A stretch of DNA of 64,000 nt from Paraspadella gotoi (Eukaryota; Animalia; Chaetognatha). The notes below the pieces were generated by a model. The model had not been told where the DNA came from. It searched no databases and saw nothing but the letters and a program-made list of their open reading frames with translations. The stretch spans positions 25,511,367 through 25,575,366 of the forward strand of contig CM119263.1 in NCBI GenBank assembly GCA_051294375.1. Reading direction: 5' to 3'. Positions 1 through 64,000 of the stretch are shown here, piece by piece. Both the position numbers and the translations under genes were made by a program. How positions within the stretch are numbered: the first letter of the stretch is position 1; every line of letters starts with the position of its first letter.

Positions 1-797
1 TAGATTTTATTTTCCCTTACTCCGTTTTTCGTTTCAACGAAATGTTATCATTTTTTAGTCATGAACGGTGATTGTTACTAAGAACAGATGGTCTTCTTTC
101 TGCAAGTCTCTTTGCTGATATTTATTAATACTCGCCGGCTGTGTTTTTGCATGTCATTTATTAAGCTAAAACAATATCAGTTACAACTAATATCAGCTTT
201 CGAGACGAATCTCAGTGGATAATATTGTTTGTTAGTTGTTTATCTAAATAAAACAGGTTTAGTTTTAACATTGCCGCTGTTTAGTCAACATGTTTGAGAG
301 AGGCAAAAATTAGAAACAATTTACGAAGCTAAGCGTAGCTCGATATCGAATATGCATCTATGGCCGAATGGCCATAATAATTTAAGATTGATGATATTTT
401 AAAAAATGATAACACAACACTAGACAACAGCATTGTCAATATAGCTGAAAAAAATTGTCAATTGATACTTCAACGCAGTAGACTAAAACTGCATGCGGAG
501 TTCCTATTAGACTATAAATACACGACTATTAGCTAATATTTGTGAGGCAAAAATGGCGATATATATTCAATCGATTAATTTTTGGCCCGATGATCTACAA
601 AAATGGCTATAAAACGCGTTCTTCACCATACTCTGGATATGACGGCCATTTCTTTGTCCGTAAAGAAGTGATAAGGTTGCCCTAAAGCTAAACCAAGCTC
701 AATGGATTTGATCGGACCGTCATCCGCGTTTTCTCGACGTCGCTAAAAGAGCACAAAAATGGCAATCACTGCTCGCACTTTTACAAAATCTCAGCGC

Positions 798-3700
798 TTA
801 AAAGTGACCAATTTTGCACCTGTAGCGACGGGACGATCCAAGAGGTGAGACGGGCGACGGAGGAGTCTGGTTGTCCGAAAACTTAGCGACTTCGACGTCG
901 TAACGAGAGCGAAAGTTGGTCCGAAAGGAGGCGCGGGAATCGAACTCGGGTAGCGTCGGTGTCCCAGGCGCGGTTGAGGACGTTGTTTGCCAGCAACATC
1001 TAAATGGCGACGCGTAGGGTACATACGGTAAGACGTTAGACATGAATATCTGGCAATTTGTTTTAATGGACATCGATACCTTAAAAATGATTGGCAATTA
1101 AGTTAAACCCAATTTTTTTTCGGTTTCTCTTTGCTGAAAAACGTTTTATACGAATCGAGCAGAGGTAAACTCATTTATTGGCTTATTTTTACATTCGCCG
1201 ACCGGGATTTTGCGGTCGGTTATTTTTTTTTCCGCTTTTTATGTATATAGATTTCGATATGCAATTATAAAAAAAATATTAATGAGAGTAAAAAAAAATT
1301 ATTATAAATCCTTAACCATACCTAACTCTAACCATAATCTTAATCCATAACCAACCTTAACCCAATTGCTTACCGTTTAAAAAATATAAAAATATTGTTT
1401 TTCTTTTTTTTAATTTTATTAAGAAACCTAAATTTTGGACATGTTTCGGCTTTAATGTAAACCTTTATCAGCGTAAAAACGAATTGTTTTCTGAAACAAA
1501 TATTTTTACAGATTTTAAAATTTGAAGAGAGAGAGAAAGTTTGAAAATATTTGTTTCACCAATCAATTCGTTTTTGTGCTGATGAAAGTTTACATTGAAG
1601 CTGAAATATGTCAAAAATATTTTTTTATAAAACTCGTACGTAAACATAATTTATTTATTACATCATATATAAAAATAGCAAATAAAATTATAAAATTTGT
1701 ATTACTGAACCAAAAAAATGTATATTGCGCAAACTGAGATTCGAAGCGAGAGGGAAAACAAAATTAAATGGATAAACAAAGCTCCGCCTGGTGGTAGCTA
1801 AAGTTGGTTGCGAACGTCGAATAGTAAAGTTACCCCATTCATTTTGAGTTGCGTCGCGAGTACTCGCGTTTTCGATAACTCTATAACTCACTTTTCGGTT
1901 GGTCTGTCGGTATGTCTGTCCTTTGGTTTGTCCCACGGTTTGTCCCACTTATTTAAAATATGTATATAATTTGTTTGTTTATAGTTGATTGCTCATTTGT
2001 TAGGACAGAAAAAAACCTTAAATCTAAGGGACTGCTAGTGTCGACTTCAGGAATTCCTAAAACTATAAAGAATAAAAGACGAATTTTGAAGCAGTGCATG
2101 TCATAAATATACGGGGAAAAAAAAGTTTTTTAGTCATGTCATGTCATATCATGTGATTTAAGAGAATACATATGAAAATAAAGTCACTGCGGCGCAACAC
2201 ATTGGAATTACCGTTTCTGTTCTATCCAAATCCACTCACTTGCAACAGCAGCACAAACTGAAGATGAGTCTGTCCCAGGGTTCCAAGCTTCGCATCCAAA
2301 CTGGCAGGAAATCCCACGTCGTCAAGAATCCTGGCAGAATCTCTTTGTGGTTGTTTTGCATAAAATTCAGCATAATAACGCCGACAACAGTGAAAATAAC
2401 TGTCGCGCCTGCGAGGACGATGAGTAAAATGAACGAGCAAAGCAAAAAACATTGGAATTATTCAAAAAACCTTTCTCACCAACGACGGAAAGGACGACGA
2501 CTCCGGCCATGGAAAAACAAAAGACCAAAAACGGAAACAGGAAAAACATAAATAACAAATAGACGGCGGCGAACCAACGATAACGAGCCGTCGTCTTCCC
2601 TGAAAAAAATAAGCCAAAGTAAAATTGCAAGATCACTTGTTTTACTATATTTGACTAAATTAGATTAAATTTTAAAATGAAAGTATGAAATTATGTATTA
2701 GATTTAATTATTAATTCCTTTATATTCTTTTTTATATTTGTTCTTTATATTTTTTTATAATGTAATTGGTGTTAGTGTTGTCTTCTGGAAATAGAGGGAG
2801 CATCTATATGAAAAGTCTATGTGAATAACTTTAAAAATTATGTGTTCATTAAATGATAAGATCTCTGTATAATGTATATTGTATAGTGTATAAATTGTAT
2901 ATGGGACAGTATATGGTGGTATATATATATATATATATATAAGAGGTAATAACATAGCAAAACTCTGCGAGCTTTCCATCGAGACTCTTTATAAATAGGT
3001 CTAGTGTAACAACTCCCAGAGTTCATAGTAGTGGAATAATTTTATGAACGGTTTCTATTGTATAACAAGTGAGTGGTCTTTTCATACTTCACTATTCTTA
3101 CTATTTTAGTATGTATGTATGTATTCCTACTTCCTTTCGCGGCTTTCGCTTTGTTTACGCGCAATTTTACTTTCCTAGAGATCTCAAAATGAATTGCGAT
3201 TTGTTTGGGTGTAGGAAATGTTTTTCTCGGCATATTCCTTCTTTCGTTCTCACTCAAAGAGTAGATGGCTCTTGTAAAGAGGAAAACATTTTTTTTTTTA
3301 GATTTTCATATTTTCCCTCCTTTCCAAGGATGTTTTTGTTTTTATTTTCGTTTTCTATTTTGGGGGGGGGACGAGGAAATGTACGCGTTTCGTTCCCACC
3401 TAAATATTTGGCGGCGTTGATGGGAAGGGACCTCATTTGTGGAATCGGAAAGAACAACAAGATTCCGGAAATGTTGAAGAGCAAATGGCAGAGGGCGATG
3501 GTGACGGCGGAATGGGTTTTGGCGCCGGATGAGGCGAGGGCCGCCAAGATGGCCGTCACCTGCGGGAAAATATTTCGGAGCGTATTCGAGTATACTTCAC
3601 ATTTTAACTCGCCAGGGTCTTAATAACCGGTCAATCTCACCGTTGTGCCGACGTTTGAGCCGAGAGTCAACGGAAACGCCCTCTCGACGGTGATGGCGCC

Positions 3701-6700
3701 GACGCCGATCAACGGCGTCAAAGTCGACGTGAAGATCGACGAACTTTGGACCAAAACCGTCATCACGGCGCCGACCAAGATCGCCGCGTATCCTTGAACC
3801 AACGAGTCGTTAATCAATGATAATCAAAATTGCACAAAGAAATAGGACGGCCTGATCATGTTTTAAGACATACCTGTCAGGAATGAGAAAGGTTCGGGAA
3901 AGTCGGCGTTGATATATCGAGCCACGCCCTTCGAAACGCTGCCCTTGAAAACGCTCTGCAACACTTTGACCAACAACAACAAACAAGAACAGAGAATCAT
4001 GAGCGAAAAGACGAGGACGACGACTCCGGCCGCCGCGTCGCTCAGCTGAGGGAACAGAGCCATGAAATGGTCGCCTGAAAACCATTATGATTAACCTTGA
4101 GGTTATGAATTTAAGAAAAAAAAGTAATCACCCCCCCAAAAAAATCTGCTTAATTGCAATTGGTCCAAAATTGAAAAATTGTCGCGTTAAGCTAAAAAGA
4201 TTATGATAGGAGGCTAATTATAAACCTATCGGCAGTTGGCCGATGACAATGATTTTTAGTTGCGCCGGGAGTACTCGCGGAGCAACTCCATAATTCATAA
4301 ATCACTTTTCGGTCGGTCGGTCGATATGCTGTCCATTACATTAAAAATACTTAATTCTTTATCAATTAAGTCTATTTTTGGTATGAAGGTAAGGGACCAT
4401 AAGACGTTTAAAGTGCATATATATCATACTTGTAAAGTCACGTGATCACCTTAAAAATCGATCAACTGACCCAAAATTTAATTCCTTGTTCTTTTGTAAT
4501 TTTTGCAGAGCGGGAAGGAACCTCAAATGTAGGCAAATGTTAGCGACACCTTTTGTTTTTAAATAAGATGAAGAATAAAAGATGTTTTCAGATGCAGTGC
4601 GCGTCGAAAATACATATAACAAAAAAATACACATAATAAGAAAGTCACTGCGGCGCAACACACATTGGAATCTCCCTTCTTGTTTTTTATCACCAGATAA
4701 TATACCGGCGACAAATGACGCAATAACCCAATGAAGCACTTACATAAAAAAAAAATAATTGAACGCATCACAAATTTGCGTGAATGACAATGACAATTAA
4801 AAGAGGCTTACATTGCGAGAGGACCGGCCTCTCTGAGACCAATTCTTCCTGGCGGCTTTGATTAGCACCATATCCAGAGTCGTTGATATTTGTCGCCGTC
4901 GAGTTGAGATCGAAAACTTCAATGGAAGACTTTTGCGTCAAGTTGGTCTCAACTGTTATTTAAATTAAATTTTAATGAATAAAAAGTAGTGAATATATTT
5001 TATTGTACAAAGGGGGGGAAGAAATACTAACTACGAGAAAATAGAAACAAAAATATGTACATTATGAAAAGTATGAAAAAACACCAACAAATGAATAAAC
5101 AAAATATAATGAAATTGGTACAACCAATATAAAAATTATCCATTCATTTAATAAATAAGCTATCTTGCCCCTGACTTTGGACAGGCTTTGGTGGTTTAAG
5201 GCCTCCATCACTCTTACAAGATAATGACATAGCAGGTCCCTGCAAGCTTTCAATAAAGACTCTCTCACAGTCTCGTTTATAATTATAATCATGGTAATTA
5301 TCCTTTCTTTTTCGTTGTTTGAGAGATTAACAAAGTTTGATTTTATTTTTTTGATGAAGGCTCGTATTGTGAGCCGAAACATGTCTGCTCTTGTAAAATA
5401 AAATTCGTTGCAAAAATAAAATCAAACTTTGTTAATAATTATAATCATAATATAACAAAAGTTATATAAAAGATCAAATAATTAATAATATTAAAAGTAC
5501 ATAAAAGCTTAATTGATCAATTATCAGCCATTTGTACGTCGTTCATCCACACTTCACGGCCTCACCTTCTTCAAGACGCAACGAGCGAAACGGCGTCCTG
5601 TCGTCGTCAATGGCAACGAAGCTCAATCTTTGCACGCAGGTCGTCTTTAGGATGCGTTTATCCTTCACCGAAGGGTCGCCCAAAGCGATGCCCTGGATCA
5701 CTCGGCTGTCCAACTGAAATCAAGGTACAGTGTGAACACCGATTAAACGTCACTGCACGGGAAAAATATTTTAAAAATTATTACGTATTATTGTTATTAT
5801 TGTTTTTATTAGATTATTATTTTTTTCCAAAGAAAACAAGAATAGTATCTGTGCCAGCGTCCCAAGCTTCCCGCCCTCCGCCACAAACGAAATCGTTGGA
5901 CAACAGCAATAGATCAATCTCACCTGTACGAACTTTTTGGTGAGCGGTTTGGTCAGTTTTTTGAGAAAATCGATCTTCAGTGATCTTTTCGCTTCTCGGT
6001 TTTGCATAGATTTCTCGTCCCCAACAAAAAGGTAGGTGAAATGTTGCAGGACGTGAAAAGCGCATTCTGTGGATCACGTGAGAATCGTGAATAAAAAAAA
6101 GGAGTCTTTGTTCGGGAATCTCGGTGCCATTACCCAGCGGAAGCATGACGCCGACGGTGAGCCAGTTGAACATGTCGTGGACGGTGGCGCCGGCGAAGGC
6201 GCGTTCGAACTCCAGCGTGTCGCCAGAGTGCGCCATCGATACGAGAGTGTTGGTGAAGGAAGTCCCGATATTGGCGCCCATCACGATCGGGATGGCGGAG
6301 GGAACCTCGATAACTGGCGGTAATTGAATTAAGTGATTGGTTGATTGATTGATATAGATACTATTCTCTGAAGAGAGAAAAAGGCATTATCTTTCCCAAA
6401 CCTATCACTTGACAGGAATTAAAATTTATTTCCGATTTCTTTTAAAAGGTTTGTTAAATATGAGCGCAAGTGAAGGAGCCTTAACCGATTGATTGTTTGG
6501 TCAAACTTCCTCAAATAACAATAGGAAGAAGGCATAATGAAGGACACGATAGAGTGATTTATTTTTGATTTTACGGCCGCCAGAGAATTTTTTATTTAAT
6601 AATTAGCAATACAATCACAGATTTTTACTCTGATCGTCTGGTCAAACTTACTTCCGGAGGAAACCATCGCCACGACAATGGAGGTCGAAGTGGATGAGCT

Positions 6701-7871
6701 TTGGACGCAAACTGTGGCGAGGACTCCGATCATGAGTCCGGCCACGGGATTCGATAAGAGGGGGTTGTCGTTGAAGAAGCTGCCCGTCAGATGTCCACCT
6801 TTATTATAAAATGATATATTGTGGCGGTATATTCACACCGCCTCACGTCCATCAGCGGGGTGCCAATTCCATTGGCTCAGAGGGGAACGCACCATCCCAG
6901 GCGTTGCGCTCCATCCATAGTCCTAACGGCTCCCCTCTGCGTTGGCAAAACGAGACCGTCCTTGGGTAACCGCGCCATTGACAGCAGGCGTCACTGAGGG
7001 TCTGAAGCCCCCAAAGCTTATGGGCATCACAGGTAACCCGGCTGTTAATATACTATATATATAATATACTATTTTTACTATACAGTAGTGTCGTATTCTT
7101 TTCCCCGCTAATTTCAATTTGTTCTTCAAAATAAAAAAAATTATTTTAAAATTATATTACAAAATAAAATTTCTGATTGTATTAAACTAAAAAAAAAAAA
7201 ACAATGGCTTGAATTTTTTTTTTCACATAAACAAAGGTAGAAAAATATATTGTTAATTCGCTCAATCTTTTTTCATGGCTCCACCCTATTAAACAGGCGG
7301 AAAACGGTTTTTGTTTTCTGCTCTCATATACATATAACCTTTTAAATACATAATATTATATATAGTTAAAAGAGACCTCGACCTCACCCAAAAGCCTAAA
7401 TCCGGAGGTAAGGATATCCAGTGAACAAATGAAACAGTAGAGTAGTAGAATCACCGCTGCCAGTTTTCCTCCTCCTTGCAATATCACCTTCCAATTTTTC
7501 CATCGGTTCTTTCCGCCTGGAACTTTTTAAGAATATTAAAATAATAATATTAATATTAAAAATGTTTATTAAACGTCAACGAATATTAAAATTATTAAAA
7601 AGTTTACAAAATTGAATGAAACATAAGTATTAACTAATTAGTTTTTTTTCATAATTGAAATAAATAAAATTATATTAACATTTCAGTAAGTAAAAACAAT
7701 ATATTTTAGTTATGGGGCTTTCTAAATTCCATGCTTACTCGCTGCGGCGTCGTCAACGTCGCTCTCACAGCCTGCAGCGCCATCTTCCGTATCGTTGGGC
7801 TTCTCCACAAAATGATATCGACCCTTTGCATCGCGACAAACCTCCAAGCCGGTCGAGACAGGTCTGGACAT
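798..7871 (-). CDS. SLC34A: Sodium-dependent phosphate cotransporter, SLC34/NaPi-II family (multi-exon)
   Basis: Spliced exons give [20 protein letters not shown] (~7390-7520), [31 protein letters not shown] (~6655-6795), MGANIGTS...[17 protein letters not shown] (~6135-6310), the second repeat [16 protein letters not shown]...[11 protein letters not shown] (~3640-3797), [14 protein letters not shown] and [15 protein letters not shown]. Probable ATG at 7871. AA|GTGAGT at ~2239 splices in phase to TTTAG|A at 999, giving a Cys-rich tail (CCCCK-CCWQ...) ending at 798. The first and last exons are less certain. Confidence 0.93.
1438..1612. ncRNA. Outward-facing inverted pair of degenerate hammerhead motifs
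   Basis: Minus strand 1438-1471: CTGATAAAGGTTTACATTAAAGCCGAAACATGTC. Plus strand 1579-1612: CTGATGAAAGTTTACATTGAAGCTGAAATATGTC. The ~70-bp arms 1438-1508 and 1543-1612 are inverted copies. Confidence 0.6.
4258..4684 (+). mobile_element. HINE-like family 2 (also at 1847-2221 +, 35611-35899 -, partial 54108-54228 -)
   Basis: 5' near-palindrome AGTTGCGCCG(C/G)GAGTACTCGCGGAGCAACT after a T-run, a GGTC/GTCT microsatellite, 3' sub-TIR GCGGCGCAAC, a short GAA..TTC stem and CTTGTT end. Confidence 0.68.
5333..5430 (+). ncRNA. Hammerhead motif remnant with short inverted flanks
   Basis: TTGATGA-A-GGCTC/gtattgt/GAGCC-GAAACATGTC at 5351-5385, flanked by AAAGTTTGATTTTATTTTT and AAAAATAAAATCAAACTTT. Confidence 0.6.
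6818..7045 (-). repeat. GC-rich ~220-bp dispersed repeat (also 12373-12573 + and 57768-57985 -)
   Basis: Shared GGGATGGTGCGTTCCCC(C)TCTGAGCCAATGG block, CTCAGTGGCGCC-like block and terminal hairpin GGCGGT-N8-ACCGCC followed by ACAAT. Confidence 0.75.
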
Positions 7872-8589
7872 AACACTGGCGATTTGAGAAAGAGAATTAA
7901 AAAAAGGAATTCAGGAAATTGAAAGAGAAATGTGAAACGTGATTAATTTCCAATTTGTTTCGTGTCTCAGTGGGGTAGTATTTTATTTTTTCTTGAAATT
8001 GAAAACGTCAATATTCACTAATTCCACACCTGCTTCTCTAAAAGTTAAATATCCTTGTTGGTAATGAAAATTTTTTTTGAGGAAATTGAACTCCTTCACG
8101 TCATCAAAGTCGAAAACGAACGAAGTGGGGAAATTCTATCGGAACGTGCAATTGGAATTTGGAATATTCCCTCTTTGAGATTAATTAAAATCTGAGGCGG
8201 ACGTAATGATTTCCCAAAAAAGTTCATTGACTCTCCTCCGTCGAAAGCATATTTTTAGTTATATTTTTAGTTATAATTATTGCTGGCTTTCTTTATTTTA
8301 TTTTTCATTTTCGTTTATTCTTTTACTACTTCATTATTTAGACTACCGGTCCACATTCAGTATCATGTTTCACAGGAATCCATGCCAAATAATATTCAAC
8401 AATCATACGTTAAATGGTCTTTTAAACTTAATATTTCGAGTTCATTCGTTCTCGAGAAAAGAGAATCCACCCTCAAGCGCTCATCGTTAAAACATCCAAG
8501 TTGCCCAAATAAGGAAATCATCATCATTTCAATCGCTCTCTCACGTCAGTGACGACAGCAACGAAAACCTCGGAGCTCATCGCGCGGGA

Positions 8590-8850
8590 ACTCACCTTTA
8601 ACGAAAACCCATAAGATGAAATGCTCCTTCCTAGGACTTCGACGAAATTTCTTTCGGCCCTTTATTTTTACGCTTGCTTCAAGGTTACGAGATGACGTCA
8701 CCCGGGAGCCACCGGGGCTTCGAGCGGAGAATTTCGCCAATCGGAGGATTTTAGGACTAGAAAATTGGCCAATGGGATTCTTAGAAACCCACGCGACGGA
8801 TGCGGTGCGAAGGCAGTGGTGGGGTGCATTGGTGTTGCGGAGGTAGCGAG
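8590..8850. promoter_or_regulatory. Putative divergent promoter between the SLC34 and G-alpha genes
   Basis: GC-richer island with a perfect CRE TGACGTCA (8693-8700) and CCAAT/ATTGG boxes (~8737, ~8764-8773, ~8828). A minus-strand donor AAAG|GTGAGT at 8595 fits a 5' UTR exon of SLC34. The island lies between head-to-head genes. Confidence 0.45.
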
Positions 8851-9501
8851 TGTGGTGCGGCGTTTTATTGCACAACCGCAACTTTTTATATTCATGTGTT
8901 TGATTCTTAACTGGTTTTCTTATTCATGTTTTTACAATTTTTTACTTTAAACGAGAAACATCGGACTCTTGTACCCGTCACGAAAGTCCGATTGGGCCAA
9001 AGGTTATGGAAAGGAAAATGAAAGGAAAGAAAAGAAAAGGAAAAAAGTTTATGATATTGTATAACGGACGGAGATAATGGAGGTAATTGTGTCCGTTTTA
9101 TGGGCTCAAATTATGACGGTCGAACAATGGAAATGCTCTTATCTTTCTCAACTCATCCAAATAAACTATTTTGTGCCACGGTCATAATAGATGATAGAAT
9201 AATATTTAAACGACTATTTTATCTATTCATTATACAGTATGGACTGAATGATATACAGTATATACCTATTTATGTATATATGTATTAATCTTTTTATTGA
9301 TTCTTTCGCAAATTAGTCGTTTGTATTGACGTTTGCAATTGGATTTCGCTCAAGCTTCATAAAAGAAAAAAGTTCATAGTTTTTCGCATGAGGAAATCAT
9401 TTCGGCATTAAAAGGGCGATCAAGAGTCGATTGACAGTCGATTGAGAATTAATTAAATCCCCTCTCGTTTTATTCGTCCGATAATATCTATCTATCTATC
9501 T

Positions 9502-9616
9502 CTCACTCACTCACTCACTCACTCACTCACTCACTCACTCACTCACTCACTCACTCACTCACTCACTCACTCACTCACTCACTCACTCACTCACTCACTC
9601 ACTCACTCACTCACTC
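9502..9616. repeat. (CTCA)n microsatellite
   Basis: Perfect tetranucleotide run. Confidence 0.95.
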
Positions 9617-10028
9617 TTACTCCTATTTTTATGATTGGCGTATCTCGACGCCAAGTATCTCCTAGTCCAATCAGGTCACTAGTTGACAATCAGTCTCGCT
9701 TGCAGCTCGTTTTAAAACGCTCAGTTCAAAATTCAAAGATTTTTTTTCCTCGAATGAGGGTAGAGACGCGACCGATCGATAGTCCACGTCTTTCTCTTTA
9801 ATTCTTCGGCGTCTTGTCCCGTAACTAAATCCGCACATTTGCATCGTTACGATCCAGAACCAATTCATACTCAGAAGGAGATGATGGTATAAGGGCACCA
9901 GCATGATAACTCTGAGATCTTCTTCCGTGGTTCCGTTCTCTAAATTTCGCCGAATAGCCCTTACAAAAAAGATACAAAATAAAAATAAATAATAGTTTAA
10001 ATCATACAATTATTTGTGAAAAAAAGTG

Positions 10029-18677
<8,649 letters not shown>

Positions 18678-19211
18678 CTTTTTGTTTCGGGGATTACCGT
18701 TTTTTTTTCTTTTTGCTTTCTTTTTGTTTTGGAGATATTTTCTTTCTTTGAAACCCTAGGGTTTGAAAAAAAAAAAGAAATATAATTATTTTCTCGAAAC
18801 TTTTCCATTTTCAAACGCATTTTGAAAGGAAGGCAGAAATACAAGCGCAGACCGAAAACGAATTAATTTCGCCTCGTCACCAGCAGACGACGGAGAAGAA
18901 AAGGACGGGATCCGTTTATATGTATTGAATTTTCGTTATATGTAATCTTTGGATTTAGTTATGAAATTGAAATTATAATAAAAACATCGTGCTCAAAACT
19001 AATATTCAATCCATTTACGATTCAGGGTATTTATTATTAGTTTGTCATTGTAGCTATGACATCCCCAATAAATCACTCGTCGTTTTACCGATCATTTCCA
19101 GTCCAGTTAATTGGCATTGATAACATTTTTTTCAACCGGCGGAAGATTCGTCGGTTTTCATGATGCGAATGACAATATCGTTCCTCTTTTATTTTATATC
19201 TTTTTTTTTTT

Positions 19212-19803
19212 AGCCAGATCTGCAGATTCCGGCTCGATAATTCACTTTGTCGCCACCTATTATCTTGTCGGTAAGTCACATATATCATCTCAGCTGATCA
19301 GAACATCGAAAATTATGCAAACAACATGATTTCCGTCTGTCCGTCCGTCTCCCCTTTGCTTTGAACGCCAATCAATCATGTGTGGATTGGGCGATTAACT
19401 TGAATTTTTTTGTGTGTTTAAAAAATGTGTGATTAAGCAGGAAATCAAGTTTCGATGGAATCGTCCGAGTGGAAATGAGTTTAAATGAAAAAAAACAACT
19501 GTGTCACTATTGTATTATCTTTTTTTACATCAAATGTAAATGTCAGTTACATTAATTATTCATTCAATCAATCATTCAATTAATCATCGTCTATGTTATG
19601 TCGTCCTCGTCATCGCCATCATAGTCGTCGTTGCTTTTGTCGTGCTCAGTGACATGACGAGCAGACCTAAAAACAAACAAGTTTGTGCAAAAAATTAATC
19701 ATTTAATTAATTAATTAATGTGTAATTAATTAATCTTTTAACTAATGAATTAAATACCGCTAATGATCGTGGGCAGATCCGGCATTGTTTGTTCAAACTT
19801 GTT
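19212..19803 (+). mobile_element. DINE-1/HINE-like non-autonomous Helentron-type element, family 1 (full-length copy)
   Basis: Begins after a T-run with AGCCAGATCTGC and its adjacent inverted partner GCAGATTCCGGCT. Contains a GTCY microsatellite and a central repeat (GTTTCGATGGAATCGTCCGAGTGGAAATGAG). Ends with sub-TIR GCAGATCCGGC, a GTTTG..CAAAC hairpin and CTTGTT. Confidence 0.75.
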
Positions 19804-20783
19804 CAGTTGCGACTGAACCGTAAATTTTTCGCTTCGTTGAACTTCAACTTGAAGTGAATTCTGCTTTTCTAAAAAAATTGTCTCCATTCGACCTAAGGAG
19901 GAGTGATGAGTACGATCAAGTTGATTCTCGACCAGTTTAGTTCCACACAGACAGGCCAGAGTGCCGCCTGTTAGTTACTAATTGCAGAACATGGGATTTA
20001 ACTGTAGTCAGTGGTTAGACGTAACTACTTGGGTACTATTAGTAGTCGCGTCACGCGAGCAATGACATCGATAGGGCGTGAAGCCAACGCAGTTGGTGGG
20101 AAGAGAGAAGGCTCGCTGTTACGTCACCGAAGGTAAATGCGTTGTCACTCCAGGTTATTTTTAAGTTTCTTTAGCCTTTAGTTTGAGAAAAGAAAATTTT
20201 ATGTTTGGTTTACAAACAACGATTTTATCAGAGAAACAAATAACAGACATGTTTCGGCTTTAATGTAATGTAAAAAAAAAAGGAAATTTTTTTCTCTCAA
20301 ACTAATTCTAAAACGCAACGAAAGAAAGCATTCACACAAAGTTTCTTAATCCAAAAATATTTAGAATGGCAACAAATTCATTCTAAGAACTCGATTCACG
20401 TTTTTTGATTGCTCGTGCTTATATTTATTAAAATTGTGGTTTCTAGAATTAATATTGGGGGCGTCTATTTTTTTTTTATTGCTACAATAAAAAGAAAGCA
20501 AACAAAGATGAACAGAAACGTTAAAAATGTCAGTATTAAACAGTTAATTTTATAAGAATATTCCGAATTACTACTGGAATTATATTATCATCGATTCTCC
20601 ACGATTACAACCAACACAAATTCGTTAAATTCTGCGTTCGTTTTAACTGGGAATCGAATTGCGATATGCTGGTACCGTTGATAGTGGCCCAGCGAATTGA
20701 TACTGCCAGTTACTAAAAAAAAGTCAAACATTCGATTTTATTTTAAAATATTTTTTTAGAGAAAGTATTAAAATATTTCGAAA

Positions 20784-23700
20784 ATGTCGTCGCGTCGTGA
20801 AGCGTTTAACGCACCTTCGTCTTTGCTCCCATATGAAGAGAATGCGTTGCTTTTCTCTCTTTTGGGTCAGAAGGTATAAGAGTAGATGGAAACTTGATTC
20901 TGTAATTGAAAACATTATTACGCAATATTAATACGTATATATATATACATATTATTATTACTCATGATTAACTTTCGTGCAAGCAACCATTAAATGAATT
21001 TAATGAATTTCATAAAGATTTCGCCTCTTTTGTTTCGCAGTGTCTGACCCTCGCTTCAGCTGTGGTGCAGCTTTACCTTACCGAAGCTCCTTCCCACTCG
21101 CGATGGGTGAAACGCGTTGTGGGCGTCGCCTGCTTCGTCAAAGACAGCAACTTCAGGTGTTTTTTTTTTGTTGTTGTAAATCAGATTTGAACCGCGTGGT
21201 GGCGCAGTTTCATTTAATCCAATCGCCTCCACCACTTTCGTCAACCCGATCCTCACTCATATCAGTCAACACCCCCTCAACCTCGTAGATCGTACTTTAT
21301 TCGCGTGTTCGACTTGGAATCACGATCGATGGCATGGGAACAAGAACTCTTTCATGTGAGTACGTATCTCTCTATCCCTATCCGAAGTCTGTAACCAAAT
21401 CCTTAATTTCAATCCCTAAACCCAGATCCCTAAGTCTCTATCCCTTAATTCGAAATCCTATTTCCTTACCCTGTTCCCTAACAAAATTCCTTACTTAAAC
21501 GTTAACCTAATCCAAAACCCTAAATTTTAACGATATTATCAACTTACCTAATTCCTAACCTTAGCAGTAGTGAGGAACTTATGAAAATACGTGGCAGATA
21601 AGTGTTTGTCAATCCAGTCGGCTTAGCAGCTCGGTCCTCCCGTAGTTTCAACCTGCTATGGTTCCATATGCGTACTTCGAAATATTCAAAAGTAATTTAT
21701 AAATAACTTTATTATAAATTATGCAAAATATCATATGAATAGTCCGACTTTTAACAGGGATTTGCGTATGAAGAGCAACGGAGTTTCTTCCATCACTTTG
21801 AAGTTGAGGACTCCGTAGCCGGACTCAACTTCGCCGATGACGACGAAGCATCTGCCTTTGCCGCGATCATCCAAGTTAGTTTGTCACATCTTTTCAACAA
21901 GGATCTTTCTCGATATCAAATTTTTATTGATTCCTCATAGACCTAGAAAACATTTGGCCTTATCTGATTCCTCATTTGTTTTCCAAGGAGAAGTTGGCTA
22001 CGCGAAGATCCGAAAGATCGAATTCGAAGACAAAATCTGGATCGCAACTGAAGAAGCTTCAAGAACAAAGAGCGCAAAATCATCGTAAGTCGAAAAAAAA
22101 AAACAAACTATTTTTTAAAACGCCCCATTTATGTTCCTAATCCCTGAATTTAATTTTAACCTAAACATTAAAGTGAATTTAAGAGATATAAGAAGGAAGA
22201 AAAGGAAAGTAAGAATTCAATGAGAGAATAGAGAGAGAAAAACCAAACCAAACAAGGAAACAATGGCGATAAGGAAAGCTGCTAAGAAGACAAAGAAATT
22301 TTATCTTCTTCTTTAATCTTTATTGAATTAGCCACTGCAGCTCGGTTTTGTTTATCTAATAGCGACGGAGAAAGAGACGGAAAAAACTCCTTATCAAGTC
22401 ACGACACCGCCTGACACCGCCTGACACCGATGGCACCGATAACGCTGTAGGAAAACCCCGCTCTCAACCGTTTTTTCAGATGCCAAAATCCCAAATCCCG
22501 CTTATTCTCCCCGAAATAGATGCCTCATTTCTACTACTAAGGGTTTCCCAATATTACACTCGAGTTTGGTCAATGGCCGACCAGTGACCGGTCAGCATCG
22601 ACATTTTTGTCGATTTTTCTTCTCGTTATGCGCATTAAAAAGAGTGTGGACGTTGCCGTTATGTTTCTTGGTTCCCTATGGTGGTTCATTATCAGGGTTA
22701 TGGCCACTTGTGAAGTAACTAATACATGTGCATAAAATATAACTAAAAATAATGGGATAAAAGGAAGAAAAATGGAGAAAAGGAAAGAATAGTAAAAAAA
22801 AGCAATATAAAGAGTCTGTGTTTTGTTTATATTTACAGCGCCACCCGTCGGGCCGCGTCAGACGCCGACTTCGCCCGTCGCCTTACCGGAGGTAACCCCA
22901 CTGTGTAAATAAGAGGATAAGCCGTTAATTTCCTCTATTTTTGCTTTATGGTGCATGGTGCATATAGTGATAATGAATCTCACTTTCTTTCCCAGTCTCC
23001 CGTCGCCGTCAAAAAAGTAAAGTCAACGAAGAAGGGAAAGAATGAGAAGAAAAAGAAGATCACTGCCGCAATGATTAGTCAACCCACGAATTTTCAACAT
23101 TTGAAAGGTTCTCCTCTTTTATTATTACTTTTCTACGCGAGTTGGTTAAGTTTAGTTGAGTTAAGTCTTGAGACCGTTTTGAGACTACCAGCCCTCCGAG
23201 CACAATTCGAGTAACAAAAGAGCACTAGGAAGACACTTTGAAGCTTTTTGTTTTTTAAAGGTGGCGACGCTCGCATTTTGAGAGTCTGAACGTGTTTTTT
23301 ATTTCACTGGGAGGAAAAAGAATAAAATGGGGGGAAAAAAAGCGGGGGAAAAAATGAAAGAACTCGAAAAAGTAAAAAAGAAAAAGCAGGAAAGAGCAAA
23401 GGAGAAGATTAAGAGAGATGTAAAGGTTGGAAATCCTTAAAAGAAAAACGAGAATTTGGAACCAACAATTCTAAAAATTGGGGAAGATATAATTTTAGCA
23501 CTGAGACGAGAAAGAAAATGCGTAGAACACGAAAGCGACGAAATCAATAATGTTCGCAAATCATTTGCATCCATGAGTAAATAACTTCGAGTGGAAAAAA
23601 AATTAAATCTATATATATAATATTGTATGAAATTGGTACAACTAATATAAAAATTATCCATTCATTTAATAAACAAGCTATCTTGACCCTGACTTTGGAC

Positions 23701-24093
23701 AGGCTTTGGTGGTTTAAGACCTTCATCACTCTTACAAGATAATGACATAGCAGGTTCCTGCGAGCTTTCAAACAAGACTCTCGCAGTCTTGCTTATTCAC
23801 TCCCAGAGTTCCTGGCTTCCTATATTATTGATCAATTAGAAACGGAGAAATAAATTAGTAACATATAATTATATAATTATAAATCAGTAATAGTTTTTTT
23901 AAATTTTTTCCTCGCCCAGGAATCAGTTTATCGAAAGGCGGCGCTGGAATGGTCGGGACAGGGCAGGGAGAGGAGGACATCTTCAAGGATGAAACGATGT
24001 TGAAAATGCTCAAGGTCGGAATACAATAAAAAATGGGCATAAATAAAAACAACTGTGGAAAAGAACCTCCACGCTTCGGGAAACTATGAAGCG

Positions 24094-24132
<39 letters not shown>

Positions 24133-24258
24133 ACTGGCCCTTAAGCATTATTAGACATAAGGACCTATTAGACGTACTCGATACTGTCCAGGGTCAAGTG
24201 TAATCATTTCTATTTTCTTTCTTTTCTCTCTCTCTCTTCTTCTCTCTCCTCTCTCTCT

Positions 24259-24319
<61 letters not shown>

Positions 24320-26153
24320 TGAATCTCGACGCTGACAAGATGGACGAGACGATTAAGACAGAAGTGAAGAAGGCGGTCGAGCAACAGGGTGGACTGGAAT
24401 ACGTCAGGAGAGAATTGCAGAAGGAGGAGGATCAGATGAATCAGGAGAGAAGGTCGGAACGGGAATGTGAGAATGTCTTCTTTCGTCTTGACTCGTAACG
24501 AGTGGACTCAGAACCTCATTCCTTTGATTATACGTATACCCTGTCAAGTTTTCTCCATACTTCAAACACTACGCGAGATGAGAATTACAACATTACCCCC
24601 CCGATCGATAGAATGAGGCAGAGTCGAATGCCTCGCGGCGCGCCGCTCCGCCGCCTACCAGTCGCCGTCCCGCACGTCCTCCGCCGCTGCATTCCGCTCC
24701 GCGCCGCCGCCGCCGCAACCGTCCGCGCACGACCGCGGCCCGCCTCCTCCTCCACCACCCCCACCCCCGCCGCCGCCTCCCGACCACGAAAGCGAGGACG
24801 AAGAGGCGCCGCTCACAGGTGGCCTTGTTTTTTTGACGATGAGAAAATTCATTAGGGAAATCAAGATAAGAAGGAAAAGAGAGATTGGGAGAAGCTACTA
24901 ATAGTGTTAGAATTTTAACTAATAATAAAAAGAAGAGTTGTCTCTTAATCGGTATCGGGAAATCTAAGGGATCAGGATTAAACAAAAACTTATTAATTTT
25001 ATATCGGATAAAAATAATCCCTACCTATGCCTATGCTGAGTTTGTTCAGGAAGAGAGAAAAAATTGTTTTCCCAAAATCTTGTTTGGCTTCCCTATTAAT
25101 TAATGTATTGCTTGAATTTGATGAAACTTTTACCAACCGCTTTAGCTTTTAATAAACTGTTATATTTCTGTTTTTTTAGAATTATACCTTCCAGCATGAT
25201 TTTTCTTTTCGTAAAAAAAGTGGGACATTATTTGCGTCGCAGTGTAGCACTTACCCTGATTAATGCCGGCCAAATGATCTGTGTTGTATCGTGCAGGGTT
25301 GGCGGCTCAGCTGGCGGCGCGTTCATTAAGATCGACGGCGAACAGGCCCGCGTCAAAATCGTCCGCCCCTCCAGGTAGCGCATGTATTCTGTATAGTATT
25401 ATGAACTTTGTACAACCAATATAAAAATTATCCATTCATTTAATAAATAATTTTATTTAATTGTGTTATCAATATCAACTGTTAACAAATGTGGTTATTT
25501 TCAGACTCGAGATCCCAAATGCTTACTGATATACGGAAGGGAGAGTTCGCCCTTAAGCCAGTCAAGGCGCGGGCATCCGAGGTAATAACTTTCATTTCGG
25601 CTCGCCGCAAATTAAAATCTAATCACAAACGTTGTCATCTTTCTCACTGGTCAGTATGTCAGTTATGTAATTTCCTTTCTTTTCGTGTACAAAGCAAATA
25701 ATTTTTTATTTCAACTAACAACAAGATAATTATTCAAACGGACATGTTTCAACTGTTTTCGAGTCTTCATCAGTGCTTTTGACCATAATTTGGTTAAAAT
25801 TTTTCAAAATGACAAAAAAACGCTCTGCTTTGTAAACGAAGTACGTCATTTAAAATTAATAGTAATATTAATAGTAATTATTAATAGTAATTATTAATTA
25901 ATAAATATTAATTAATAGTAATATTAATAGTAATATTGAACGAAAGTTTCACCACGGGTTTCTATTATAAATCCCGATTCCGTCCTTCTACTCTCAGGAA
26001 GAAGAGGACGACGAGCCCATGCTGACGGGCATCGGGCTTGCCATCGCCAACACTTTGCAACAAAAGTTGGGTGCCCGTCGGGTCGCCATGGAATCCTCCG
26101 AGGAGAGCGAAGGCGACGAGTACGACGAAGACGAATGGGACGACGACGACTAA
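20784..26153 (+). CDS. WASL: WASP/N-WASP family actin nucleation-promoting factor
   Basis: WH1 domain (NAPSSLLPYEENALLFSLLGQK|CLTLASAVVQLYL...VACFVKD, 20784-21156; FFHHFEVEDSVAGLNFADDDEA ~21760-21875). Basic region plus CRIB (KKKKITAAMISQPTNFQH ~23045-23108), poly-Pro exon (~24610-24818), WH2 (SRSQMLTDIRKGEFALKPV ~25505-25580) and an acidic tail ending EDEWDDDD* at 26153. Confidence 0.93.
25741..25773 (-). ncRNA. Hammerhead motif copy in a WASP intron
   Basis: The reverse complement reads CTGATGA-A-GACT/cgaaaac/AGTT-GAAACATGTC; stem I is not evident. Confidence 0.55.
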
Positions 26154-28300
26154 AGTCGATTGCGACAAGAAGTGTCGACGATGAGGTTGGGGAAAGTGTC
26201 TAGTCTGTAGTGGCCAGTCGTAGTCACGGGAGTCAATGTGACAATGTCGTCAAGTTTGTTGATCCATCTCAATTTGCTGGTTTTTCTCGGTTTCATTTTA
26301 TTTTTTGGTTGTTTTTGTTTTTTTTCGGTCAGAAGGTATGGATTAAACTGTTTTTAATTTAAGTTTTCGAGATTTATTTAAAAAGTTTTCGAAGCTCTAT
26401 GTTGGTCTATGGTCTAGTGTAGTTAGCCTACTAAATAAAAAAATTATTTGTAAAAGTTGCCACAATTCGTCGTATTAAAGCGAATTGATTCAAGCTTATT
26501 GCCAGATAAAACAAAACCTATTTTCTGTCAGCAATCAGAGTAATGGTAATTTCGTTATCAGTTCCTCTTGGCATCTTTAATCAAAATAACATGATGACCA
26601 CGAAAATTATTTTGAATATATACAGTATAAAAATATTAACCTATTTCCAGAAGACAACACTAACATCCCTCTCCCCATTACTTTATCAAATAATATACTT
26701 TATATAAAAAATATAATTAAATCTAATATATAGTGAAATAAATAAAAAAATTTTACATTTATTTTTAAATTCTAATTAAATAAAATTAAAAAAAATTAAA
26801 ACAAGTAATCTTGACATTTTTCATACATAAATTTCGAATGATAAAAAAATTGGATGATTTAAAATTGAACTACTCTCGTCATATCGAGTAGAGAGTTAAA
26901 TGATGGCCCCGATGAGACGATTCCCCGGGAAAAAGAAAAAAATCGATAGACTCATTGAGATTTTAGAGAACGACGACTTCATGAAGAAGAGAGTCGCGAA
27001 CAGAAGAGCGAAGACGGAATCGCAACTGCATCTAGTAACGAGACGCATTCTAAAAATCGATACGAAAATGCTGAAGAAATAAAGTCAATTCACGAATTTC
27101 TAAAGTCTATTCAAAGCTTTAAACATTTTTCTTTAAAAGTTATAAATTGTCCTCGCTATACAAGATTTTTTTTTTTTTTGTCTCCCCTCTCCGTTTAAGT
27201 TTTATCCGCTACCGAGAGCGCAAGAAACTGACGCATGAATCTCCTCCAAAGCTCATTAACACTTACTCTTTTTTTTTTTGCATAAAGACGGCTTGATTCA
27301 CGGCAATCACGGATTCACTTTTTTTGTTTAATAAATGAAGCTCAATTTTTTTGTTCACAGTAATCCTTGATAAAAAGTCACAATTTAACACGGAAATAAC
27401 AACAACAACAACTCCTGTTTTGCATTCAATTTAATTTTCACCAAAGTGAAGAAAGTTTTTTTTTTCTAAGGCCGAAGAACTGTCTGCACAGTGGAAAGGT
27501 CGGTTTTTCGTCAGTTTAAAACTAATTTTTTTGCACTTAGTTAATCCTGACCTTATTAGTATTGTAATCGTGACGTAATTTTTAGGATCCTTTTTGTGCT
27601 GACTCTTCTTTCTTTCGCCCTTTCCCTATTTTTTTATTGGAACTTTATTGTTTTCTTGCATATATAAGAATTTTTGGGTTAAATTTCGGATTAAACTTTA
27701 AAATCCTTTATAATCATTATTTGATAACTACAGTGTGTATTCTGTCCGTTAATGAAATCTTCCCTCTCATAGACCAGATAATAAAATTTAAATTTATAAT
27801 CATGCCTAAAGGAATTGGTAAAATCCGGAGATGCAGAAATAATTTTAGTTAGAGCTTTAATTATTTTATAATAAAGTATTCAGAATTTATACCTTTATCT
27901 ACTTACTTTCTTTATAGTACTTTTTTAGTTGATTTAATGATAATTTGTTAAAAAATAGCTATTTTTTTGTTCTTGTTTTATAAAATAATATCTAAATACC
28001 TATAAAAATTGTTGAATTAACTTATTTTTATAAAAGTTTTATCTTTTTACTCTAAATAAACATTTTTTTAATTAAGGCACTGATATTATCCATTGATACA
28101 CACTGCATTTTTTTGAAAAATATTTTTTCCTCAATCTCTCCGAATAGATTTTGACTTAATTCAACGATAGCAGCGAGAATTTTCTTCTGTCATCGACCAA
28201 CAACTTTTTTTTTTCTCTCAGCGCCACACAATGACTTCTCCCTCGAGGGCAAAGCGCCTGAACCTCGTCGATTACTAATTCTGTTAAAACAACCAGGACC

Positions 28301-30831
28301 ATGTGGAAAACCGTTGTTGTCCTGTCCTCCCTTTGGTCCCTCGGTTCCTCCGAATGTCAGATGGTGGACTGTTCAACATCCTTCGCCGCGCTCGTTGCCG
28401 ACAACTGGCTCAAACTACAACCGTGCAAGGACAACCCCAAGTTTTGCATCCCGGAGAAATGCTTTTGCGACGGTCTCGCTAATTGTTTGGAAGGAGGTTC
28501 GCTTTTTTTAAATCATGGAACAGAACGAAGCCCACTTGCATGATGAATATATTTTTTTGTCTCTAATCAGGAGATGAACGGGGTTGCGGAGAGGGTCACT
28601 TCTTCGCCTGCAGAGAGGGATATTGGAAATGTTCTGAAGGGTAAGGCCGAAAGAGGAAATTCGTCAAGCTCCCAGAAATATTAATTCGCTATGGAATTTC
28701 TCAAACTCCCGAAACCCTTATGGACGGGCTGAATAGTACGCGATGCATTCCCCGGTCGCGCAAGTGCGACTCGTTCCACGACTGCGCGGACGAATCGGAC
28801 GAATCGGCAGCGACGTGCGGACATGACCACGTCAAAAACCCGGACGACAGAAGACCGGGAGTCGGAGAATCGCACGGAGCGGAGAATGAGGAGGCGAACA
28901 AGGGAGGAGGTGCAAACAGGTGCGTAGATAATTACCGATGTAATTAGTACATGTTATTCGATTAATTATAGGCGAAGTAATTAGAAAAAACATTGTCATA
29001 AATATTATGAAAGAATGCCCAGATCGTTTTAACAATGTAAGTTTTAAGTATTAAAGCAAAAGATACAAAGTAATGGGTCGTTTAAAAGATTACTTGGTCC
29101 AGCGTGCTTAATATTTTGGGCATCACCTTGACGACTCTGGTGATGGTGGTGGGAATGCTCTCCGTCGGCATGATCATCGTTTGCATCGGTAAATGCTGCC
29201 GACGGAGGCAACAGAACCAACAAAATGAAGGGATGCCCGATTCTAGCATTATTTCACGACTTTCGGCGGTGACAGGTGAACCATGTTGAGGGAACAATTT
29301 GAGCAAACTATGCCGGATCTGCCCACGAAGATTAGCGGAAATAAATTAATTTATAAATTATTTAATTTATTAATTAATTAGTTAAAAGGAATAACATGGA
29401 ACATTATAACAAAAGCAAAATCAAATAGCGAATTAATTAATTTTTAATTAATTAATTATATATTTAATTATCTGAACTGGCATTGTTTACTCAAACTCAA
29501 AACAACGACGATGATGATGGCGACCACGACAACACCGATGATGACTAATTAATTGATTAATTTTTTGATTGAATAATTGATTGAATAATTAATTGATCAG
29601 TTCCGGCATTCTTTGCTCAAACTTGTTTGTTTTCGTCTTTTAGTTAAGACAAAAGAAACGACGACCATGATGATGATGACGACGACAACAACACCGACAT
29701 GATTAATAGAATGATTGATTGATTAATTAATTATCAGGCATTGAGTTAACAAACTTGTTTGTTTTTAGGTCTTTTTGTCAGGTCACTGACCAGGACAAAA
29801 GCAACAACGACGATTATGGCGACGACGACAATTATAACACAGACATTGTTTAATTGATTGATTGATTAATTCTTTTAAGAATTACATTGAGTACAATTTT
29901 TAATTAATAAAAAAATTGATTGATTAGTTGATAAATTGTATAATTTTTTGATTGATTAGTTTATTGAATATTTAATGCAGCTTGTATTTACATTTAATAA
30001 AAAAAGAAAGGAATTGGCGTTCAAATAGTGAAATATATTTTTTATTTTTTCCATTTTTTAACTCATTTTCACTTAGTCGATTCCATCGAAACTTGATTTC
30101 CTGCTCAATCACACACTTTCCTACAAAATTTTAAGTCAATCGCCCTATCCACTCATGTTCAAAACTAACGGGGACGGACAGACGGACATCAATTTTTTTT
30201 GTGAATAATTTATCATAATTAGATATTCTGAGATGATGGAGGTGACTTACCGACAATATTGTGGGGGTGGACCGACGAACCGACAAAGTAAATTATATGG
30301 ATTTTTTTGTTTTTAAAACGTAAGCGGGAGGCGCATGTGAAAACGGCGCGCAGAGCGTTGGTCAAAATCTGCTGCGTCTTCCGTTCTCCTTTATGCCTTC
30401 GACCAGCGGAGAGTCCCTCTTCAATCTCACAGCCCTTACCTCAGCACCACTCGGCAGCGAGTAAGCATTATATAAACCATTAAAATCATGTCCAGACTTA
30501 CGTTTGTTTAAATTTACAATCTGCGTAACGAAACAGGACTGCCGCATTGGACAATCAGAGCGTAGTCATGACGTCCCCTCCGCCTTACTCGGAGATCATC
30601 TTGACGCGACCTGACACGGCCAACGCGGAGTCGCAACCGACTGCAGGAGGCGTATCGGGGGAAGATTTAAGGACGTCCGATCGGTCGCCTGAAAAGCCGC
30701 CCGCGTACGCCGACATTTACGCTAAATTAGGCGATGATGCGGAAGTCCAAACGAATGCTACGACAGAATCTAGGGACGAAGCCGACGAAGAAATCCAACT
30801 CGCGGCCGTCCAAGAGGAGAGAGAGCGATAA
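28301..30831 (+). CDS. Single-pass membrane protein with two LDL-receptor class A repeats and cytoplasmic PPxY motifs (LDLRAD-like)
   Basis: Signal peptide MWKTVVVLSSLWSLGSS; LDLa motifs CIPEKCFCDGLANCLEGGDE and CIPRSRKCDSFHDCADESDE; TM segment ILGITLTTLVMVVGMLSVGMIIVCIG followed by KCCRRR; SPPPYSEI and KPPAYADI in the last exon. Confidence 0.8.
29293..30297 (-). mobile_element. HINE-like family 1 copy filling most of an LDLa-gene intron
   Basis: Reverse-complement 3' end AACAATTTGAGCAAACTATGCCGGATCTGCCC at 29293, internal duplications, GGACGGACAGAC tract and core near 30270. Confidence 0.7.
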
Positions 30832-31610
30832 AAATGTAATTATAATCGGGAGAAAAAGGTTAGCGGGAAATAAAAATGAAAAACATTTTAGATCTATAAA
30901 TATCGGTATCTTGTTTCCCTTTAGTTAAAATTTTTCTTTTACGTTATAAGTTACTAAATATTTATAGTCGACGCACGGCAGCAAATTAAAACTGGGCAAG
31001 ATGGAATTTCGACGACCGTAACCAACATTAGCTACGATTGATCAGCGATAACTTTTGTCTTCCCTCTAACGTCGAGTCTGTTTGCGCAGTATTATAAAGC
31101 ATATATATATTTATTTTTTTAAGTTTTTTTACATTTTTCGTAAAGTAAAAAAAAAGATTTCGTATTATTCGTAAGTAACTATGAATTTTATTTAAAATAA
31201 GCACCCCTTTTAATCAGTTTTTCATTAATTGATAAAAGAAAATCTTTATATTCAAATAAATATTTATAATTTTGTTTTAATTGCTATTAGTAGGGTAAGG
31301 GGTGGTTTTTCTGCTCTTACCAATATTTTTTTATTTTTTACGTAATAAAATTTCTATACGTCTCTCAGCGGAAAAAAATAAGCGACCGAAAAATTCCGGT
31401 CGGCGAGCGTAAATTTAGCCTAAAAACGTTTAAAATGAAATAAAATACTTAGATTGATGCGAGATAGCATTTAAATTTTAATGCAAAATTCATTATGAAA
31501 TGTTTATAATTACGATGCTACCCAGCTACAATAAAATATTGTAAATAGGAATGCAACAATAGGGAAAATGGACGGACAAAAAAAAAAAGATTATAATCAT
31601 AACGAACGCG

Positions 31611-34600
31611 CTACTTTTTCTTTTTTCCCTTCATCATATCCAGTTTGGCTTGAAATTCTTTCGCGCGCTCTCGATTTTTCTCTTCAAATTCCTGAATAGG
31701 AAATTGGGGTTTCGTTAAGAAATTACCCAGAATTAAACAACCCAGAATTAAACAACCACATAAGAATGAAGCCTCACCTTTTTTTCCTTTTCAAAGTTCT
31801 TTTTTTTAACCTCTTCCAATTGTTGAACCAGTCTATTCGTTCGCTTTTTCATTTCTCTGTTCTTTTGTTTAAAATTTAATTCAAGACTTTTCCCTTCCGC
31901 ATTCATCGAGCGTTTCTTTTTCCAATCGGCAACGCCCCCTTGACAGTTCCCGTCACTTTCTGCTCGAGACTGAGACGCCGACGAAAACGGGTCGCTTGAG
32001 GTCGTTGGTGATGATTCAGTTGTGCTCCGCGTTGGAGACTTTCGAGTAGCGATCGGCAACGCCTCAGTGCGGGAGTGAGCCTCGTTCACTAGTTTCTCCC
32101 GCGCCTCGATTCTTTTCCTAAAACGCTTTCCAGCTGCGCTTTCGTGGAATTCATCGGCGAGGCTCTTCGCTTGGCTTTCCTTGGCATAATCGTTATTGGA
32201 GTCGTAAAACCGGACCGAATATCCAGAGGTATCGTCGCCAACTCTTTGGTGGGGTTCCGTCGCTACTGGAAGTTTGGCATCAACGCCGAAAAAACTGTCC
32301 GCCGCCAGCCGCGAATGATCGTCCCCATCTCCAAGATCCGACCAATCTTTGTTACCGTCAAGCTCGTTGTTGTTAAGATCGCTGCTTCCAACAACATCGT
32401 CGGCATCCGCGGTCAGCAAAGCCCCAGAAGAGGTCGGAAGTGCTTCTAATCTGAAGAAAAGTAGAAAATAATGAAAACAAAAGTCGAAAAGAACAAAATA
32501 TTTAATAGGATTTCGTTACATACCTATCTCCAGCATAGTTCTCCACTTCGAGCTTTAGAATTTCCTTAAAGCCAACAGAGTCGTCGAGCTCTTCGTCCAA
32601 AGGGTAGGATGAGAGATCTATGGTTAAGTCACCTTCGGCCAACGTGTCTCCGTCGGAGTCGTCCGTCATCGTTTCCAGCGCGGAAGCTTCGTGCCTCTCG
32701 AATGAAATCAGCGATTCATTCAAAAGCGTCGAATTCGAGTCTGTGATATAAATAGATGTGAGATACTAACGGAGCAATAAAAAGAGGCGATCGGGTCGAT
32801 CCATTACTTCTTTTTTAAATGACCTTTAAGCTCGAAGTCTTTCGTAGGCGTCGACAGGCATATAGATTTAGGAGGAGGCGTTGGAGGTCGGGGATGTCGA
32901 GGGGGAGATCTCGACACTGGTGGCGGAACTCTGCAAAACAATTTTTAAGTAATATTGATTGGAGAAAAAAGAACTAGATTTCTCTAAACAGAAATTAAAC
33001 AATACTTAATAATTTTATAAATCATATGATAATCTCATTTGTTGTAACCTTTTCAGCGCTTGTTTTGAAGGCGGTTGTCTATCGGTTGACCGTTGCAACG
33101 ACGACACAAGATTCGTGTAAGCAGAACTAGGGACAAGCAAACTGTTGGACACTTGATCTTTCGGCGGTTCGTTAGTCATTTGTTTGTTTCCAACTTGAAG
33201 CGGTGGATATAATTCCGAGCCTTCGGAACTTTCTGACGCATATGAGGCGATCGAGACATCCGTAATTCCGAAGCTCGCCGAGTCCGCCAACGTTTGTAGT
33301 CGCGCGTCCACGTGTTCCTCGCCAAAACACTCGACAGCTACAGAGGATGAATGGTCTGCCTGAGAAGGATGATTGATAGATATGCCGTCCGGACATCGAA
33401 GTGATTGATCACACGACGTCGAGTCTTCCAGATTCTCGGGAACCGGCGAAATCTTTGGAGCAGAACCGTAAGCTGACCGGAGCTGCCGCCACCATTGTCT
33501 CGCCACGGCCTCGTTTCCTGAATAATCGGTCTAATAATCGAAATGTCCCAACTTATAAGACTCAAAACTTACCGGTAGTAGATTCCACAAGTTGTAGGAC
33601 GTATTCCTCTGGGAGCACTTTCGGAAGATCCAAAAATGAAACGGAGGAGACGGCGCTGACTTGCGAAGAATTAGTTGGCGATAGCCTTGCCTCTTTGCCC
33701 CCATTGACAGTTACGAGGGAAGACCGCACTTTTGTTGTATCAGTGGATGTATCACTAAATAAAATTTCATCGTTCTTTAAACCTGGAATCAAGACTTCAA
33801 AACATACATCATCATAATACTATATTCAAATTTACCTTTTCATTTCGAGATACATCGAGGATCGATCGCCTAAAAAATGTAACAAAAATTATTCGTAATG
33901 TCACCTTCGAACTTTTAAAACTAAAAGGAAGCAGCACGTTCGATCGATTCGAGCAACTATTAATATTTCCAAAATCTAACCACTTGATATGTTTACTTTA
34001 GGCTTGAGAACTCTTAGAAGACGTAATAAGCTTGTACATACTGACTAAGGATGAAGAAAATAAACACAGTCACGATTTTTAAGGTTTGCAGGGAGTGGTT
34101 TAACGGCAAAGTCACGGCAGAATTTGAGAAGCTTAATATTTGATATAAATTTGTTGTGGGCATGGCAAAGTTCACCCCGCCTGCAAATATAGCATTTTAA
34201 GTCATAACTCAGTGGTTTATTGAGTAAAACCAACTCATACGGCTTCAATCCCAAGCCGATCGCAAATAAATGGGAAGTGTGAGGACGGCCATAGACCGTT
34301 TCGGCGGCATGGAAAACCCAAAAACCTGGTATAAAGCCCAGGACCTGTTCCAAAGCTTGCGACGGGTTAAAAAAAATTAAAGAGACCTCAATCCAGTTAA
34401 TGGCTTACCCACAAAATATATAAAAATAAAATGAAAAAATCGTTTAAATTATAAAAAAAAACTATACCATTGGCCTTGAGGATGAGTTTAAACAATATTA
34501 CAATTAAAAAATTTTTTTCTCTTTCTTATAAAAAGAAAAAAAATATAGGTTGGCGACAGCTACCGCCGCGACAAATTTCAAATAAGTGCAATGAAATTTT

Positions 34601-37600
34601 ACAAAAACTCGCTGTCGATCACCGAAAATCTAAATTTGAAGCTCAACAAAGTCAAATAATGCTCGAGTAGGATGGATTTAAACGTAAATGCATACAAATT
34701 CGGTCAAAATGACTGCTTCCACTCTTACCACATGTGCTCTGCAATATGCGTTTTCGTCATTCGCTTTTTTATTGTAATACTAGGTACGAAAATTCATCTA
34801 AAATAAATTTCATTTCCAAAAATAATTCGTTCCTTCTTCAATTGTTATCAAACTCGCACCAGGTACTTTAGGCAATTGTCTTTCCTTCATATTTTGGTAC
34901 GGTCGAATCTCTCCACTGCCAAGCCGAACTCAAGGAAACATAAGAAAATCTGAGATTGAAGTTAAAACGAGACTAGCTTTAAGTCGAACTTCCATCATAT
35001 CATCTAACGCAAACAGAAAAGCGAGCCTTTTCGCGACAAGTACATCAACCTATTTTTGTTCTTTGGCGATCACAGGTGAGTAATTCAACATTTTCAAATG
35101 GTGATATTTCGTATTTGAATTGTATTTTATATGCAATAAAAGATACCGGCTGTCTTTGGTCATACCTAATATGGAAGTTCTTATCTGAACCGCCTTCGAT
35201 AGGGTTTCAGGGAAGTTGTGGTCATGAAAATTCGTATTTGATTCTGTGCCAGGTATGATCAAGCCTCAGGGTCTCTTTATAACTAAGGTGTTTATAAGTC
35301 ATAGTTAAATCTATTTTTAGTTCATTCATGCTGCCGAAATGTTCTTCGCCATCGTGTCGTCACTGATCCTAGTCGCTATTAATATTGACAGAACAATCTT
35401 TGTCGCTGCACCTTTTTGGTAATTCAGCTTTCAACTTTCCATAAAAATATGACTTTTTCTTTGAATGATTTTCAAATAACTTCAGGTCTTTAGAGGTCTG
35501 TAATGCAAAAAACGCAAAAAGAGCTATTTTAAGTATCATAGTTAGCGCAATGGCGTTAAGTATATATCCATCATTAGCGGTCTCCGAACAAAATGTAAGT
35601 TCAGGAATCAAACAAGAACGGTAATTCAAATTTGTTGCGCCGCAGTGACTGCGTTATCTAGTGTATTTTTCGTGACATAACATGACGTTTTTTCTTTTTA
35701 GTTTTAGTATTTCCTGAAGGCGGCGCAAGCAGCCCCTTAGATTTTGTTTTTTTTCTGTCTTAACAAAAGAGCAACCAACTTTAAATAAAATTTATGCATT
35801 ATAAGTTTTTAGCGTAAGTAGGACAGACCGACGGACAGACATACCGACCGATCGACAAGTTACTTATAGAGTTGCTCCGCGAGTACTCGCGGCGTAACTA
35901 AAAAGTTAAACAAGCATTGTTAAGCTCGCCAAGAATTTATCAACAGATAAGTAACACAAGTGTTATTTGCGTTCGTCCTGGGGATACATTTGCCATGTTA
36001 AATGAGTCTGAAACTTCGACATCCATTTCAAATTTCAAACCATCAGAGGGCAACCAATATTCATATTATTCTTTGAACAACAAAATCGCCATCATTCTCA
36101 TTCATGTCAACTTTCTTGGTTTCTACTCGATAATACCTGCAACCATGATTCTGATTCTAAATTGGAGAATCATTCTCAGGTAAGAGTATCTTTTTAATTA
36201 ATATATTTCAAAGTCAAAAACTTGCCTAAGGATTATAAATCAAGTGTATGGTCAATTTACTACGACTAATAAAAAGTTAGATCTATGAACTGAATTTACT
36301 GTTGTGACTGATGTATCAATGAGCTTAAGATTTCTAATTTGAAAGAAGCTTTCACATTAATATAAATCATATTCCAGGAAATGATTGTTTTACATAATTC
36401 TTTAAATCTGGGGATCAGATATAAGAAAATTATTAAGCTTATACGTATTCTTTTAAAAAAATGTATTGTATTATTTCTTTTACCTTTTTCTGGCGTAGCC
36501 TAACTTCCAGAGAAACCGAGATGCTAAAAAAAATATCAGTCTACAAATCAACAGAACGGAGAAATCATCATCGACAAACAACAATCTATCTTGTTAGTAT
36601 CTCTGAAACCGAAAACCAAAACTGAATTACTATTCAATGTTCCATTTTCATCAGGTGAGTATTTCCATTGCATTTCTTGTGCTTGTTACGCCCTGGGCAA
36701 TAGTGAACTCTCTCGGTATGGAATTATTATTAATATTACTAATATTTTTCTTTTTATTATTCTTGTTATTTAACTCCATTAATTTAAGGAATGTTGATCA
36801 AAAACAATACGTCTTTAAGACTGGCCGCTGAGATTACGGATTTGATGGGGATTTCTAATTGTGGAATTAATTTTGCTCTGTATACTATCACTCCGGTAAT
36901 GAGGAGATATATTAAAGAAAAGATACGATATGACGTAAGAGTTATTAACAAGACAATACCTCTCAAAGAAAAAGAAAATTTCAATTATAAAATTATTACA
37001 ATTCTTTTATTTCCTAAGATATCAACTTTGAACCAAAGAAGGAAAAACTTGAACGTTCGCAGAGGGAATCATTCCTACGATGTCAAAGCGAATTTTAACA
37101 AAGAAGATGAAGCCGTTCAAATTATAAATATTTCTGTAATAAACACTTTATAACGTTTATGATACCCACATAGTCATGCTTTTTATTTCTTACTTATGTT
37201 ATATATACGTATATGTCATGTAAATAACTTTAAAGTGTATAAGCTAAAAGATTAAATTACCTGTGGAAATTCCGGAACCGAGGCCAGCGTCGTGCTTGGC
37301 TATAGTCTGTTTTAGAAGTGTCCTGAGAAGCGAGCGATCCATCGATGGCGACGGATCTTCCGAAGCTGCGTCTCCGGCGCCGAGGACCGGTCTCCCGAAG
37401 CCAACGCCGTCTCCGGACGGGTCAAGCTTCGAACGATCGTTAATCGGCGTTTGCGAGCCGATAACTCGAGCAGAGTCGCCGATATTCTCTCTAGTCGACG
37501 AAACCGAAAGCAAATCCTTCCATTTCGGAAGCAAAGATCGATCGCAGCTATCGTCCCTATCGCTGCCACCGCTTCTATCCGTGGTCGGTGTTGCGATGCT

Positions 37601-40600
37601 ACTGAAGCTGAAATAAGGCCATGAAGCAAATTGATTGGTTTTACAATTACTTTTTCAAATTTTAATACTCAGAGAGTATGTGAAAGAAACAAAAAATTGC
37701 TATCTCTGAAACCTATAAAATCTAAAATCTAAAAACGTATAGCCATAAAATATTTAATGTGGTAGGTAAGCAAAATCAGATCAAAGTAGGATTTTTTAAA
37801 ATGCCAATTAAAGTTTTATTAATTTTTTTACTAAAACTGAACTCGCTTATATATATAAAATTGTTTTGTAAATATGTAGCAATATGAAACGTAAATCTAT
37901 ATCCAAATTTTTAGCTTCCTATGGTTACACCCTTTTACAATTTCCAATGGTAAAAAAGCGTGACGACGACAACAACAGTCACGAAGAAGTATACTTTTAA
38001 GATTTTATAGGTTTCAAAGATGGCACTTTTTTTGTTCTTTGAGGTCCTGTCTGCCCTATGGTGTACTACCTTAGATAAGATTCATTAATACAAACATAAT
38101 ATAAGTACATGAGCAATTAGCTTTCCTTAAATATAATGTACTCGACACAAATTAAGAACTCACCCGCTAATGGAGCTTGAATTTGCACTTCTTTTGGATT
38201 TATCTACTGGTGTCGAAGTCTTTGATTCTGCAGGTTGTCGCCCAGGCCCGACAGTCAATGGCGTAACGGTGGATGCTGAGGGAATCGAACCTTTTGTAAA
38301 GGGCGTGGCTGGAGAAATGATCGTCACTTCCGGTGAGTTGGCATTTGCGTCGGCTATCCTCTTGGGTAATTGCCGCGGAGAACTTTCAACAGTCCGGATA
38401 GAGATTGGAATGGCTCGGGAAACGGCGCAGGTCGAAAATGAGGGAGTTGAAGAGGGGACCGACTTGGGAAGAGAGCCGTTTTGCACGATTGATGATGAAT
38501 CCGTTTTTGACAAGGCATCGTCACTAAATTTAACAAACTACAGTTTACGCAATATATACAACTAAAATCCACCAACCGTTTATCAGCGGCCATTGGTGCT
38601 GAAGGCAAGTCATTCGCCTACCAACCCAAAGGTCCGGGGTTCTAGCCCAGTGGTCGCCTAGAAGTTAAGAGGGACGGGGCGCTTAACCCGCCTGTAACAC
38701 GGTATTACAGCCTTATCCGAAACTCAGGGACTGCTTATAATGAGCGGTTCTGTCACTAACTCATAATAATTACTGCCTCTTCAGTGGACGTATTTAGGTT
38801 ATTTTTTTAGAAATACCTCGATAATTTTCCAGATTCCAGAGAAGACAGAGTTTCCGATCGAAGCAACTTCCATTTTTCGGCCGGAAGATTATGCCTCGAT
38901 GTCGAGAAAGCTTCAGAAATGGATTCCATATCTGACAGCAGAGCATTCGGTTCTGCAAGCGTATCCAGTGTGGACACTTCGCCAGTCCGATGAAGGATAC
39001 GTTTTTCGAATGGAGAGGTCAAAGGTTCTGCCTGAATCTTTGATATCAAAGAACTTGGCGGGTCAGCGGAGTGCAGGGTTTTCCAACGGTCTTGTAATTG
39101 TTGCGACAACTGTTGCTTCAACGCTTCTACTTGAACGAGTCTCTGCCTCAGATCCTCGTGGCGTCGCGTCCAAAATTCGTCTTCTGCGTAGCCAGAAGCC
39201 GCGTCAGACACGTTGACGACGGAAGTCTAATTTAAATCGAAAAAAATATTTAAAGTATAAGAATCATCGCAATCGCATAAAAAAATTATGGACCCATGAC
39301 AAACTTTTATACTCAAACAAAAAATAATATTTGTGTTTTATAATTAACAAACTCGGCTTAATATATTAAAAAAAAATAAATAAAAATGAAAGGAATGAAT
39401 AAAATGAAATGAAAGGAATCGAATTAAATGAATAAAATTTAACTTAATGAAAGAAATGAGATAAATAAATTGTATTGAGTGAATAAATTTAAATGTAAGA
39501 ATTGAATTAATTAAATTGACCGAATTTAATTGGTCTATTTTAATTGAAGAAATTGAAGGAATAAATGTGTAAGAGATAAATAGAAAATCTTAAAGTATAA
39601 TGATCTTGCCAGACGTTACTATCAAAGAAAATTAATGAAAAAATCTGAAAAAAAAACCGAATGATTGATGCGATAACGAATTATTTATGTAATAGTAATT
39701 TATTGATTTAATAGTAATTTATTGATTGATGTAATAGTAATTGATTAATTGATGTAATAGTAATTGATTAATTAATTTATGTAATAGTAATTGATTGATT
39801 TTTATAATACTAAATCGAATGTTTTGAAATAAAAATTGAATTCTAAATATAGTATCATAAATGGTAAAATTTTTTTTTTGGCATTGTTATTTCAAAAATA
39901 TTTAATAATACAATTCCCCACAATATGTACCCTTGGGACATACTATATATTATATAATTAAAAGAAAAAGAAAAAAATAAATTTGTTTTATTTATATAAA
40001 ATGTAAACAAACAAGATTTATTGCATCAACGCATCAATTTTTAAGGACCTTGATGATGAAAATATATATCTAAATTTTTAGCTTCATACAAACACAAATA
40101 ATACTAGAAAATGCGATCTATAATTTGGAATGCTGACGACGACGACGACCTCCACTGGGACCATCGTCACAAAAGGAATGATAAAATAAGTAAAAGAATA
40201 CGTAATCAAAGCATTCAAAATGATTAAATTAATGCCTAAAGTATTATCTCGTACAGAACGAGAAAAATACTCACCGAGTCGGAGAGATCTATGATTGCGT
40301 CCTCGCGCTCTTCTTCTAGGCACAATTCCTCTATTTTTCTAGAGAGGACCTCGAAACCATTTAAATTTTGAACATTGGATAAGCTAAGTTCGTCGAGGTT
40401 CGAAGGCTGTGGCGGACTTTCAAAACTCGATTCCTTTCGCGAGTCACGGAAGTCTGGTGTTGACAATGGAACGCTCTCGAAGGCCGGCGTGAAAAGGGGC
40501 AATGGAGACTCGGATTCGAAACGCACGGATTTAACTCCGATCTTTTCCTTTTCCTTTTGGGGCGCGGACAAAATAGAAGGACCAGCCATGGCGGAGAAAG

Positions 40601-43527
40601 TTTTAATGTTCGAAGACTTGGAATCCTCGGGAACCTGGTTAACTTGAGCTTCAATGCGGCGATTTAGTCGCAGCTGCCGCTCGACCAACTGAGACTTAGC
40701 GCGCTCGAACTGCCGTAAGCTAGTCTGGTGGCGCCTGATCAAGTCCCGTTGGTAAGCACGAACACCAATCAGCCAGGAGGGCGTTTCTTCGTCACTGGCG
40801 TCAGTCGTTGAAGGCTCTTCTTCAACATCATCGATAGAAGACAAAAAGTTTCTGTTTAGCAAGTTGTCGTTGTTGTTGCCGTCAATCTTTTCCAAGTTTT
40901 TTTCTATTTCTTTTCCCATTGATGGAACCTCGATAGCTTCGTTAGTTTCATCCAGTCTTAGAGGTTCCTCCTCCATCAACTTTTCGGCGGGATCTTCGAC
41001 GAATTCGCTTTGTGTCTCCTCAGATTTTAAAGGGCTAACATTATCCAAGTCAGACTGTACGTCGCTGGACAAGTTGGATGACGATGGTTCGCTTCTACTT
41101 TCGGTGTTTGCTTCGCCGTAAGCGATTGGGATCTCGAAACGAGTTTTGTTGTCCGACTTATCTTCCACAATCGGCGTCGAGACGCGTTCCTCCTTTTCCA
41201 CGCAATGCGTTGCCGAATTTTCCGTGGTTACAGCCTTTTCAGCGGCCAAATCGTTCATAGTCGAATTATTGAAGGATGTCGACGCAGGTGGGGCAAATGT
41301 CGACGTTGACTCATCGAGATTAGAGGTTTCTCCGATCGATCGCCGCCATTCGATACGTTGATCGACGATCCGCGTAAGAAGGTTGTTCAAGTCAAGACGA
41401 TCTTTCGCCATCTTTGTTATATTTACGGGGTCCTCCATGCGGGTAGAGCTGAAATATCAACGTTTTTTCACTCAATTTTTTTCAACTTTTTCACGAGTTT
41501 AAATCATGTTACTTACTCAGAATATATAACTGATGACTCATTTTCCCCCTCAATATCGTCGTAGAGAAGAATCGACTCATCTGGTTTCAGTCGGTGCTCG
41601 GCGTTTCGCAGCAACGCATCCTCAAAAGCATGCTCCGCCGCCAGCTCCAATTGTTCACGCTTGGCGAGAATTTGGTTCACCGGTAAAACGATTTCGGGTG
41701 CCATCTGAAAATATCACAAATAGTTCGGCGGAAAATAAAATCGGAAAATAAAATCGCATAAAAAAAATCGTGGACCCATAACAAACTTTAATAAGAAATT
41801 GAATGAATAAAGAGATAAAGAGATAAAGAAAAAAAAAGGGGAAAAGATGGTAAAATGATAACATGCGCGACTGCGATGCTTAACATCACCAATCAATATG
41901 AAATTTGGATATATATAAATGATTTAGGTTTTTACTACAAAAAAAAAAATCTTTCAGATTAAAAAACAAGGTTGCAAATGACGATTTTTTTTAGCGGCGG
42001 GGTGTCGCGTGTCACCTGGTATTTGGACAATCGTTACAAAAGTAAAAGTAAAACGAAGTTCCTTCACAATCGACCTCGGGATTACCTCGTGTAAATTAGC
42101 TCCTCTTCGTCTCCGATCATGCAGAAGCAGCTCGTCCAAATTCTCCAAGATATCTTTGCTCTCGCGTTCCGTAACAGCTTTGTTAAGCGCCGCACGTCCT
42201 CTTTCCCGAGCGCGCTCCAAAAGCTCAATAACTTCGCGCCCTCGATCCGCTGCTCTTGCGGACACCGCATCAGAAACATCTCGAGCTTCAGAGACCGCGG
42301 TTCCAACAGGGTCAGCTGAAAAAATACGGAAGTTGAACTTAACAATGTTCGTTTAGTCAAGGATCCTCTCCTCCTACCTTTTTCAATTAGACAGGATCCA
42401 AATTGTTTTTCGGATTGAATTTGTGGACACGGAAGTCTTGCGTCGGTCAACACGACCGGAGAGATTTCGGGTTGGTTTATAATTTCGGGCTCGATTTGCG
42501 CTGTAAAGGTATGAAGACTATGAAACATTTGGTTTTTCAAAAGACGCTAAAACCGCAGTCGGCGAAAGTAAAATTTAGCCAATAATTTTGCCCAAAATTA
42601 CAGATGTTACAAGCTGCAGTCATTCTGGCCGAAATGAGTTAAACCTGTTGGGCCGAAATTTTTACCGACGCTATAACGGGTATAACTACCCGTACCCAGG
42701 TACCCATCGAAAATTAAGAGGATAATAACCCAGAGCGCATGCAATAAGATCATACTTGCTGGCAAGGCGGCCACTCTCTTCGCTCTCTCCTTTTCTTTTT
42801 TCTTGACTTTTTCGCGGATGTCATTTTTTCTAGAGACTTGTTCATTTTCAGCCTTCCTTTTTTCACTAATTTTACGCAAAGCTTCTTTTCCACGGTCCTC
42901 TACGTTTGAGTCACACAATGGTGTTTCCGTAATCAGAAATTCGTTCTGAAAAAAAAATAATTTTTTTGTCAAAGTATAAAAAAATAAAAACCGAATCACA
43001 ACTTTAATATACCACGGTAAAGGCCAGATGATGTGCGTGTCCTAACTCTGATGCGCAAAGCCGTAATTCGGCTTCTTTTACTTTCAATTCTTTCTGCGTT
43101 TTTTCTACCCATTCTGCACGAAGGTTCGCGGCCAAGTTTCGCTCCTGAACAGTGAAAAGTTACCAAGCAAAAAATCAAAGATCATGATATAGGGCGATCC
43201 CGGAGTTGAATACGCTCTGGAGGCTTATGGGAAAACGAAGAAAAAGTTCGTTTCTTTACGGAAAAGAAAATTTAAGACTAACAACGTTAAAAACGTTGAT
43301 AAGCTTCACGGGCGAAGGATTTCTTTTTTTTTAATATTATTATTTATAGTATTTATTTTTTTCGTTGCCTGCTCTACTTTCTCCTTCTTGACGGCCTCTC
43401 TGACTCGCTGAGCTTGATCTTTCGCTTGTTGACGGACTTGTTGAAGACGGAGGCGTCGTAAGCGAGAACGCTCTGCCCTTAAGGCTTCGTCACGTTCCGT
43501 CGATGTAAGGTAATATTTTTGAACCAT
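31611..43527 (-). CDS. CEP295: CEP295/Ana1-like centriolar protein (about 16 exons)
   Basis: N-terminus ERDEALRAERSRLRRLRLQQVRQQAKDQAQRVRE matches the conserved CEP295/Ana1 N-terminal motif. C-terminus EMKKRTNRLVQQLEEVKKK...|EFEEKNRERAKEFQAKL...* matches an ALMS-type motif. The long low-complexity middle is spread over ORFs at 40236-41438, 38807-39211, 38160-38513, 37244-37534, 33015-33792 and 31748-32723. Confidence 0.8.
34672..37153 (+). CDS. Class A (rhodopsin-like) peptide-type GPCR nested antisense in a CEP295 intron
   Basis: Small exons give TM1 GTLGN, TM2 STYFCSLAITD, TM3 LILVAINIDRT (DRY variant), TM5 FYSIIPATMILILNWRII, TM6 VSISIAFLVLVTPW and TM7 SNCGINFALY. Splice junctions are GT-AG; the junction before TM6 is not resolved. 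Confidence 0.85.
35611..35899 (-). mobile_element. HINE-like family 2 copy inside an intron of the nested GPCR
   Basis: AACAAGAACGGTAATTC...GTTGCGCCGCAGTGACT at the left and AGTTGCTCCGCGAGTACTCGCGGCGTAACT at the right. Confidence 0.68.
38586..38771 (+). mobile_element. tRNA(Gly)-derived SINE-like element
   Basis: Head GCGGCCA...TGGTCGC (38586-38657) can form an acceptor stem. It has a B-box-like GGTTCTAGCCC and a tRNA-Gly-like TCGCCTACCA loop, but a broken anticodon stem. An unrelated body and a short (ATA)n tail follow. Confidence 0.55.
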
Positions 43528-44149
43528 GTTTCAGCAACCGAATTGGTTTATATAAACGTGTACATTTTTAGCGTTTCTCTCTAAGAAATGTTTTAACTGG
43601 TGCCTTTAGCACCCTTTTTCTGTTTTCGTTTTACTGGTCTAAACAAAACTGGTGTATGAGATAATATCATAATTTGCTTAAAAGTTTTTTTCTGAAAAGG
43701 AAAGAGTGGATAAAGCTTCGAAACGAACAAGTGAAGCAATTGTGAAGATTAAGATTTGTCGATATGACGATAATTGTGACAAGCACTCGTAAGTTACGTT
43801 CTGAAAGGAAAAAGGAAAACAACAATGTTACTAATTCTGAGGAATTAGACGTCAAGCAATTGTATAGTCAACATTGAAACAAAATACAAAAATGAGAATG
43901 AGAGCAAAGAGCTTTCATGTGAGATGGAAGCGAGCAGAGAATTTTTAATTTAGTTTTGAGTAATTGAATGTTCTTGGAAAATTATACGAGTTGTAAAAGT
44001 TTTTTGAATCAACGACTTTTTCATGCAAGAATATCTTGTTCTTTTTTGTTAGTTGCGTCTGCTGTATTTTCACGACCTCTAGCCGGTTCCCATGTAAAGA
44101 CAAAAGGGAGAAACAAAAGCAAGGTGAGCCCAATTACAAATTTTATTAT

Positions 44150-44365
44150 GAAAAATTGCAAGATTATTTCTTTTACTATATAATTATATTCGACTAAATT
44201 GGATTAAATTTAAAAATGAATGTAAAAGTTTAATATGTTTCACTATATATTAGATTTAATCATTAATTCTTTTATATTTGTTCTTATATTTGTTCTTTAT
44301 ATGCTTTTATAATGTAATAGGGAGAGTGATGTTAGTGTTGTCTTCTGGAATTAGAGGGAGCATTT
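44150..44365 (-). repeat. Unclassified AT-rich dispersed repeat (also 2624-2805 -, 11484-11655 +, 26640-26815 +)
   Basis: Shared CCCTCTATTTCCAGAAGACAACACTAAC block and distal ATAGTGAAACAAGTAATCTTG-like block. Confidence 0.7.
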
Positions 44366-44582
44366 ATACAACACAAGGTTAAAAGTTACTTTCTGCCCTC
44401 GTTTTTTAATTAGATAATAGACATTCTTGTTAAGAAATCATTTATTAAAAATTCAAAATATTTAAAAGTCTGAACAAAAAGGGGTGGAGGGAATAATTTG
44501 TTATGGGATTAAAGTTATTTATGATTCATTCTTGATCAGGGTTAAGCCTACAGAGTAGAATTGTATGTTCAGAAAATCTTAG

Positions 44583-44700
44583 AAGTATAAGGATCGTCGC
44601 AATCGCATAAAAAAATTATGGACCCATTACAAACTTTGATACAGGAAAACTAAGCTTTATACATAAAAAACTCGGCTTAATATATGAAAAATAAATAAAA
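44583..44700 (+). repeat. Short dispersed repeat (also 39253-39370 and partial 41750-41790)
   Basis: Shared ATCGCATAAAAAAATTATGGACCCAT.ACAAACTTT. Confidence 0.65.
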
Positions 44701-44714
44701 ATTATATGATGCTT

Positions 44715-44999
44715 GTGCGGAGTACAATATAGTATTCCCGATCTAATACTTAAGGTAGTGGTCCTTTTATTCTTTGAAATATTATACCACTTCATTGATA
44801 GGGAAGACAGGTTCACTGGGAGTGAATAAACAAGACTGTGAGAGAGTCTTGATTAAAAGCTTGCAGAAACCTGCTATATAATTATCATGTAAGTGTGATA
44901 AAGGCCTTAAACCACCAAAGCCTGTCCAAAGTCAGGGACAAGATAGCTCATTTATTAAATGAATGGATAATTTTTATATTGGTTGTACCAATTTCATAT
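44715..44999 (+). repeat. Unclassified dispersed repeat (also 5107-5281 -, 15575-15835 +, 23625-23825 -, fragments near 16945-17175 and 25408-25447)
   Basis: Shared CAAAGCCTGTCCAAAGTCAGGG.CAAGATAGC and AATGAATGGATAATTTTTATATTGGTTGTACCAATTTCATA blocks. Confidence 0.8.
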
Positions 45000-45113
45000 G
45001 AATAAAATAAAATGAATTAAATGAAATAAATCAAATGAAAGGACAACAAGTAGTAGAACAACAATTTTTTCTCTTGCTGTTGACCGAACGACCACAATCG
45101 ACTACAACAACAG

Positions 45114-45800
45114 ACGACGACCACAACACCCACTTTATCGTCCTACCCACTTCCTCCCGAGGGCTGGGACCGCGTCTTCCTGGTTTGGCCTCTGCTTCTC
45201 TGCCATGAGATCGACGAGGCATCGCCCTTTTAGAATCTCTCGTCGAATTCGCTGCTGGAGGAACACTTCGAACTCGTCGTCATCTTGGAGGGAATCCTGG
45301 AGTCAACGGGGATGACGGCGCAGGTAAAGATTTGATTGAATGAATCATTGATTGGTTGATTGATCGATTTATTGAATGATTGATTGATTGATTGATCGAT
45401 TGATCGATCGTTAATCCCTTCGCAGGCGAGATCATCGTATCTGCCCAACGAAATTCTGTGGGGCCATCGATTCAAGAGACTGACGTCTTTTCACGTTGTA
45501 AAATTTTAATAATTTTATTGATTGACCGATTGCTTTATTGATTGATCGATTGATTCTCCCATTAGGACCACTACCGCATCGACTATGCCCGTTTCCATTG
45601 CACGGTTCCCGTCTCGATGCCGCGCATCTCCGCCGCCGAATACAAGCGAATGGAGACAATTAAGAGAGCGACGACGACGACCACGAAGAAGACAAAAGAC
45701 AACGACGACATGGCCGTGGCGTTGGCAGCGCCGCCAATGGGAGCTGAAAAGAAGTTGAGAATCGAGCGAAAGTCGACGACGAGCAGCGGCTTCGTCTTTG
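45114..45800 (+). pseudogene. Orphan C-terminal fragment of an inward-rectifier K+ channel (Kir) with an in-frame TAG
   Basis: Exons 45114-45323, 45426-45497 and 45566-~45800 read [69 protein letters not shown]...|DHYRIDYARFH. This is the Kir cytoplasmic domain signature. TAG lies at 45231-45233; no pore or TM exons are visible upstream. Confidence 0.8.
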
Positions 45801-45810
45801 TCGTCGTTAG

Positions 45811-45814
<4 letters not shown>

Positions 45815-45849
<35 letters not shown>

Positions 45850-46425
45850 GGTCCCACCTTAGCAAAAAGCTCCAGTAACTCGTGATTGGGTGGATGGATT
45901 GGAATGAAATTTTGTGTGTGGGTAGGAAAGTGTGTGATGAAGATGGGTATAAAGTTTCGATGGAATCGTTCGAGTAGAAATTAGTTTAAATGGAAAAAAC
46001 ATAAGTAGCATTTACTAAAATATTTTTACTTATTTTAACCAATAATTACTCTAATTAATCATAATTGGATGGATAGATTGAGTTGAAATTTTGTGTGTGG
46101 GTAAGAAAGTGTGTGACGAAGCTTGATATAAAGTTTCGGTGGAAACGTGCAAGTGGAAATGAGTTTAAATGAAAAAATATGAGTCACATTTACTTGAATC
46201 TTTTTACTTATTTTAACCCATAATTACTCGAATTAATCAGAATTTAATTAATAGATTGAGATGAAATTTTGTGTGCGGGTAGGAAAGTGTGTGAAGAGGC
46301 TAGATATAAAGTTTTGACGGAATCGTGCCAGTGGAAATGAGTTTAAATGGAAAAAAAAGTCATATTTACTTGAATCTTTATTATTTATGATTACTAATAA
46401 ATGTTTTAATTAATTAATTAATTAA
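45815..46425 (+). mobile_element. HINE-like family 1 internal fragment with three tandem ~180-bp central repeats
   Basis: (GTCT)n followed by CCCACCTTAGCAAAAA and three repeats of GAAATTTTGTGTGTGGGTAGGAAAGTGTG...GGAAATGAGTTTAAATG. Confidence 0.65.
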
Positions 46426-46435
46426 TGTGAAAAAA

Positions 46436-46670
46436 TGTTGCAATTTAAAAAAATTATGCAAGTTGAAAAAATGACGCAAGTTAAAAAAAGTGATGCAAGT
46501 TAAAAAAAAGAAGCAAGTTAAAAAAATGATGCAAGTTGAAAAAATGATTCAAATTGTAAAAATGATGCAAATTGAAAAATTGATGTGAGTTGAAAAAATG
46601 ATGTGAGTGGAAAAAATGATGTGAGTGGAAAAAAATGATGCAAGTTGAAAAAATGATACGAGTTAAAAAA
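46436..46670. repeat. Minisatellite with an ~18-19-bp unit GATGCAAGTTGAAAAAAT
   Basis: About a dozen imperfect tandem copies. Confidence 0.85.
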
Positions 46671-46881
46671 ACTTTTAAAAAATATTGTGCAAAAAAATCT
46701 TAGAAAAAACTGTTTTGAAATTTTAACATTTATTGATTTAGTACTAGTATAAATATGGCCTATTGCGTAAATTGTAAAATCTATTATAAATTATTTTATT
46801 ACATAAATTTTCATTAGTATAATGTTGTTCGTTCCTCACTTTTAGAATTTTATTAAAGTTAAATTTAGAAATTTTACTAAG

Positions 46882-46938
<57 letters not shown>

Positions 46939-47935
46939 CCGACCCAACAAGTCTTTCCGCGTCACCCCAACCTTCTCCACCTCCCCATCGTCCCCCACCC
47001 CCCCAACCCTCTCAACAAAAATTCCCGGTCTTCCTTTGGCCCCATCTAGGCACGCGGCGTCGCGGCGTCGGCGCCACCCGCCCCTTCTTCCGGACGTCAG
47101 TTCCGGCCGGCGCTTCCATAAAAACCGTCTTTGTTTTCGGCCACGCGCAAAGATTCACGCAGTCACGCCCCCCTGACATCGCACACTCAGCGTCAAACCC
47201 CACCATCACGTCTACCCCATCTTTATCCCCCTAATAAGACCGCTAAACCCCATCGATGCTCTTTTTTTTGTTCACTCAAGCGAGAGATTCATTAATCCTC
47301 TTCTCTTCGACCTCCCACCAACTAAGCCTAAGGCTGACTGGCCTTTGGTTAGTCTATAGACTATACTCACCATTATTCCCCAAAAAAATGGAGAGAGAGA
47401 GAGAGAGGGGGGGAGAGATAGAGATATAACTATAAATTCATACATGTAAATATATGAATAAAAGTTTTTTTACATAATTCTTGGCTGCCATCATCTTTCT
47501 CACTTAGAATGGGCTTAGGAGTCTGACCATGCCAATTTTTTCAATTAATACATTTTTGGCAAAAATAACGGTCTATGTTTTGCCTCATGATTTTGGTTTT
47601 CGAACAATTTACTTTTCATTTACATACTTTCCCAGAATCATTGTTAATTTGTTAAATTCCGATTCTACAGATTACGAAATCATCGAATAGCTCTACCTCG
47701 CGGAAAAAATGTAGATTTATAAAAAACAAAAGACACATGAACAAGTTTGATAATTATAAACTTCCTCGCACTCCTGAATCGATTAAAAAAGTTTGAGTGA
47801 CTAATAAAAATAGGTCAATTTTCACTGACAGCAAAAACCGCAAAAAAGCATGACGAAGCAGAAAAAATTAAAACCAGTTTTTATAAATTTGGAATATGGT
47901 GATATAAATCCTTTCTCTTTCGATGTTTGAAGTAG

Positions 47936-48098
47936 TTAAAGAAAGTTGGATTTGAGTGGAATGTGACAACGATTAGATTTTATTAGCATAAAACAGAAAT
48001 GTTAACGCTGATGAAGGCTTGCAAGCAAAGCCGAAACATGTCTGTTTTATGCTAATAAAATCTAATCGTTGTCACATTCCAAATCAAACTTTCTTTAA
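47936..48098 (+). ncRNA. Minimal type I hammerhead ribozyme motif inside an inverted repeat (Penelope-like pseudo-LTR remnant)
   Basis: CTGATGA-A-GGCTT/gcaagca/AAGCC-GAAAC-AT-GTC at 48008-48042. Stem I AACG/TGTT is possible. Flanked by perfect 40-bp inverted arms (47958-47997 and 48041-48080) that extend imperfectly outward. Confidence 0.75.
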
Positions 48099-49358
48099 AT
48101 TTGGAATAAAAAAAAGTCATGCAATTCTGCAGATTCCTTGTTCATCATTTTCTATTTTATAATGGAATTAAGTACCTCAGCCCAAACAGATAACAGATAA
48201 AAAATATTTATTAAAATATCGTTTGTGAAATGTGCTTACCTCAATTTTTCTTTAAATAAATACAATTTTACAAGGATAAGAAAAAAGAATCGACTTTTTC
48301 CATTTTTTAAAGTTTTTTCTCTCTTTCCATTTAGGATCCTAAAACGGCTCGGAAACAATGTTTTTAATATCATACATACTTGAAATATTTCCGAATTAAG
48401 TCATTTTCATTTTATTTTTCTCCCACTTCACATTCCTCGTTTCTTGAGGTGACGCAATCTGATTCGATCTTTGCCGCAGCTGCTGCTTGTCGCTGCTGCA
48501 CACGCGGGAAGGCCGCTCAGCTGCAGCCTGGAAAAATAGATCCGTTGCGAAGGAAACCGGTTCATTCGCTTTTGCGAATTCGCTCGTGGTTGTTGTTGTT
48601 GTTAGGACTTTCTAGGACCAAGTATCAAATGAAAGCGGGTTAAATAAAATGTAATTTGTTTTAAAAATTATTGACTTTCCCGACTCAGGGTTCATTCACA
48701 CTTCCCAGGCTCAGGGCTCCATCAAAATTCATAAGATAAGGCTTTTAACTGCTTGATATCGAATCAATTTATTCGGGAGAAATGAAAAGTTCTTGTTTTA
48801 AAGCCAAATGATGAGGAAGAAAAAAGGATTGAAATCGAATTTGAAAGCAACGAGACTTACTTTCGCCCAAAGGCAGACGACGACGACGATGACGACGATC
48901 GATTACTCACCTTTCGTCTTTCAAGCGACGAAGGCTGGTCCAGACTCGATCGTCTAATGTCGTTGTGTCGTTGAGATTGTTTTGCGGCGGCAAAAAGTAA
49001 AGTTCGACGGTCGAGTTCTTTGAAATTAGTGTCGAAATTAGTTCCTCACCTCGAATTACTCTGTTCGTGGACTTACTTTAAATAAATTAAACAATTTTTT
49101 TTATTTTAAATGCAATTCTTAAATTAATAATTTGCGTCATCGTAATCTTTAAAATGTTTTTGACTATTCTTTTGATTCAATCACCGACGCAACTATCGAC
49201 AACCATTAAATAAAAACGACAATTCACGATTCAACGCGCAATTCTGCAACAATCCCCTTCTCTTTGTCTCCACCCAATGATTCATTTAAATTTCTCCTCA
49301 TTTACCCCCCCCTTCTTCTACAATCCCACCATCTAATCACATTAAAAAGAAAAATAAG

Positions 49359-52300
49359 ATGAAATCGTTCAAGACTAAATCGAAAAAGGAAGAGACGGAG
49401 TCATTCATCCCTGACTCGACTCGTTTCCTGGCGTCGAGGCCACCGAAGGCGCCGGGTCGCACTCCCGTCGCCCATTTCCTCAACAACCAAGGTAAAGTAG
49501 GCGCCGCTGGCTCCATCGCCGGCTCCAGCGATTCCGGCTTCTCTCGGCGATCCTCGATCAATTCCGGCATGGTCGGCTCTCGACTCTCCGGCAAGGACGA
49601 CGACTCTCTCGATTCCGGCTTCTCGAATTCCTCTCGGCCTTCCTCGAAGTCTCTCTTCCCGTCGAACACCCGTTCCTCCGACCTCGGCTCCACGCTAGAG
49701 GGCGACGAGCTGGTGCGCTTCGCCTCCGTGGCGCTGCTGTCCGCCGACAACAGCATCGGAGACGACGCCTTTCGCCGACTCCAGCGCGAGAAGAACGGTC
49801 TCCATGGCAACGGATATCGCGAGAAATGCTTCGTCGACTATTTTCGCGTCACCGACGAAAACTTTTTTGGCGTCACCCACGCCGGCGTCTTCGGACCGGC
49901 GCCGCTGAAATACGTCGTCGTCGTTCAGGCCGAGGATCTCGTCATTCCCGATCGATACGAGCGCCGTCTGGGGAAGTACTTGAGTGTCCTGAGTCTCCGC
50001 GCCCCCGTCGGCGTTCGCGTTCGCGTCACGCCTGTCGTCGTTGGCTCGGCGACCGTCACCAGTGTCAGCGCCCTCCACGAAGGGCGCGTCCCGGCCAACG
50101 TGATCGTCGAGACGCTGACGCCGCTGCAACACGTCAACCCGCAAAACTTTCTAGTCGACGCTTGTGACGTTCCGCAGAGTCTCCTCGAGGACTTTGCCAT
50201 GGGAGGACTCTCTCACTGGAGGTCAAAATTTGGCGAATGGGCGGACGATTTGCCGCTGGAAAACCCGCACATTTTCTCGGCTCCTCACTACAGCAATTCT
50301 TTTCTCGACACAGTTATTCTATTCCATCCGCACCAAATGCTCAAATTCTTGCTGCGGCCTTTGGCTGAAGATAAGTTGGAGCCTTTCTATCTCGAGCTTT
50401 TCCACAGTCGAGAGGCGACGGAAATGGCGATGAATCTTGCGAAACGAGGCTTGATCACCGAGGAAGCGTTGTTCCACTTTTTCTGCACAGAATTAGGGAT
50501 GAGATCGAGCGACGACGATTCCACCAAAACATTCGAAGTTGTGATGAACCACATTGTGGACAAAGGGATCGTTTATCCGGTGCCGGAACCCGCCGAGTTG
50601 TACTATGCCGTCAAAAGATGGTTCTTCGATCCGTTCCTGATTCGCCGACGATCCAATCCCATCGAAGCCATACCTCTCCACATCAGTTCTTGCGACAAAA
50701 AGATCGGCGTCGAGATTCGAATCCCAGATATTCATCGCGTCCCAGATGACGTCTTCTCCTTGATCAGCACCGTGTTGCACGAGCACTGCAACGGTCGCAT
50801 CGAAGTAGATTCCCATTCGGCCAGCGGAAAGTGCGGCAAGGTCTCCGTCTTACTGCAGAACGGCGCCGTCAACGCGAGCAACCCGTTCCAGTTGCGTCAT
50901 TTCGCGGGAACGACGTTTTTGGTGTTCGTCTCTGGCGGCGATGTGGGTTTAGTGTGGATCATGGTCATGGCCATTGTTGACTCCATCAAAATGATCCTCT
51001 CAGAGGGCTGGCCGGGTCTGACTTATCAATTCGTCCTCTCCTGCCCCAGCGTGCTACAAGGTTGTCAGACCTCGACATCGATCTCGGACCACGGACTCTT
51101 GCATTCGAGCATCGTGACCCAAAGCCAACCTTATTTTTGTCTCAACTGTCAGCGGGATATCGACCCAGAGCTCATGAGCCCCGTTTCCAATCATACCCTC
51201 GATCGATTTTCGCGAAGTCTCGAAGGTTACGAGAACGAGACGGGTCTGGACGGATATTTCGTGAAAAAATCCAAGTCGAAGCGAACCTGGCAATGTATAA
51301 CGAGATGCTTTAAACCTTGTGAAAAAGAAGCTGAAGAAAACAATGAAAACAACAACGAAGAAAACAGTCATGAGAGCAAAGAAAAGGCTCGACTGACGAG
51401 GAACATGCAACCTCAACTCCGCAGCAGCGTCAACTACGAACGAAGGCGTACAGAAGAAGACAGCGACGACGGATCGAGTCTTGATTCTTCCGTCCACGAG
51501 GCTGGAGAAGTTTATCCTCGAATTAGTCAAATCAGTGACGTCGCTTTAAATGGTCGAGCGGCACCTCAAGTAATGGCGGAAAGCAGCTTACCAAGTCAGA
51601 TCGATTACCTCAAAGCACCCACCAACGATGGAGCCAGAAACCAGAATGAGTATCATTACGATTTTCCTCCATCAAGCAACGTCACTCCCACGGACCGCTT
51701 CGCCAATCAACCCGTCAGAAACCACGCATCACCTTCAAACATGGGCACTTTCGCCTTTTCCCCGCATGAAGATCACGGCCATCGGTCGATGGCCAATTGG
51801 CGAGAGACGCAACTCGCCATCAAGCATCTCGCCAACAAGAGTTATCCTTGTCTCTGCACAAAGACCCAACTCATGAACGGTCAAGAGATTGTGAAGCCGA
51901 GGGCGACGGCCATTCTTCTGCGATACAACCCGCATTCCGGATTCGGGATTGTACTGACCAATTTTCACGTCTACGACCGCGTCTACCCGGACGAACTCTA
52001 CGCGACTTTTACTTTTTACGAAAAGGAAGACCTGACGCCGGCGTCGCTCTCCCATTATCTAGTCCCCTTCAACGGGCACATCCCGGGCGTCCACAGCCCC
52101 GTCGACGGCACGGATCACATCTTCATGGAGATGAGGCCCACGAGCGAGCAGTTCGACCCTGATCTTCACCCCGTGGGTCACCTTATTCCCCGCACCTTTC
52201 ATCCCAGTTTTTGGGTCGAGAACGACCGGCTCATCCTTGTCGGGTATCCCTTCAGCAATCCCAAGCTGTGGGAGATTGTGCAGACCCAGATGGAAATCAC

Positions 52301-52721
52301 GGGAGCCGTGGCCTTGGAGGTGGTCAAGGACGCCAAGTATTACCTCGACAACGGCCTCGGCGGCGTCGTCAGCGCCGCTCACGAGTTCCTCACTTTTCGG
52401 AGACCCAACCCGAATAACGAGGTCGTCTTGAGAGCGGCTGACATCGTCGCCCATCCAATGCTGCTTCCGCTGGAGCTGCAGATCCTGCTGGACCGGCGAC
52501 GCATCAATCTCAAGTGTCTCTCCCGATGGGGTGCCTCTGGAGGCCCCCTGTTGACGACCAAGCAGCGGGGGTCGCGATGCGAGGCGTTGGTTGCCTTTTA
52601 CGCCGGAGGATTTCCCCACGCGGCCACGAGGGGTCAGGACTTTGTACTCGAACACGGGGTCAAGATGCAGTACGTGCAAGTAGAGAGGATCGCCGGGGGT
52701 CAGCCAGAGAGGTTGTTTTAA
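49359..52721 (+). CDS. Intronless 1120-aa protein: degenerate Roc-COR (MFHAS1-like) module fused to a FAM111-like trypsin-fold serine protease
   Basis: Uninterrupted 3.36 kb ORF with coding-like composition. Roc-like YVVVVQAEDL...LGKYLSVLSLRAP...VVVGS; COR-like DTVILFHP, VPDDVF and ILSEGWPGLTYQFVLSCP...CLNC. Protease motifs LTNFHV (His870), GTDH (Asp919), LILVGYP, GASGGP (Ser1060) and LVAFYAGG. Confidence 0.8.
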   Translation: MKSFKTKSKKEETESFIPDSTRFLASRPPKAPGRTPVAHFLNNQGKVGAAGSIAGSSDSGFSRRSSINSGMVGSRLSGKDDDSLDSGFSNSSRPSSKSLFPSNTRSSDLGSTLEGDELVRFASVALLSADNSIGDDAFRRLQREKNGLHGNGYREKCFVDYFRVTDENFFGVTHAGVFGPAPLKYVVVVQAEDLVIPDRYERRLGKYLSVLSLRAPVGVRVRVTPVVVGSATVTSVSALHEGRVPANVIVETLTPLQHVNPQNFLVDACDVPQSLLEDFAMGGLSHWRSKFGEWADDLPLENPHIFSAPHYSNSFLDTVILFHPHQMLKFLLRPLAEDKLEPFYLELFHSREATEMAMNLAKRGLITEEALFHFFCTELGMRSSDDDSTKTFEVVMNHIVDKGIVYPVPEPAELYYAVKRWFFDPFLIRRRSNPIEAIPLHISSCDKKIGVEIRIPDIHRVPDDVFSLISTVLHEHCNGRIEVDSHSASGKCGKVSVLLQNGAVNASNPFQLRHFAGTTFLVFVSGGDVGLVWIMVMAIVDSIKMILSEGWPGLTYQFVLSCPSVLQGCQTSTSISDHGLLHSSIVTQSQPYFCLNCQRDIDPELMSPVSNHTLDRFSRSLEGYENETGLDGYFVKKSKSKRTWQCITRCFKPCEKEAEENNENNNEENSHESKEKARLTRNMQPQLRSSVNYERRRTEEDSDDGSSLDSSVHEAGEVYPRISQISDVALNGRAAPQVMAESSLPSQIDYLKAPTNDGARNQNEYHYDFPPSSNVTPTDRFANQPVRNHASPSNMGTFAFSPHEDHGHRSMANWRETQLAIKHLANKSYPCLCTKTQLMNGQEIVKPRATAILLRYNPHSGFGIVLTNFHVYDRVYPDELYATFTFYEKEDLTPASLSHYLVPFNGHIPGVHSPVDGTDHIFMEMRPTSEQFDPDLHPVGHLIPRTFHPSFWVENDRLILVGYPFSNPKLWEIVQTQMEITGAVALEVVKDAKYYLDNGLGGVVSAAHEFLTFRRPNPNNEVVLRAADIVAHPMLLPLELQILLDRRRINLKCLSRWGASGGPLLTTKQRGSRCEALVAFYAGGFPHAATRGQDFVLEHGVKMQYVQVERIAGGQPERLF

Positions 52722-53235
52722 AATTTGAAAGATCGACATATTGTGAAAGCTACATTTAATTCATTTCTAATATCTCGTTATTAATAATTAGTGTCTGCCT
52801 CTTTAGAGATTTTAATTGTAAGTTATAAGAAATGAAACTTCGACGGCACAATTGTAAGTATTTATTAAGTATATATATATATTAAGTATATAGTAAATTT
52901 TTTGAAGAGCTCTTCAAATATGGCTTTTTATCATCCTCTGTGAAAACCGTCAATCGAAACATATGAAATTGTTTTATATTACTGTACTTTTTACATTACC
53001 TCAAATGCTACAGAAAATTTGTTTACACACTACAGTAGTTCTTAAAAATTTTCGTTATAATACTAATCTTTTGGGTACATTGATGTACAAAAAACGTGAC
53101 ATTCCAGATTTGGAAATCGTTATTACGTATTGTATTGAAAAAAGATCGAAGCAGAGAATGAGAGAAAGAGAAGAAGAAAGGTTATGTTTAGATCTGGTTT
53201 TAATGACTGCCGAAGATATATGGGTAGAAAGAGAA

Positions 53236-53270
<35 letters not shown>

Positions 53271-54740
53271 TATTATAATATAATAATAATAATAATAATA
53301 TTTTTTTTGTTTGGTTCTCAAGTATTATGGTTAAAAGTAAATATAAATTGCTTTATAGTCGTTTTGACTCGTCGCTTCGACGAGTTCGGAAACGTTTCGA
53401 CTTGGGAGACATCTTTTTAACTTACAAAGTATTGATCTGACTTGTAAAATATCGTTTTGACGCGTTTTTTTAACTAGCAATATATTATTTTGACTAGCGA
53501 AATGTTTTAATTAAGTAAATATAATTTTAACTCACAAAATAAGTTTTAATCCTATACCTATACTATCCCATATGCATGTCTGTGATAAAAGGGGCATCCA
53601 TTCGTAATCTTGGTGGTTACTTCCCTTTCAAGGTCACGTAAAAGCCGAGTTGGAAAAATTCGTTAGAATGATGTTATATTCATTATGTCTTTCTAATGTT
53701 TATCTTTGAGTTAATTGTTAATTTGTCTGATTGTCTGATAATAACAAAGTTCTGTACTTTGGTTTTCATAAAAAAAAAATCCATAAAATATCTGTACTTA
53801 TTTTCATTTTTATGTATTAATTTCGATTTAAAAAATGAGAATTATAAAATTTTCGCTGATACTGATTTTGATGTTGAGTTTTCAAAAATTATTATTTTTT
53901 GATTAAATTACAGTTACAATTAGTTTTATCATTTGATAAGCTATTTGATTAAAATAATAATAATAAACAGCGCCGGTATAAATAAAAATATAATCATATT
54001 TGGCGCCATTTTAATTTGTTCTTTCTCTATTTGGTTCATAATTTTTTATTTTTCATAATTCTTTATAGTTTATAAGATTTCTTTAAAAACAAAAGGTGGC
54101 GCCAGTAGTCGCTTAGATTTGATTTTTAACAAATGAGCAACAAACTATAGGCAAGTTATATGCGTTTTTAACATAAGTGGGACATACCGACGGACAGACA
54201 TACCGACGGACCGACCGACCGCAACTAAAATGCTATGTGATAAACTTCCAAAAACGTCAACAACCAGAAAAAGAGCCGAAATTTCGATATCGCGCGATAC
54301 GATGCCATAATTTCCGATATTTAAAACTGTGATTTGTTCGCTCGGAGTTAGTTCACATTTCCAGAAAAAGTTTGCCCAGTGATTTTCGAATACGCATCTT
54401 TTTGGCGGCACGAATTTCGTTTTTGAAATTTCGTCTTTGAAATCTTAGAGGGCGACAAATAATTATAAAATATCGCACGATTTTATACCAAATACAAATT
54501 GAAAAAAGTTCGGACTAAAATGGTTTCGATGATACAGTAGCATTGCGCCGTTACATCAATGAAATAATTATTAATCATATTAATTATTTATAAATTAGAT
54601 GTTCTGATATAATACAGCTAGTAGAGTGGAGCACTCAAGAACAAAAAAATTATTTGAATGATTGAACAAGGATATTTAGATGTGAGATAGTATGATTAAC
54701 TAGTAATATATTTGTAGTAATATTTTTATAAAATAGTAAA

Positions 54741-54909
54741 TTTCAGGAATAACAGATTTTTAATGTGTAACAACGAATTTTTATTTCATAGGGACATGTT
54801 TCAACTCTGTGGTTGAGAGTCTGATGAAAACTCTCAATCACAGAGTTGAAACATGTCCCTATGAAATAAAAATTCGTTGTTACACATTAAAAATCTGTTA
54901 TTCCTGAAA
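54741..54909 (+). ncRNA. Hammerhead motif at the centre of an ~80-bp-arm palindrome
   Basis: CTGATGA-A-AACTCT/caatcac/AGAGTT-GAAACATGTC at 54821-54857. Arms 54741-54820 and 54830-54909 are near-perfect reverse complements. Confidence 0.72.
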
Positions 54910-55403
54910 CACAAACACAACGAAAAAAGAAAGAATCACAACAAAATAGTAAATTTAAAAAATAATTTTTTTAAAACTTTTAATAAAGATTCTTCATAAA
55001 AAGTTTAATAAAAATATAAAACATGTTATCAAAAGTTATGTCATCTTCAGCATTTAAAATGAGAAAAAAGGTAAAAATTCATGACTTTTTATTTTCTGTA
55101 GTGGAAACTTATATATGTTAAAATGTTTCAGTCATTTTTTGCGATCTAAACATTAAAATATCATTTAACATATTTTATAAAAGTTTCTTTGTTTTTTATG
55201 GCGAATCCAAATCTGCTCTTAAAAATAAAATAAAAATTATTTTGAAATTTAACAATTTTATAAGGATATTACTACATAAATAATTGAATTTACGATACTG
55301 TTATGCGAAAAAAAAATTTCAAAGGATTTAAAATTTGTTAATTATTTGTCCATAGGCAGCAAAAAAAACAATGTTCAATCGCTCAATCTTTTCATCAGTC
55401 TAT

Positions 55404-56223
55404 CAGCAGATCCCGACTCTATAATTCACTTTGTCGCTCCGTCGGTCCGCCCCCTCAATATAGTCAGGCATTGACTTATATCATGTCAGAACATCAAATT
55501 ATGATAAATTATGCAAAAAAAACGATGTCCGTCCATCCGTCCATCTGTCTGTCTGTCTGTCTGTCTGTCCGTCCATCCTACCTTAGCAAAAAACACCAAT
55601 TACTCGTGATTGCATAGATGGAATGAAATTTTGTGTGTGGGTAAGGAAATGTGTGATTGAGCTGGATATGAAGTTTCGATGGAATCGTCTGAGTGGAAAT
55701 GAGTTTAAATGGAAAAAAAAAAAAAATTTATAATTTGAACACCAATTACTCATGAGTGGATTTGGCGATTGACCTATAATTTTGTAAGTGGGTAGGAAAT
55801 TGTGTGATTAAGCTGGAAATAAAGTTTCGATGGAATCATCAAAGTAGAAATGAGTTAAAATGGAAAAAACAAAAAACCTGTTTCACTAATTAATTATGCT
55901 TCTTTTTCTTTTTATAGTAAATGTAAATGCAAGATGTATTAATTAATCAAATAATTATTCAGTTAATTAATCAATTAGTCAATTAATTAATCAATAATTA
56001 ATTAAGCAGTCAATCAATCAAATCAATCATTATCGGCATTATTATCATCGTCGTCATTGCTTTTGTCGTGGTTAGTAACGAAAAGACCTAAAAACAAACA
56101 TTTTGGATAAAATTAATTAATTAATTGCCTAATTAATTAATTAACTTAAATTATTTAATTATTAATTAATTAATTACCGATAATGATTGTAGGCAGATCC
56201 GACATTGTTTGCTCAAACTTGTT
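55404..56223 (+). mobile_element. HINE-like family 1 copy
   Basis: GCAGATCCCGACTCTATAATTCACTTTGTCG start, GTCY tract, central repeats and CTCAAACTTGTT end. Confidence 0.72.
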
Positions 56224-56809
56224 TGATTAGTAACAACTCAGTCTGTTTATAATTATATGGTTGAAGGGTTTTATTTTATGGTGTCTGCTATATAGGCTTC
56301 TTTCAATTCTTAACTTTCTAAATAATATATATGGATGTCTTCCTTCTTCATCAACAACCTTTTATAACCCCATCTCTCACTAATTTTTCTGTCCCGAATT
56401 ACCAAACTAATTCGAATGATTCGATAATTCTTGACAACTCGTAACTATTTTTTAATATTAGGATTAAAAATTAAAACGAAACAATACTTCGTCAACATAC
56501 TGTGAATTGCTGTTACTGATTTAACAAGAACCAGAATTCACAATCAGTTTACTACTACGGAAGAGTTATAAAATAGGCAGAAACCACTCGCAGAAACCAC
56601 TCGCAGAAACCACTCGCTGAGCTCTGAACAATTCGACAACAGATCCTCTTCACCTGAGAATCCATAAATATAAAAAAAAACCTAAAGTGAAAAAGAAGAT
56701 GAAAGCAAACCGTTTTGTGAGGTGATTTGCTAACGATAATTCCCCCCCCCCTTCCTACTTCGCCTGACTCGCTTCGTCCTCCTTTTCGTTGCTCAATATT
56801 CTGCTTCGT

Positions 56810-57030
56810 CGCTCGCAATGACGTCATAGCCATGGAGGGGGGGGTTACGATTAAGGTGAGAGAGAGGGGGGCGGGTGAAGGTTGTCGGGGCGCGCCGGAA
56901 ATTGCGAAGCCGTCGTCGGCGATAAAAACGTCTCGGAATGACGCTTCTGCTACGATTTGTTCAAACGAAGAGAAATGACACTTCCGATGCTCGGAATGAA
57001 GCCTCTCACGAGAAAGAAGAAAATCCAGGT
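56810..57030 (+). promoter_or_regulatory. Putative promoter and non-coding first exon, possibly for SNAP-25
   Basis: Perfect CRE TGACGTCA (56819-56826), GC box GGGGCGGG (~56868) and ETS-like CCGGAA (~56895), followed by a donor CAG|GTATAG at 57029. An acceptor TTTTGCAG at 63083 precedes the SNAP-25 ATG. Confidence 0.4.
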
Positions 57031-59994
57031 ATAGATTCGTGATTTATTTTTATTATTATACAGTTTATGGATAAAAGAGTTTTCTTAGAGAGAAAATAAT
57101 TTATATATACATAAAACCATTAAACTAAATCTTTTTAAAACACGTCATGGGCTGGCAACGATTGTTTTTCCGGTGAGCTGTTTAAATGGTGAGGAACGGC
57201 ACCTGTGTGACACGGGCTGTTGTTCATCTCGTGAACGAATACGCTTAGCAAGGCAGAAATTAAGTGAGAAAAAAAATCTCGCGTTAATTAAAACATTTGC
57301 TCCGCGACAAAAGTTAATTATAAAAAAAAATTAAATAAAATGAAGTACTGGAAAAAGGCCGAAAAAAATTAAAAGCTTCTTGTTTAACATAAACAGAATG
57401 AAAGGGACGAGGACGGAAAGCACTCGGGATGAGGTCGTTTTAATCGTTATGCAAAAATTTTCAATGAAAATAGCTCAATATGTGTTGGGTAACCTGTAAT
57501 ATCAATTTGTTTTGTTATCTCCATTTTTTATTTCTTTTCTTAACTTTATCAAATTAATGTTTATGTTTTTAAACAATTTTTAATGAGCTTAAAACCATTG
57601 CTGTTTATTTTGCTTGGAACAAAACTCGGCATGTTTTTCCCCTCCAAATGTTCTGCTACAAAAATAATACCCGCGTCCAAGTAAGAAAGAAATAATGATA
57701 AATAAATGGAAAATCAAAACAATGGCGTCGGAAAAAAGAAGAGTACGGGAAAAGACTAAATATTTACGGTATTGTGACGGTATAGCCAAACCGCCTTACA
57801 TCTTCCATCGTTCAGCCAATCCCATTGGCTCAGAGGGGGAACGCACCATCCCAGAGTCCTAACGATTCCCCTCCGCGTTGGCAAAGCGAGAACGTCCTAG
57901 GGTAACCGCGCCAGTGGCAGGCGGCGCCACTGAGGGTCGAAAGCCCCCTTTAGCCAACAGTGAGATGCCCCATCCCAATGGGCATCGGAAAAAAAAAATG
58001 TCATAAAATGGAGGGGGAAAAAAATTAAGAAATAACAAATATAGAAAGAAAAAATAAGTGAGAAAAGATGATTTTTGGTGACGAAGACTGAAAACAAAAG
58101 TCTTCGCCTCTGGGATGAGGAAGATGAGAGGCAACGGAACGGAGGGAGTTAAAGCGCGATAATTGGAATGAGAAAGAGGCGATAAAAAGAAGGAAGAAAA
58201 AAAAGAAATAAAAAGAAAAGAATTAAAGGATGGATATGAAAAGAAAAATGAAAAGAAAGAAACTGCATGGGTGAAGGAATAATCTTATGGATCCGCCTGT
58301 CAAAACACAAATACTATCAAATATTCTAAACCACAGAAAACTTGTTCAGTTTGCAGTAAAGCAAATAACGTAGGCACGGTTCCCTAGACACCCCGTCAGA
58401 TTCGTTCTTCCGGCGAAGAGCTATAATTGTGATTGTGAAAAATATACTTTTAATCTCCTGCTTAATATTTAATTTCGAACGGACCACCTTCAGTCAGTCA
58501 ATTGAGCTTCGGTTACACCCTTTTTTTTTCCAAAATGACGCCATGAATATTTCAGTTCAAAAACGAGGAGACCGGATCCGAAAATCGCGATATAACTGGA
58601 TTATTTTCAATCGCGAGATTCGTTTTTACGACGATCGTTTCGTTTTCTTTTTTTTTTCTTTCTTCAAGTTTTTACCTTCGCCAAATTCAATCTTCTCTTT
58701 TCCCCAATTTTCCTCTATTCGGTTCATGGAGTTTTTTTCTTTCCTTTTTTTTTCTTCCATCCACCGAGGATTTTCTGTCGTTTCTTTCTTTTTTTTTTAC
58801 AACCGCTTCCTTCCTTTCCTCTCCGCCTTAATTTTTTACCTCGAGGGCATCTGAAGGTTTTTTTCCACTCCTCCTCTTCATCCTCCTTTCTTACATCCGG
58901 CTGGAAACCGGATATCGCCCACTTCTGTTTTTTCTTTCTTTTCCTTATGCTTTTTCTCCTCTGTTTTTTCTCCGTCTCTCTTTGTTTTCCTTTCGTCATC
59001 CAGGCCAAAACTCTTCAATCATCGTTTTTTAACTCATCGCTTTCGCGATCTCCGCACCATTTCTTCTTCGCCCCCTTCCCCCTCCCAATGCCGCGCCTCC
59101 CCATCTACGACCGAATCGCGCGCACGCGCCGACGCACGCGAGCGCTCCATCTCGTCCACCTCGCCAGCCTCGGCGCTAACTCGATTTCCGGCGCCCAACC
59201 GGTCCTGTCGGCGCCGAGAGAGCCGGACGCGCCCCACTCGTCGCGTTGGGTTTTTTATCTTCCTTTTTTTTCCCGCCATCTTTTTTTTTCTCGATCTCCC
59301 TTTTCTTCTTCTTCCTCCTCTCGTTTCTCCTCCCCCGGTTTCTTTTTTTGTTTACGAGGAGCGGCGAGGGTTTGTTGAGGGCGGCGGCGGCGGCGGGCAG
59401 ACCGGGGGCCGGGAGGCGGCGACCGTGGAAAGCGCGAGGATTCGCTGCATCAAATCGACGCATGCGTGTTCCCGGACGCGACGAGGATGAGGCGAGAAGG
59501 GGAAGAGCAGCGAAGCGCCGTTGGCCGACCCGACGTCGTGTCGATTCGGTTCGGGAAAAAAGGAGGAACGACTCGTTCTCTCTCCTTGCGTTGCCGAGGA
59601 GTAAAAATCCATGCATGGAGAAATATAATGCGCGCTCTCTCCCTCTCTCTCTCTCTCTGTCACACTCAGCCCCCTTCCGTCTTAACGCGGGACAGACTTG
59701 CCAGTTACGGCTGCTGGGCAACGACGAAGACGATAATTTCTGTTTTATCCTCAAACCTCATTCGCTGCGCTGACTCATTTTCGTCGTCCGTTGCTCTCGC
59801 TTTCGCTCACTCTCTCTCTCACTCTCTCTGCTCATTTGCCTCCTCTGTTCTCTCATTCATTTTTTTTCAATCATTTAATTCATTCATTTTCTCCTTTTCC
59901 TCTTTTATCCTCGTTTACCGCGTTCGCTCTCCTCAATTTGATCAATCTTTGTGCTAATTCATTTCAGACGCTTAGAGAACTAAGCCTTTTTTTT

Positions 59995-60812
59995 AGTCGG
60001 ATCTGCTTTACAGCAGATTCCGGCTCTATAATTCACTTTGTTGGTCCGTCGGTCCGGCCCCCCAATCTTGTCGGGCAATCACTTATATCATGTCAGAACA
60101 TCGAATTAGAAAAATTATGCAAAAAAAAAAACTATGACCGTCCGTCCGTCCGTCCATCCGTCCGTTCGTCCATCCGTCCGTTCGTTCGTCCATCCGTTCG
60201 TCCGTCCATCCATCCGTCCCACCTTAGCAAAAAACTCCAATTGCTCCTGATTGGATGGATGGATCGGAGTGAAATTTTGTGAGTGGGTAGGAAAGTGTGG
60301 AATTGAGCTGGAAATCGAGTTTTGCTGGAATCGTCCGAGTGGAAATGAGTTAAAATGAAAAACAAAAAAATCTATTTCACTATTTGAACGCCAATTACTA
60401 ATGAGTTGATGGGGCATTTGACTTGAAATTTTGTATGTGGATAGGAAAGAGTGTGATTAAGCTAAAAATCAAGTTTTCATAGAATCGTTTAAGTGGAAAT
60501 GAGTTAAAATGGAAAAACAAACAATCTATTTTACTATTTGATTATGCTTTTTTATTTTTATGTTAAATGTAAATTCAAGCTGCATTAATTAATTATTAAT
60601 AAATAATTAATTAATTATTAATTATTTGTAATTAATTAATTAATTTTGTGATCGAGATTGTTGTTTTGTGATTGAGAGGCGGGACAAAGTGGAAAACGAT
60701 ATTGACACGATTAAAAAAAATTAATATTAATTAATTAATTAATTGATTATCTGATCAGCTTCTTACCGCTAATGATCGTGGGCAGATCCGGCATTGTTTG
60801 CTCAAACTTGTT
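59995..60812 (+). mobile_element. HINE-like family 1 copy (full-length)
   Basis: T-run, then AGTCGGATCTGC...GCAGATTCCGGCT; long (CCGT/CCAT)n tract; 3' GGGCAGATCCGGCATTGTTTGCTCAAACTTGTT followed by T. Confidence 0.75.
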
Positions 60813-61917
60813 TATTGTTTCCTGCCTTCGACTTCGCTCGAAATTTCATTGATAAATTTTTATTCCCGGTCGTTTGTAAGAGCGAAATTTGACAATCGTT
60901 GTAAATACTTTTTTAATGTCTATGACTGTGTATGTGAATATTACGAATTTAACTAAGAGTCAAGCCTTTAATGTTCGTCGTGACAAACATTAAAAAAGAG
61001 AGTAAAATGGAATTGTCTTAGTATGAACTCGCATCTTAAAATAACCGCGTCTTTTGTCTCTCTCGTCCTTTCGCCATTTTCATCGTCTTCTTGAGTACAA
61101 ATGGAGCCGTGGAAATCGGGGGCGTGGGCGTCTCAAGGCCGCCCCTTGGCGAGAGACGGCTCCGCACGGCGAAACCGCCCACAGCGCTGTAATGACTTTC
61201 ATTTTCGACTTTCATTCTCCTATGTTATCAACTGTATTAACGGAGTAATCTCGTTACATGACTGTATCGTCTACTTATTAAGACTTACTACATATTAATA
61301 TCAATCATTAATTTAAAGAAAAGCTCTTGGCGACGAATCTATCCATTCTGTCTGAACAAATATAAAAAAAATATTTTTTTTCGATCGTCGTTGAGGGTGA
61401 CATACTTCGTTAAACCGAATATTCAATTACTTATATATACACGAAATTAAGCATGATTCACGATAACATTTAACTCGAATGATGATTTTATTAAATATGA
61501 TAAAGAATAATTTTGTACCTACCGCAATTATGCAATAACCATGTATTATGTACATAATAGAATAATCGAAAAGCAGACGAGGAAGTTTTGGCTTTTGCAC
61601 AAAATCTATACAAAAAGGAAAATTAGTACAATTCTTATAGCGTGTATTATTTTGTTCGCAAAAAAAATATTTAGCACGTTGTTGTTGGTGACATCGCTTT
61701 CTAAAATATTAGTAAAAACTTAAGACGTTGCAAGTGATCTGAGCATATTTGTGAAAATATTTTTTTCAGAGATATGTCTAATAATGAAAGTTTTAAAAAA
61801 ATTTAACACATTTATTCAATGAGACTTTTGGGCTTTAAAATATTTTCAAAATTCAAAATCTGAAGTCACCAATAGACATTATATGATGTAATGTATTATA
61901 ATTTAACATTATATATA

Positions 61918-62444
61918 CAGGAAGGACCAGCTCTAATGGGACTAACTTCTAATGCTTACAGCACAAAAACTGTTTATGATAGAAGAAAAGCGAAACAATA
62001 TTTGGAAACTAGGCTAATTTCTCTTTTAGTCGATATCAAAAACGTCTGGAAAATCCAACAGCAACTCTTATAATTGATTTTTTTTCGCGCTTTTTCTTTA
62101 CAAAATTTTGAGAAAATTTGGTAAAAATCAAAATGAAGCAGTTTTTATCGCGCAATTTTTCTGACTGCAATCTCCCTGATTAATAAAAATATAGAATAGA
62201 GAAGCAGAATGTCCCAGAACTGTTTACTTTTTGACTGCAGCAATTGTTGTAGGAATTGCAGGATTCCAAATGGGCGCATTCGAAAAAGCATGAGCCGCCT
62301 TCTCTGCCTCTGGACAGTGGACACTTGAAGAAAGTCAGGGTTGCCAAAGGTTAATTTTTTTAATAGATTGTGTTGCCATTTTCTTTTATTTACCAATCCA
62401 AACGACTTTTTTAAATTTAGTCCCAATAGAGCTGGACCTCCCTG
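61918..62444. mobile_element. Tc1/mariner-type MITE
   Basis: 27-bp TIRs CAGGAAGGACCAGCTCTAATGGGACTA and TAGTCCCAATAGAGCTGGACCTCCCTG (3 mismatches), flanked by TA on both sides; no transposase. Confidence 0.8.
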
Positions 62445-63227
62445 TAGAACTTTATTCTCATCTTATTAAGATTCTTAAGATGCTTTTGACTGAATTCATA
62501 TGCATCAATCAATAATTTCAGAACCATCATAACTGAAGTTGCATGTGTTAATTGCTTTTAATTCTAAAGTTGACTATTTGCTTAAGAGTTTCAGACCTCT
62601 CTATTGCCTAACTTTTTACTACAATCGAAGTTTTCATCCCAAAATTATCAGAGTTGAAGCAAAAAGATATTTGACCTTAGTTCCGTTTTTATTTTAGTTC
62701 TTTTCTTTTTTTCGTGTTTTTTTTTCAAACTGATAGGTGAAAGCTTAAAACATGTAATGTAATAATAATTTTCACTGAAACTCTTATTATACATTTTTTA
62801 ACTATATTAAAGTAATTTCGCTATATAGCAAAGCTTCCTCGTCGTTACTGCTCTGAAAAAAGATGTTTAAAAAAGTAAAAAGGTCTTGTATGTAAATTAA
62901 TATATATTTTTAAATTTCGAATGATTAAAAGTTTCAGAGCAAGCTTATAAACACTTTTAAAATTGTGTCGTGGGGTTAACAAGTAATTCAATTATTCATC
63001 AAATTTAACCAAAGCCCAACTATCACAATTCATAGGTCAGGATAAAAATTAGTCATTCCTAACTTGTTTTCCGCATTTTGCAGTAAGAGGCAAGTTGGCT
63101 CTTCACCCTTTGCCCTCAGCCCGCCAAACCCAGCGAATCGCCGTCGTCTCCGCGTCTCGAGTCTCCGTCGTCTTCCAAAAATCCAGACTTATCCCTCTCC
63201 TCTTTTTGGCATCCGCCCAGCACCGCA

Positions 63228-63842
63228 ATGACGGATGGCACTGGCGCCGGAGGCGGCGGGGTGGACGACCTGGCCGACCTTCAGATCAGCATGAATCGCA
63301 CGACCGACGAGTCGCTCGAGTCCACGCGGCGCATGTTGCAGCTGGCCGAGGAGAGCAAGGAAGCGGGCATCTCCACTCTCGTCAATCTGGACGAACAGGG
63401 GGAGCAGCTGGATAGGATCGAAGAAGGCATGGACAAGATCCACGAGGATATGGGCACCGCCGAGAAGGCGCTGGAAGGACTGGAGGCCTGCTGCGGCCTC
63501 TGCGTCCTTCCGTGGCAGAAGCGCCAGAAAAAGGGGGACGAAGAGGCGTGGAAGAACGAGGGGGGCCAGCCGACGGGGAGTCAACCCCAACGCATCATGG
63601 GTGACGGTGTGATGATGAGCGGGAACTTCGTTACCAAGGTAACCAACGATGCGCGAGAGGACGAGATGGAGCAGAACGTCGCGGAGGTCAGCAACATGAT
63701 CGGGAACCTCAGGAATATGGCCATTGACGTAGGGTCGGAGATCGACAACCAAAACAGACAAATCGACCGAATAACCAATAAGGGAGCTTCCAACGAAACG
63801 CGGGTCAAAACCGCCAATGAAAGGGCGAACAAGCTGTTGTAA
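63228..63842 (+). CDS. SNAP25: SNAP-25 (Qbc-SNARE), single coding exon
   Basis: TTDESLESTRRMLQLAEESKEAGISTLVNLDEQGEQLDRIEEGMDKI, Cys cluster ACCGLCVLPW, SQPQR linker, and TNDAREDEMEQN...IGNLRNMAIDVGSEIDNQNRQIDRI. Confidence 0.97.
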   Translation: MTDGTGAGGGGVDDLADLQISMNRTTDESLESTRRMLQLAEESKEAGISTLVNLDEQGEQLDRIEEGMDKIHEDMGTAEKALEGLEACCGLCVLPWQKRQKKGDEEAWKNEGGQPTGSQPQRIMGDGVMMSGNFVTKVTNDAREDEMEQNVAEVSNMIGNLRNMAIDVGSEIDNQNRQIDRITNKGASNETRVKTANERANKLL

Positions 63843-64000
63843 CTCCGCGGTTACCTTGTAACGATGCCGGTTTTACGAACGATATAGTTTCGTCGATAGA
63901 CGATTTTATTCAAAATCGTTACAAAATCGAGAATTAAAATTACGGTGGGTTTTCGAGAAAATATGACGTTGATTAGTATAGCTTTCTTTGATTAATGATT

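Follow-up and report, generated by a model that had tools for sequence, protein, structure and literature searches.

A window of 64,000 nucleotides, the whole stretch of DNA that was analysed, carries at 49359..52721 (+) a gene whose predicted product of 1120 amino acids (aa), as far as sequence comparison can tell, belongs to an unnamed conserved family that holds two modules in one protein, a Roc-COR-like scaffold and a serine protease. Read from the open reading frame (ORF), the contigs of organism A and the relatives, the order is tail, likely pseudo-Roc and COR, linker and S1 (Trypsin_2-like) serine protease, and what is likely new here is an animal family that joins a ROCO-type scaffold without GTP-binding motifs to a protease. 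An earlier, sequence-only reading went further and called the combination undescribed, which does not stand, as ROCO proteins with a trypsin-like protease are in print for brown algae and other SAR (PMC11378527) and for bacteria (PMC8195603); the literature yielded no description of a ROCO-protease fusion in animals.

The ORF is present as had been read, with zero internal stops, and its description as intronless holds for the genomic frame. Its third-codon-position GC is 0.67, and the 2-kb blocks of the window range from 29 to 52% GC. Contigs from six runs of organism A (X1, X3, X5, X7, X8 and X9), which are not independent since the window itself may derive from several of them, cover the ORF with zero indels listed inside it, and single contigs span it whole in X1, X3, X7 and X9 (the contigs of X1 are those of DNA run X3). 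The 11 allelic changes, 5 silent and 6 missense, give a pN/pS of 0.36 (P = 0.087), a weak sign of selection; the strong sign is the conservation of the protein sequence in other organisms. One allele of run X9 carries G861R, nine residues ahead of H870. A second copy was not found by tblastn within the window, nor was a paralog-like contig over the ORF in runs X5 and X7 at 80% likeness, with a filter that drops some records; X10 and X11 contributed no contig at that likeness. The adjoining SNAP-25 gene is also single-frame, and intron loss may be common in the source genome. Horizontal transfer and contamination were set aside, as animal-type genes and repeats surround the gene and prokaryotic relatives were not found in searches sensitive to close ones; the gene is intact and likely of animal origin.

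The C-terminal domain (aa 799-1120, 51753..52718, +) is well supported by sequence as a trypsin-fold protease in which a His-Asp-Ser set is conserved, and here the sequence-only reading is supported: its protease motifs occur in the order given (ATAILL at 849, LTNFHV at 866, the next at 882, GTDH at 917, another at 958, GASGGP at 1058 and the last at 1077), and residues 870, 919 and 1060 are His, Asp and Ser. HHalign of the family profile against bacterial Trypsin_2 gave a probability of 96.7 (E 4e-10) across 87 columns belonging to the first barrel, equalled in 0/30 block shuffles, and the protease scored 14.1 bits, where 300 shuffles reached at most 2.9 and 127 decoys at most 0.8, with the Ser-motif stretch matched in order; for the second barrel the support is the motifs only. 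Among the relatives, Pfam Trypsin_2 matched P0016 (E 1.4e-4) and P0011 (E 0.013), in neither case reaching the curated cut-off, and the Atlas model of P0016 reaches a TM of 0.53-0.54 to Trypsin_2/Trypsin clusters. The predicted catalytic residues are H870 (51966..51968, +), a His in 8/8 covering relatives of alignment A7, D919 (52113..52115, +), an Asp in 6/6, and the nucleophile S1060 (52536..52538, +) inside RWGASGGPLLTTK, a motif identical in 4/4, these counts including redundant relatives of which none spans all three residues, and with the Ser of the distant set uncovered. Between D919 and S1060 lies a family-specific insertion with approximate limits (aa ~975-1045, 52281..52493, +), conserved in P0002-P0005 and P0009.

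Within the trypsin-like proteases the domain resembles FAM111A and FAM111B, intracellular S1 proteases of Trypsin_2 type, and the likeness is modest. The S1-pocket residues named for FAM111A are F538, G539 and S541 together with H556, F560 and E573 (PMC10920703), of which F538, H556, F560 and E573 correspond at exact spacing to W1057, Y1081, F1085 and E1098; the pattern occurs in 5/5 family members and 0/82 bacterial references, its anchor having been picked after the sequence was seen and its Gly taken from a motif of the sequence-only reading. There is a modest case, from sequence, for a predicted FAM111-like, chymotrypsin-type S1 pocket (W1057, F1085, E1098). Also shared with FAM111A are a similar His-Asp distance (49, and 54 in FAM111A), the aromatic-G-x-S loop, the F at +4 and the E at +17 relative to the His556 equivalent and a conserved segment ahead of the first strand, whereas Tyr replaces His556, the loop after Ser is longer, His and Ser are about 35 residues further apart, and a charged linker and COR-like module precede the protease, unlike the two UBLs of vertebrate FAM111 and the PIP box of mammals. 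The available part of one account (PMC9798293) describes invertebrate FAM111-like proteins that also lack UBLs and makes no mention of a Roc-COR partner for them. To the FAM111 likeness that had been proposed, the pocket spacing lends modest support, but the motif LVAFYAGGF is partly specific to this protein (4/4 relatives have G[IM]YVRGF) and no FAM111A match was obtained: PDB searches at E <= 10 with the protease domain, P0016 and two family profiles returned none, at a sensitivity low enough to miss HtrA too. The family profiles matched no other PDB protease either, and no FAM111 cluster is named among the Atlas rows listed for P0016. HtrA/DegP (S1C) differs in its N-x-G-N-S-G-G loop, where 5/5 family members have RWGASGG; the protease also differs by its insertion and by the aromatic residue that precedes the oxyanion Gly, and the protein stops 60 residues past the Ser, with no space for a PDZ domain. 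Its HtrA scores are no higher than those for other Trypsin_2 domains (medians of 2.7 and 2.5 bits), and in a quick tree (136 columns, long branches) the 6 family rows group with a support of 98 and do not fall inside HtrA, the placement being poorly resolved.

The N-terminal half is read as a likely pseudo-Roc domain (aa ~118-270, 49710..50168, +; from position and relative P0011), a likely COR-A (aa ~275-430, 50181..50648, +; from relative P0006, the bacterial COR-A register and the Atlas rows of P0011) and a likely COR-B with terminal cysteines (aa ~431-611, 50649..51191, +; from a glocal score and the P0011 rows), and I consider it quite probable that residues ~118-611 adopt a Roc-COR fold closest to MFHAS1/DAPK1-type proteins. 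The loss of GTPase motifs implied by the term pseudo-Roc, already used in the sequence-only reading, is supported: neither the G1 P-loop GxxxxGK[ST] nor the G3 DxxG pattern occurs anywhere in the 1120 residues, and neither is present in the 4 relatives whose alignment extends over the Roc-like region. P0008 and P0013, to which this region is about 40% identical, lack both. The COR-A-like part is 43% identical to P0006, and its match to bacterial COR-A is in register and non-significant; C569, C594 and C597 are kept in P0011 and P0015. The motifs that had been quoted for the COR end are in place (WPGLTY at 551, CLNC at 594, the third at 604); in one small slip of that reading, the ORF has GRVP at 242 rather than the ARVP quoted for MFHAS1. 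The likeness to MFHAS1 seems likely by way of P0011, whose Atlas matches include MFHAS1, DAPK1-like and bacterial Roc-COR clusters from several taxa: row 1 is the MFHAS1 (MFHA1) cluster, rows 2-6 carry Roc or COR families, the first 8 of the 10 listed align over the N-terminal ~500 residues and Trypsin_2 makes up rows 9-10, placed on residues 582-758, all on a mediocre model (pTM 0.38, TM by query 0.35-0.43) in which only rows 2 and 3 reach the bar for a family name. Structural evidence from the Atlas comes from relatives P0011 and P0016 only, and the Roc part of the 1120-aa protein is joined to P0011 by MAFFT only, with no significant pairwise match. The single-sequence AlphaFold model of the module has a mean pLDDT of 34, and Foldseek on it gave noise. 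A G-alpha exon in the window matches the Roc-COR profile (E 0.005) and the 1120-aa protein does not, as is expected if the G motifs are gone. A transmembrane reading of residues 529-547, a 19-residue hydrophobic stretch (score 2.1 on a hydropathy scale), was set aside, relatives being amphipathic there.

The relatives number 20, partly redundant and all from metagenome contigs, and were drawn from 4 of 1736 candidates, from 12 matches in 1.84 billion proteins with E <= 0.001 (one of them also among the former 4) and from 5 further cluster members; jointly they cover the whole protein except residues 1-105, 267-274, 612-787 and 1120. Three distant ones (P0011, P0017 and P0018; 25% identity, two clusters) carry COR-like and then protease parts in one ORF each, so that the fusion itself is conserved. 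Full-length relatives were found in 0/7011 and 0/7997 candidates of word-index searches, which is weak evidence; JGI metagenome contigs gave none, with 281 pattern matches rejected and 3 more down to chance, and neither did prokaryote genomes, viral contigs, phages or plasmids, in searches sensitive to close relatives only. For the 1120-aa protein itself, Pfam returned zero matches with the whole sequence or 7 segments, so the profile check proposed with the sequence-only reading found no Roc, COR or Trypsin_2 on it, and PDB sequence searches gave chance matches only.

Outside the two modules lie a Ser-rich, likely disordered tail (aa 1-111, 49359..49691, +), with a hydrophobic fraction of 0.2 and residues 1-105 without any relative, and a charged, likely disordered linker (aa 612-787, 51192..51719, +) of low hydrophobic content, to which no relative aligns and which is shorter, at about 100 aa, in both P0011 and P0018; the linker is a candidate autocleavage region. 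The tail holds an SLDSG / DSG-x3-S motif (aa 83-91, 49605..49631, +), by its pattern a candidate beta-TrCP-type phosphodegron; distant relatives P0015 and P0019 open with the same five residues (SLDSG) and the pattern, which was spotted post hoc and turns up in shuffles at a frequency of 0.08 for the 1120-aa protein and 0.02 for P0015. A helix-like segment ahead of the protease (aa 810-826, 51786..51836, +) is conserved in relatives, with E/D816, L819 and A820 kept in the 5/5 aligned there, and appears to be placed like the alpha-1 dimer helix of FAM111A. The ORF contains no LRR, and an LRR profile run over 1551 six-frame segments of the window gave two weak matches elsewhere (E 0.12 and 0.42); an LRR-bearing exon may lie far upstream.

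I regard it as somewhat more probable than the opposite that the protease sits behind a likely GTP-motif-less Roc-COR scaffold and is switched on by pairing or clustering rather than by a GTP cycle: a Roc-COR module without GTP motifs would be a nucleotide-independent scaffold, and an enzyme on such a scaffold would therefore likely be activated by pairs or clusters. FAM111A cleaves its substrate as a dimer and dimerises through helix alpha-1 inside its own protease domain (PMC10920703), so activation driven by COR is only one option. The protein would be cytosolic, a dimer formed via helix 810-826 with the help of COR-B would order the active site in the manner of FAM111A, self-cleavage within the linker might free the protease and the phosphodegron in the tail might hold the protein level low, proposals that are somewhat less likely than not. 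Its likely role is in stress or signalling, as a conserved intracellular protease and not as a fast-changing pathogen sensor. As for origin, a tentative account, held with still less assurance, is that of an old unannotated animal family founded by an MFHAS1-type ROCO that shed its LRRs and GTPase, took up a FAM111-type protease and so became a pseudo-GTPase-scaffolded intracellular protease switch.

A model that follows the sequence-only reading has COR dimerisation specifically trigger a protease of FAM111 type, which acts as an innate-immune or cell-death effector. COR-B does mediate dimers in bacterial Roco proteins (PMC6337361), substrate cleavage by FAM111A requires the dimer, trypsin or caspase effectors sit on bacterial Roc-COR proteins of predicted conflict systems (PMC8195603) and molluscs have ROCO-TIR proteins (PMC9334734), but the FAM111A interface lies within the protease domain and the matching segment is conserved here, an unconserved linker of 175 residues separates COR from protease, the frame lacks an LRR or other sensor and the protease end keeps 44-58% identity between organisms, unlike a fast-evolving effector, so that this explanation is unlikely. 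Less likely again is a real protease behind residues 118-611 that are not Roc-COR, or have eroded into a different scaffold, which would make this a new protease family whose N-terminal region is unclassified. Pfam finds no Roc or COR on the 1120-aa protein or 11 relatives, the Atlas TM values of P0011 are below 0.5 and most profile scores are at chance: this is so for the bacterial Roc profile on the 1120-aa protein and for the global HHalign, most of the 12 glocal Roc-COR tests are unremarkable (the whole module was reached by 10/150 shuffles and 57/150 decoys), hmmsearch likewise gives the 1120-aa protein no significant Roc-COR score, and HHalign of the family against bacterial Roc-COR has a probability of 0.8, with 4/45 shuffles equally high. 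Against this, the P0011 rows agree on ROCO-type clusters across several taxa with Trypsin_2 exactly on the protease part, and 159 HHalign columns align in the order COR-A to COR-B; the COR-B glocal score was equalled by 0/150 block shuffles and 8/150 real-protein decoys, and the Roc part of P0011 scored with the bacterial Roc profile at a level reached by 0/150 shuffles and 1/150 decoys.

The copy in the window could be a retrocopy of an intron-containing parent, perhaps truncated or unexpressed, with more N-terminal domains in the parent: relatives have splice-like boundaries (a DLR end in four, RPVR in two) that suggest introns, against the intron-free frame here, and the pN/pS signal is weak. 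The frame is nonetheless intact over 3.4 kb with every conserved residue kept, distant relatives of 628-758 aa are likewise single-frame and so is the neighbouring SNAP-25 gene, which leaves a retrocopy improbable. Blocked catalysis, by the insertion or a misplaced Asp, in a trypsin-like fold that serves as a binding scaffold only is very improbable; the His-to-Ser distance is unusually long (190, where FAM111A has 156 and 82 bacterial references have a median of roughly 111) and no model brings the triad together, single-sequence AlphaFold giving a mean pLDDT of 31 and Foldseek only noise, but His, Asp, Ser and the oxyanion-loop Gly are invariant wherever relatives cover them.

Set beside known systems, the protein shares with the SAR ROCOs that have a C-terminal trypsin-like peptidase (group 3 of brown algae, IPR009003; PMC11378527) a likely Roc-COR followed by a trypsin-fold protease, but group 3 retains LRRs and a detectable Roc, and the fusion in the present family likely arose independently. 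Bacterial AP-GTPase (Roc)-COR conflict proteins, whose C-terminal effectors vary and include trypsin, are similar in this arrangement, but have N-terminal LRRs and swappable effectors where this family has no in-frame LRR and no G motifs. MFHAS1/MASL1 and DAPK1-like ROCOs are the top two Atlas structural rows of P0011 and share a COR-B-like end with W-x-G-L and cysteines; MFHAS1 differs in having LRRs, GTP binding and no enzyme past COR (PMC6337361).

A central matter in ROCO biology is how the Roc-COR GTPase cycle governs the output enzyme, LRRK2 being an example. A conserved family that retains scaffold and intact protease but not the GTP motifs would be a natural test of nucleotide-free Roc-COR function, with a protease output that is easily assayed. 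Neither Pfam nor a survey with a Roc profile detects it, so published ROCO counts based on such a profile would miss it. The ROCO-protease fusions on record for algae and bacteria limit the surprise. If the protease is of FAM111 type, the known settings of a disease-linked enzyme would widen, and if an MFHAS1-type ROCO does carry it, the kinase, death and TIR domains that serve as ROCO outputs in animals would be joined by a fourth kind, which would also hint at the work of FAM111-type proteases before vertebrates added UBL domains to them.

The stop-free reading frame at 49359-52721 of the plus strand, 1120 codons long, is a real gene and a member of a real conserved family. The motifs quoted in the sequence-only reading, and its numbering of H870, D919 and S1060, proved correct on the translated frame, which is covered by contigs from six sequencing runs of one organism (some of which may be the window's own source) with no indels listed, and which carries 11 allelic changes, five of them silent (pN/pS 0.36, P = 0.087). 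In one run, X9, residue 861 (window position 51939) changes from Gly to Arg in the strand preceding the catalytic His; relatives have Gly here. No leucine-rich repeats (LRRs) occur in the frame, and a profile search found none that were convincing within the 64-kb window. On the same strand, at 63228-63842, lies a complete-looking SNAP-25 of 204 amino acids in a single reading frame (Pfam E 4.6e-9); animal SNAP-25 genes usually contain introns, and this one-frame copy may mean that genes here have often lost introns or been retrocopied. The window also holds a Na+/Pi cotransporter exon on the minus strand (5817-6386; Pfam E 7.8e-5, under the cut-off), one or more G-protein alpha-like exons on the plus strand (10603-11111; a weak Pfam G-alpha match, and a Roc-COR profile match at 10603-10704, E 0.005), and long acidic or coiled-coil-like exons of 406 and 255 codons on the minus strand (40236-41456 and 31748-32515) without a significant Pfam family. 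The SNAP-25, cotransporter and G-alpha neighbours make an animal genome likely. High-copy repeats lie either side of the gene (46500-47070, 47920-48100 and 53900-55000), with summed contig depth in the thousands versus about 25 across the frame.

Pfam assigned no family to the protein, whether searched whole or as seven segments, so that Roc, COR and Trypsin_2 all went without a match on the protein itself; PDB sequence searches returned chance matches only, and single-sequence AlphaFold gave no usable model of its modules. Relatives were nevertheless found. A comparison of residues 810-1120 with shorter proteins retained 4 of 1736 candidates (44-58% identity), across which RWGASGGPLLTTK is invariant and the C-terminus the same; HMMER over 1.84 billion representatives gave 12 matches at E <= 0.001, one already among the four, and cluster look-ups for ten of these matches added five members. 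All 20 relatives sit on ENA or JGI contigs of 0.5-3.5 kb, none of those looked up (all but P0014) has an informative name, and their splice-like ends suggest eukaryotes. In the close set (40-58% identity), separate fragments tile the Roc-like, COR-like and protease parts, while in the distant set (25-29%) P0011, P0017 and P0018, which belong to two 90% clusters, carry the COR-like region, linker and first protease half in one frame, and therefore the fusion is not confined to this genome; only residues 1-105, 267-274 and 612-787 lack any relative. P0015 and P0020, on contigs of equal length (2685), look like the two pieces, one Roc-COR and one protease, of a single distant relative whose cluster also holds the fused P0018; either a misassembly or a broken allele would account for this.

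The first reading of the C-terminal domain, as a protease of trypsin fold with a predicted His-Asp-Ser triad, is well supported by profiles and models. Against a Trypsin_2 profile of 82 bacterial domains, chosen by motif out of 100 fetched loci, residues 810-1120 score 14.1 bits (best of 300 shuffles, 2.9; best of 127 decoys, 0.8), aligning the His, G-x-P and Ser stretches in their proper order, and the family alignment matches the same set at an HHalign probability of 96.7 (E 4e-10), exceeding 30 of 30 block shuffles. The Atlas structural model of P0016 resembles Trypsin_2/Trypsin clusters (TM 0.53-0.54), Pfam Trypsin_2 falls on 2 of 11 relatives scanned, both under the curated cut-off, and the covering relatives keep His (8/8), Asp (6/6) and Ser (4/4), no single one spanning all three.

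Its likeness to FAM111 is modest. FAM111A residues F538-G539-S541 correspond to W1057-G1058-S1060 here, and H556, F560 and E573 to Y1081, F1085 and E1098 with identical spacing (numbered as in the available text of PMC10920703), a pocket pattern present in 5/5 family members and 0/82 bacterial references, although on an anchor picked post hoc. On the other side, relatives show G[IM]YVRGF in place of the LVAFYAGGF first cited, no profile matched the solved FAM111A domain (the same searches likewise missed HtrA), and no FAM111 cluster is named among the Atlas matches listed. FAM111 kinship is possible but unproven, and I call the domain Trypsin_2-like and credit its pocket with FAM111-like features, without making it a FAM111 member.

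Residues ~118-611 quite probably fold as Roc-COR. Atlas matches listed for the first ~500 residues of P0011 include an MFHA1 cluster, in line with the MFHAS1 resemblance originally proposed, a DAPK1-like cluster, three bacterial Roc or Roc-COR clusters, two ankyrin clusters and a mollusc cluster in which 21% of members carry COR-A; its residues 582-758 match Trypsin_2 clusters. Its sole feature match (0.91) is to an unnamed cluster whose 70 members, ~1929 aa long, all contain Trypsin_2 and in 26% of cases Roc; this may be the diatom-type family of LRR-Roc-COR-proteases. The P0011 model is of middling quality (pTM 0.38), with every TM to matched clusters < 0.5. Against 72 bacterial Roc-COR proteins (out of 120 recovered) there was no local match and single-sequence HHalign did no better than shuffles; the family alignment reached a probability of 0.8, equalled by 4/45 shuffles, although its match spans 159 columns and runs from COR-A through to COR-B. 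The best of 12 glocal tests were P0011 Roc (0/150 shuffles, 1/150 decoys) and this protein's COR-B (0/150, 8/150); its own Roc part scored at chance. The Roc-like region is ~40% conserved in the close set, yet G1 and G3 motifs are absent from this protein and from four relatives aligned there, and since G3 is the most conserved ROCO part in the available text of PMC6337361, the module is very unlikely to be a GTPase.

In FAM111A, the alpha-1 helix dimerises, ordering the oxyanion hole and activating the enzyme, while self-cleavage is dimer-independent (PMC10920703, in part), and the COR-B half dimerises in bacterial Roco (PMC6337361, in part). Triggering of the protease by COR is unproven. In the simplest model, by analogy with FAM111A, the protease would carry its own dimer switch in a helix-like segment (810-826) retained in close and distant sets, and the nucleotide-free Roc-COR scaffold could raise its local concentration, place it, or block it as long as no partner is bound. 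Self-cleavage might take place in the unconserved linker, and the tail's SLDSG motif, shared with P0015 and P0019, has a DSG-x3-S pattern, which makes it a candidate beta-TrCP-type degron. The 1120-aa protein has no signal-peptide-like N-terminus, from which we infer a cytosolic protease; and because its protease end is strongly conserved and a sensor domain is lacking, I lean towards conserved work in stress or signalling rather than the sensing of pathogens.

The combination had been thought undescribed, which does not hold: brown-algal group 3 and other SAR ROCOs bear a C-terminal peptidase (IPR009003; PMC11378527, in part), and bacterial AP-GTPase-COR proteins have at least 24 C-terminal effectors, trypsin included (PMC8195603, in part). 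Animal ROCOs show up to forty domain combinations (PMC11378527), one of which could be a ROCO-protease; the accessible portions of PMC9334734 and PMC4104024 give no animal architecture with a protease, the latter lacking the words "protease" and "peptidase", and that of PMC9798293 presents FAM111-like proteins of invertebrates that lack UBLs, and mentions no ROCO partner. A search of chiefly open literature, main texts in part, turned up neither a Roc-COR-protease nor a pseudo-Roc family in animals. The Roc-COR-protease design is thus already known from other kingdoms, and what appears undescribed is a likely animal, LRR-less, GTPase-dead and Pfam-invisible version of it.
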